From Podarcis filfolensis (lineage: Eukaryota), in the NCBI GenBank assembly GCA_964270895.1, contig OZ185435.1: 64,000 nucleotides of DNA; one strand, 5' to 3'. The notes beneath the pieces were generated by a model that was given only the letters and a program-made list of their open reading frames with translations, was not told the origin of the DNA and made no database searches. Position numbers and translations under genes: made by a program. Every line of letters begins with the position of its first letter. The first letter of the stretch is position 1. Shown in pieces: positions 1-64,000 of this stretch.

Positions 1-761
1 CTTAGTTGGATGGATTTAAATGTATGTGGCATCTATTCACACACCCCCCATTTGCATTTGCAACCAATTTAACCGTGTTGGGAATAAAACAACATTCTCG
101 CGTTTCCACTTAAGAAACACATCAGCAACACAGAGAGATACAAATATCTCTTCATAACTTGCTGAGCTGTACAATGACAATGACTAGTACAACTATGGCT
201 GTGTAGTTAGCCACCTGACGAGAAAGACATGAGCACACAACTTGTTAAATCACACTGTCAACAACGGTGGTTGGCAGGCGTTTGCTCGCCTTACGATGGC
301 ACTGCATGTGGTACCCAGGATCCAAAATGAGTTTGCCAGCAATTTTTCTGTCTTCATTCTGGATTTGTGGAGGATATGACGCTCTGTGATTTGAGACTGT
401 TACCACATGGCCTTGTCTACAGATGCTGTTACACATGGCCACCCAAGGAAAACATGCACCAAATGTGCCATGGCAAGAACCGGGTTTTCTAAAAGGGGGA
501 ATTAGCAACATATAAAGCCAGAGTTTAGAGTAATCAAAGTTGTGCCTTATTTCTTTGTTACCTTTATTTTCAGATAATGGAGGTCAAACATTGCTTAGGA
601 AAATAGTCATCTCCAAGCTTGCAGAAACAAGTATGGAGATGGCAAAAAATGGGAAGTCAGTAATACCAAACCAAGTTGATAGATAGGTGTTCTTTGTCAC
701 AGAGGTTACCATTAATGACAGAGATGCATCTAGGCACACACCCCAAAATATGTACCTGTTT

Positions 762-763
<2 letters not shown>

Positions 764-807
<44 letters not shown>
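764..807. repeat. (TA)n microsatellite
   Basis: Perfect TA dinucleotide run of 44 bp. Confidence 0.97.
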
Positions 808-810
<3 letters not shown>

Positions 811-974
811 TTAGTGAAACATGCCCACAAAGGGAATACAGAACTTAACAGTTCTCCTGGAAAGAAAGGAAAATATCAGTTGATGGTTGTGGTCTTAAAC
901 ATTCAAATATAGGCAGTCAAATGAAAGTGCCACTTTCTCTCCACAGGTTTCCATGTGTGAGTGGAGGGGGAATA

Positions 975-1775
975 CAGTGGTACCTTGGTTTATGAGCTTA
1001 ATCCGTTCCGGAAGTCCATTCTTAAACCAAAGCGTTCTTAAACCAAGGCGTGCTTTCCCATAGAAAGTAATGGAAAATAGATTAATCTGTTCCAGACGAT
1101 GAAAAACAACCCCTAAAACAGCAATTTCACATGAATCTTACTATCTATCAAGGCCATTGAGCCATAAAATGAAAGCAATAATCAATGTACTGTACTGTAA
1201 AATCAATAAAACAGCATTGATGATTTTTTAAAAAATGAAAATGTGGTTTTTTCTTACTTGCACTGATGATAGTCATTGTTTGGAGTGGGGGGTCGGGGTC
1301 CTCTTCCAGATTCACAATTGGTGACTCCTCTCCTGCTATTCCTTCCCTTGCTTTTTTTACACCACTGCCACCTGGTTCAGACACACTGGATCTTTTCCTT
1401 ACCTTACCTTTAAAGAGTGTGAACCTGTGATAAGGTCAGCCCTTATGCTGCGCATCTTGGAAGTGGATCCGGAGTGAGTCAGTCAATGGGAAACAGGTGA
1501 GGTGGCTTCTGCCAGAAAGCATGATCTAGCTGGGAGTTGGATCTGCTCATAATAAAAGGATCTCTGGCCATCCAGGTATTGTTGGATTCCAACCCCCATC
1601 ACCCCTGGCCTGGGTGTGTGGTGGGGCCTACCTCTCCCGAGGCCTCCCGCGGCTGGAGCCTGCATGTTCACATTCCCCCCAAAAATTGCAAACCAGAACA
1701 CTCATTTCCGGGTTTGAAGTGTTCGCAATCCAAATAGTTCATAAAGTTGGTTGTTCGTAAACTGAGGTACCACTG
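975..1775. mobile_element. Non-autonomous Tc1/mariner (Tigger/pogo-like) element
   Basis: TIRs CAGTGGTACCTTGGTTTATGA ... TCGTAAACTGAGGTACCACTG, flanked by TA at 973-974 and 1776-1777. Confidence 0.8.
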
Positions 1776-1777
1776 TA

Positions 1778-1989
1778 CAGTGGTACCTCGGGTTACAGAC
1801 GCTTCAGGTCACAGACTCTGCTAACCCAGAAATATTACCTTGGGTTAAGAACTTTGCTTCAGGATGAGAACAGAAATCACGTGGCGGCGGGAGACCCCAT
1901 TAGCTAAAGTGGTAACTCAGGTTAAGAACAGTTTCAGATTAAGAATGGACCACCAGGACGAATTAAGTTCTTAACCTGAGGTACCACTG
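1778..1989. mobile_element. Tc1/mariner (Tigger-like) MITE abutting the previous element
   Basis: TIRs CAGTGGTACCTCGGGTTA ... TTAACCTGAGGTACCACTG; TA at 1776-1777 (shared) and 1990-1991. Confidence 0.85.
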
Positions 1990-3039
1990 TACTATGCTCA
2001 GTTGTCTTAAGTCAGTAAAATGATACCATGTTGTATAGAAGGCACGAACAGATCAATGTTCCTTTTGTGAGATGGTTAATTTGTTTGTAAGCATGTCCAT
2101 ACCACATGCAAAGAATATTTGAACCAGGCACCTTGAAATAACTTCTTGAGGGGGACAGTTTCCCAGTGGCAGGGGAGTATGATTTGCAGTAACCTAAGGC
2201 TTATTTCAGGGTGAAGCACCCCAAGCGGAAACTTCCAGTTACTTATTCATGGGTTTATTGCCAAGGAAATGATATAAATGGAGTGGAGGGATCATGCTTG
2301 AAAATAGTTTGTGTGGAGTGGAGAAGCCTTAGACTGGATATTATGTTTGGGTGGCTTTCTCCAACCTCTCCAGGTGTTTTGGACAACATTTCCCATTTAG
2401 CCAAAGCCAGCATCAAGAGGGCATCAGGTTGAGTAAGGTTGTACCAGTGCATCTCAAACCAGTGCATCTCAAACGTAGCGATCAAGCACCTGGGTGCTGC
2501 TGCTGCAGCAGACCCAAGTCGTCTTCCATGAGCTGGTTCTGCAAGGTTGAGTAAGGTTGCACCAGTGCATCTCAAAGGGGCCTTGAGTCTCTGGGTGGAA
2601 GTAGTGTACCAGATTGCTCAAGGCTTATCTTACATTGCAAAGCCCTCTCTAATAAAACTTCAGTCTAACGGGTTATCCAATGAAGCTGAATGGTGGGAGA
2701 TGCGGGACAAAAACCTCCAGCATATCCAGGTAGGGTTGTGTATACTTCCTGCTTGAAACCCAGGAGAGCTTCTGCTAGTCGGAGAAGAATACACTGCTGA
2801 GTGGCGCCTTGGACTTCTGCCCCAAACCCTACCCTGATACTGCCACTGCTAGAGATATTGTGTGGAAGCCAAAATGAAGGTTTGGGCATGAAATGATGCT
2901 AGTGTGTCTAATGAAGGATGGATTTGGGGTGTGCCGGTGATAATTTTGGTGATCGGAGGCATGCAAGCGGGGAACCAGGAACTAATATAGCTGGTTCTGT
3001 TCTACTTGCTATGGAAACCCCATTATTTCCTCCCTATTG

Positions 3040-3235
3040 CAGAATCTTCTAGGGACAGCACCAGTGTTTTATAGCAGCTGTGGGGGCTCTCTGGATCCTT
3101 TGCATGGTTTGACATTGGGGTGAAGTTGGATCCCATGCCCAGGAGACAGCGAAAAGTTTCCTTGTGCTGCTGGACCCTGTCCCTTATTCATGGTTGTATC
3201 AATGCAGCAGAAGATCGGATTGGGCCGTTAGGCTC
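3040..3235 (+). mobile_element. Highly degenerate L2 RT remnant
   Basis: Remnant resembling the 'SFLVLLD' region of L2 RT (AGTTTCCTTGTGCTGCTGGAC); disrupted; boundaries approximate. Confidence 0.35.
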
Positions 3236-3989
3236 CTTTCTGCGTGTTTCTCCCCCCAGCCAGTGCTGAAAATAAAGCCAATCAAACTAGGTCAGGTATT
3301 CAAATATTTGGATTAATTTGGTATTCAGCCCAGGTGATCTGCCTCATGTCTTTTTTTTGCTGTGCTAGCTGTGAGAAAGAGTACTTTCCTTCCCACTGAT
3401 TTAACCCGTCTGGTTGTTTGACTCTTTATCTGTTGTGCTTTTTTTGCTTCTTCTTTTTTTATAATTCAACAGACGCAGAAACTTAAGAGCTTAACACTTT
3501 GCAGGAAACTGTCAAGGAACCTCAAATTGCAATTTTCTGCTTTTCTCGTCACCAGGATAATCGGATGATAAAAGGCAGAAATGCTGATTTCCCTCCTTTA
3601 CATTAAAATAAGTAGTGCATTTAGGTATTTTTAGAATGTAAATGCGACAAAATGCAGAAGCTGCTAAATATAGCCACCCCGATTCTCTCCCCCCCTTCAA
3701 TCGCATCAGTGAAAAAATGCCCCCCATGTCTCTGTGAAGGAAATGGAACAACCCAGGAGTATTTGATGGGATGGGGGCGGGGGAATCAGAGAACCACTTC
3801 TGTACCATTATCTCAGAATTATAGTGCAATGTTATGCTGGGTAAGACTCTTCTGGAAATCTGATGGCACATTTGTTATCTTTGCCAATAGGACAAACTCC
3901 ACTAATACCGGAATGGGAACTGTGGGGAAGGGTCATAACTCACTGGTTCATTTGCATGAAGGAGATCTCAGATTCAACCCCAGCCATAT

Positions 3990-4465
3990 CCTTGATGTAG
4001 GGCCAGAGAGTCCTCTGCCTGAACCCCTGGAGAGCCGCCAGTAGCCAGTGCTTACCTGTCAACTGTCCCGGAAAAAATAGGGCATCCTGTTTTGTTTCCT
4101 CGCGCGAGGACAGCAGCCAAAATGGCTGCCGCAATCTTGTGTGATTTTGGGCTGCACTTTTTTCATGCATGCCCACGTGTTCTGGGGCGCTGTGCCTTAA
4201 AAAAGCATTTTCTGTGGAGGACACACACACAATTTTGTGCAGGTCATGTAACTCACACAGGAGTGCGGACCTAGAAGATGGCATCCCAGATATGGGCTGC
4301 CTTGTGTTGGAAGGTATGGCCAGTGTAGTCCATTGGTAGCCAACATGGTGATCCACCTACTTTCCCTGGCCATTGGCCACACTAGCAGGAGATGATGGGA
4401 GCTGGGGTAGGCAATACTGAGCTTGATGGATCAATGGTCCACCCTGGTATGAGGCAACTTCCTGT
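3990..4465 (+). mobile_element. Fragments of a tRNA-derived squamate SINE (Squam3-like)
   Basis: 'ctgcctgaacccctggagagccgcca' (about 4015-4040) and tail 'aatactgagcttgatggatcaatggtcc...tatgaggcaacttcctgtg' (about 4410-4465) match the fuller copies at 48733 and 62264. Confidence 0.5.
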
Positions 4466-5499
4466 GCTCATGTAAGCGAGCAAAAATGTGACCATAGTGT
4501 ACAGTATTTGTGGTAACAGCAAGACATTACACTAATTTCACCGCAGGGTGTTCTTGTGTTCCCCAAGGATACATTCCCTGAGAGGCATGGCCTAGCATCC
4601 TGGCCTACTAAATGCAGGTGGCAGTGAAGAGAGGGGTTAGAAGCTTGACCAGTGGCAGAAGCCATCTTGGTTTCCCTGTGTATATCATGTGGGTTAAGCT
4701 CAAGTGCACGAAGCAAGAAAGACCCAAGTCTGTGAAAGGGTAGCTCAGTCCTAATGGGTCTCTCCTTTCCCCCTGTTTCTTTTCTGCCAGATAGGCTTGT
4801 CACACTCCATTAAGTCAGTCATGTCTCACAGCCTGGGCTTGCCACTCCCTGCACCCCCATTTGGTTTGTGATGTACAACAGGGAAACACAAAGGCTTTGC
4901 TAGGCCAGGGCCTTTTCTTCATCCTCCCTCTCTCTCTTTGCCTTGCAAAACTGACAGGAGTAGGAGCAATGTCAGATTTCAGTGTGTTTAAAAAAGAAGA
5001 AGAAAGGAAGGGAAGAGAGAAGGGGAAGAAGAAGCCAGAGTAGCTTATTCTTGGTGTTGAAGTAGCATTCTCCAGCAATCGGTCCTGGTGCAACGGGGCT
5101 GAGGTGCTCCAACGAGAGGTCCCTTCAATTGTTCACTTCTCTGTCACTGGGCTGTGCATTGGGCCCTACTTGCAATTCATGGCAGGAGGCACAGTAGAAG
5201 TCATGTAATGTTTGCTTTACAAATGTGACCACTGGTATAATTGCTAGCTCTGCTGGACACTAGCTGCTTTGACTGTGTAAATGACACTTAGATTAGGTGT
5301 GTTGGGCTCCCCCTTTTCTGGCTCCCCACCACCCCATTTTAGCCAAATAATACCCCTCTGTACTCTTCTAGAAACCGTAGCTGCAGAAGGAATCACAGAA
5401 GGTAAGGGAGTCAAACCCCTTCTGCTTCCCCAGCTTCATGCCTTCCAACATTTCTCCAATGAAAATAGGGACGTCCCATTCCATAACGATAATTTTACT

Positions 5500-5570
5500 A
5501 TTTATACCCCACACATTTTACTGGGTTGCACCAGCCACTCTGGGCAGCTTTCAACATATATAAAAACATA
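5500..5570 (-). mobile_element. L2 3' tail remnant
   Basis: 'tttataccccac...ccagccactctgggcagctttcaaca' matches the 3' UTR of the L2 at about 13100-13160. Confidence 0.65.
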
Positions 5571-5789
5571 ATAAAACATTAAACATTAAAAAAATCTCTT
5601 CCCTATACAGGATTACCTTCCGATGGCTCGGGGGTTGGATAACTCTATACCCTCCAATGGAAATAGGAATGTCCTAAGGAAAAGTGGGACTGCACTGGAA
5701 AAATTAGAAACTGGGACGGCTTCTCTAAATCAGGGACGTCCCTGGAAAAAGGGACTGCACTGGAAGTGAAAGATGGTGACATTGATATT

Positions 5790-6018
5790 CAGTCATACCT
5801 CGGGTTGCGCGTTTTTGGGTTGCGGACTGTGCCGAACCCAGAAGTACTGGAACGGGTTACTTCCGGGTTTTGGTGCTCGCACATGCGCAGAAGCACAAAA
5901 TGTCACCATGCGCATGCACAGAAGCGCCAAATTGTGTCACGTGCATGTGCAGATGTGGCACTGCGGGTTGCAAACGTGCCTCCCGCATGGATCACGTTCG
6001 CAACCCGAGGTATGACTC
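5790..6018. mobile_element. Tc1/mariner (Tigger-like) MITE
   Basis: TIRs CAGTCATACCTCGGGTTGCG ... CGCAACCCGAGGTATGACT(C), followed by TA; internal GCGCATGCGC-type repeats shared with the copy at 49754. Confidence 0.8.
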
Positions 6019-6094
6019 TACTATAAGTTTTAACTGAGCACCATTTCACATAGCACAGAAATGTGAGACATGTTTCGGTGGGAAGTGAAGTGGT

Positions 6095-6134
<40 letters not shown>
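6095..6134. repeat. (TCTA)10 microsatellite
   Basis: Perfect tetranucleotide run. Confidence 0.97.
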
Positions 6135-6135
<1 letters not shown>

Positions 6136-6799
6136 TTATTTGGAACTCCCCCCCTAGGGAAGTTTGCCTAGAACAACCACTCCACGTTCCTGAGCTATTA
6201 TCTAACAACATGGTTTTAAATGTCATCTTACAATCTGCTCAAGGGATGAAAAATCCTTTGATCCTAAAAGAAATATTTACTTAAATTAACTTACAGCACT
6301 TTTATGCTTCCCATTAACAGTATGTTTTGGGGAGCAGTGTATGAAAACAACCTCCCTCCATTAACTATAAGCCTACAACATAAAATCACATAAAAATGCA
6401 GCTATAAAAATACAACAAGACAAACAAATTGTTACATATACCTTGCTCTCTATTTAGAAAGTGAAGAGTTATATCTGACTGATATGTTCACATTAGTGTC
6501 TTGAAGCTCTGCGAGGTCATTGCTGTGTTTTCAAATCACTTTCTTCCACTGTTGTGCATACCAGAGCAGCAGAGTTAGTTTGGGGCTCATTTGGGAAGGG
6601 CTGTCAGAGAAAGAAGGGGATTGGAAACCTGTGAATCCAGGACCCACAGACACATCCCCCCAATGTCCTTTTTCTGGGCAATTTCCTCTTCCAGTATCCT
6701 CTGACACACTGAGGAGGCCTCTTTCTCCATCCATGGACATTCCTTGCCACCAGCAGAGAGGGAGTTCTGCAGCATCTTAGCCCTCCATCCACACCTGCC

Positions 6800-6967
6800 C
6801 AGTGGCGTAGCGTGGGTTGTCAGCACCCGGGGCAAGGCAAGTAATTTGCACCCCCCAGCCCGTGGATTTGCGCCCCCTAACCCGTGGATTTGCGCCCCTA
6901 ACCCTAACCCCCAGATGTTGCGCCCGGTGCGGCCGGCCCCCTCTGCACCCCCCACGCTACGCCACTG
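6800..6967. mobile_element. hAT-superfamily MITE with perfect 8-bp TSD
   Basis: 17-bp perfect TIRs CAGTGGCGTAGCGTGGG / CCCACGCTACGCCACTG; TSD CACCTGCC at 6792-6799 and 6968-6975. Confidence 0.9.
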
Positions 6968-7898
6968 CACCTGCCTCTACCTGCTCTCCCAAGTAACCCA
7001 ATATTGCTCCCTAATTCTTGTTTGTCTTTAGGGACTGTTTCTCGAGTGTGTCCCTAATATCCCACTATCTGCACTTTCAAGAAATAATAGAAGACATTTT
7101 TGTTCCATTTTGTGTTCTGTATTGTTTTAAACTGGGACTTTTTAATTTTATTTTAGCAATTCTAGTACATCTTTAATTTTGCCTTGAGATGTGTATATGA
7201 AAAAATAAATAAGCAAAAGCCAAAAAGCCATCTTAGTGGTGTGTACTGTTATCACATATCTGGTAAGTTTTATTTTTCAAATTAACTTCCACAATTTCTT
7301 TCCAATATAGTTGTGCTTTTTGCTCATTCCTGCCACCTGTAAAAATTGTCTGCTCACAGAGAAGTGCATCTCCAAGATAAACTTTGCTTCATTTTAAGGC
7401 TATCAAATACCTATGATAAAAAAGTTGACATGGGTTTCCCTTAGCAGAGAAGAGGTTGATATTTTACTTTTTTAAAAAACCCCCAACAGTGCTCCCATTT
7501 CCTCCTAATTTATCTGTACTCTGCAACAATTACTCCATTTAACTTCCAGCGCTTAACAATTTTGATTCTCCTTTATTTTTGTCCATTATTAACAGAACTT
7601 TAAGCTCTGCCCTTGTGCAATGTTCTTTTGATTTCAAGAGTTGGCAGCCATTTGGGATGAGACTTCTGCTTTCTTAGACTTGCTCCCTCTTCCCTACATA
7701 AAGTGTTGTCTGCTGGTTTGTTTTGCAGTTGGGGGGGCACTAGGCAACAAAATGGCTGATATGAGCTGTGTGGACTGTGGGCTGTGTGGCAGAATATATT
7801 ACCCCACCTAAAAAAGCAGGAAAAGAGACAGGAATACAAAATAGTGCAGGTATCCCCCCCTCCGCCAATCAATAACAAAGGACACCACACTAATAATA

Positions 7899-8540
7899 TT
7901 TTTTTTAAAAAATTTATATCCCGCCCTCCACAGCCGAAGCCAGGCTCAGAGCGGCTAACAACAATAAAAGTAACACAATTTACATAAAATCACAATCAAT
8001 TAATTGAAATGCATTCTAAAATCAATTCATTCTAAAATCAATTCAAAATCTAATTAATGGCAACCATTGGGCTAGAGTTCTATGTGGATTACCGAAGGAG
8101 GGGGTCAGACTGTGCCTTGGCCAAAGGCCTGCTGGAACAGCTCTGTCTTGCAAGCCCTGCGGAAAGATGTTAAGTCCCGCAGGGCCCTAGTCTCTTGTGA
8201 CAGAGCGTTCCACCAGATCGGGGCCATGGCCGAAAAAGCCCTGGCTCTGGTTGAGGTCAGACTAACCTCCCTGTGGCCCGGGACCTCCAAGATGTTTTTA
8301 TTTGAAGACTGTAAGGTCCTCCGTGGGACATACCAGGAGAGGCGGTCCCGTAGGCACGAGGGTCGTACACCGTATAGGGCTTTAAAGGTTAAAACCAGCA
8401 CCTTGAACCTGATCCTGTACTCCACCGGGAGCCAGTGCAGCTGGTATAGCACTGGCTGAATGTGATTCTGCAGTGAGGACCTCGTAAGGAGTCTTGCCGT
8501 GGCATTCTGCACCCGCTGGAGTTTCTGGGCCAGTCTCAAG
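7899..8540 (-). mobile_element. 5'-truncated L2 LINE 3' end (second subfamily)
   Basis: Open frame 'KLQRVQNATARLLT...LHWLPVEYRIRFKVLVLTFKAL...RAFSAMAPIWWNAL' is the L2 ORF2 C-terminus; followed by a 3' UTR and A/T tail. Confidence 0.9.
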
Positions 8541-10389
8541 AAAATCTCTTTGCAACTCTCCTCTGCCCAGAACAGAAGGGAAGGAGGGTGTTCTCTGTTG
8601 ACAGTCAATAAATATGAGCTTGTTTAAAGGGGTGTCTTCAATGTAGGAGAGGCTGAGCAGATGCAAAAAGCGACTGAGCAACAAGAGTATACAGTCACGA
8701 GTATTGTGGCTTTCTGAGGGGATATTTACCGAGACCTTCCACTGGTGCCGTAGGAGGTATTGGTGACTTCTGCCTTACACAAAGCCAACTTAGTACTGTA
8801 AATAAATGGTGCTTGCCTTGCCTTAAAGAGTTCTGCCTTGGCACTCTGAAGCCCTGGGATTGTAGCTGCAAAAACTCCTGGCCTCCACCTCCCTTTCTTC
8901 TTCCTCCAGAATGAGGTTCCCTGACCCCTGCGCATTAAGTGTTTCACTAAATGATGACGAAGTGCGTTGCTGGAGTTCACTTCAAGTGCCTGGGGATCTA
9001 AAATAAATACCACCATGTAATAGATTTTTATCCACTGCCTTGCTGTAATCCCTGTCTGAATCCCTTCCAAATAGCAGTCGGGCGGCTGCTCGTACAAGTC
9101 AAACATTGATTCAGCTGCCTTTCGGAAGGTATTCAGGAAAGGAGTTGGGATAATGGGATTTCTTGGCTGCATGGAGAAGGGTTAAATTCTTTTTGTGGGG
9201 CTCCATACAAGAGTCTCTCGGCCCGTTACATGCATGAGGAAGAGGAGGAGGAGGAGGTATTTATAGAAAGGAAAATTGCTTAAGCAGTGAAAGTGGCAAC
9301 TTAAGGAGCTCTCCTGCTTTTCAAGGAGGATGCGAAGACCAGGTAGCTCAGTGCCTGGGCTGGGGAAAGCATGGAGAAAGGCATGCAAAAGAAGGTTGTA
9401 GCAAATGGGGCTACCAGATGGGTCTTAAAAGGGCAGCTCTCCCTCCCCACATATGATTCTATGGCACATCTGTTTAGAAATTAGCCATTTTGCTGCAAAG
9501 AAATATGCAGAGGCATGGATATGAATGCCCAATGTACTTTACAAGCACTCAGAAGTAAGCACCAATGAATTCAATGATGCTTACTCCCAGGACATAGGAT
9601 TGCAGTCATTGTGGTACTCATAAATGGGGTATTATGATACATTCTGCTGTTCTTTTGTGTGTTTGTGTCTGTTGGTCTGCCCATCTGATTATCAGTTTAT
9701 CTATCTACTTATCTACCAACCTACCTACCTACCATCAACCATGGATGGACACAGCTGCTTGCATCTTTGGACTCTCCTTGGGGTGTGGCTATGGGGCTTC
9801 TTAATTTCAAAATTTCCCACTACAACACTGACCTCCCTTGTTGCCTGCAGCATCATTCTGTGCCATACTGTGTGGCTGTCCTCGCATATTAGCCTGGGAT
9901 GGACTTCTACAGGTGTAGTCACGTTGATAAAATAAGACAAGGCTCAACACGAGACTGATGAATCCATCGTTTTGCAGGTTGCACCAGCCTTTTCAGATGG
10001 GCAGAGGTTCTTCATGAGCAATGTGATGGCAGACTTCATTCAGCAAAAGGAGGGAACAACCCCCTCGCCGTCACCTGCATGTTGCATTAGAACTCTGGGA
10101 GTGTGTGATGATTGCTAATGATTTTGAATGTGAGTTCAGCAGGGCAGGAACATTTGCCCTAGATTTTGTTCAGCTATGAATACAATATTGATGATTAAAA
10201 TAACACCCCATTCTCCCGCCTACAGTATCACCCCTATAACATATCCCAATGGAGGGTGGGGATTTCTTGCAGCAGTGGTCCTGGTGATTCTTTTAGATGA
10301 GAGGACTACCAAGATATGCTTTGGGGGAGAGGAGTTGCAGACTACCCTCTTATTTATGTCTGGGATGACTGCCTTCAAAAATTACCATG

Positions 10390-11029
10390 TGTGATGGCCT
10401 GGGATTTGGACTCAGATGCTGAACCTGAGGGATCCCAGCCTGCACAGGATTCCCTGCCTCCAGAACCAGCTGAGCCAGGGCTGGGGCATGAGCCTGAAGG
10501 GTCCTCACCTGTGCTGGATCCTCAGGTGCAGGCACCAGCTGAGTCTGCTCTGGCTCCTGAGGTGATGGAGGACCCATTGCCTGCACATGCTCCACTCTCA
10601 GCCCCGTCAGAGGAAGCTGAGGTTGCCTCTGGGTCCAGTAACCCTCCAGCCTCTCCTGAGCTGCAGAGGCTCAGGGCAGAGAGGCGGAGGGAACTAAGTT
10701 CCCGTGGCAGGAGGAGTGCTCGCCTCCAGGCCAGGAGAGGCGAGTCACCAGATGATCGGGGCAGCCCTATGCCTCGGGGCAGATAAAAGCCAGCCAGCCC
10801 CAGTCCCAAGTTGCGGGAGCAACATTGTTGGTTCCTAGTTCCTGCCTGAACCCTGTCCTGCCTGAGCTCCTGACCCGCCCTGGCTCCCTGCTTGCATGCC
10901 TGTTCCTGACTTCACCTGACTCCCTGCCCTGCACCCAGCTTCAGCTACTACGGACTGCCTCCTCGTTGCACCTTTGACCACAGACCGGACTTGGACCTCG
11001 CCTCTCGGGTAACCCATGGGACCAGCACA
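10390..11029 (+). mobile_element. Solo LTR (640 bp, Gypsy/ERV-like)
   Basis: TGT...ACA termini; 5-bp TSD CCATG at 10385-10389 and 11030-11034; TATA-like GATAAAAG at about 10782; no internal domain. Confidence 0.85.
10394..10786 (+). CDS. 130-aa acidic/Pro-rich then Arg-rich ORF inside the solo LTR (function unknown)
   Basis: ATG at LTR position 5; MAWDLDSDAEPEG...LQRLRAERRRELSSRGRRSARLQARR...; the stop codon overlaps the TATA-like box. Expression not shown. Confidence 0.3.
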   Translation: MAWDLDSDAEPEGSQPAQDSLPPEPAEPGLGHEPEGSSPVLDPQVQAPAESALAPEVMEDPLPAHAPLSAPSEEAEVASGSSNPPASPELQRLRAERRRELSSRGRRSARLQARRGESPDDRGSPMPRGR

Positions 11030-12619
11030 CCATGGGAAAATTATGGTGGCTGCCATTTCCCACCAAGGAATTCCCTCCCCATGATACTATGCTATCACAT
11101 AGCGTCTTGCTGAGGGGATGTTTGGGAGTTGCCATCAGCCACTGGGAAGCGTGTTTCATTCCCAAACATACCCCCGGTGACCCAGCTTAGCTGACTGCAA
11201 ATGGGTAGTGAAATTAAGGGGGAGCATTCCAGATCAACTTTAAGCAATTCTAATCTACGGCTTCCTTGATGCCACAACTCCTCTCAACTCTGCTTGAAAA
11301 GGGCTCTCTTCCTTACTGTTCTTCCTAGGGTGAGGTTGTTTCTGAGTTGATGGCTTTTCACATACATTTCATGAAATGTACAGTAGCGACACTACTCCTT
11401 CGTAATACTTAAGGTGTGATCAGTCCAGCACAGCTACCCTAAGTACAGTGTAAGTAGAATGATGCGATTTGTCCCTAATTTGGATTTGACTGCTTGTGAT
11501 GACTCTTTTAAAGCTCTTCTTCATAAAAGGAAGACATCTTTGTGGGCTTTTTTTTACACCGTTAACTAAATATACTGTATTTCTCATTACAAATGCCTTT
11601 TACTTGGTGTACACACGTCAGCTTTGCTTGACACTGTTGAGAGTGTTAACTGTTTTGAGGTGGCTGAGAAATTATGTGAAAACTCTGAATTATGTGTGGC
11701 TGTTCCTGCCTTGTGGCAGAGAGATGGTACTAGAAGGATGGGTACTCTGATTCTGATACATGATCATCAGATCTTAAGCATCCATGGGCACCTGGTTATT
11801 AGTGTGAAAACCATCCTGGCCTTTCCCCACACTATAAATACATCACTGAGGTGAACTATAAATAAAACCAGCTGAATGAGATCTGATTCATGAAGAAGCT
11901 ATGAAGAGCAATGTGGTCCATGAGCTCAAGTGCAGGAAACCTAAACCCTAATGCATATTTCCTAAAAGAGAAGTGTGCAGAATCAGTGCTGTAACTAACC
12001 ATTGCTGCACCTGGTACAAACCATATATTGTGTGCCCCTGCCCACTATGGATGACTGTTTAAATTTGAACCATAGCTTTTGAATTAGAATGAAGTAAGAA
12101 ATGTCACAATAAGTGGCGCCTGGTAACATGTTGACTTGGTAAGGCTGCAAGTTTTAACTTTGCTGTTTTCATCACAGTAGGACTTGCACAGCACTTATTG
12201 AGGAAAGTGTGCCAGTACTCATGCGCAGAGTGCCACTTTCACTTCACTTTAAAAACACACACACCCTCCATCAATTATTCTATGCACATCTATGGACAAA
12301 GAAAGAAGTTCCATGCAAGAGGGCTCAACTTTGATTTTCAGGCAAGATTGACTCCATTTCTCTTATTTAGAAATTAAGCCATACCATGTGACATGGGTTT
12401 TCCAATTCATGTATTGATTACACCTAAAACTGCATTGCCAAAAATCTAAACAAGCACACAAACTTTAAAAATGTGAGTTGCACTGGCATGGAGTTGCACA
12501 AGCTTTCCTTACCCAAGAAGCTGCTTCCTCCTCCCCCAGCCTCCCCTCCTGGAGGCAGATTCTCTCTCCTTCTCCATCCTCTGAGCTAGTTTGAGTCAGG
12601 GGGGGAAGTTTAACTATTG

Positions 12620-12850
12620 TTATATATTTATTTATACTCTGCCTCCCCCCCCCAACAGAGACTCAAGGCAGCTTGCAGATAAAAATGAGAACACCTAAAA
12701 GCATGGGGGGAGGGAAATAATTAAAATATAATTAAACATTGATAGAATTAAAAGTATATATTCTTTGCTGTTCAACAACTTCTTCCTCCTCCCCCTATGA
12801 TGATGATGATGCCCTGCCCTTTCTGCTGACAGGGACCCAAGGCGGCTTAC
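12620..12850 (-). mobile_element. Two short L2-type 3' tail remnants
   Basis: 'tttatactctgcctccccc...gactcaaggcagcttgca' and 'gccctgccctttctg...gggacccaaggcggcttaca' resemble LINE2 3' tails. Confidence 0.45.
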
Positions 12851-13064
12851 AGAAAGAAATGAGAACAACTAAAAACATGGGGGGGGGGATCATTTATAAA
12901 CAGTTAAACATTAATAGAATTAAAACTATCTCTATATAGGATCTATTAAAAGCATACAGATAACTACCACAAAAACAGCGCAGCACCAGCCCTTTCATTA
13001 GAAGCAGTCAGTTACCAAAATCCTGTTGCAACAAGAAGGACAACAAGGATAACTCTCTTGCTGG

Positions 13065-13100
<36 letters not shown>

Positions 13101-14702
13101 TATTTGTACCCCGCCCATCTGGCTGGGTTTCCCCAGCCACTCTGGGCGGCTTCCAACAAAGATGAAAAATACACTAAAATGTCACATATTAAAAACTTCC
13201 CTGAACAGGGCTGCCTTCAGATGTCTTCTGAATGTCAGGTAGTTGTTTATCGCTTTGACATCTGATGGGAGGGCGTTCCACAGGGCGGGCGCCACTACCG
13301 AGAAGGCCCTCTGCCTGGTTCCCTGTAACTTGGCCTCTCGCAGTGAGGGAACCACCAGAAGGCCCTCGGAGCTGGACCTCAGTGTCCGGGCAGAACGATG
13401 GGGGAGGAGACACTCCTTCAGATATACTGGACCGAGGCCGTTTAGGGCTTTAAAGGTCAGCACCAACACTTTGAATTGTGCTCGGAAACGTACTGGGAGC
13501 CAATGTAGGTCTTTCAAGACCGGTGTTATATGGTCTCGGTGGCTGCTCCCAGTCACCAGTCTAGCTGCCGCATTCTGGATTAGTTGTAGTTTCTGGGTCA
13601 CCTTCAAAGGTAGCCCCACGTAGAGCGCATTGCAGTAGTCCAAGCGGGAGATAACCAGAGCATGTACCACTCTGGCGAGACAGTCTGCAGGCAGATAGGG
13701 CCTCAGCCTATGTACCAGATGGAGCTGGTAAACAGCTGCCCTGGATACAGATTTGACCTGTGCCTCCATGGACAGCTGTGAGTCCAAAATGACTCCCAGG
13801 CTGCGCACCTGGTCCTTCAGGGGCACAGTTACCCCATTTAGGACCAGGGAATCCTCCACACCTGTCCGCCTCCTGTCCCCCAAAAACAGTACTTCTGTCT
13901 TGTCAGGATTCAGCCTCAATCTGTTAGCCGCCATCCATCCTCCAACCGCCTCCAGACACTCACACAGGATCTTCACCACCTTCACTGGTTCTGATTTAGA
14001 AGAGAGGTAGAGCTGGGTATCATCCGCATACTGATGAACACCCAGCCCAAACCTCCTGATGATCTCTCCCAGTGGCTGCATGTAAATGTTGAAAAGCATG
14101 GGGGAGAGGACAGAACCCTGAGGCACCCCACAAGTGAGAGCCCAGGGGTCTGAACACTCATCCCCCACCACCACTTTCTGAACACGGCCCGTGAGGAAGG
14201 AGCGGAACCACTGTATGACAGTGCCCCCAGCTCCCAGCCCCTCAAGACGGTCCAGAAGGATGTTATGGTCGATGGTATCAAATGCCGCTGAGAGATCCAG
14301 CAGAACTAGGAAACAGCTCTCACCTTTGTCCCTAGCCCGCCGGAGATCATCAACCAGTGCGACCAAGGCAGTTTCAGTCCCATGATGAGGCCTGAATCCC
14401 GACTGGAAGGGATCCAAATGGTCTGCTTCTTCCAGGCGCGCCTGGAGTTGTTCAGCAACCACTCGCTCAATCACCTTGCCCAAGAATGGAAGATTTGAGA
14501 CTGGGCGATAATTGGCCATCGTGGCCGCATCTAAAGATGGTTTTTTAAGAAGCGGTTTAATAACCGCCTCTTTCAGCGGGTCTGGGAAGGCTCCCTCACG
14601 GAGGGAAGCATTCACCACCCCACGAAGCCCATCGCCCAGTCCTTCCTGGCTAGCTTTTATAAGCCAGGATGGGCAAGGATCCAGGAGACAGGTGGTTGGC
14701 TT
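13065..14702 (-). mobile_element. Young L2 LINE, 3' portion (downstream of the Copia insertion)
   Basis: RT-coding frame, 3' UTR and (TAA)12 tail at 13065-13100; continues at 18233-18915 on the far side of the LTR element. Confidence 0.95.
13182..14702 (-). CDS. L2 ORF2 reverse transcriptase domain and C-terminus, uninterrupted
   Basis: NYRPVSNLPFLGKVIE, FQSGFR, LLDLSAAFDTIDH, GVPQGSVLSP, YADD, LGVILD, LHWLPV; no stops. The track start at 14795 is a TTG inside the LTR; the first ATG is at 14519. Confidence 0.9.
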   Translation of the reverse strand, partial: KPTTCLLDPCPSWLIKASQEGLGDGLRGVVNASLREGAFPDPLKEAVIKPLLKKPSLDAATMANYRPVSNLPFLGKVIERVVAEQLQARLEEADHLDPFQSGFRPHHGTETALVALVDDLRRARDKGESCFLVLLDLSAAFDTIDHNILLDRLEGLGAGGTVIQWFRSFLTGRVQKVVVGDECSDPWALTCGVPQGSVLSPMLFNIYMQPLGEIIRRFGLGVHQYADDTQLYLSSKSEPVKVVKILCECLEAVGGWMAANRLRLNPDKTEVLFLGDRRRTGVEDSLVLNGVTVPLKDQVRSLGVILDSQLSMEAQVKSVSRAAVYQLHLVHRLRPYLPADCLARVVHALVISRLDYCNALYVGLPLKVTQKLQLIQNAAARLVTGSSHRDHITPVLKDLHWLPVRFRAQFKVLVLTFKALNGLGPVYLKECLLPHRSARTLRSSSEGLLVVPSLREAKLQGTRQRAFSVVAPALWNALPSDVKAINNYLTFRRHLKAALFREVFNM

Positions 14703-14994
14703 TTTGGTGAAATTGACTGGCAGCTTCGCTTGCCCCCGGAGCCCACACGCTTCCTCTGCGTGCCTCTGTTCCCTCTGGGCAGCTTCCAGCTGCAATGTAG
14801 CAGAGCGTAGTACACAGCGGTAGAAGCAAAAGCAGTAAAAGCAGTAAGCCGAGTGTGCGTAATAAATCAGGCCGGACGCTCGGTGTCCTCCTTATCTTAC
14901 AAATAGCTTTATTCCCGTAGAAAAACAACAGATCGTAACTTTCCCGGTGACATGGAACTCATCTTCGCTGCGCTCCTTGAGCGGACAAGAAACA

Positions 14995-15037
<43 letters not shown>

Positions 15038-15139
15038 AGAGACACAGTAGAACACTCCCCTTCAGTGTTCTATGCCCGCCTCTGAATGTGAGACGTCACT
15101 CAGAACTTCTTAACCCTGTAAGTTCTGACTCTCTCCATA
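14703..15139 (-). repeat. 3' LTR of the Copia-type element (437 bp)
   Basis: Direct repeat of 17816-18232; AATAAA on the minus strand at 14908-14913; 39-nt CT tract. Confidence 0.95.
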
Positions 15140-17613
15140 CCCCCTCTCGTATCACATTCTGAGAGGACTTGTGAACACACACTTACAGACCTCTGTGTGT
15201 TCCACACCTTCCCACCTGCCTGTTGAGCCTCCTCACAAATCTCAGGTTCGCACTGTGCGAGACCAACCCATGCATTTGTGAAACCTTGAAACCTCTCAGG
15301 TGGAATTCCCTTTGTTGCCCGAGATGACCGCCTGGGCACAAACTGGGGTGCTTCTTCTGACCCACTGGGGCCAGCAAGTGCGTCTTTTTCATCAGACGAC
15401 TCCCCCTCTGACTTGACCTGTCTGTGAGCTTTCTCCTTTATTCTAACAGGAGATGACGGCTCACTCTTGGACACTCCTTTAACAACCTGTGGAGACGCCT
15501 CCCCCTGGTGCTGACCCTGATCATCGATCAGGTCACCATTACCTGGCTCTCCCTCCTCCTCAGATTCAGACAGACAATCTGAGAGAACGTCATGGCTCAC
15601 TTTGCGCCTTGCCCTACTTTCCTGTTGCTCATGGAACTCAGCATGTTTACTGATCAGAAGCTTGGTCTGCTCACCTTCTGGGTATGCAAATCTCCACCCC
15701 TTCGTAGCAGGTTCATACCCACAGAAGATCATTTCCTGGTACCTTGGACCACCCTCTTGCTGCAGACACTTTGGTACAGGCACCAAGGCTCTGCAACCAA
15801 ACGAACGGAAGAAATGCACCTGCAGCCTCTGTCCGTTGAGCAAGAAATACGGGGTGTCACCTACCACTGAATTGTAGCACCTGTTCATCGTGAAATTGGC
15901 CGTCTTTACTGCCTCCCCCCAGAAACTGTGAGGCAAACCAGAGTCACACAGTAATACCTCTGATGCTTGAACCAGAGCTTTACTCCTCAGCTCTGCCACG
16001 CCACTCTCCTGAGGCGAAGTCACCTTGTGACATATCCCCCTCTGGCGAAAGAAACTCTTTAGAGCAGACCCAGTGACCTCTGAACCTCGGTCACACTTGA
16101 ACCCCTTCACCTTGGTGGAGAACCTTAGTTCCACTTCCACAACCCAATCCTTGATTAGTTGCGTTGCGTCCTCCTGCGTTCTCAGCGAGAATGCCCAAGA
16201 GTTCTGAGTGAAATCATCTGTCAGTGTCAGCAGAAACCTGGCTTTGCCCAGACTTGGCTGAGGCATAGGCCCAAACAGGTCTGCGTGCACAAGCTCAAAA
16301 GGCTTTGTGGTTACTCTCTCCACCCTGGGATAACTGTATCCCTTGGTCTTGGCTTTCCTGCAAGCCCTGCAATTTAGAGTTTCACCACATTCTCTTACCT
16401 TGCACCCTTTGGTGCACTCTGATAACATCTGAACGTCCTCACAAGACCCATGTGCCAATCTCTTGTGCCACACGCACGCACATGAAACATGAGTGTGAAT
16501 GGTAGCTTTCCCAGCATTCCCCACTCCCTCCAGAGGTGTTTCTAGAACAAAGAGGTTGTTCTGATTTTTCTCAACACGTACCAGCTGCTTCCCCCCTCTG
16601 GAAATTGTACAGACATTGTTCTCAAAACAAACCATATACCCCTCCTGTAAAAGACATGGTACAGATAAAAGACAACATTTCAGTCCTGGCGACACGTAGA
16701 CTTCCAGCTGCGCCTGCAAGAAAGAAACAAAAACATTCCCAACTTTGGTTACTTGTCTCTGTGACCCATCAGCAAAACACACTGATTTCCCAGCTGAAAC
16801 AGCTCTGCAGTTCTTTATCTGGACACCAGGTGTCTCAGGCACGAGATGTCTATTTGCAGCAGAGTCTACTATCCAACACAGCACTCTGTCCTTTGTTGCC
16901 TTAGCAACAGACTTCCCTCTGCCCCCTTCCTTGGGGCCTTTGCAGGTGCTGCTCTCCAAAACAGCCATCGAAGCAGACAGCTGATAAGCACCTTCTTCCC
17001 CCTCTGATCGCCCCTGCGCCTTCCCACGCCGGCCTCTTCTGCCGGGCTGGTTGCCATGGAAACCTGGCTGGTTCCCATGGGAAATGTCCTTGGCAGCATC
17101 CTGCCCTTTCTCTCTCTGTGGACAGCATCGGCGCAGATGGTCAGGGGAACCGCAAACATAACAACGACGAGCGGAAAACTTTACAAAGTGGCCTTTGGAC
17201 TTCTGTGCCCCCCCACTCTTGCCAGCAGCTCTCCTTGAGGCTTTTCTGCACTTGGGGATGTGGCCTTTGGCTTCCAGCTCCTGCCAAACAGCCTGGGCAC
17301 TCTCAAGACCCTTGGACTGGCCTATCTGGCCTGCACCACCAATCCTGGGTGCACAGCTTCCAGAGGAACGGACTGCTCCTGCCTTCCTCTTCCCAGCTCT
17401 CAGCCGCTTTCCAGCACACGGCCCATCTCTCTGGCGTGTTGAAGCATTGCATCGGCTTCCAAACACAGCTCCAGCCCCCACTGGGCTCTCTGGGCGTCGT
17501 CTAGCCCCCTCTGGTCTGGCTCCCACTTCCTTCAGTGCCTGCCACGCGACCCAGGGCTCCTTCCCGTCCACCTCTTCAAAAGGGACTGCACACGATTCAT
17601 GGCCGTCTGCCAT
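15100..17613 (-). CDS. 837-aa Gag-protease-integrase polyprotein without RT/RH
   Basis: True ATG in strong context (AAGATGG). Zn knuckle CYVCGSPDHLRRC; protease-like WIVDSAANRH; HHCC (WHKRLAH...CRAC); DDE integrase (VHADLFGP, KCDRGSE, GVAE); RRSSR motif; only a stub of the RT start (EPEICEEA) before the PPT; stop lies 40 nt inside the LTR. Confidence 0.88.
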   Translation of the reverse strand: MADGHESCAVPFEEVDGKEPWVAWQALKEVGARPEGARRRPESPVGAGAVFGSRCNASTRQRDGPCAGKRLRAGKRKAGAVRSSGSCAPRIGGAGQIGQSKGLESAQAVWQELEAKGHIPKCRKASRRAAGKSGGAQKSKGHFVKFSARRCYVCGSPDHLRRCCPQREKGQDAAKDISHGNQPGFHGNQPGRRGRRGKAQGRSEGEEGAYQLSASMAVLESSTCKGPKEGGRGKSVAKATKDRVLCWIVDSAANRHLVPETPGVQIKNCRAVSAGKSVCFADGSQRQVTKVGNVFVSFLQAQLEVYVSPGLKCCLLSVPCLLQEGYMVCFENNVCTISRGGKQLVRVEKNQNNLFVLETPLEGVGNAGKATIHTHVSCACVWHKRLAHGSCEDVQMLSECTKGCKVRECGETLNCRACRKAKTKGYSYPRVERVTTKPFELVHADLFGPMPQPSLGKARFLLTLTDDFTQNSWAFSLRTQEDATQLIKDWVVEVELRFSTKVKGFKCDRGSEVTGSALKSFFRQRGICHKVTSPQESGVAELRSKALVQASEVLLCDSGLPHSFWGEAVKTANFTMNRCYNSVVGDTPYFLLNGQRLQVHFFRSFGCRALVPVPKCLQQEGGPRYQEMIFCGYEPATKGWRFAYPEGEQTKLLISKHAEFHEQQESRARRKVSHDVLSDCLSESEEEGEPGNGDLIDDQGQHQGEASPQVVKGVSKSEPSSPVRIKEKAHRQVKSEGESSDEKDALAGPSGSEEAPQFVPRRSSRATKGIPPERFQGFTNAWVGLAQCEPEICEEAQQAGGKVWNTQRSVSVCSQVLSECDTRGGMERVRTYRVKKF
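15140..15148 (-). promoter_or_regulatory. Polypurine tract
   Basis: GAGAGGGGG immediately 5' of the 3' LTR on the minus strand. Confidence 0.85.
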
Positions 17614-17807
17614 CTTCTCCCCCGGGGCCCAGCTTACTTACGAACAGTAGTAGCTTCTTCACGCACCCGGTTCTGGCACAGCTCCTCCCAGCGAGCTCCC
17701 TGCCTCACGTTAGGCACCGCTCCCAGCTGGTTTCAGCTTCTCCAGCGTCATGGCTTTCAGCACACACCGGCACGGACTTGGCTTGCTTCACGGCGTCAGC
17801 TGACCTT

Positions 17808-17815
17808 CCATAACC
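17808..17815 (-). promoter_or_regulatory. Partial primer-binding site (tRNAiMet half-molecule type)
   Basis: GGTTATGG directly after the 5' LTR equals the first 8 nt of the copia PBS GGTTATGGGCCCAG, then diverges (AAGGTCAG). Confidence 0.65.
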
Positions 17816-18232
17816 TTTGGTGAAATTGACTGGCAGCTTCGCTTGCCCCCGGAGCCCACACGCTTCCTCTGCGTGCCTCTGTTCCCTCTGGGTAGCTTCC
17901 AGCTGCAATGTAGCAGAGCGTAGTACACAGCGGTAGAAGCAAAAGCAGTAAAAGCAGTAAGCCGAGTGTGCATAATAAATCAGGCCGGACGCTCGGTGTC
18001 CTCCTTATCTTACAAATAGCTTTATTCCCGTAGAAAAACAACAGATCGTAACTTTCCCGGTGACATGGAACTCATCTTCGCTGCGCTCCTTGAGCGGACA
18101 AGAAACAGACTCTCTCTCTCTCTCTCTCAGAGAGACACAGTAGAACACTCCCCTTCAGTGTTCTATGCCCGCCTCTGAATGTGAGACGTCACTCAGAACT
18201 TCTTAACCCTGTAAGTTCTGACTCTCTCCATA
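17816..18232 (-). repeat. 5' LTR of the Copia-type element (417 bp)
   Basis: Differs from the 3' LTR by two substitutions and a CT tract 20 nt shorter. Confidence 0.95.
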
Positions 18233-18915
18233 GGCTTCACTTGTCCAAGCAGCCTGTCCACATCCTCGGAGGTAACAGATTGGAATTGATCCCACACAAC
18301 TTGACTAGACAGGACTCTAGCACTCTCCCACCCTGGCCCTGCTCCCACGGTGGAGTCTACTTCTTCCCGAATCTGAGCGATTTTATCTGCAAAAAACTTT
18401 GCAAAATCATTGCAGGAGATCATGTGGCCCGTACTGGGCCACGATGTCGCAGGTGGTTCCGCTAAATTGTGAACCACCTGAAAAAGTCTCCTGCTGCTGT
18501 TTTCTGCAGATGCAATAGAGGCGGCGAAGAAAGTCTTCTTCGCCGTCGCTATCACCACTTGGTAGGCTCGACGTTGAGCTCTAACCTGTGTCCGGTCAGA
18601 TTCGGAATGAGTTATCCGCCACCGGCGCTCTAGCCGTCTCAACGATTGTTTTATTGCCCTCAGATCCGTGGAAAACCACGGGGCTGTCCGGGCTCCATGC
18701 AATCGGAGAGGGCGCTTCGGAGCCAAACAGTCAATAGCCCTGGTTAACTCCACATTCCAGCGGGCCACCAGGGAATTGGCTGAAAGGCCATCAACATGGG
18801 ATAAAGCATCCCCTACCACTCTCTGGAAACCATTTGGATCCATTAAGTGGCGGGGGCGGACCATCCGAATCAGTCCCACCTCCCTGCAGAGGGGATGGGT
18901 CGCAGAGAAGTCCAG
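18233..18915 (-). mobile_element. Young L2 LINE, 5' portion (5'-truncated, no endonuclease)
   Basis: Open frame 'LDFSATHPLCREVG...CLAPKRPLR...APWF...NDFAKFFADKIAQIR...DRLLGQVKP' rejoins 'TTCLLDPCPSWL' once the insertion and one TSD copy are removed. The 5' boundary is approximate. Confidence 0.9.
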
Positions 18916-20925
18916 CGGCCCTTCCCTGCTCCTTCTAATGCAAAGCCAGTTCTCCCGGACTCCATCTATCTCGATAGATAGAGCATAAGCTGTTGGTTCT
19001 GCCAGAGTGGAATCAAGGAAGTCTATGCCTATGCATTGTCCCAGCTTATCATTTTCCTCTTCTAGAGTCCCCAGAGCTATCTTGTTCTCTGGTGTTGTTT
19101 TGGCCCTTCAAAATACACCCCCCCCAAGTAATGAAAGTAACATGCAGCATCCCCATGGCACACTACAATTCTGAGCCCAGAATCTTGAAACAGAATGCTT
19201 CCATGGTGACCTTTGTTGACACACGCGTTAGCATGTAACGTGTGACCGGGGACATGTGCCAGCTTGGTAACAAAGAATTACTAAGTACACACATTGCCCA
19301 CTTTACAGAAGGAATGTAGAAGTCACTATTCGTTTTCAAAGGAGTTCCCCCTTGTGACATGCCTCATTTTCTATTGGTGAGAATTTGGAGAGTATCATAG
19401 AGGCAAAGAGTGAGCTTTGCTGTTTGAGTAGATGGTGCATCTCTCCGAAGGACGGAGAGTACGTACCAGGGATTGTTAACTGAACTGAGCTTGCTGGAGG
19501 AGACCAAAATGAAACCAACAGGGTGATAATGCACACACGTCTGGCTTCCTTCTCTTAAGAATCATGGTCAAGACTGAGCCAATGAAAGCTCTGGGGTCAT
19601 CTCAGGAGCACGGAGGGGAAGGAACAGAGCTGTCCACTCACAGAGAGAATGAGAGGCTTTTGGCTGTTCAGCACTGGAGAAAGAAACTGACTCGCCTGGA
19701 GCTTGCAGCCTTGCTTGAAAATGATGGAGGCTGACAGATCTGGGATTAATCTAAAAGTTTCAGCTCTTTGCACACCAAATGGAAATTTGCCTGGAAACCA
19801 TAGTGTGTGAGCCGAGAGTCTCATCAGAGACTCTGCTGGGAAGAGGGGCCTCGTGTTGGGGCTTCCTTGCACCCCCATTTTCCGTACCCTAATGCTTCGG
19901 TTGCCGGCATGCAGAACTAGAAGCCAAACATGAACACCTGTCTAGAAAGAAATCAAATAGCTTCCCTTTCTATACAAGTTTGCCGACATCATTTCCTTAG
20001 CTAAATGACTTTTAAAAAGAAAAAAAAGAAAAAACCTTCTGTAATTAGATGTGAGGGGCTATGCTGCACAGACCATTCTTAGCATCTGCAACAGTACCTA
20101 GTTACCAGATTGCGCACAGTCCCAGCAGATGAAGGATTAAAAGGGACAATTACGATGGCAAATAATTGTGCCTGTGATGGTGATCCTGCATTTAAGGGAA
20201 AACACAAAAGTGCACCTGCAGCATCAAAAGCAGAGTTGTAATGAATCTTGCTGAGGCAGACCTGGATGTTACCCCTCTCCCTCCGTCCCACCCTGGCAAG
20301 CCAGCCCCCATTAAAACATTTTGGCCACTGTCCAAAGTCATTGTGTGCAATTAATACCCATTAATATCAATGGGACCGAAGGAGGCATAATCATGGCTAA
20401 TTTCTCGAAAGCAAGGTGCAGAATTTGAGTCTGTTTTGCGACCAGCGATGGGTGATTTGATTCAGCTCAATTTAAAACTGGCTGGGGAAGCATTCATAAA
20501 GAGCTTATCTGTTGTCCATTTAATTCTTTCCCGGCACATAATGTTAGTGCATGCACACTGATGGGACCAAGTGCAAGCTCTATTGAGCATCAGTTGGCTT
20601 TGGGGTGCCTGGTCTGCGGATGCTGCCTTCATGCTTACAATCTTGTTTAGCAATCTGGGCTGGAGAAAAGTTTTGCAAAGAGATGGGTTTGTATTATGAG
20701 ATTGGCATTAGGAGCTTGACAAAGTCATATGCCAAATCAAAGAATAACTACAAACTTTTGCAACATCACTACTTCTTTCCCCTCTGGATTTTTTTTTTAA
20801 AAAAAATGAGTTTATTGACAGCGTACGAAGGTAAGAGGATCACAAAAGAAAGCAATGTATCAACATAAAGTGACACAGAGGCTTTGAAACAGGCTTAAAG
20901 ATCAATTTATTTTATGTTGCTTTTC

Positions 20926-21205
20926 ATAGAATCATAGTATTGTAGAGTTGGAAAGGAATCTCTTAAGACGGATGGCCATCCAGCCTCTGCTTAAATACAT
21001 CCAATGAACAAGGGTCCACCACCTTCCAATATAGACCATTCCACTGTCGAAATTTACTCAGAAAGATCTTCCGGCTGTTTAGTCAGAATCTTCTTTCTTG
21101 TAACTTGAAGCCATTGTTTCGAGTCCTACTCTCCAGAGCAGGAGAAAAAAACATGCTTGCTCTATCTTTCATCTTTGAAGATGACTATCATATCTCCTCT
21201 AAGCT
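20926..21205 (-). mobile_element. CR1 LINE 3' end
   Basis: CR1 tail 'catagaatcatagtattgtagagttggaaagg' and internal matches to the CR1 copy at 46.6-47.7 kb. Confidence 0.8.
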
Positions 21206-21887
21206 ACACTGCAGACAGTGGGACTTGAACTAGCATGTTTAGGATTGCACTGGATTAAATTGCTCTGGATTAAAAAAAATAATAGTTGTAATGATAGTTT
21301 TATATTGGTGGGGGTTGATGCCTATTGTGTCTTGTGAGACAGGGAACAGGGTCTTTGCTATGAGTGTGTGAGGGTGAGATTTGCTCACCCCCTAGCTGTT
21401 TCTGGTGGTGCTGCCCCCCTCCACTTATGGAATCAAGGGAATTCTCTATTGACTTGCATGGGGTGAGAAAAGCTATATCCTCACAATTGTTGGGGGGCAG
21501 AAGTAGCAGAATTGGACAATCTCACTTACCCTTTAAGAATCATTTTACCCTAAGGGTCCTTGGTGGGCTACCAGCCATTTTTTAAAGGGGGGGAGGCCCT
21601 GCAGTTTGTTCTTGCCCCGTATGCAAGTTAATGGAGAGAGATCTCTAATCATTACACTGCACAAGTAGGGGAAAGAATTGGCTGCTATGCTAAGTGTTTC
21701 TAGTGATGAGAAGACACCTCCCCCAAATAGACATGTTTGGGTCTGCAGCCTCTCTCTACCACAAGCAAATGGAGCAACTTTTACAGAGGAGCAGACAAAA
21801 GTGGAGGGAGGAGAAAGCAAGGCATGGATAACAGGGAATGACTATGATCAAGTGGTTACATCTTCATCTTTGTTGATCACTCTATAG

Positions 21888-22023
21888 CAGGCTTCCTCAA
21901 CCTCGGCCCTCCAGATGTTTTGAGACTACAATTCCCATCATCCCTGACCACTGGTCCTGCTAGCTAGGGATCATGGGAGTTGTAGGCCAAAAACATCTGG
22001 AGGGCCGAGGCTGAGGAAGCCTG
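21888..22023. mobile_element. hAT (URR1-like) palindromic MITE
   Basis: TIRs of about 35 bp (CAGGCTTCCTCAACCTCGGCCCTCCAGATGTTTTG); 8-bp TSD CTCTATAG / CTCTGTAG (1 mismatch). Confidence 0.9.
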
Positions 22024-22461
22024 CTCTGTAGTGAGTGCCCTTCTATGCATCCTTCTTATTGTGCATTCATGAATATTTGTGCTCAAGACAGTATCAAGGT
22101 TGTTATCCACAATCCTGCTTCCTATACTGTTTACATCTGCAATGGTTCAAGGTAGACATACTGTTTCATTTGTTGCACTAGAAGAACAATAATGTGGTGA
22201 CATTGGGAAAGCATTGCAAAACAACCAATACAGCAGAATGTGTGGATGGTCCAGTATAAATCCATCACAAATGCCCTACTATTGTGTCAATGGCATGTTG
22301 CAGAAAACACCCTCAAGCGAACAGGAGCCTGGAGGGAGCCTATGTTAGGAAAAGGCCATGATTTGTATATGCATGTTTCTTTGATCATTGACCTAGTGAG
22401 CATGAAACTGTCACTATTTGGAATCTGAGTATTATTATTTATTATGCAGTACCATTTACCT

Positions 22462-22817
22462 AGGGACGCGGGTGGCGCTGTGGGTTAAACCACAGAGCCT
22501 AGGACTTGCTGATCAGAAGGTCGGCAGTTCGAATCCCTGCCACGGGGTGAGCTCCCATTGCTCGGTCCCTGCTCCTGCCAACCCAGCAGTTCGAAAGCAC
22601 GTCAAAATGCAAGTAGATAAATAGGTACCGCTCCGGCGGGAAGGTAAACGGTGTTTCCATGCGCTGCTCTGGTTCACCAGAAGCGGCTTAGTCCTGCTGG
22701 CCACATGACCCGGAAGCTGTACTCCGGCTCCCTCGGCCAATAAAGCGAGATGAGCGCCACAACCCCAGAGTAGGTCACGACTGGACCTAATGGTCAGGGG
22801 TCCCTTTATCTTTACCT
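22462..22817 (+). mobile_element. Sauria SINE (full length)
   Basis: tRNA-like head GGGACGCGGGTGGCGCTGTGGG with B-box-like GTTCGAATCC; ACCTTT-type tail; 12-bp TSD TACCATTTACCT at 22450-22461 and 22818-22829. Confidence 0.92.
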
Positions 22818-25019
22818 TACCATTTACCTGGCATATTGCAGGGTAACGTATGCAAAAAACAAAAATAAAAAAGGCAGGTCCTAATGTCATGAAAGAAGCA
22901 GCCTTTGGAATCCTGATAGATCCCACTTATGATTAAAAAGAGAGAGAGAGAAATCCCTGCTAAATGCCAACAATGCCATCAGCCGCACCCACCACAGTGC
23001 CAAAGATTAGCAAACCAGCAGAAATAACTATCATTACCATCAACCTCTCCAAGACACAGACAGCCCAGAATATTCTGTTCCAATTCAACAATACCAACAC
23101 AGTCAATGTAAACATAAAAGGACTGAAAAAATCACATTGTAGTGAAGAGCCCAATCTTTTAATTTACTGTGTCATTATGGGATGTATTATTTATATGCAT
23201 ACAAAATATGTTTGGGCATGATTTTGTTTAGCAATGTATACCATGTAGCTGATCTGATTATTTTAAAGACAAAGGGCCACAAATAAGCTGGTGGAAAGTA
23301 CCCCAGTTGTGTTGATTGGTGTGGAGTGACGCCCGTTTACGCCAGTGGAAGAGCTGGCCCACTTATGTCAATCTCTAATAGAAGCTTGTTTGTATTTCTA
23401 ATAAGCCAAGACATTTTGATTGTGTAATCAGCTCTGCATTCTTCTCTCTGCCTGCGCAGGGTATAATTGTAGCTCTTGGATGATAATTGTTATTAAATTA
23501 TTAAATAATGGAGGATTGGAAGGTCACTTTAAGGTTGTGCTTTGCAGACTTCTTTGGTCTCAAGCGATGAGGGAGAAAGTACCATTGAATCGAAATGGGA
23601 GTGCGTTGGTCTGCTGAGCACAAATTGCACACACAAGCAATTGTGAGTGTACCAGTGCCATTTCAAAGAAATACAGTTTGCCTCTGGAAAATGCACCTCC
23701 TTTTGACACTAGCAGCTCAGTCATTCTCGCTTCACTAATCTACAGACTGAGTCATACTTTTGGGAGGACACCATGATAGTTTTATCCCAGTTCCCAGGAA
23801 TATTTAGAAGGCCCTGACTACAAAACATTAGCAATCTTGCTCTGTGGTCTGGAACAAGGGACATTGCACTGTTCACTAGGCTTTATGGTCACTCCCACAA
23901 GTGACACAGAGAACATCTTTGAATAGCTAACATCTGAAGGAAATGAATGAAACTCATGAGCATCTTTGATGTAGTATGAAAAATGGCCACCCCTCACCCC
24001 CTCCATTAGAATGGGACCATTCTAAAAACAATGCTGGTGATAACTAGTTTTACAAGCAGGACAAACAGAGGATGAGGGTAGAAATTGGTGGCCCACTGAC
24101 TCATTCTCTCCCAATCCTGCAAACTGGACTGGCAAGAAATCATCCACATATCTGGCAGTTCCTCTGCATCTAATATATAGAGTGAAAGAACATCCATTAA
24201 ATCCCTCAACCCCTTTGAAAATAAGACAAACATAACAGGAAATGCTGTACCTCACTCATGAGCAGTTAACTGGATTTTTCTTTCTCCTTTTTTATAATTT
24301 TCAAATGAAGTTCCTTTTCTCATTAATTGATGGAAAATAGTAGGAAAACACACTGGATAATTTTTTTGGCGCAGCACTATCTTGGAGCAACACAGAACTC
24401 TGACCGAGGGAGAGTCCCAACAGGGTATATATGTAAGTTCCATTTTGAACTGTATTTTGCATCTTAAACTTCCTCGATCAAAAGTATCCCAGTAAGCCTT
24501 TGTCCCCCTGGAACAGGTGCCTAGGCTTGCTGGCCCCTTGCCTGGGATCTCTGCTCATCTGTGTCTTCATATGTCTGTTTCCATAAAGGTTGAATCTTGA
24601 AAGGCTTATTCATGAGCCTATTCCCCGAAGGAAGGCCAGTCAACCCTCTCATTCCCAACATGTAGTAATGCTTGACTAGATTCAGACCCAGTAAGAGGAG
24701 GTCAGCACGGCTGCTTCTTGCCAAGGAGAAGAAAGGAGGGAAGCAGCTCCCCCTCAGTGTGGATCCCTTTCCTCAAATTTAATGAATGGATCCCTTTATA
24801 AACAAGATAAAATTAAACCAATCAAATTCAGTTGCTCAGTTACTTTACAGCAGTTCATTATTTGGTACAAATGTAAGGATCTATACAGCTATACAGACAG
24901 ATTACTTGAGTGACTGCCTTATCTTTTATGTAAATACCCTGTAGGTCACTGTGGTCTGTAGGAGATCTGCTTCTTCAAGTTCTATAGATATCAGAAGACT
25001 GTTCCACAGTAATTGAGAG

Positions 25020-25125
25020 CAGGGCTTTCAATGTGGCTGCCCCTGTTGTGTGGAACAGCATACCTGTTGAGATACGAACAGGCATCCACTATCTGTGCTT
25101 CTCAGAGACACTTGAATATATTATT
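25020..25125 (+). mobile_element. Degenerate L2 C-terminal remnant
   Basis: Translates as RAFNVAAPVVWNSIPVEIR, the L2 'RAFS..AP.LWN.LP' motif. Confidence 0.7.
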
Positions 25126-27114
25126 GTTCTGACAAGCTTTGCCAGTTTGAGTGAATATGTCTTGCCATGGCTGTCCACTTTTTATTGTTTTAAAGTTCAC
25201 CTTCTGTTGATTTTTGTGCAGTTTGTAACTGTTTATATTAGCATTTTAAAAAATACTTTGCAGCTTTCACAAAATAGTTCCATGATTCTAATCTGTGTCA
25301 ACTCAGCACAATCCTAAGCATGTAAGACAGAGTGAGTTCAGTCGGGCTTTCTCCCCAGCACACGAGTAGGGAATCTCTGGCCCACAGGATGAATTAGGCC
25401 CCCAACTGGCTCACCAGCTCATTTTGGGCAAGCCATGCTCTCCTGCCTACACCTGACATCATAAGGACATCAGGTGTGGGGTGAATGAAGCCATGGCTCA
25501 GCCAAAGGGGTTTGCAACCACATTGTTTTGCAAACACCGACAATCAGCTGATTGCTGGGGCTTGAATAGTTTAGGACTTGCTCTGCCCACCAACCCAGCT
25601 TGACACACTGGTTGTGTGGGAAATCAGGATTAGCCCGCCAACCCACATAGAACTGCAGCCTTGTTTCCTTGTCAGTGCCCAATTCTGTACATGTTTATTT
25701 AAACATAAGGCCCACTGAATGCAGTGGAGCATGTTTCAAAGTAAGTATGCATCAGACTGCAGCCTTAGAAGAATAAAACACACCAAAGTTATTTTTTCTG
25801 TTTTATTATCTCTGACTCACCTGCAAATAACCTGGGTCAAATGGAGCCCCTTCAAACAAATGATGTGTGTGCTTGACACACTCCAGAGTTTTATGTTTAT
25901 ATTCATCTCCACTAGAAGTTGTGTTTCAACTCAGGTCAGCTGGATCTAAGTCACTCACCAAAGCCAATCTTTAATTTGTCTCACAATGATGAAACATCCC
26001 CTGATAAGATTCTGCTGCCTTGATGTTATTTCCATTGCATTGCATTCCCTGCTTGAACAAGCCTCCTCTGTGGAATATATATATCCTTCCCCCTAAGCAA
26101 CTATCTTACCCCCCTCTTAGTTTGTCTTTTAATTATTATTTAAATTATTAATTGCTATTAATCCTGAATGAGTTCATGACGGGGTCTACCTTTAAACTCC
26201 TGGACCCCTGCCAAGCTGTGTATATATAATATTCCTTTCGTCATAAACCAGTCCTTGTAGCCCTTCCATAATTTATGGCTGCTTTTCTCTGAAGTACCTC
26301 AAAGTTATCTGAATCAATTCTGAGGCTGAAAAACCACACAGGATTCAGCAAAGGAAGGTGAGTGACTTCAGAGTCTCTGGCTAGAAGGAGGGGAGTCTTT
26401 AGGAATGCCAAGAAAGCGATCAGAGGCCACTGGCTTCTTTGAACAATCAACATTACTGCAAGGCTACATTCAGACATGGGGATTGCTGTGTTTAATTTCC
26501 CTGGATGCAATACTTTCCCAGTTGCTAACGTTCCTTTTACACTGCAGTACCTGCTGCATTATGGAACTGTGGCTTTCTGATCAATATGCTGCCATGTCAT
26601 GCTAAATCGTGAAACTATGGGAAACAAATGTATGCGGAGATACTGCCACAAATTTTGTTTGGTGATTTTCTGGATCAGCAGGTTTGCAAACAGACTTTTT
26701 TTTTCTTCCTGGAAGCAGTTAGCATGAAAATGAGCCACTAAACTTCCAGTAGTTTCCGCTGGATTTCCAGAAGTGACTTCTGCATCGTGTGAAAGATTGC
26801 ATAAAAGGCAAAACAAAACAATTAGGTGAGGAAATGTCAAGAAAGTGGAATAAAGTGCTTTCTGAACATAGCCTGTGTTTTGGCAGAGGCAGGAATGGAT
26901 AAGCATATTGAGCCCATATATTAAGATCATCTTCAGAGTCCGTCCTCCATGTGCCCCCACCATCCATAATATAGTGACCAGTGACCAGAAAGAGAGTCCT
27001 TCATTCACAGTACCCCATTTGTGGACTTCCCTCACCTACCTGGTACCCACATCTTTTCAGCTCTAAGCCAAAACCTGTCTAGTTTAAATCAGAGCTGAAA
27101 AGATGTGGTTCTTC

Positions 27115-27264
27115 CCCCTCCCCATTTGATCCTCACCACAATCCTGTGAGGTAGGCTAAGTTGAGAGACAGTGACTGGCTCAGTGGCTCAAGAACACTCA
27201 GTCAGTTTCATGACCGAGTTGGGATTTGAACCCTGGTCTCTCAGGTCAAAGTCCAGGACTTTCA
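27115..27264 (-). mobile_element. MIR-like CORE SINE remnant
   Basis: 'atcctcaccacaatcctgtgaggtagg...gggatttgaaccctggtctc' CORE/tRNA-head pattern. Confidence 0.65.
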
Positions 27265-28339
27265 CATTTCTTGGCATGAGGTGTTTGAGCTGTTGTTCTG
27301 TTCAATGCCTATTTGAATTCTCCCTCTCCCTCTCTCCCTTGTATTCTTTGTAATTTGCTGGATTTTATGTAAACAACCCTGGAGGCATGTCTGAAGGATA
27401 ATATATAAATTTAGTAAGTGAGTAAATCAATGCAAATGTAGGACCGTTCTGACTTCATTGTGTAGACAGACAAGCTGTGTCTCGTCTTTCCTCTAACTGT
27501 GTGGTAGCTCTCATCAAATAGCTGTGGAAGAAACCCCCTGTCAGTAGAAGGGTGCTGCCCTGGCTATTCCCAGATCCACCTGTGGGATTTTGCGTTCACC
27601 ATGTTGCACATCTCTCCTGTTTTAATGGCACTGGTATGCTAATAGGGCACCACTATCTCCTCTGAAACAGCAAGTCTGCCCATCCTCACCCCACTGCTAC
27701 CAGTGAGGATGTGAGAGACATCTGCGAAGAAGCGATGGGACTGTCTAGGGCCATTTGGAGGTGGTTCGGCTATCTAGTTTGCTTACTCAAAGGAGAGGAT
27801 GCTTGGCACTCTTTGTTTATAAGAATGGGGGTGGTGGAGCTGCTTTGATATCCTGTGTGAGCTGTATGAGCTGATCTGGTATTGAGCATATGGTTACATG
27901 CCTAGGACTGATAGATAGAGAGAATGAGCAGTGTGTTTCTGTGTAGTGCAATTTATGGAATCTGCGTCTACAGGGACAGATGAACTATTATTGAAATCTT
28001 GGGTTCAGAGAAGCCTGTCATCCCCCCCCATCCGTTAACAAATACAGTAACATTTAGTCTTTAACTATGCAGGTGAAATAATAAAAATAGGATTCTCCTG
28101 ATTCACCTTGCATCTACACTGAAGAGTCATTGGCCTTGTTAAAGGGAGTACGGGACCTGACAGCAATTCTTTACTCCAATGCCTTTCAGGTGCCCTCCCC
28201 TACATAATGAATTGCTTGAAAATTGCTGCATATCAGCATAAACACCATTTTTAATTTGAATTTGCAACACTTCTCAGCAGAGTTCTGCGAATCTTTAGGC
28301 TGAGGAAGGCTCTAAAAGTTCAGCAATATCTGTGGTTCA

Positions 28340-28500
28340 AGACAGCCAGTGTGGTGTGGTAGGTTTAAATTTCCACACAGCTGTGAAGCTCACTAAATGG
28401 CCTCAAGTTAGCATCTCAGTTTCTCAGCCTAATCTACTTCACAGGGCTGTTGTGAGAATAAAGTCAGAGGACCCTGTGGAGATAGCCCTGAGCTCCTTGG
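28340..28500 (+). mobile_element. MIR-like CORE SINE remnant
   Basis: 'gccagtgtggtgtgg...tctcagcctaatctacttcacagggctgttgtgagaataaa'. Confidence 0.6.
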
Positions 28501-31121
28501 ATGAATGCAAAGGCAGGAGACAAATGTGACAAACACCCTGCTGCAAAATGATTGCTTTCAAAGCCCTTCACTTTGCACATTTTGTGTTTCCTCTATCCTG
28601 CCTGCATCAGAGTGAACATGCATTGGAGGTTTTTACTGATTGATAGGAGGTGAGATAAAATGCTTTAGCCTGGCTGTGCGGGCGCAGAAGAGTGTCTGCC
28701 TGTCACCTGGTGTTTAGACAATAAATCACTTGGATTTACTCTCCTCAGGACACTATAAGGCTGGAAGTGTAAACAATGTGGCTGTGGCAGTGATGGAACA
28801 TCACAACGACATCACAATGGGGGCAGCATGTCATGTGCTGACTCTGTGAGATGCATCCAAGTTGCACAGGAGTCTCCAGGTAGGGTATCAATTAGCAGGA
28901 TGTTGGGGGAACTTGGAGAGGGAGGAGAAACTACCCATTCATGGGGCCACATTTTATTTCAGTTTTCACCTGCTCCAGAACGAATACAAGGGCTTCTGAT
29001 CCAATTTTGTTTTGTGCTCCTCTAAGCTCGCAAAAGTTGATAAATATTGTAGAGGTTCAAGCAAATGCATAGCATGCGTATGTTGAGAGCCTTCCTTTCC
29101 CTGGAGCCGCTGTTTCTGAAGCAAATGAAACAAGAACTGTGTTAATAATCCTACTTGGCACTTTTAATCTTCAAAGAACTTTGCAGATTTTAATGAAATC
29201 ACTTGCCTTTCAACAAACCCAACAAGAGAGGTGGGGAAAATATAGAGAACATGCAGAGACCCCCCTAGAATGAATCTGAAAGCGGAATTCGAGAGACACT
29301 GGGTCTCTTCCTTTTTTTTTTTACCCATAATGTTTTATTGATTTTCATACAGTTCAACACATTCAATTCAGTTTTAATACAACATTCCCTTAGCATTTTG
29401 ACTTCCCATCCTTACTTCCACGATGCTTTTGTTCAGATCCTTTATCTGCTACCATAAATACAGTACCTTTTTCTAAAACATATATCCTACATTACATTCC
29501 TTAGTCCCACTCATTCTTTTGCTTATAGGCACTAGGTCTCTTCCAAGGGGTGCAAAGACTAGACTTCCTTGCCAAATGCTAGTTGCATTCCCTTCTCTTG
29601 GGCTACATTCACACCACATGTTTAAAGCACTATGATAGCACTTTAAACACCATGGCTTCCCCAAAGAATTCTAGCAGCTGTAGTTTGTCAAGGGTGTTGA
29701 GAGTTGTTAAGAGACCCATATTCCCCTCCTAGAGCTATATTTCTCAGAGTGGTTTAACAATCATTCCCTATTCACAGTGAACTCAAGGAACCCAGCAGTT
29801 TCATGAAGATGTTCAAAAACTGTGGGAGGTAAGTTGGGCCATTGCAGGACTCCATAAGCCAAAAAAGATCAGCTGAAGTTGGAGTCTACCAACATTCCCA
29901 TTCTTGGACCAATCCTCCAGGCATGATGGGAACTGCTGCAAAATAACATCCTTTCTTTCCGTCCCAGCTAAGTGGAACCTGAACAGGTGCACCACACACT
30001 ACAAGTGTCCACTAAATACGGTAAAAGAAGTACGAGTAGATGATTTATCTATTTATTTGCTTGCTTGCTTACTTGCTTGCTTGTTGCAGGTCCCACTACT
30101 AGTAGTAGCAGCAGTAGTAGCCATGGCTGTGTCTGTTCATATGGCCGCTCTGCTTTTGTGCTGAGTCAGCTGAGGACATTGCAAAATTTGTTTGTTTTTT
30201 CCTCTTACGTTCAGTTCACACATCCTCCTTTGCCTCCCATAGCTCTGGCTGTGAAGGCGCAATTGTGGCCTCATTGATTGTTCACCTCCTGGAATTGTCC
30301 CACATGTGCCAGTGCAGTGTCAGAATCAATATCGCAGGCTTCGTGCAGAGACTGTGCTGGGGCCAAAAGAAGCAATTTGCTTACTGGGCAGGTTGCTGTG
30401 AGATAATATTGTGTCAGGAGGTGAGGTTGCAGTAAGAGTGGCAATAAATGTTTCTTTTCCTCAACAAGGAGAAAGAGGGGATTGATCAGCTTCAGCTTCA
30501 GATCCTTCTAGAGATAAAATGTAACTGGAGGAACAATAATTTCATGTACTAATGCTCCCTTAAGGGGAAGCCCTTGCAGAGCTTCACATCCCTAACTCAT
30601 TGCAGGTGTGGCAGTGGGGCAGCATTTCGCCTCAGGCGGAAAAACATCTTGGGCTGCCCCTGCTCTCTGGCAAATCAATCTGAGCTTTACTCACAAGTGG
30701 CTGTTCACAGGCAAGAAGTGTAGAGTGCTATCTGGCCTCTTTCTGTGTTGTCCAGCTGCCTATCTCAACCTGTCAATTATGCTGATCCAACACTGTTGAA
30801 GGAAAGATCCAGCTACGTATGAGCAATATTCTACTCCAAGGGCTGCAAAGATGTGCACCCCTCTACTCATTGCTCACTCAACCACTGCATGGTGCCACTG
30901 CACAGCTGTTCTGGGTGTTCACTGGGTAATACTGTGGCAGTGCCAGCTGGGCTGAACTGAGACAAAGATCAACATGGGAAACAAACTACAGTGGGTATCA
31001 CCAACTGGAACAACTGCTTCAAAGTAATGAAGCACATTATTACTGTAATGCACAAATACAGCACAGAGGAGAAATGGTGAGGAGGACTTCCACTCAGGCT
31101 TGGCTCAGCATACCTCTCCAC

Positions 31122-31153
<32 letters not shown>
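31122..31153. repeat. (ATCA)8 microsatellite
   Basis: Perfect tetranucleotide run. Confidence 0.95.
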
Positions 31154-31155
<2 letters not shown>

Positions 31156-32807
31156 TTCATGGGATTGTATATTTTAATTATATTTCAATGCGTAGTAGGC
31201 TTCTAAGTTATTTGCAAGTACAAAACCAGTTTTGGCATTAAGCCATCTATAATGTATTATTTCTTTATATATTTTCTAATTGCAATGTGGTGTTGGGAAC
31301 AGGAAGTCAAATGCATATAATAAATACATGTGCACGCATCTTTCAGTATGCAGCCCCATTTTATAGCTGAGAGACACCAGGGCACACCAAAATGTGGGTA
31401 TCCTTGCTGAATTGGGACATCTGGAATACATGCTTTCATTCATATATACTAAAGGACTTATGATGGCCCTTTAGTATAAGATAAAAGCTAAGATTTCGCT
31501 TCTCCAAAATTAGGGTCCAGAGAGGAAGTGCATTTGTTACACTCTTGGAAAATTTGCCCAAAATATGTGGAAGCCGTGCAGCAATCAGGGATGGGGGTGA
31601 AATTTGGTCCGGTTCACATTTTAATGCAAATCTATCTAATTAACTGTTCCCAAAACAGTAAGCAAAATAAAATAAGCTTTGCTTTAGTACTTACACACAG
31701 CAAAGGATACCCTCCATTGAGAAACTGTTAACACTTCACTGGTATCTTTGCATATTCCTGGGAAAACTCCCATTCATGCAAGTTTTGCCTGTCTCCGCTA
31801 TGTGCTTCTCCAGTGAGCATTTGGCTATATAGGAATCATGGCTACAGATTCTGTTCTATTTTTGGGCCATGTCTTTGAATGCCTTGCATTGTGGTGTACA
31901 GGAAAACAAGGGAGGCGCACACATGCTTCACATGCTGGAAATAGAAATTCCACATTTATAGGCTGCTTGTTGCTTTCTCACAGCTTCTGGCATGCTTCAG
32001 TCTGCCAGTCACAGTGAACACAGTGTCCTGGGAGTGATGATCATTGTGAACAGATGGTCCCACGAGGGACAGACAGATGGCCCAGAGACTGGAAGCTTCT
32101 AGGGATTTTGATGGAACAGAGAAATCAGGCCCTATTTCTCACTCCAGGGTTCCATGCTAGGGACAGGCTAGAGCCCACCTTCCCCACCTTGTCACCTCCA
32201 GCAACTTCTTGTCATTTGTGCTATTTAGTAGGAGCTAGTTAGTGCTGGTGCACTAGATCCCAGTAGTAAAGCAGTGCTCACCCTTCTGCTCTGCCTGTAT
32301 CTTCAGAGCAGAAGACATTTAGCCCAGGAAACAATGCAATAAGCAAGGAAAGCACTTTGACTAGGGGGGAAAAACCACTTCTTTGGGTTTCCCAGGTAGT
32401 TCACAACATTGTTTCAGACTACCGCCTTAGCAGTGCAAGCCACTTAGTATTGAGACCGGAGCCCCAAACCTTTCTCCTAGTCACTCCTCAGAATTTCATC
32501 TCAAGCTACTTGTTCTCTTCCTAGGAGATTACATGATCCACATAACTCACCAGACTTGGCATCAGATGTTGAATTCCTCATATCTCTTTGAAAAGGGGGA
32601 ACATGTTTCTGGCTTTGAAAACAAGCTGGGTGGGTCAGAGCTTCTGGGATCTTAATTGGGGCATTCAACCCTTGGCAATTTAATCTCTAAGTGGTCTCCA
32701 GGGGAGAAAAGAATCAAATGGCTCTTAGGTCACACAGCTGCAGCACAATGCAATACTTTTGGACACCTGCTGCTTTGATTGAGAATTTGGGCTCTGGCAG
32801 TCCTCAC

Positions 32808-33184
32808 TAGGGATGGAAGGTTCTCTCAGCTTTGGTTCTTTCCATTTCTCTTTTCCCTAATCTCAAATTCAGTTCACATTTGTGTAGCAACTAGTGTTAA
32901 AAAAAAACCACACCCCTCGTGTAAATTCTTTAACGTTTCAGTGCAATCCAGCAATTAGTATCTTGCAGAGCAGTCAGGGGGGTTGTCAAGTGAAGTAAGC
33001 AGTGGGGCAGAGCCCCCACAGTACCTAATGAATGCTTTTAGACACACATTGGTTGGAGAGCTGTATCACAACATTCAGGTAAGTGCAAATTTCAAAGGAT
33101 GGCTGTGTTTCACTTCTCATATTGTTTCAGAAAGTGAAGATTTGATCGTTCTGTGAAGAGAATCAGATTTCTTCCCCATCTCTA
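32808..33184. mobile_element. Degenerate non-autonomous DNA element with TAGGGATGG termini
   Basis: Starts TAGGGATGG and ends CCATCTCTA; the left arm is similar to the reverse complement of 51140-51217. Confidence 0.45.
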
Positions 33185-34193
33185 GTCCTCAGCTTCTGCT
33201 GGAGGTTATGAGATCTAAGTTAAGCTATTGCAGGGCCTTCGACATGTTGGTAGAGCATTGGCTATGCCTGGGAGCTGCCCCAGGTCCTGAACTTCTGGGT
33301 CCCCTGCTGTTCCTAATCTTGTTCTCCAACTCTGTTAAGTGCAATGCAGAGGTTGCTTCTGAGTAACTCTAGCTGATAGGCAGTACCCATGAGTTCTAGC
33401 TTACTGTTCTGGAGGCATATAGCCTATCCAGAAGAGGACACGGGGCACAGCAAATATGCACAACAGGTCTGCTGCTTCATGCTGATGGCAGCTCTCTTTC
33501 ATCTTCATTTGCCTCCTTTCTATGTCCAGCAAGAAAAGGGAAAAAAGAGGCACGCCTCTAATAGACAAAAGCAGGAAACAAAACGAAAAACCAATTGCAA
33601 ATGTACAGAAAGAATATATAATAGAAATAAATCACAAATAACAACAAACAAGAATAGCACGTGCATCATGCGCTGGTGCAAATTGATGTAGCACACAGTA
33701 GGACATAAACAAAGCAAATGCTCAATATGCATGTACAATAATTATGAATTCACTAGTTAATATAGTGATTTTACAGAGTAATTATAAATTCACATGCTGG
33801 ATATAATTGTTTGATGGATAGCCTGAAAAGATCCATTTTGAGAAATTCTTCAGCATAAACCATCCATGTATTATGAGAAGAACGACAATCGGAATCAAAT
33901 ATGAGGCATACATTTATTTATTTTTTGTTAAATGTGGAATTTATTCCCCCAACAATGCCAGCCACACAGCATTGTGAGTTGGGTGGTAGACCTCAATTTT
34001 AGTGCCTCCCAAGACCTCAAGCCAGGAATATCTGCTCAGACACATGGGCATTCTTACTAGTCAATCTCTTTATAAGGTGATTTTTCTTATTTCATCAGTA
34101 ACTTTTTTTGAAACGATTGTTGATCTTATATTTGCCATCTTCAAGATTCAGGCTTTTAAAAAAAATGTTCATTAGGGCAGCACTTAATGTTTA

Positions 34194-34204
34194 CAATCAG
34201 TCAG

Positions 34205-34237
<33 letters not shown>
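34194..34237. repeat. (TCAA)n microsatellite with TCAG variants
   Basis: Tetranucleotide run. Confidence 0.9.
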
Positions 34238-34238
<1 letters not shown>

Positions 34239-36769
34239 TTGTGTTACTGTGAGGCAAAACACAAGCCTATTTCACTGGTCTTTGTTGGGGTAAGTTTATA
34301 ATAATTGGGCAGTTGTGCCATGACAAAAGCCATATGCAGTTTGGTGTGTGTGTGTGTGTGTGAATGGGTTCACAATTGGCTTACAGGGCACCATGTTGGC
34401 AGAGCACTATGATGAGGCCTCATAGTGACATTTACATATTTGCCCCAGGGTGACTGGACCAAGTGGCAAAACAGCTGAGGGGAACCCCTCCTCACAGACC
34501 CTTGAGATTCATGTTGGAGATTCCTCAATCTCCACCACCCTTATCAGCTACAATCATTACTCCAGGTTTTACTGCTGAACAAGAGCTCCTATCAGCCCCA
34601 GCCAGCGTGGCCTATGGTCACAGATGATCAGAACTGGCACCAAAGGTTTTGCGCACACCAGAGTGTCTATCCAGGTCAAGACTCTACTGTCCATAAAACT
34701 TCCGCTTTACCTTGCTACTAACCCAACTGCACATTGATCTCTTAAACTGTATGCAACATAGCACTACATCTATGGTTCCATCGGGACAAAGATCTTCCTT
34801 TAGCAATGGAAACTTTCCTCTCACTTCCCCCTGCATCCCTCAAATCTGTTCTAGGTTCTACCCAACCTTCTGGAGTTCTGTCTTCAAGTACTGCCTCTTG
34901 ACTCAGGAAGTAACTATTTGCACATTATCAAGGCTTCATTGTTCCTAGGTCTGCTTCTGCCTTCCTTGAAGCAGACTAGAGTGCCCTGTCACACTGTTTG
35001 GTAATTGCTGGTGTGTGTAGTGTGAATATGCAGAGCCAAACTACCAGCTAACTCAGAGTGTCCCATTGCAAGGCACAACTGCCCAGAGGGTATGGCTTGT
35101 GGAGGATGCTTGCTGTGGCCACAAGTGTGAATTCCACAGGATCTTAAATTTCTTTGAGACTCAGCTTACATTTGTAGTTTTCTCACCTGCTCAACTTGGC
35201 AAAAGAGACCTGCACCCTCCTTCTGGCATGTATATATGCAGACATTCTTTAATCACATAGTTGTGTTTTGTAAATCTGGCAAACATTCTCACCTTGCAGC
35301 ATAAAAGAACTCAGACATAAAATTTAGACTAAAAGCTGTTCTAAACCCAGTCTTCTTTCCTTTGCTTTGTCAATCCAAAGTGCATTAAAATTAAACTCCC
35401 GTGCTTCTCGAAGCTGCCTCTGTTATTATTGGAACTGATGCACATTTACTATAGCCAATCTATTTTTATTTGAACCACTTATGCTGTATGAAACCGAGCA
35501 TAATAACTCGAGTCAATACAGATATATCTGTTTTTATTTAAACTTATAAGTGTGCTAAAAGCAACAAATGTTTTCCCCACTGAAAACCAATACAGATATA
35601 TAATACATAGAGAAGATATGCAGCAATCAAAACAGTGGTGTCCAGTTGCTCCAGGGGCTGTTTTAAGAAACCATTGCATCTTATTTTGGACAAGTTTAGG
35701 AAACCAAAGTTAGCAGAAGCTGCATCCTGAGTGCAGTGAGTGGTATCTGGAGTTGGTCCCTTTTAGTAAAGCTGCTATGAGTAAGCAGGGAACTACTCGT
35801 TACTAAGAGAACTAAAACCAGCAGGGGCAATTTCATGAGATCAGCTTGGGTCTGAAGTAGGAATTCAGCTTATTACACCTTGGCAGAGAAAGACCTTCTA
35901 GAATTTGTGGAAACTGTTGTGCAGTTTACCTTATGTTCACATGAATTATGTTCCATTTAGTTAGGCCATGCATAGTAATCAGTGGTGCACATGTGAGCAC
36001 ACTTCCCCGCACAGCGAGTGATCCTAGATACACTGTGCAACATTCACTTTTGATAAGAAAAATACTAGTTCACTAGTTGCATATTGTTTCCTAGGTGCAT
36101 TGCATAGATTCCACCCCTTTTGAAGAGAGTTGCAGGTGTGTTCTGGGATGGGGATGGAGAATGACTTAATTGTGCATGGTTCCTCAAGTATTATTTCATT
36201 TATTTATTATATGCATTAATATTCCATTCTGAAGGTGTGGACCAAATAAATAAAACCAAAAAGAGACCATATGAAAACTAAAACCAAAAATTGACAATAG
36301 AATTTAGACCTTGACCAGTCTGTTCATTTGGTTCTCCATTTAAAATCCTCTTTTACCTTTTACCTATAGCTATTATGCTGCTCAGAGCAGAGGTCAATAA
36401 CATGAGGGCCACCTCCAGATACTGTTGAAGTTCAACTCCCATTAGCCAGCATAACCAATAGTCAGAGATTATGGGAACTCCATACCTTGGGCTTAGAGAG
36501 ACGCTTAATAAAACCATAGAACTGTAGACTTGGAAGGAACCTTGGTTAGTCCCAAGGGGGGACTGCATAACCCACCCATGGGGTCTGTGGCACCATTCAC
36601 ATAACAAAATACCATAGAGATATCAAAATTTTCAAAATAGGGGGTCCGTGGCTTGACTTTTGCAAAACAGGGGTGCTCAGTACTTAGCTATTTGGGAACC
36701 ACTGATAAAGCCCAACTCCCTGCGATGCAGGAATCTTACATGGTCCCCTTACATGGTCCCCCATACTGG

Positions 36770-36850
36770 ATCCCGTGGAACTCCCTTCCATTAGAGGCTA
36801 GACTGGTCCTCTCTCTACTTTTCTGTTGCTGGCAGACAAAGACAGGTGTT
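36770..36850 (+). mobile_element. Degenerate L2 C-terminal remnant
   Basis: 'tggaactcccttccattagaggctagactgg' (WNSLPLEARL). Confidence 0.55.
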
Positions 36851-37869
36851 TGGCCACTAACTGCCTGTTGTGAGAGGGTCTGCTGTTGTTCTGTTTTGTT
36901 TTGTGTGTGCCTTTAAATGTCTTTTTCAGTGCTGATTTTTAATAGGGGGAGGGAAGACGTTTATGCGTATGCATGTGTGAGGAAGTGTCAGTGAGGAAAG
37001 GCATGGTTTGCGCCTCTGGATCAACCCAAGTTACCCTCAGTTTATAAAGATTCAGCAGCAGATTAAGTTCTGATGTTTCCACGACTCATTTGGCCTGAAC
37101 CCAACAGTTGACACTGATCTCATGTGATTTTTTTTCTCAGCCCTTTAGAAGTCTGATTTCCAAGCCGTCTCCCACCCAGGTGGTGGTGGGAATGCCTGAT
37201 TTAGAAAGGCAGTGGAGTTTCCTAATGTGTTTTCACAGCAGCTGCTCATGGGTCCCTCCTGCTGTGAGTCAAGAGGTTGCCCTGCAAAGTTGGATGGTGT
37301 AAAGGCTTCCATTGCTGTGAATCTTTGCCTCTCATCTCTGCTGCTTTCACACCTCGGTGGATCTCATTCTTCCTCATGCCTTCACCACTTATATTAGCAT
37401 ATCTTTCTCAACTGAGGAGCCTGGCATTCAGATAACGCCATATTCCTTTGTCCCAAATCATTCTCCCTCTCCTCTCCATGTTGCAGTGAGCAAGGAATAC
37501 TCCGTGTCAAGTTAACCATGAGAGACCAGGTCTGAGCAGTACAACACGAGGAAAAGAAGGGAGACAGTGTCTGAGTTCTGGCATTAATAACACCCAAACT
37601 TCCACCAATACAAATACAGTGAGCTCCAATTAATCCTGTGGCTAGCAGGGATCCGTGCCAACACAGAGTCTCTTGGTGTCAAACTAAATCTGAATCTCAC
37701 ATTGACAGTATTGGGCATTGCTCTTCTTACACAGTAGCTAAGTGCTGGTGGTAGAGGATTGGGTAATGCTGGAATGGGGAAGCTGTGGCCCTCCAAATGC
37801 CATCAGATTGCAAACCTTGTCTGTCTTCATGAGCAGGGCCTATAGTTGAGGATGAGCCACAGGCTCCCC

Positions 37870-38000
37870 ATCTCTGATGTAGCAGATGACGGGAATGACA
37901 TCTGCCTGAGACCCTGGAGAGCAGCTGCCAGTCAGAGCAGACAATGCTGGGAGGTGGATGGACAAAAAGTCTGACCTGGTATGAAGCCATTTCCCATGTA
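37870..38000 (+). mobile_element. Squam3-like SINE 3' part
   Basis: 'ctgcctgagaccctggagagcagctgccagtcagagcagacaatgctgg...' matches the other copies. Confidence 0.65.
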
Positions 38001-41000
38001 ATCCAAGCTATTCATAACAGTAGAGCAGAACAATCAAAACTGTAGGAAAACAGCATAATTTATGTCAGGGTAAGTTATTCTGAAGTCACATGCTCCTATG
38101 ACACACTCCATTTGGCAGTGAGGCTACGGCCAGCTGAACTGAGCATGGCAGAGGGAAAGCAAGCCTTTAAAATAGGGGTTGATTTACACCACCTCTTTTG
38201 CCAGTGTGGCTTCTACTAGGTTGCTAGATTATGTGACCAAGCTCAGCAGAATATGGAAGAGGGGAAGCAGGGGGGCCAGGGCCCCTACAATATTTTCATG
38301 AAGGGGGATAGGCCCCCACAAAATTCCATGGTGATCCTCAAAAGGATGCGTCAGGACAAAGATGCTTGGCGTCATTTGGAGGCTTGCCAGAGTGCCCTCC
38401 TGGAAGGCGCTCTGGTGATCTCTACCTGGGATGCATGTGAAGAAGCATCTTCACTCTGTGCATCCCTTTGGGTAAGGCAGCTGGCAGTGGGTGAGGGATG
38501 GCGGGCTGAGTTGGCCTGGCCTGGCCTGATGTCATGCTGCACCGCCATGATGTTGTGGGGTGGGGTGCATTGGTGCATTGGGGTAAGTCTTCTCCTGCGC
38601 TGTCCCCCCCCCCCATTTTTGAGACTTCCCACAGCCTAGGCTTAGTGAGCTTTAACTGGCCTATGCTGACATATCTCTGGCTGAGTTTGGACAGCATAGC
38701 CCTTGTTGGCCCAAACCCAGCCAGAGATCTATCTATTCCAAACTCCACTCCTCCTGCTGGATCTTGGGTCTGGATTGCTCCCTGATCCCCACCATGTCTT
38801 CTCTTAACCATCTTTGCCTCCTTTCCCTCTGTGTTGCAGTGACCAAACAATGCTTCTTTGTCAAATTCCAGATATGGCTCTCCCCTTGAATCTTTAGGGG
38901 CAACTTTATGCTGAGTTTTCCATTACAAAAGGAGGAATATTATGTCAAATATTTACTAAAATACGAGCTTCAGCAAAGGGCATATTTTGTTGCTATACCC
39001 CCGTGCTCATTCTTCCTTTGTAAAGTCTCCTGTCCATTCTTTTCATTTCCTGCTTCCTTAAGGGAAACAATGGTATTCCCTACAGTGCAAAAAAATCTGC
39101 TAAGTTTACCCAAGAGAGATTCTATAGCGGGGCGGGATAATGTCATCAATACTGAAAACTAAAGCTTCCTCTTCTTGTTCATGCCTGTCTTTTTAGCTCA
39201 CTTTGGCTTACCCATTTGCTCCCATTTTTGCAGTCCTCCCCTCCTTGCAAAAAAAGAAGAAGAAAAAAAGAGAGGATCTTTATGAAGGAGAGTATTTATT
39301 TGAAATGATGAGAGGAAGCAAACAAGATAAAAATGGAGAGATAAGTGACGAGACGGGATTTCAGTCCTGGCCTAGGTTTCAAGTGAACGATTGTCAATAC
39401 TAATAACATAAACCTAACTGTGAAGGGGACCCAATACACAGTGGCTTGGGAATGCTTACAGACATCTGAAAATTTAATCAGAGGGTGCCATCAGAAATGT
39501 AGCCAGTGTGTCTGGAATTTGGGTTTAATGCATTTGTTTGAAATATTCTACATTGGTGAGGGGGGAAAGTGCAGGAGATATTTGCATGAGATGCAGTTGC
39601 TTTGCTGTGTGGGGAGAAAAAATCTGTCTTCTGTACAACCATAGAAACAAAGGAGAGATAACTCACCTTGTGTTCCACGATAGTTGTGCATGGTCCATGT
39701 GATGAAACTTGGCCACATCTGTAAAATGGGCACCCCACCAATAAGATGAGCACTTCAGTTCAAGCGTAGCCAAGAACTGCTCACTTTGACCTTGAAGCCC
39801 TACAAGCTGCATATTACCTCCAAGTTTAGAAGCTGCATACCACTGAACACCAGACAGAGGGAGCCACAACAGGGAAGGCTCTTGTTTTCATGTCTTGCTT
39901 GTGGGATTTCCTGGGGCATGTGGCTAGTCACAGTGTGGTAGGATCCAGATCAGGGTGAAAGGTCTTTAACGCTTTCATGCCCTGCTGCAGTTTTGATTCA
40001 GATCCATCTTCCATACTATCTATTTGTTTTGGTCAGAATACTCATTGAAGCATATGGGAGACTCCCTCCTTGCCTTAGCACAAACAGAAGGTGCAGGAGC
40101 CCTGATCTTGATCAGAACTTCAGTGGGTGGGCAAAGGGTTCAACCTTCTAGCCCTGGGCCACCCGGGCCAGCAATCCAATTTTAAAAATCATTCATGTTC
40201 TTGCTAACCCTTGGCTCTGAAGTCACACCATGGAAATGCATAGCTACTGGCTGATGAAGTATGTCTGGTGGGGCTGCTACTACATAGTGCTGCTATCTGC
40301 ATAGTGCTGACCCAGATGCTCCTCAGACTCAAGTACTGTCATGGACTGTCAGGGCTCTGAGGAACAGGTGGAAGAGGTGTTGGGAATCTGATATGAGATA
40401 CAAAGACAGTGGAATTTGCTCCCAGCACCAGTCACCACATGGAAGCAGCTTAAGGTCCAAATAGTTTTCTGTTGCAGAAGATAAGGCTCAGTAAAACAGT
40501 TCCAGGCATAGATATATACAGCTTGTAGGCTTTTGCATGCAGATACGTGCAAGTACAAAGTATCTCCATTGTTCCAAATACACTCCAGCAATTCCGGACA
40601 TAACACTGGATATGTAACACCAACAGACTGATAACTCAAAGAGTAACTGCAGACTAACAGACACTACTGAGCTGACATGGATTAATCACAGATATAGTTA
40701 GGGCACTGGGCCGTTACCATAGCAACTTGCTTAGCTGACCTTTCCCCTGTGATTAGCTCATCCATGGGATGATTTACGTTCATGAAGGAAATTAACCCCT
40801 TCTTATGTCAAGTTCATCCAGCAAAAGGTAGTGGGGGCAGAGACTGATCTAGGGGAAGAGGGGACAATTTATGGGGTTTTGTACCTCCCATGAGGCAGGA
40901 GCCAGAGCTTGAGGATGGGGAGCAGTCTGAGCAGTCAGAGATGAGGGAAGAGGATGTGCCAGGAGCAGAGGGAGAGACAGTGTCTGAAGGGATGGGGGTC

Positions 41001-41231
41001 AGCCGAACCAGCTTGGCCCCCTCCCCTACTGTCTCCCATGACCAGGAGGGACTAGAAGAGGCAGGCACAGCAACAACTTTAGTATAGGAGAAGTCACAGG
41101 GTGCTTTCACTCACTATGCCAATAAATAACGAAACTACCTGCTGTTTGTCCTGCTTGGACTGTGGCTCAGGACAGGAACATCTTCATAGTGCCAGTTTGC
41201 ATTTCTTAGTGCAGAAAGTATTGATCTCATG

Positions 41232-41675
41232 TGTAAATATTCTTTTCTATTTGGATTAATACAGGAGGATTCTCGAAGCTACTAGAGGCTTCTCTTTGTG
41301 AGAGAAGCAGAGGCAGAAGGGTTAATGATTGTTTGGGTTATACCTTCTGGGAAGCTGCTTTGAAATAGTTCTCTTATATCTATTCTGCAGAGTCATGCTG
41401 ACTATAAATATAGGCCAGAAGGAGCCTGGGCCTTTTCTCTTTCTTTCTCTTCCTTCTGGTGTGGTGTTTCTGTTTCTGTATAGTGTTAAGGTTTAATCTT
41501 GTTGTAAGTTTATAAGTTTTGTAAGTGCTGCAACTCTGTATGGACTGAGTCAATCCTGATTGTATTGGATTTGATAAGCATTACACTACATTTGCCTTCA
41601 GCACACGTAAAAGCTCTGCTGAATGAAATATTGCCTTTGGTCTATTTTTTGGAAACCCTGCTAAACTCTGCAACA
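41232..41675 (+). mobile_element. Probable old solo LTR
   Basis: TGTAA start, TATAAATA box at about 41403, T-rich downstream region, CAACA end; no clean TSD. Confidence 0.4.
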
Positions 41676-43091
41676 TGTTTAAGTTTTTTCCTCCACACCT
41701 GTGACACATAGTGCTGAACGGGGTGTTCATTTACTATCTGGTGCACCTTGTGGGATGATAAGTGTGGGATTTCCCACTCAGACATTGGTGTGGTCCTTCC
41801 TTGACCCTCCATGAGAAGGTACTATCCATCTGTTTAACCCCTCAGCTCTGGATGGTGAAGAAAGAAAACTACTCTGAAATCTAAAATGTTAACTTTGCAG
41901 CTCTAAGAATAAATAGATAAATAGATAAAATCCTCAGAAACCTAATAGATTTCTAGGCCTGCACCCGTGAAAAAGTGTTGTTGACATTAAAGGCTCATTA
42001 CCTCAAAGAGGAATAAACAGAAGTCATTTATCATCATCATTATGATGATCATCGCCATCATCATTAGCGCTGCCATCTTGAAGTCAATCTCACACTTGTT
42101 GTTGGACGGAAGCAGATTTTAATGTGTGCTTATCACAATTGTACATGGCGAGGTTTTGCATGCAACAGATTACTTTGTGACATTGAAAATAAGTACATTT
42201 CATAAACAGTAATGGAGCTGAAACACAGCTTGATCCCAGCAAGGTACACAAAAATGATTAGAGCCTGAAATGAGAAATTAAGTTTCTTTTAAAACAAAGG
42301 ACACAAAAGTTATTCACTGTGGTAAAGCTAAATGAGAATGTGCTTATAAAAAAAATATCTCCTTCAGTGACTTTCTCCCATAATGTCTCATTGTGGCTCA
42401 GTGGATAAAGTATATGGATTTGGGGGGTCGGGGGAGGTTGTCCGTGAAGCTCAACCAGTGGCAAGGGCCAAGACACAATCACTCAGAACTAGCCTACCTC
42501 ATGCAAGCTGGCTGTGAGGTTAGGTGAAAACTTTAAAATGTACTAGGGGGGTGTACTAGAAGGGATAGTAACAGGAGGAAAGCATTAGCTGCTGCAGGTG
42601 TAATGACTTTTTTTGCCTTACGAGTATTTAGAGGGCTTGTCCTATCATTAGACAATGTGAGGCAAATGCCTCAGGCAGCAGATGCTGGGGTGCACAGTGG
42701 AAAGCAGAACTGCATTTGCTACATAGCATCTCCTGACCCGCCCTCCAAACTAGCCTGCTGCTTCAAGTGTGGCGGAAGACACAACACCTTCATCAGTGGC
42801 AAATAAAGATTCAGCTGCCAGTCCAGTCAGCTTCTCTGTGTGGAAAAGCAAGAGTTAAAACCAACAATGCGTAGACAAAGATTTCATTGCAATGTTCTGA
42901 ATGAAAGCTTTGATGCATGAAGGAAGTATCAACGATAAGTGCACCTTCCTGAGTTTGCAGGCAGCCTGAAGTGGAGACAATTCGTGAGTTTGGAAAGGAT
43001 ATGAGGTGAAAGGGTATTGTTCCTGAATGTGCAGCCATTAGATCCATTTTAAATATTTGTTTATTTTTATTTAACAGGATTTATACACTGC

Positions 43092-43474
<383 letters not shown>

Positions 43475-43608
43475 TCACCAAAAGCTCTAGGTGGTTCATT
43501 GCTGCTTTTGTAGGCAGTGAGGGGGCGGGACAGGGATAAGGAAGCAATTACCGTATTTTTTGCACCATAACACTCACTTTTTTCCTCCTAGAAAGTAAGG
43601 GGAAATGT

Positions 43609-45364
43609 AAAAGGCGAAAGATTTATACGATCTGAAGAGAAACCAGAGTATAGAAGTAGTGAAGAAAATAAAATACTTGGGAATATGGTTAACAACTAAA
43701 AATATTGACCTGTACCAGAATAACTATGTTCAAATATGGAAAGGTATAAAAAAAGACCTGGAGGTGTGGAATAGAATGAAGTTGTCCTTTTGGGGCAGGA
43801 TTTCTACAATTAAGATGAACGTGCTCCCAAGGTTGTTATTTTTGTTTCAGACAATCCCCATAATTAAGGGGAGTGGAACCTTCAAAGATTGGCAAAAAGT
43901 GATATCAAGGTTTATCTGGCAGGGCAAGAAGCCAAGAATAAAATATAAATTATTTACAGATGCGAAAGAGAGAGGAGGCTTCGCCCTGCCAGATTTGAAA
44001 CTATATTATGAGGCAGCATGTATTTGCTGGCTAAAAGATTGGATTAAGCTTGAAAACAAGGAATTATTAGATCTTGAAGGTTTCGACAACAGGTTCGGGT
44101 GGCACGCTTATTTATGGAGTGATAAGAAAAAGGTTCACAAAGGCTTTGGAAACCACGTCTTCAGAAATTCGTTAATAGAAGTATGGGACAGGTACAAAAG
44201 CCTTTTAGAACCAAGGGTTCCACATTGGTTATCTCCGTTGGAGGTTACGAGTGTAAAGAAAGTGAACATGAGAGGCAATTGGGCTACATATGGAGATTTG
44301 GTAATGAAGGAAGGAGGAAAATGGAAACTAAAACCATATGAACAAGTTAAGGACTATGTATATGATTGGTTACACTACTTCCAGGTAAATGAAATGTTTA
44401 AGAAAGATGCAAAGGAAAAGGGGTATATAGAAAAAGACTCTAGGTTTCAAATGGATATAATTAATAGTGATAATAAGATCTTGTCAAAAATGTATAAGAT
44501 ATTGTTGGAATGGTGTACGAAGGACGAAGAAGTTAAATCAGTAATGATACACTGGGCTAGAGATTTTGGATATAATATCCAATTTGATGATTGGGAGAAA
44601 CTATGGAAAGAAAATTTAAAATTCACTGCATGCATGGGATTGAAGGAAAATGTGATGAAAATGTTCTATAGATGGTATATCACACCTGTCAAGTTAGCTA
44701 AAATGTATAAAACGGACAATAAGTGTTGGAAATGCAAAGAAAGGGAGGGAACATTTTATCACATGTGGTGGGAATGCAAGAAAGTTAAGAACTTCTGGGA
44801 AGGGATATATAATGAACTAAAAAAAATGTTAAAATATACTTTTGTAAAAAAACCAGAAGCTTTTCTTTTAGGTATCACAGGAAAAGAGATAAGAAGGAAA
44901 GACTGTAAGCTATTCCAGTATGCAGTTGTGGCAGCAAGAATTTTACTAGCCCAGAAGTGGAAACAGGAAGAAACACCGACAATTCAAGAGTGGAGAACGA
45001 AACTAATAGACTATGCGGAGCTAGATAAACTGACTGGAAAAATAAGATATTATAAAAATCGAAAGTTCATCGAACATTGGGGGAAGTTTGTAGATTATCT
45101 GAAAAATCTATGTGATTCACATACAACGCTAGTGGGGTTTCAAGAAGCACTGTAAAGGTTAAGATGTATTGTTCGGGAAAATATATATTGGTAAAGGTGA
45201 AAGTTAAAAGACAATGCAAAAAAGGAAATGCGTTATAGTTAGGAGTATATATGGATGATTACCAGAAAAATCGAAGGAAGTCTCAAAAGTATAATTTGTG
45301 AAATTTTGGCTAGAAATATATGATTTTTGCTGTAAACTAATAAAAAGTATATTGAAAAAAAAAA
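43609..45364 (+). mobile_element. Young 5'-truncated L1-clade LINE
   Basis: 19-bp TSD AGAAAGTAAGGGGAAATGT at 43590-43608 and 45365-45383; AATAAA at 45339; poly-A from 45355. Confidence 0.95.
43611..45155 (+). CDS. L1 ORF2 C-terminal fragment (end of RT plus CCHC domain), open but start-less
   Basis: IKYLGIWLT, MNVLPRLLFLFQTIP, GGFALPDLKLYY, CWKC...HMWWEC; 514 codons without a stop. The track start at 43659 is a GTG. Confidence 0.85.
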   Translation, partial: KAKDLYDLKRNQSIEVVKKIKYLGIWLTTKNIDLYQNNYVQIWKGIKKDLEVWNRMKLSFWGRISTIKMNVLPRLLFLFQTIPIIKGSGTFKDWQKVISRFIWQGKKPRIKYKLFTDAKERGGFALPDLKLYYEAACICWLKDWIKLENKELLDLEGFDNRFGWHAYLWSDKKKVHKGFGNHVFRNSLIEVWDRYKSLLEPRVPHWLSPLEVTSVKKVNMRGNWATYGDLVMKEGGKWKLKPYEQVKDYVYDWLHYFQVNEMFKKDAKEKGYIEKDSRFQMDIINSDNKILSKMYKILLEWCTKDEEVKSVMIHWARDFGYNIQFDDWEKLWKENLKFTACMGLKENVMKMFYRWYITPVKLAKMYKTDNKCWKCKEREGTFYHMWWECKKVKNFWEGIYNELKKMLKYTFVKKPEAFLLGITGKEIRRKDCKLFQYAVVAARILLAQKWKQEETPTIQEWRTKLIDYAELDKLTGKIRYYKNRKFIEHWGKFVDYLKNLCDSHTTLVGFQEAL

Positions 45365-45722
45365 AGAAAGTAAGGGGAAATGTCTGTGCGTGTTATGGAG
45401 GGAATGCCTATGGGTGGCATGTCTACGGATTTTCCTCCTCTAAAAACTACGTGCGTGTTATGGTCGGGTGCGTGTTATAGAGCGAAAAACACGGTATGTA
45501 TCCTATTCATTTGACATTGTGGTCAGAAGAGGTTCGTAAGTCCTCGTTTGCTAATGTGTCCAACAGCATGCCAGGGTATAATTCTCGACAGGGGCAACAT
45601 GTCCTGTTCTACTGCCTAAGGTGATGCCCCCCCCCCGCCACTGCCCACACTGCTCTACCCTGCTGCTACCTCCCTTACCTGAAAAGTGTTGAAGTCTGTG
45701 AAGCAGTGATGCTATGGCCAAT

Positions 45723-45828
45723 GGTTTCTGGTGAGATCTCATGAGATCTCGCCAAAATCTCATGAGATCTCATGCACCCGAGGTCTCGTGATATTTTTTT
45801 GAGATCTCACGAGATCTTACCAGAAGCC
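45723..45828. repeat. Imperfect fold-back built of GAGATCTCAT-type units
   Basis: Arm GGTTTCTGGTGAGATCTCATGAGATCTC pairs with GAGATCTCACGAGATCTTACCAGAAGCC. Confidence 0.8.
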
Positions 45829-46628
45829 AGCGTCAATGCCAGTGCCACTTTTCTGCCCATGATGGAAGAGGCTGGAAGGGTGGGGACACTGCTTCATGGG
45901 CAGGCCAGCCCTGCTTCTCAGACATATGTCAACTAGAGAGATGAGACGTGAGCACTGAAGATGGGTGGAAATATTTGCACCAGTATTTCAACCCACTTAT
46001 GACTATTTCTTAGGAGTACTTTGACTTTCTGGTTATCAGAAGATATAAAAATGAAAATAACAGATGCTCTTAAAATACACTGCCTTGTTGAAAAAATTGT
46101 TAGTTTGGTACATTCGTAAGTTAGCCTTTGAATCTTCTTAAGTGAATCTCCCCTTGCAGATCCAAAACTCTCTTTATGCTTTTCTTCCAAAACCTGAATC
46201 AACATGTTTGGAAGCAGAGCCATGGGAGGATGCAAAGCTCTGTTTTGTGCAAGTCTGGTAGCAGGTAAATTTGGATTTCCCTCTAACTTCCTTTCACTTT
46301 TTGTTACGGCTGCTATGCTGCTAGATCTTTAGTTTGAGGTATGCTGGTTCATTTCCTTATCTTACTATCTTGACAGCACTACTTCCTGGTTGTTGGGTCT
46401 CTTCTCATTTCCTGCAGATTTGCAGAAGAATTAGAAGAAAAAGATGAAGTGAAGCAAGTCAGAAAGCAAGTGACAGGATAGAAGTAGCTGTTTCAAGAGA
46501 CACAAACGTGCTGCCACTTTTCTCTCTCTTCACACTGTTATCTATAGAGTGCAATGAAGCCCCATCAGAGACAGGAGAGACACAACTGTTAGAACAACTG
46601 CAGAGCAGGTAAAACATTTGCCATCTCT

Positions 46629-47672
46629 TAGAAACATTGAGTCATAAAGTTAGGAGGGACCCAAGGGTCATCTAGTCCAAGCCCCTGCAATGCAGGAATC
46701 TCAACTAAAGCATCCATGACAGGTGGCCATCCAATCTCTGCTTAAAAACCTCCAAGGAAGGAAAGTTGACAATGTTCCACTGTCAAGCACTTTTTAATGT
46801 CGGAAAGTTCTCCCTGATGTTCCATCAGAATCCCCTTTCTTGGACCTTGAATCCATTGGTCTGAGTCCTACCCTCCAGGGCAGAAGAAAACAAGCTTGCT
46901 CCATCTTCATGTGACAACCATTAGGATATTTGAAGATGGCTATCATATCTCCTCTCAGTCTCCTCTTTTCCAGGCTAAACATACCCAGCTCCTTCAACCG
47001 TTACTCGTAAGGCTTTGTTTCCAGACCCTTGATCATCTTGGTTGCCCTCCTCTGCACATGTTCCAGCTTGTCAACATCCTTCTTAAATTGTGGTGCCCAG
47101 AACTGGACACAGTATTCCAAGTGTGGTCTGACTAAGGCAGAATAGAGTGGTACTATTACTTCCCTTGATCTGGACACTATACTTCTGTTGATGCAGCCTA
47201 GAATAGGGTTAGCTTTTTTTTGCTGCTGTATCACACTGTTGACTCATGTTAAGCTTGTGGTCCACCAAGACTTCACATGTACTACTAGTAAGCCAGGTGT
47301 CTCTCATCTTATATTTGTGCTTCTGGGTCTTCCTGCTTAAGTGCAGAACCTTACATTTGTCTCTATTGAAATTTATTTTGTTGGTTCACTTTTCCAATAT
47401 GTTTAGGTCATATTGAATCCCAATTTTTCTATTCTGCAGCTTTAGTTACCCCCTCCCAATCTGGCACCATCTGCAAACTTTATGAGCATCCCCTCAATTC
47501 CTTCATCCAGGCCCTTCATGAAGACGTTGAACAACAACGGGCCCAGGACAGAACCCTGCGGCACCTCACTTGTCACTTTTTCTCAGGAGGGCGAGAAACC
47601 ATTAATGAGCACTTTTTGGGTTCAGTCAGTCAACCAACTACAAATCCACCTAACAGTTACCTCATCCAACCC
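46629..47672 (-). mobile_element. CR1 LINE 3' fragment (degenerate)
   Basis: [63 protein letters not shown] and [16 protein letters not shown]; stops and frameshifts present. Confidence 0.93.
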
Positions 47673-47699
47673 AGAGGCAACATGCCTCTTATATCAGTT

Positions 47700-47848
47700 G
47701 CTGGGGATCTCAAGTGGAGAGAGTGCTGTTGTGCTCATGTCTTGCTTGTGAGCTTCTCAATGACATCTGCTTGGCCATGGTGGAAATGAAATGCTGGACT
47801 AAATGGGCCATTGGTTAAATCCAGCAGGGTTCTTTTTATGTTCTCATG
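47700..47848 (+). mobile_element. Squamate SINE 3' part
   Basis: Tail 'atgctggactaaatgggccattggttaaatccagcagggttctttttatgttc'; related fragment near 39870-39930. Confidence 0.55.
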
Positions 47849-48732
47849 AGCAAGCAGGCTACTGCAGCCAATACTTTTTTTTTTAAAAAAAAAGAAAGAT
47901 AGTTTAAGGTTTGAGCAGCAGAGAAAATAAAGGAAAGGTCAGGATGGTGCTGGATGGTAGTGCCAGAGTTGCAGAAGTGGAAGAGCAGCTGAACGCCTAG
48001 TATCCCTCAGGGAAACAGCAGTGATTGAAAAAGGCAACAGCAGGCAGCTCAATACGGGTGGGTTTGTTTTCATTAGCAACAATCATGATAATATTTCTCT
48101 CCATGCTCCACTGCCTTTGTCCTTTTTTCTTCTTTTTTTTCCTAGAGTGAGCATTTGGAGTCAGTGTTTCTGCTATAACTAGGTCAGGGAGCCTAAGTAG
48201 GTCACGTTGTCTTTCTAAACGTGGTAAATCTGGAAGTGAAGCGAGGAGGAATGGCCTGTAAACAAAAGACAAAGGGCTGGGCTCATGCGTATATGTGCAG
48301 GCAGGAGGGCAAACCCAGAGAGATGTGTCATTGGAGCCTGCCATCATCTACAGCTTGGGATGTTATGGAGAGAATAGGGAAGATGGGAAAGGAGAAAGAG
48401 TATGGAAGGTGCTAAGGTGCCACGTGAGCGACTCAAGGGTAGTCGGGGCAGGAACAGCATTTGCAAAGTCTGGGCCGCCTACATTGAGCCATCAAAAGGA
48501 GATTTCAATCTCCATGCCCAAACTAGTCAGTAAGTCAAAGCCAATGGGAAATTGGGATCCAGATGCTGGTCATTGTCCATGGGGCAGTTGTGGAGATTGG
48601 GAAGGTACAGGGGGAAGACTGGTACTACTGACACCCGGGGGGGTGAGCTCAGGGATGGCAGGAGCACAAGAGGTGAATAATTCACATTTGGGTCAGTATA
48701 TTGGAGAGATAAAGCAGATGTCCAGAAAGGAA

Positions 48733-48912
48733 GGATCATGGCTCAGTGGTAGAGAGCCTCTGCTTTGCATGCAGAAGGTCCCAGGTTCAGTTACCTGCAT
48801 TTCCAGGTGGACTGTGAGAAACCCCAGCCTGAAAATGGGCTGCTAATTAGTGTGGACAATACTGCGCTGTATAGGCCAGTGGTCTGAATTGGTATAAGAA
48901 AGCTTCCTATGC
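48733..48912 (+). mobile_element. tRNA-derived SINE (Squam3-like)
   Basis: tRNA-like head GCTCAGTGGTAGAG...CTTTGCATGCAGAAGGTCCCAGGTTCA, followed by a SINE body and 'agcttcctatg' tail. Confidence 0.8.
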
Positions 48913-49753
48913 ATACAGAGGAGCAATTGTAATGCTGGAATAAGAACAAAAGGACAGCAGTAGGAGCTTCAGGAGGAACAATGAGAGGAAACCTCAAAAT
49001 TATTATTCTGCAGTATTTATACTGGGAGCAGCCAATCAGTGCCCAGACTGCAGCCAATTCTGTAGTGCTTTCTGTTCTCGCATCATATGCCTGTAAAGTA
49101 TGAGTAACATACCCCTTCATGCAACCCTGCATCTGATATGGACAAAGAGCTGGTAACCAACCAAACTTTCTTTAAGGTTTTCGTCAGGCAATCTCTAATG
49201 CTCCCAAAACATTGGAAATGAGAAGCATTTCAGAACGCAATGTTGTATATGACTCCGAAAATATCCAGTCCAAGGGCTTCTGTTTGTCCTATGCTTTCTA
49301 GACATGGCTCTGAGTGTTTTTTGTTCCTCCTGCCACATTCCCCGGGAAAACGTGCTCTTTAGTGCTGATTTGGAGCAAACATCAGTCTGTGAAAAACCCG
49401 ATTGACATTTGCTACAATTCATTTGCTACAATTCAGCAGTAGTGAGTGGGTTTTCCCTTGGGAAAGGGGTGGGACAAGTGGAAGTCTGGGTAAGTCCAAA
49501 GTTACTGAAGTCCTGGCAAAAATTGGCCTCACTGGGAAACAGGTGTGGGTAGGTGGGAGTATCAAAGGAGACACTCAGCACTGGAGTGTTCATTATACAG
49601 TATACAGTGTATTGTCATTCTCAGCTAGGGAAAGGGGGAAAAGCCAATTCATATTTAAAGCTGAATCTACCTCATCTGCACTTTCAGAAACAATAGGCAA
49701 TTTATTTATTTGCAATGCAGTTTTCCAGCCATGTAATGTGTACAAAATATGTA

Positions 49754-50013
49754 CAGTCATACCTCATATTACGTTTGCTTCTTGATACGTTTTTTCAGGT
49801 TGCGTTCCGCGGTGACCTGGAAGTACCGGAAAGGGTTACTTCTGGGTTTTGCCACTCGCGCATGCACAGAAGCACTAAATCGTGCTTCGTGCATGCGCAC
49901 AAGTGCCAAATCACGCCGTGCACATGCGCAGATATGGTGCTTCAGGTTGTGGGCTTTTCATGTTGCAAATGGGCCTCCAGAATGGATCCCGTTCACAACC
50001 AGACGTACCACTG
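49754..50013. mobile_element. Tc1/mariner (Tigger-like) MITE
   Basis: TA-flanked; CAGTCATACCTC ... GTACCACTG ends; interior homologous to 5790-6018. Confidence 0.8.
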
Positions 50014-50949
50014 TATATTAAAGTAAAGCAGGGGTGGGGAAACTTTGGCTCCATGAGATAGATTATTATCAGGATTGGCCTTGCAGGACAAATTTGACAG
50101 GTGAGTGGGACCACGTGGTCTCTCAATGAAATGATTTCATGTGATTGACAGGGGAATGGGGCTGCCCACCCGGCAAATGCACAGTATTCCAGATTTTCCC
50201 CTCCCCCTTTGAGCTCCCAATTGCAACATTTTAAAAGGGAATGTGGGGAAACTTGTAAAGGCTTTATGGCAACCTCCATGCTCACATTTCAGCCTAAAAT
50301 ATGAGTGCAGGGACTGTGGTTGAGTCAAATAGAGTTTTTGAGAAGTACATTAAGGTAGCAACCCCACTGCTCTTTCAGCTGAAATGGAGTGCTGGGGATG
50401 CCTTAAAGCATTTCTCAAAAGTGATTCTCAAAAGAGGATGAGGCCAATCTTCCTTTGAGTGAGTAGGTGGCAGTGGGTGGGGTGGTCAAGATTCCCCAAC
50501 CCCACTGCTGCAGCCCACTTACTTAAAGGGTGGGTGCTGTCTGAAGCAGCTAGTCACTTCTCCTTGGGAAGTAGAGTGGGATGGATGCTTCAAAAAGCAC
50601 GCCTGAGAACTGCTTTTAGGCAGCCCCAGTTCTTCTGTTTCAGCTGAAGCAGGATCATGGGCACTGCCTTCTCAAAAGCACTGTTTGAAACAGCTTGTGT
50701 GCTTCTTCCACCCACTTGGTGAAGTGCACAGGCTGCTTTAAACAGCGATTTTGAGAAGCACTTTAATCCCCTCTCATCAAATGATGAGTGAGGATTGAAT
50801 CCTGCTGCCTTGACTGTGTGATCCTGCTTGCTGCTGGGAACAGGTCATATAGCCAAGGCAGGATGTAACTGTGTTCTCCTGTTGATGGGCTCGTGTGGGT
50901 GGATGTAGTTTGGGGAACATGGCCCAGGCAGGTCAAGATAGGATAACAT

Positions 50950-51217
50950 TGCATATAATACTGAAAATAACATTCAAAAATGTATTATATTAGAGAAAAC
51001 ATAAATATTAGGCAAAAAAAGCTTTGCAAAAATGTGTAAGACAAAAATTGCATGCAACATTTGTATATTAGGACAAATTCACAGTAAAAGGCTGATAAAT
51101 TTTCATGTGTAATTTTAAAAAAATCACAAACTGATGTGGAAATGTGGAGAACTGAACTTAAAATTGGAAAAATGACAAACTGAGAGAAAGTGAAATTGAT
51201 AAGTTTGCCCATTCCTA
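50950..51217. mobile_element. Fragment of the same DNA-element family as 32808-33184 (inverted)
   Basis: Ends CCCATTCCTA; reverse complement shares 'ttctctcag.ttt...ttcagttc.cacatt' with 32808-32880. Confidence 0.45.
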
Positions 51218-52270
51218 TTCTCAGCTATAAAAAATTATTTATTTAGAGCACACATATATCCCAGTTTGCATGGCATGTGTACAATGTAGGCATGAACAGT
51301 AGTTTGTTTTAACACCAACTGCTGCAGGTTTTTTTTTTTATTGTGTTAAGGTTGCGGGGTTTTTTCTGGCTTAGAAACAATACTTTAGAGGTGGATTCTG
51401 CTGACCATATGTGTCTAGGCTATCATTGTAAACTGTCAGAAGACGAAGAGCTAGAAGATGAACTAACAATCTGAAAGGAAAAAAATAATAAATTTTTTTT
51501 GCATGTCCCACTTTATAAGACAAACCATTCATTGTATCTGGAAAATTCATCCCCCACAATGTTTAATGCCTGCTGTTCGTTAGAGCTGACAGTGATTCCT
51601 GCCAGAAAGAAAGAGTTGTATGAGTCTGATGTGAAAAAATAGCTGCTTTGACACAAAGGGAGGGGTTTCTCCCACATTTATAGCATTTTTTGTCTTGTGT
51701 CCCCATCTTCTATGTTTATGGCACATTAGGGCCTTGGCAAGTTGAAAATTATGCATAGGCCACCTCCTTTGACTGCCCTGAAGGAGCTCCTAAAACTAAT
51801 GTTCCATGTAAATGATTCCCGTTGCTCCATCTGTGGCTCCTTGATGCTCCTATCACAATGACAGTTAATGACTCTCCTTTTCTGAGTGGCAAGGGGGCAA
51901 AAACGTTGCTTACTGTGCCAACAAATGTTATATTTATGCCCGTGCTCTTCTTTTTGTACGACAACTCTAGAATTCTAGATGTCTTAGGGAAATGATTCTA
52001 ACTTCTCCTTGGCAATGCATGAACCTCAGGTAATGGATTCATCAGCTGGATTCTAAAGCTTTGGGATGCATGCATTGGCCTGCACTGGTGCTAGTAAAAA
52101 CCAGTGGTCTGCAGTGTTGTACACAAGCAGAATCTAAGAACTTGCACATTTGTGGAGCAAGGAATGTGTGATCCGAGATCCCAGTCTCAGGGACTGCTGT
52201 AACAATGTTCACCTGAACATGCCCCTTCACACTTTCCTGCTCAGCATAAGAAACCTTTGTCTGAAAAGAT

Positions 52271-52754
52271 CAGTGCTGGATTAGGGCACCAGCAAANNNN
52301 NNNNNNNNNNNNNNNNNNNNNNNNNNNNNNNNNNNNNNNNNNNNNNNNNNNNNNNNNNNNNNNNNNNNNNNNNNNNNNNNNNNNNNNNNNNNNNNNNNNN
52401 NNNNNNNNNNNNNNNNNNNNNNNNNNNNNNNNNNNNNNNNNNAAAAATTGAAGCAGTCACCATGGGAAAAATCAGGACTTTCTTACACATCAGTACATAC
52501 TTCCCCCACATTTTGTGTTCTTTTGTTGCTTATCCCCACCTAAACAAGGGCCATTCTACTAATGTAGATTGAAATAATGTGAGAAAATCAGATCCTGCCA
52601 TGAGTCGCACATGACATTTCATCATACATGTAAGTTTTAGGTCATTTTGAAAAGTACAGTCTTATTTTCTGGTTTTTGTTTTGAATTACACAAGAGGGGG
52701 CACACCATAATCTTTTCCGTACTTAGGGCCTCTGAAGGTCTTAATCCAGCCCTG
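52271..52754. mobile_element. hAT-like MITE spanning the assembly gap
   Basis: TIRs CAGTGCTGGATTA / TTAATCCAGCCCTG; degenerate 8-bp TSD GAAAAGAT / AAGAAGAT. Confidence 0.55.
52297..52442. other. Assembly gap (146 N)
   Basis: Run of N. Confidence 1.
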
Positions 52755-54529
52755 AAGAAGATATCATAAAATGCCCATCTGATCAGAAGTTGCATCAGAT
52801 CACCCAGGCTGTTTCTTTACAAGGTGCCTCTGAACGCCTGATGTGCCAAAAACACATATGATTTGGGAGATCTTTGATCAGATCATTTAAAATAACAATT
52901 TAAAAACAGCTAGGGGTGTTTAGGAATCAAATTGCCTCCTTGGGCAGTGTAGTTTCTGGGGCCTATGCAGTGCCCAGGGGCAGTTCATATAAGCTTTCCA
53001 GATATCCAAATAGGTATCCACATGAACTTGACAAATATGTTTGAATATAGCCAGGGCACTGAGGTCATCAGACCCTTGCATAAGATATGGGAGGTATTTA
53101 TCCTTCCAGGTTTGAAGTATAAGTCTCTTGGTCAGTATAAGGGCTCATAATGGCCACTTTAAAATTTTGCACCCACCACAAACTCCACTGGGATTGGTTC
53201 CACTCAGCAATACCCAAGTGGAGCCAACCTCTGCTGAAAGTGGACCTACTTTTGGCAGGAATCTTTGTAGCCTTGGCTTGGATTCAAACCATTTCTGGGG
53301 ATGGGGAGAAAGAATTGGGGGTGCCTATGATACTTCCTTTGATGATGAACCACCTGCCATCATATAATGTCAGGTGATCAACAGGTGGATAGCCAAGCCC
53401 AGCTGAAAAACTGGTCCACAGAAGATGGGTCAGTTCTGAATTGAGCTCACTGGTTGGATCCAGTCCGTCACCCTGTCTTATCCTAGGACTGCTAATTTTA
53501 GTCAGGGGTCTTTGGTGAGCGACCACCTGCTAACTACATACTTATTAACATTTGAACTCTAAAAGGTGAGTGAAACAAGACAGGGCTGACTGTAGGCAGA
53601 TGGGTGACAGCTGCCATCCAAAATAATGTGCCTTTTGCTTTGGCACTGCCCCTTCAGTTTCTTCCTTGTCCTTTCATGGGTACAAGCACAGCCAGGTCCT
53701 GGTGAGTGACAACACAAGGTTCCCCCCCCCTCCAATGGTCAGACGCCTGAATTGCTTTAAAGGTCACATGAATGTGCTACGTGCCCTTGAGGCATCCCTG
53801 ACTTTTTCAAACTTGAAAATTCCTGAGCCAATTGATTGCTCAGGAGCCAATGTATTGTTTTGTAAACTATATCCCCTTTCATTAAAAACCAAAAAAACCC
53901 CACACCAATTTTAGTCAATTGCAGCAATTGTCAAGATTAAGGGGAATAAGGGGTTAAATAATTGTCTTCTGAGCATACACCAACAACCACTGCCTTTGAG
54001 CGCCCAGCTTAATGAATGCAGAGTGCGCAGGTGCAAAATTTGATGCATACATTTGTAATATCCTTGTCCTGAAGCTCTCCCTGGAATACATCTGGGCATT
54101 ATGATCTGGGGAAATTGGTATTCTGAATTTGTCATTTTTGAACTTCATCAGGATCACCATGGGGAAGAACATCAGTAAAGAGGAAATTTGTGCTGCCCTT
54201 TTCTATACTTCGTAATTGTGGCATTAAGGCTTCAGGCCATTCATTCCATCAGCACTCAATCCACTTCATAAGGGAAGTTGCACTCACCACTGCCAGCGAA
54301 CAGAAAGGAGAGTTGAAGGCAGAGTTGATAGAGAAATCATTTGATTTCATTCCTGATCACAGTAAGAAATGCTGAAGCTCAGATGCCTCCGTCTCCATTG
54401 GCGCCGAGCACTCTCAGCCTTAATTAAAGTTAACGAAAGCTGAAACTGCTTGCCCTTTTTTGAAAACTGAGCAACAGCAAAGGTGTCCTGGCTGCTATTA
54501 AATATACTACGCTGGTGCCCTTCGGATGC

Positions 54530-55170
54530 TTTGGGTTACAGCTCCCATCAACCCCAGCTTGTATGTCCAATGGTCAAGGATGATGGGAGTTGTAGTCCAA
54601 CAATATTTAGAGAGTGCTAAGTTTGGGGTGGCTATTCTTTGTATGAAAACCATAGGCATATCTACCTCACAAGGCTGATTAAGTTTATTTGAAAGTAATA
54701 GTTTAACTTCTGCAGTTTTAGAAGGAAGCAACAGCTTTATGAGTCAGTTAATTCAACGACAGTAGAAATACGAAAAACAAAACACAACAAAACATCAGTA
54801 GCATAAATTGAGACAACTGAGAAAATTAAAACAACATAAGAGAAAGGAGGCTGCTTTGGTAAGAATCTGCTTTGATCAAGGATACATGTTCCAAGAAGCT
54901 ATGGACACTCCTCATGGTCATACTGAGGCTTGAATGAGATGCCCTTTGAAATGTTGCACCAGCACATCAGCCTTTTAAAGGAATCTGGAAAGACCCATGC
55001 AATCAGCTCCACTTATATAATTGTGGGCCTTTATATCCGGGGTGGACAAGCTTTGGCTTTCCAGGTGCTGCTGAGCCACAACTCCCATCATCCCTGACCA
55101 CCAGCCACAACTAGCTGGGAATGGTGGATATTGAAAGTCCAACAACTTCGGGAAGGTGGGGACACTGCTT
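54530..55170. mobile_element. Two degenerate URR1-like hAT MITE remnants (about 54530-54630 and 55040-55160)
   Basis: Share 'actcccatcatccctgacca' and 'gatgggagttgtagtccaa' with 21888-22023. Confidence 0.65.
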
Positions 55171-55799
55171 AACCATGCCTACTTTATATGTTCAGAAGTG
55201 CCTGGCACTGCCCAAGAGTTTGAAGAAACCAATAAATACTGAGATTTATAAATGGACAGCATAGTCTGTTAGGTTTAGTCCTCTACACAGCTCTTTCCCA
55301 AACCAGAGCTCTGGCTGCCCTGTGGGAAACCTGACCTGATCTAGTCTCAAATAAATTTGGGGTGGGGCTGATGTTTAACTGGGTTTTGAAAAACCCTATA
55401 TGGTCAGGAGTAGGGTGTGGGAAGGCGGCACTGCATCTCCCCACCCCCCTCACCACACTGCAGAGAGTAGGAGGGTTCAGTCTTGTTTGGTGTTGCCTGA
55501 AGGAAACATGCTGACAAAGCAGACCACAGCAGGTTCATCTCTCTTTCTCTCTCCCCAAAAGTCCTGGGGTTAAGTCTCCTCTTCCAGCCTTTGCAGACTT
55601 GGCCAACTCCTTTTCGATCTTGCTGGGATCTGCCTCCCCAACACATTTCCTGAAGGCATCACATGGTGAAGAAGACCCCTGCAGCTAGCCTTCTCAGTGA
55701 CTGATCCCAGACTTTGGAACTCCCATCCCAGGCATAGGCAAACTCGGCCCTTCAGTGTAGAGACACTGTGAGGAAATGGGTGGTTTTAAACAATGGCAG

Positions 55800-55905
55800 A
55801 GAGCCAGTGTGGTGCAGTGGTTAGACTGTTGGATGGACTATGACCTGGGAGACTAGGGTTCAAATCTCTGCTCAAGTTCATTGGGTGTTCATGGGCCATT
55901 TACCA
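55800..55905 (+). mobile_element. MIR-like SINE head remnant
   Basis: 'gccagtgtggtgcagtggttagactgttgga...gggttcaaatctc'. Confidence 0.6.
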
Positions 55906-56480
55906 TACAGTGGTGCCACGGAGGGGGAAATGGTGGCTTTAAACAGCAGCAGAGGTTTGAGTAAAGCAGAGCTGGAGAGACATTGAAAGGAAAATAGTAG
56001 CAGTTTTAAACAATGGCAGAGGTTTGAGTAGAGTGAGCAGGAGGAACTCTTGAGGCAGACAAAGTGCTGGTTTAAAATAAGGATTGAGGGTGAGAAGGGA
56101 GTTGGGAAAGGCTCTGTTGTGTTAGCTTTTTGGTATTAGCTTTTGCATTGTACTCATCTCTGGTATTTCTTCTTGTTACCCTCAGTGTTTCTCTCTTCTG
56201 AATCCATTCAGATCTCTCCTGTTGTTTTAATCACCACCTTCTGACTCTCCATGAATCTCCTTTCTCACCACCATGCCACAGCTGCTGCTGCTGTGAAACC
56301 TGCCTTCTCTTTTGCTCCCCTAGCCCACCCTGCAAACCCAGGATTGTGATGAGGCGCAACAAATCCTCCAATAGGGGGCTATGTGATGACACCCTTACAT
56401 TTTCATTATATGTAAGACTAGTGTTATGGAATCAGCCCATGAAAAAACCCCTCCACCAACATGGTATCGTGTTTAATGGA

Positions 56481-56979
56481 TAATATTATAAATAATAATT
56501 TATTATTTATACCTCGCCCATCTGGCTGGGTTTCCCCGGCCACTCTGGGCGGCTTTCAACAGAATATTAATAAAAAAGCGATAAAAAAATCAAACATTAA
56601 AAACTTCCCTAAACAGGGTTGCCTTCAGATGTCTTCTAAACATCAAATAGTTGTTTATTTCTTTGACATCTGATGGGAGGGCGTTCCACAGGGTGGGTGC
56701 CACTACTGAGAAGGCCCTCTGCCTGGTTCCCTGTAACCTCACTTCTCGCAATGAGGGAACTGCCAGAAGGCCCTCAGAGTTGGACCTCAGTGTCTGGGCT
56801 GAACAATGGGGGTGGTATACTGGGCCAAGGCCATTTAGGTTTTAAAGGTCAGCACCAACACTTTGAATTGTGCTCGGAAATGTACTGGGAGCCAATGTAG
56901 GTCTTTCAGGACCGGTGTTATATGGTCTCGGTGGCCACTCCCAGTCACTAGTCTAGCTGCCGCATTCTGGATTAGTTGT
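56481..56979 (-). mobile_element. 5'-truncated L2 (same subfamily as 13065-14702)
   Basis: Near-colinear with 13100-13587; small internal deletion near 56815; degenerate (TAA)n tail. Confidence 0.92.
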
Positions 56980-57961
56980 TAAAGAAGTGCCTAGCTATAC
57001 AGAAAACAATATAGGACAAAAGTTGTTACTGGATACTGCCTGACTTAATTTTATTTATTTATTCAACTTACCTGTTATCCAATAACAATAATTCTCTGGG
57101 AAATGCATGAAAAACAATTGAAGCAATTTTAAAACTCCAAAACCCACACAAGTAAAATTCTATACGGCAGCAGTAATTTTTAAAACAATCATTTTAAATC
57201 AGAAAAGAGATATCTAAAAATCATGGTGAACAGCAATTAACCTAAGGCGTAGGAAGTTCCACAGAACTAAATAACCATGTGAAAACACAGTGTGGAGAAT
57301 TGCTGTATATATGGCTGTCTGTTGATGTTTTGTGCTTTGAAGCAGATTTCTATGGCAATGTCAGAGCACAACCATCAAAGTCCAAGGCCTTGTGCTGTTC
57401 ATATGTTGCAAGACTGCTTAGTGGTGGCTTCTTGGTGACAGGTTCTGAAAGGGGAGAAAGAGGCAATCACTTTTAATATTGATAGGGTCGGGATCAGTAA
57501 ATTTTGATTGGTCGGGGGGGGGGGGAGAGAGAGAGACTCCGATTAGCTGTATATTCAAGCCAGTGAAGAACAGGCAGTTAACTGTCAGTTGGGAGATAGC
57601 TGTCAGTTGGAAAACAAAGTTGGGGAAGTCAGTTGACGAGGGAGGTGTGAGGCAGAGGCCAGAGAAAGATGAGGTGAAAGTGGAAAGATGAGGCCCGAAT
57701 ATTAAGCTGTTCATTCCCAGTGTGTAAACAATACTTTGCTGGTAAAGATCAGAAAAAGGAAGCAGGTGGCTGAGTTAGGCTAGGAGAAGCCTAATGTCTT
57801 ACCACAACCAGATTTTTTAAATCAGCCAAACTGTACAAGCAGCCGGAAGTCCAGGTGACAAAGCTATGGGATCATAAGCAGACTGTCCTTAGTAGTTGCA
57901 ATGGGTTGTGAGTTAATTCAGCTGTGGTTTAGAGAATTTGGCTTGAGGTAAAAGCTGTTTA

Positions 57962-58055
57962 ACTGCGGGAGGCAGTGGAAGACAGGAGTGCCTGGCGTGC
58001 TCTGGTCCACGGGGTCACGAAGAGTCGGACACGACTAAATGGCTAAACAACAACA
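57962..58055 (+). mobile_element. RTE-BovB 3' tail insertion
   Basis: 'cctggcgtgctctggtccacggggtcacgaagagtcggacacgact' plus (CAA)n tail; 12-bp TSD AAAAGCTGTTTA at 57950-57961 and 58056-58067. Confidence 0.88.
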
Positions 58056-58365
58056 AAAAGCTGTTTAGAGGCTGGTGTCAGCAACGTTGTCTCTCAGTCT
58101 GTAGAAACTGCCACAAAGTGCATGCAAGACACCAGTTTAAATATCAGTATTGCCTTAAATACACAAAACCGTTTAATAAACAATATTCTCAACAGGTCAT
58201 ACTATATCCAGTGCTTGTGTCCATCTCATGCTTAAGCCTATTGCACCAAGCTATGAGGAGGATTTTAAAAGGAACGAGCAACTGTGGAAAAGGGTCACCT
58301 TGAGGAACTGAATTATTGTGACAGGGAGTTCCATGGAACCCAAAATATAAAAATTAGAAAGCACG

Positions 58366-58760
58366 GGCTTGGCAGAAATGACGAGCAGAATCCGAAACCA
58401 GGGAAGAGAAGCAGCGCAAGAAGAATGGAAAAAATTCAAGGACTATTTAAAGAAATATTACAAAGTTAATGAAAGTTAGAATGATGTTGGACTGGAAAGT
58501 AAATGGTTACTATTAGCAATGGTTAAGACAAGGAGAATAAGGAAGAATAGTCTAAATCTAAATTAAAATAAGGGAAGATTTGCTGAACAATTGATAAGAA
58601 TTTGGAATACAGAAAGGGGAGGCATGAGGAAGTCGGGGAAGAAAGGTATATGAAATTAGGATATGAAATGATACATGTTTTTTGTTCTGTTTTTGTCTTT
58701 GTATGTTTATGTTTGTTGTGTTGTGTTTATATGGAAAAAATAAAAATATTATAAAAAAAA
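58366..58760 (+). mobile_element. Short 5'-truncated L1-clade LINE (second lineage)
   Basis: 17-bp TSD AAAAATTAGAAAGCACG at 58349-58365 and 58761-58777; ORF2 tail GLAEMTSRIRNQGREAAQEEWKKFKDYLKKYY...* ending at 58479; poly-A. Confidence 0.88.
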
Positions 58761-58899
58761 AAAAATTAGAAAGCACGAATACCCAAACTTTATAAAAAGT
58801 AAGATAGTTTTCTTGTACATGGTGGGACTCGTCTCTCCCCCCTGATAATGCCAGAGATTTTAAAAGTGGGGCTTAAAAGATCAGTGAAACTGAAGAAAC

Positions 58900-59050
58900 T
58901 CTTCTCAGGTACTGAAAAGACATGAAAAGGGGGTGCCAGGCAAAACAGTCTGGAGGAAGCATTCCATAAATGGGGGTCACTTCTAAAAAAAGCCTTTTGT
59001 CTTGTGGCCACCCATTTTATCTCAGCTTGTGAGAATCTTCTGTTGGTTAT
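58900..59050 (-). mobile_element. Degenerate L2 3' remnant
   Basis: The minus frame gives KAFFRSDPHLWNASS, a decayed L2 'RAFS..P.LWN.LP' motif. Confidence 0.55.
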
Positions 59051-59869
59051 CTCAGGGTTCAAGTAGATTCACCATGTTCCCAAGTTGTAAAAAAATATTT
59101 AAAGGTCAGAATCAGCCTCTTGAATAGGACTAGAAACATTGCAGGAGCCAATGAAGATGAAAAAAATGCTGGCATAATATTACTGGAGTGTCTAGTTCCA
59201 GTTAGTACTCTTGAAGCCACATTCTATGCCAAATGAATTTTCTGGACCATTTTTAAAGATAGTCCCCACCTACAATGCTTTGCAACAATCTAACTGTAAA
59301 AAGTCTCCACTGTTCTCACATCATTTTACTGGTGCTTCTGGCCTATGATGAAAGTGGATTATGCATTCTCCCTCTGCATCTCTGCTGCTTTGTTCATTGT
59401 CTCTCAACTATGCTTCTAGAGCAAAAGCACCAATTTGCACCACCAATCAAATGTGTTCCCTGAAAGGAAAGGCGCCAATGAGAAAGAGCAGTTGCTTCCA
59501 TTTTCATCCTGATCTCTGTGGAGCAATAATGGAGTAAATAAAATATGTTTCCCCACTCGGAGAAAAAGAGTTGTAAAGTAGAAAGCCAAAGTAAATATAC
59601 TATACAGGGACAAATAAAAGGTGTCTGTGAGAAACAATTAATTGGCATGTTACTAGCACATGGGGATTTTAGTTTCAAATCTCTTCTTCATGTTTATATA
59701 GTCATTCTGATGCTAAATCTCACCTTCAAAAATCATGCCCAGAAGAGCTTAGATGCTAAATGTTACCTTCCTTAATGACCAGCCTGGCTGGATGAGGCTC
59801 TCCAAATTGTGCTGCTATGCTGCAGAGGTTCACTTCATGGTGATTAGATGAATGCCTGGGAGGAGAGGA

Positions 59870-60090
59870 ATGTTTTCACTTGGTGCCTAAATAGATGTAA
59901 TGAAGGTGCCAGGCAAGCCTCCCTGGGGAATGCATTCCTCGAATTGGGAGCCACCACAGAAAAGGCAAGTTCTCATGTTGCCACCCTCTGGACCTCTCAA
60001 GGAGGAGGCACCTGATGAAGGGTCTCAGATGATGATTGCAGGGTCTGTGTTGGTTCATATGTGGATCCTTGAGGTTCCAGTTCTTCATCC
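59870..60090 (-). mobile_element. Degenerate L2 3' remnant
   Basis: 'gcattcctcgaattgggagccaccacagaaaaggc' is typical of the antisense L2 C-terminus. Confidence 0.6.
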
Positions 60091-60223
60091 ATAAAATGAG
60101 AATAAAGACACCTATATCAGGATTATTGTGAGGAAGAAAGAAGTTATATACCAGCCTGTCAAGTAGAAGCGTTGAAATAACACAAAGAGGCAGGCCAGGT
60201 TTAGGTTACACAATTGTAGTTAA

Positions 60224-60646
60224 TGTCAGGATACACCCTGGGGCCCAGGCAGCCCCCGGGATGAGACGAACCTCTCTGGGCGTCCTCCTGGTGTTGCACA
60301 GTTCCAGGATGTCCATAAATCATCAGTCCTGGCATGCTCCAGTGACACGCAGCAAATGTCTACATGCACACTCACTCAGCGGAGATCAGCAGAAACGAAG
60401 TGGAGAATTGTGTCCTCATTGTAAGCTTTTATTTAGCAATATTTACAGGACAAACAGTCAGGGTGTTCTCTCACTTCAGCTCTGAGAGAGAACAGAAAGT
60501 AAAAAGTACACAAACACAGAAAGCACAAGAGACAGGGCTAACTTCCGTTCTCAGGCTTTTCCAAGCCTAGAAAATAAACACAGGCAAGTGATGTAACAAT
60601 CACACACCCAGCAACGGAGGACTGATATACTAACAGTTCTATCACA
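60224..60646 (-). mobile_element. Probable solo LTR
   Basis: Minus strand TGTGATAG ... CCTGACA with AATAAA near 60430; no TSD found. Confidence 0.45.
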
Positions 60647-62263
60647 TGGAGAGTGATTGAGCTTTTATAAAGGTATGTCATGAGATGTGCCAGATTCTGC
60701 AACATATGAACTGTATTGTAGCATAATGAAATTGTCCGCAATACAATTTGAGGAAAGAAAAGGGAATTACCTAGGATGGTGATTAACTAGAACATCAGCA
60801 GTGAGAAATATTTATCAATTTTATTCACTGGGTTTCTAAAATCCAATTAAGGCCAAAACCCAGTTGATATTTTGTTCATCACCTTTTCTGTGGCTCTCAA
60901 CTGCGTAACTTCAGAAATATTAACACAAATGTGACTGCATGGATATAGGTAATCTTCAATTCTAGAGGATTAGACCTTTTCTGAAGTATAAGAGCCCTTC
61001 AAATGCTGTGGCAACTTAGGAAAGCTTCAAAGTCACACATTTTCTAAATGGAAAGTAGGTACAGCAATGACTACTATATATAAGGGGTCCAGAGTGGCAA
61101 TTGCAAAAACATACACATTGCAAAAATGTATGGCTTTTCTGCCTGTAAATATGGTCTCTGTTCACTGGGAAGTGCCATCTTCTGAGCACACATGTACACA
61201 GTAAAACACACAAATTTGTGTGTGTGTGTGGGTGGATGACTGTTACACGTTTCTTTATGTGCTTAGCAGAAAGTTCTCAACAGCCCTACTGGCTCTCATA
61301 GCCATATACCAGCCATGTATGTTGTCTTGTCAGTGGGACTGATAAACCATCCATTTTTGCTACCTGGCTGGAACTGCAAAACCAGGGGTTTATCCAGCAC
61401 AAGCCACATGGCTGGTAGGCAGATTTCAGCTCATATAACTCAAATTTATAACTTCTGAGTTGTCTTTCTTGCTCTTATAGCTTTAGAATGGAATTGTCAT
61501 CAAGCAGAACCTTCTTTACCGTCTCGGTTTACCACTTGCGTACTTTATGAAGTATCTCCTGCTCTCCGATGTTTTTACTGATTCTTTTAGTAGGTCCTAA
61601 GGGTGGAATAACCGGGAATTTGCCAGGGTTTTAATACTGAAAAAGGACTCACCCCTCTGATAGTCCTTCAAGCCTTACTTTCCACAGATTCTCTAAGCAA
61701 GTCAGAAGGATATCAGGAGACCTCTCAGTTTTCACACCCCACCTTTTCCACAGGGGGTCCATTAGGCTAACCTATCTGAGGAACCCCAAAATCCTGGTTC
61801 TTGAACTGTCCTTTAGGGTGAGGAAAGAAATACGACACTTTCTGCCACCTCTATCACATCTCTTGACATGGAAGATGCAGCCTGTTCATACTATGTCTGC
61901 TTGGGTTATGCTTTTATTTAGGATTAAGAAGAAAGGAGAGATATTCTATTGTGGTCCTCCATGCCAACATTTTAAAAGTCACTTATTTCCCTTTACTTTA
62001 TTATTAAAAATGAAGTTCCATGAAATGTATATGCAACAATATTTTATAGCTCTATAACTATCTTGACAGCTTCCACAACCTCACCTATAATGCTATATTG
62101 GCATTTCCTTTTGCATATAAGCTTTACTATAGACCAGCCATTTTCATCCTCCATATAATATTAGAGGTAGGTTGCAATTATCCTCCAGATTCCTTCTAAT
62201 TTCTGATGAATTACCTGTAGTTGGTCTGTCCAGTGAGCACATGTCAGTTCAACATCCAGCAAT

Positions 62264-62432
62264 AAAGCATCTGCTTTGCATGCAGAAGATCTCAGGTTCA
62301 ATCTCCAGCATCTTTACATAGGTCTGGGGGAGACCCCTGCCTGAAACCCTGCAGAGCTGCTGCCAGCCAGTGTAGACAGTACTGAACTAGATGGACCAAT
62401 GGTCTGAACTTGGTATATGGCAGCTTCATATG
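62264..62432 (+). mobile_element. tRNA-derived SINE (Squam3-like)
   Basis: 'agcatctgctttgcatgcagaag...ccctgcctgaaaccctg...tactgaactagatggaccaatggtctg'; another tail fragment at 62712-62762. Confidence 0.8.
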
Positions 62433-63899
62433 AAACAGTTCACTCCTATGCAAAGTTAAACTCACTGTTTTCAATGAGCTTTGGCATGTCTAACTGCCTA
62501 GGGCTGTAAAGGTTCCTGATCGCAAGTGATCTCAGCACTGGACTAGCTAGCTTGCTTTAACCTGTTTGAAGAGAATATCCATGGCAACCTGTGTGATGTC
62601 ATAAGTCTTTGTGCTGGAAACACCAAAGGAGGGCCTTGCCAAGTACACAGTCAACTGAAACAGGTGATGTCAGTAAGCTGACAATAGTTAAGCTAAGGAA
62701 GGAATATTGCAGGTGAGCTAGATGGATCAGTGGTCTGGCTTAATATAAGTCATGCCCTATGCACCTATGGAACTTCAGCATAAGGACTTGCCAATTTACT
62801 TTCATGAAGGGAGAAGCTCCAGTCTCTCCATTATGTGGCTACAAACGAGGAAGCCCTTGCAGACGTAAACATTTCTTGTGTGCACTGGAACCCAGTAAAT
62901 GGAAATAACTGTGGGATTGTGATGACTGATTCATAGGATGTTTGCAGCCCCAAAGTACAGCAATTACCTGTTGGTAACCAAGGGGGAACCAAGAGGGAAA
63001 ATGTTATACAAATGTTGTTTGTATAAACACACAGGAAGCCTGCTGCTTGGGTTTACTTTTGTCCACAGATGTATCACTGTACCATGATTTAGCTAATATT
63101 AAAAATACACACATAGTGAAGTCTTAAAGAGGTCACAGATCAATTATGCCTTGATCTGCTTTCTTCTGAACTAAGTCAGGATGGGCAGGTAACCTGGATC
63201 TGAGATAGAAATCTATACTTGGGGCTTAGGTTCCTATAGCGAACTAATGCAACAACATACTGAAGAGCCATTTGCAATATCTCTGTGATGCAGCCGAGCC
63301 AGCATATAATGTGGAGTAAATGTTGTTTAGTAAAAGAAAGAACACTGATAAATGTCTGGCCATTAAGGTCAGCCCATGGAGAATGAAACAAGAAACTGCT
63401 GTGAAGAGGGAAATAGAGGCGAGGGAGGAGGGAAAAGTTTAAAATTCAGCACCATGGACAGTAGCACTCACATTTTGGTATAATGGAGTTTGCACAAAGC
63501 TTAATTTTCAGTCTTACATGCTGAAGCACCATAATACAACAGTTATTTTAAGCCTCTTGGAGCTTTTCTAAACTCTTTGTGTGCCGAGTGCTTGCCACAC
63601 GCCCACCTGTTTTCAATGATTTGGGCGGGGGGGGGGAGAAATGGAAAGAATTCTTTGCAAGAGCACTCAACAAAATGACAGGTTTAATAATCTGCACTTA
63701 GACAGCACTTTTCATCCAAGGGTCTCGGAGATCTTTATAAATATTCATGCACTTTATACATATTTTCAGCCAATGTACCCTCCCTTTCCTCCATCCCAAA
63801 CAAGTAAATATACCCCAATTCCCCTTTTGCAGATCTGGAAAGGCAGACTCGAAATTCAGGGAAAGCGAAATTTAAAGGGCAACACTCTGTATATCTATT

Positions 63900-63968
63900 G
63901 AGAAGTATGTCCCATTGAGTTCAGTGGGACACTTGCTCACAGGCAAATGTATACAGGATTGCATCCTC
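63900..63968. repeat. Short palindromic interspersed repeat (related copies at about 9520-9605 and 25305-25375)
   Basis: Core 'cccattgagttcagtggga' ending 'aggattgca', shared among the copies. Confidence 0.55.
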
Positions 63969-64000
63969 AGAGTGACAAAGCAATTCTTCTGGAGTCACAA

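What the first reader, a model, noticed from the sequence alone, without database searches (positions are those of the whole stretch)
14698..18237. Non-canonical LTR termini 5'-TA...AA-3', with TG...CA shifted two bases inward
Restoring the L2 target (GTG AAGCC AACC) fixes the TSD as AAGCC, so the element reads TA-TGGAGAGA ... TTTCACCA-AA. The same TA and AA occur at the internal PPT and PBS junctions. The ends form an imperfect inverted repeat (TATGGAGAGA vs TTTGGTGAAA, 7/10). Either the ends were joined with a dinucleotide beyond the CA (as expected if blunt cDNA ends are joined without 3' processing), or the normally invariant G at position 2 mutated at both ends. Both models imply unusual integrase specificity, which might explain why the element keeps its own integrase. 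TG...CA-based LTR finders would miss it.
Basis: partly seen in the sequence, partly recalled or inferred. Interest (0 to 1): 0.7.

Follow-up and report, generated by a model that had tools for sequence, protein, structure and literature searches.

The report
Copia retrotransposon family with TA…AA ends
A large family of jumping genes in this vertebrate (likely lizard) genome lacks reverse transcriptase and ends in TA…AA or TA…TA instead of the near-universal TG…CA; its relatives show that these ends likely arose by stepwise single-letter changes that integration tolerates, so the family is a natural test case for what the integrating enzyme needs at the DNA tip.

Summary
Confirmed, and true of the whole family. 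The element (14703-18232, minus strand) is a 3.5-kb Ty1/Copia retrotransposon without reverse transcriptase, inserted in an L2 LINE with target duplication AAGCC. Of 278 matching LTR starts in the genome, 270 read TA. Of 62 insertions with both ends scored, 55 have an exact 5-bp TSD at the outer boundary and none at the inner TG…CA. The 'retained extra dinucleotide' idea is not supported: canonical TG…CA relatives abut PPT and PBS at the same positions and also carry the inner TG. TA and AA are therefore substitutions in register (TG…CA to TA…TA to TA…AA on the integrase tree). A young RT-bearing relative ends GA or TA in 43 of 43 junctions, so tolerance is lineage-wide, and only the terminal A is constant. 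New ends also arise when a duplicated primer site is captured into the LTR. The family's integrase is under purifying selection (dN/dS about 0.25) but has a fixed 3-residue active-site loop deletion, and its protease motif is altered; which integrase inserts these copies is open. Non-TGCA Copia ends are known in plants; TA…AA was in none of the lists read.

The parts
18233..18237 (-). 5' target-site duplication AAGCC
   Evidence: present once in 11 of 11 other L2 copies
17816..18232 (-). 5' LTR, 417 bp, TA…AA
17808..17815 (-). Primer-binding site GGTTATGG, directly abutting the LTR end; complementary to nt 32-39 of a host tRNA-Met(CAT), half-tRNA type
15100..17637 (-). Single open frame, 845 aa stop to stop (first ATG at 17613): shortened gag, zinc knuckle, protease, integrase; no RT or RNase H; runs through the PPT into the 3' LTR
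17122..17163 (-). CCHC zinc knuckle
   Evidence: read from the translation
16636..16875 (-). Protease region (Pol_BBD, E 6.5e-5, below the curated cut-off); motif reads DSA where RT-bearing relatives mostly read DSG
15622..16485 (-). Integrase: HHCC, D-D-E core, SH3-like domain; dN/dS 0.23-0.31
15991..16020 (-). Integrase active-site loop to catalytic Glu: three residues shorter than in all RT-bearing relatives, with two further fixed motif changes
   Evidence: 33 of 33 RT-less copies against 0 of 13 RT-bearing copies; aligns to the foamy-virus loop
15140..15148 (-). Polypurine tract GAGAGGGGG, directly abutting the TA of the 3' LTR
14703..15139 (-). 3' LTR, 437 bp, TA…AA
14698..14702 (-). 3' target-site duplication AAGCC
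18238..19107 (-). Host LINE (L2-type, label recalled), upstream part of ORF2
13182..14697 (-). Host LINE, downstream part of ORF2 with RVT_1 domain; 95-97% identical to other copies

Best explanation
This is a young copy of a large Copia family without reverse transcriptase whose LTRs end in TA…AA or TA…TA, ends that likely came from TG…CA by single-base changes in place and are likely joined as blunt cDNA by an integrase that needs only the terminal 3'-A. Shown: the boundaries, the family-wide ends, no spacer between LTR and PPT or PBS in this family and in its TG…CA relatives, and base-for-base register of TA with TG. Inferred: with no spacer, reverse transcription yields blunt ends that need no processing; a G-to-A change at the start of the 3' LTR and a C-to-T, then T-to-A, change at the end of the 5' LTR are each copied into both LTRs in the next round; RT (and so probably a second integrase) is borrowed from RT-bearing relatives C or D. 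A second route to new ends is seen in two stages: the LTR-end/PBS junction duplicates, priming would shift to the downstream copy, and the old PBS becomes part of the LTR. The tolerance is a property of the wider lineage rather than of this element alone; whether its own altered integrase or a helper's does the joining is unresolved (about even).
For: 55 of 62 exact TSDs at the outer boundary, 0 of 62 at the inner; 270 of 278 starts TA. Sister RT-less family E (IN 82-85% identical): 15 of 17 starts TG; TG…CA with exact TSD in 3 insertions, TG…TA in 2, TG…GA in 1 (present in 3 duplicated copies). RT-bearing family D starts TGTGA, shares the U3 motif a fixed distance from the end, and ends CA directly before the PBS in 8 of 14 loci fetched, the others showing no junction. 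IN tree of 57 copies: the two RT-less families are one branch (100/100) among D and C; in the main family CCCATA copies branch first, then CCAATA, then CCAAA; the TG…AA copy is nested and so a likely reversion. Family C, with ordinary IN motifs and near-identical LTRs, ends GA in 36 and TA in 7 of 43 junctions, never CA. Every end with a TSD ends in A. PBS capture: end moved in L031, L038, L073 and L174-176; junction duplicated but end not yet moved in L042, L070. Ty1 joins blunt cDNA (PMC2939329); the 3'-LTR mutation model is published for TARE1 (PMC3701649).
Against: No cDNA ends and no enzyme data. The three U5 endings differ in length before the last bases (CCCATA, CCAATA, CCAAA), so small indels there cannot be excluded, and in family E the TG…TA ending is not a clean point change from the TG…CA ending. 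No TG…TA or TA…CA intermediate of the main family was sampled. Deep nodes among D, C and A are open, and the LTR tree did not resolve the main family as one group. Ty1 integrase did not accept ends changed to AC (PMC2939329); TA or AA ends were not tested in the passages read. The helper is not identified.
Confidence: 0.8

Rival explanations
1. The element's own remodelled integrase acts in cis and has lost its read-out of the penultimate C, which let both ends drift (compatible with the best explanation; differs in which enzyme acts).
For: IN dN/dS 0.23 within the main family and 0.27 between the two RT-less families, 0.17-0.28 without CpG codons; D-D-E kept in 33 of 33 copies; only 5 of 150 best IN matches carry a stop; fixed 3-residue deletion at the loop whose foamy-virus residues 212-214 contact the viral DNA tip; predicted fold intact (pLDDT 80.6). 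TA starts were seen only in lineages with this integrase.
Against: The deletion is also in a TG…CA copy (L111); family C has non-CA ends with an ordinary loop; the same loop holds target DNA in the foamy-virus enzyme, so the deletion may cripple it; any particle with borrowed RT would also hold the helper's integrase (known Copia polyprotein layout).
Confidence: 0.3
2. The encoded protease-integrase is catalytically weak or dead and is kept as an adaptor that binds its own RNA (zinc knuckle) and co-assembles with helper particles; the helper's integrase does all the joining.
For: Both enzyme motifs are altered and fixed (protease DSA in 14 of 14 E loci and most main-family loci against DSG in 13 of 13 autonomous A-C loci; IN loop, N and R positions) while the domains stay under purifying selection; the N-terminal gag part evolves neutrally (dN/dS about 1) and no capsid domain was found.
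Against: All catalytic acidic residues are retained across a long branch (about 45% amino-acid divergence from D); no binding or expression data.
Confidence: 0.35
3. One reading: the true att sites are the inner TG…CA and an unprocessed dinucleotide is carried into the integrated copy.
For: 41 of 55 ends have CA at -4/-3. Distant family B in the same genome has PPT-TA-TG…CA-AA-PBS geometry with the dinucleotides removed, so such a starting point exists.
Against: B is distant (IN 27%); the near relatives C, D and E have no spacer and start TGTG, so the inner TG is just bases 3-4; 14 of 55 ends lack the inner CA; PBS-capture ends have no inner CA.
Confidence: 0.06
4. Aberrant single integration or assembly error.
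For: None.
Against: About 52 independent insertions with the same kind of ends; both LTRs agree; empty L2 sites.
Confidence: 0.01

Closest known systems
Plant non-TGCA Copia elements (LTR_retriever's seven types; lotus's eight; AtRE1 TA…TA, TARE1 TA…CA, Tos17 TG…GA, AcCOPIA1 TG…TA)
   Same: Copia, family-wide non-canonical ends, clean 5-bp TSD, first base always T, relatives with different ends intermingled on the integrase tree (10.1101/137141, PMC9804982, PMC5659011: passages read).
   Different: TA…AA is in none of the lists read; the lotus paper reports only C, G or T at the third position, here A. Vertebrate host. No RT. A series of five end types within one lineage, including ends made by PBS capture.
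TARE1 of tomato (PMC3701649, passages)
   Same: G-to-A at LTR base 2, spread by amplification; TG-starting relatives.
   Different: TARE1 keeps CA at the 3' end and is autonomous; here both ends changed and RT is missing.
Ty1 of yeast (PMC2939329, passages; best PDB sequence match 7z0h_W, E 1e-13; that this chain is Ty1 IN is recalled)
   Same: Blunt cDNA, 5-bp TSD, Copia-type integrase.
   Different: TG…CA ends, full-tRNA primer, own RT.
Half-tRNA-Met-primed Copia groups (Osser, Bryco; PMC6317226, passages)
   Same: PBS pairs with the anticodon region of tRNA-Met.
   Different: Only 8 bases pair here; clade membership not tested.
P0001, Copia polyprotein named from Podarcis lilfordi
   Same: 81% identical to family C over 1167 aa; 53% to this integrase region.
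   Different: Has RT, DSG protease motif and a full-length integrase loop.

Membership tests
Ty1/Copia superfamily | Domain order protease, pre-integrase, integrase, with RT after integrase | tested here: met
   Pol_BBD, gag_pre-integrs, rve, SH3_retrovirus in that order (first two below cut-off); homology ends where RVT_2 begins in family C
Ty1/Copia superfamily | LTRs, PBS, PPT, 5-bp TSD | tested here: met
Autonomous Copia element | RT and RNase H present | tested here: not met
   No RVT_2; RT hits in family loci lie outside the LTRs, in neighbouring elements; longest open frame among 150 best IN matches 940 aa (150 of 2992 candidates scored)
Canonical TG…CA LTR element | TG…CA flush with the TSD | tested here: not met
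   0 of 62
Non-TGCA Copia class | Non-canonical ends shared by many copies with clean TSDs; first base T | tested here: met
Non-TGCA Copia class | End type is one of the published motifs | tested here: not met
   TATA is listed, TAAA is not; supplementary tables not read
Half-tRNA-primed Copia | PBS complementary to the anticodon region of tRNA-Met | tested here: met
   8 bases pair with nt 32-39 of a host tRNA-Met(CAT); priming itself not tested
Elements with 3' processing (family B here, retroviruses) | Spacer bases between LTR end and PBS or PPT that are absent from the integrated ends | tested here: not met
   No spacer in this family or in C, D, E; present in B
TRIM, LARD or gag-only non-autonomous elements (definitions partly recalled) | No pol coding capacity | tested here: not met
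   Protease and integrase domains under purifying selection
Active DDE integrase | Strand-transfer activity | not testable with these tools
   D-D-E and fold kept, loop shortened

The most novel reading that the evidence does not exclude
A non-autonomous Copia lineage that borrows reverse transcriptase but brings its own integrase, remodelled at the loop that grips the DNA tip so that it reads only a terminal A. This frees both LTR ends to drift (TG…CA, TG…TA, TG…GA, TA…TA, TA…AA, TG…AA) and to be rebuilt by capture of duplicated primer sites.
Probability: 0.3. Interest if true: 0.72.

Novelty: new variant of a known kind. Interest (0 to 1): 0.5.

Why it matters
The terminal CA is treated as invariant for retroviruses and most LTR retrotransposons, and the plant papers read leave open how non-CA ends arise and whether the integrase co-evolves. 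One genome here holds a dated series of end types with matching integrases (ordinary loop with CA ends, ordinary loop with GA or TA ends, shortened loop with all types), which makes the question testable with natural proteins and short oligonucleotides. It also shows two stages of a route, capture of a duplicated primer site, by which an LTR end is rebuilt. Practically, motif-bound annotation would miss this family (at least 278 LTRs) and the youngest autonomous family beside it.

Tried and rejected
Inner TG…CA boundary: 0 of 62. Search for an RT-bearing member of the family: none among 150 scored IN matches or the fetched loci; not exhaustive. Most PPT-like hits fetched were unrelated sequence, and 9 of 10 TG-start loci were not LTRs. 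LTR tree: poorly resolved, long outgroup branches; used only to place L173 in family E. L173 (TA…AA in family E) suggests a second origin but has no clean outer junction, so it is not counted as an insertion. Sequencing runs: no RNA holder listed. Contigs of four runs cover parts of the LTR and the PBS junction, but no piece spans the stretch and some rows were not shown, so ends in other organisms were not scored. Homologue search gave 3 proteins, none with the shortened loop among those where the motif was found. Paper searches with no result: RT-less elements with selected or intact integrase, PBS duplication extending an LTR; narrow phrase searches, weak evidence of absence. The listings showed no title on vertebrate non-TGCA Copia. 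Earlier findings of the scan: none. Repbase and Dfam could not be searched.

Full report
What is there. The minus strand holds a 3530-bp LTR element, 18232 to 14703, between two copies of AAGCC. Its LTRs (417 and 437 bp) differ by 2 substitutions and a microsatellite length change, so it is young. It sits in the ORF2 of a LINE; 11 of 11 other copies of that LINE read across the site with the 5-mer once and nothing extra. The element therefore begins TA and ends AA. One 845-aa frame holds a zinc knuckle, protease, pre-integrase, integrase and SH3-like domain in Copia order and stops matching its relatives where RT begins. The PBS GGTTATGG abuts the LTR end and pairs with nt 32-39 of a host tRNA-Met; the PPT abuts the TA.

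Family-wide check. An exact 23-base match to the LTR start occurs 278 times; 270 are preceded by TA. I fetched 60 of the 68 stretches drawn from the first 100 listed matches plus loci. Of 82 items, 62 had both ends scorable, 13 had no end found and 7 had one LTR only. Of the 62, 55 have an exact 5-bp TSD at the outer boundary, 5 have one mismatch, 2 fail, and none matches at the inner TG…CA. Allowing for duplicated segments these are about 52 insertions. Ends: TA…AA 31, TA…TA 22, TG…AA 2. Reading 12 of the 13 unresolved items gave 3 more TA…TA with exact TSDs and no CA end. LTR pairs of 21 copies differ by 0-3.5%.

Extra dinucleotide or substitution? Family E, also without RT (IN 82-85% identical), has TG…CA in 3 insertions with exact TSDs, TG…TA in 2 and TG…GA in 1. 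Family D, with RT, starts TGTGA, shares the U3 motif just inside the end, and shows CA directly before the PBS in 8 of 14 loci fetched. In all of them PPT and PBS touch the LTR, and TG sits exactly where this family has TA; the inner TG is bases 3-4 of a TGTG start. The inner CA is missing in 14 of 55 ends. So the ends are substitutions in place. On an integrase tree of 57 copies the two RT-less families form one branch (100/100); within the main family CCCATA ends branch first, then CCAATA, then CCAAA, where the window's copy lies, and the TG…AA copy is nested, a likely reversion. Deep nodes are open and the LTR tree is weak.

How it likely works. With no spacer, reverse transcription would give blunt cDNA, as described for Ty1 (PMC2939329, passages). 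A change at the start of the 3' LTR or the end of the 5' LTR is copied into both LTRs next round, the model published for TARE1 (PMC3701649, passages). On the joined strands the ends are CA, TA, GA or AA; only the last A is constant. Tolerance is wider than this family: family C, young and autonomous with ordinary integrase motifs, ends GA in 36 and TA in 7 of 43 junctions. A second route is visible in two stages. In L042 and L070 the LTR-end/PBS junction is duplicated but the integrated end has not moved; in L031, L038, L073 and L174-176 the old PBS lies inside the LTR and the TSD follows a new TA or GA end. The inference is that primer position sets the U5 end and integration accepts it if it ends in A. 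RT must come in trans; C (youngest) and D (shares the U3 motif) are candidates, neither shown.

The integrase. dN/dS over the IN region is 0.23 within the main family (27 copies) and 0.27 against E (6 copies); frameshifted copies were left out. By domain (12 copies with open frames of 800 aa or more), protease, pre-integrase, core and SH3 give 0.21-0.41, the N-terminal gag part and the tail 0.7 or above. D-D-E is kept in 33 of 33. All 33 also lack three residues before the catalytic Glu and differ at two motif positions constant in 13 of 13 RT-bearing copies; the gap aligns with foamy-virus residues 211-213 (numbering worked out by me), a loop that contacts the scissile dinucleotide and also target DNA (PMC3395085 and PMC6784120, passages). 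The predicted fold is an intact integrase (pLDDT 80.6). The protease motif reads DSA against DSG in relatives (loci overlap, so these are not copy counts). These changes predate the odd ends, being present in a TG…CA copy. Either the enzyme is active with relaxed end reading (about 0.3) or it is a weak or dead adaptor and the helper's integrase joins the ends (about 0.35); the data do not separate these.

Against what is known. Non-TGCA Copia ends are described in plants: seven types (10.1101/137141, passages; list as quoted in PMC8220671), eight in lotus (PMC9804982, passages and section 18), TG…TT and AA…CA (PMC5659011, passages); an annelid survey lists TGAA among others. TA…TA is listed, TA…AA is not. 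Supplementary motif tables were not read and repeat databases were not searchable, so a prior record cannot be excluded. Phrase searches found no paper on RT-less Copia with a selected integrase or on PBS capture, which is weak evidence. The nearest named protein is a Podarcis lilfordi Copia polyprotein, 81% identical to family C, so the host is likely a lizard.

Verdict. A real, family-wide feature and a new variant of a known kind. Interest 0.5; 0.72 if the remodelled integrase proves to be the active, relaxed enzyme.

Noticed in passing
G000, family C (L098-L102): A young autonomous Copia family (LTRs 99.7-100% identical, open frames up to about 1550 aa) ends TG…GA or TG…TA; 43 of 43 junctions lack CA.
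   Followed up: partly
L092, L093, L103-L105 (family B): A distant Copia family has TA between PPT and LTR and 2-3 bases between CA and PBS, none of them in the integrated ends, which implies end processing; blunt and processed types coexist in one genome.
   Followed up: partly
L031, L038, L073, L042, L070, L174-L176, L164, L167; run X6: Duplications of the LTR-end/PBS junction; in some copies the old PBS is now inside both LTRs. A contig of another labelled organism carries the same 12-base insertion as L042.
   Followed up: partly
G000:C19: About 88 of the 150 best integrase matches (hand count) lie on one 43-Mb contig, 2.9% of the assembly; likely a W-type sex chromosome (inferred).
   Followed up: no
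L020, L022 (C187, C193): LTR starts directly after (TTAGGG)n repeats on small contigs.
   Followed up: no
L017, L018/L019, L126: Family copies nested inside other Copia elements.
   Followed up: partly
window 13182-14697 and 18238-19107: The host LINE is young (95-97% identical to other copies) and its ORF2 is open on both sides of the insertion.
   Followed up: partly
window 17190-17613: The N-terminal gag part evolves neutrally and is frameshifted in many copies while the downstream domains are constrained, so the start of the selected protein is unclear.
   Followed up: partly
window 56480-56979: A second fragment of the same LINE 3' end.
   Followed up: no
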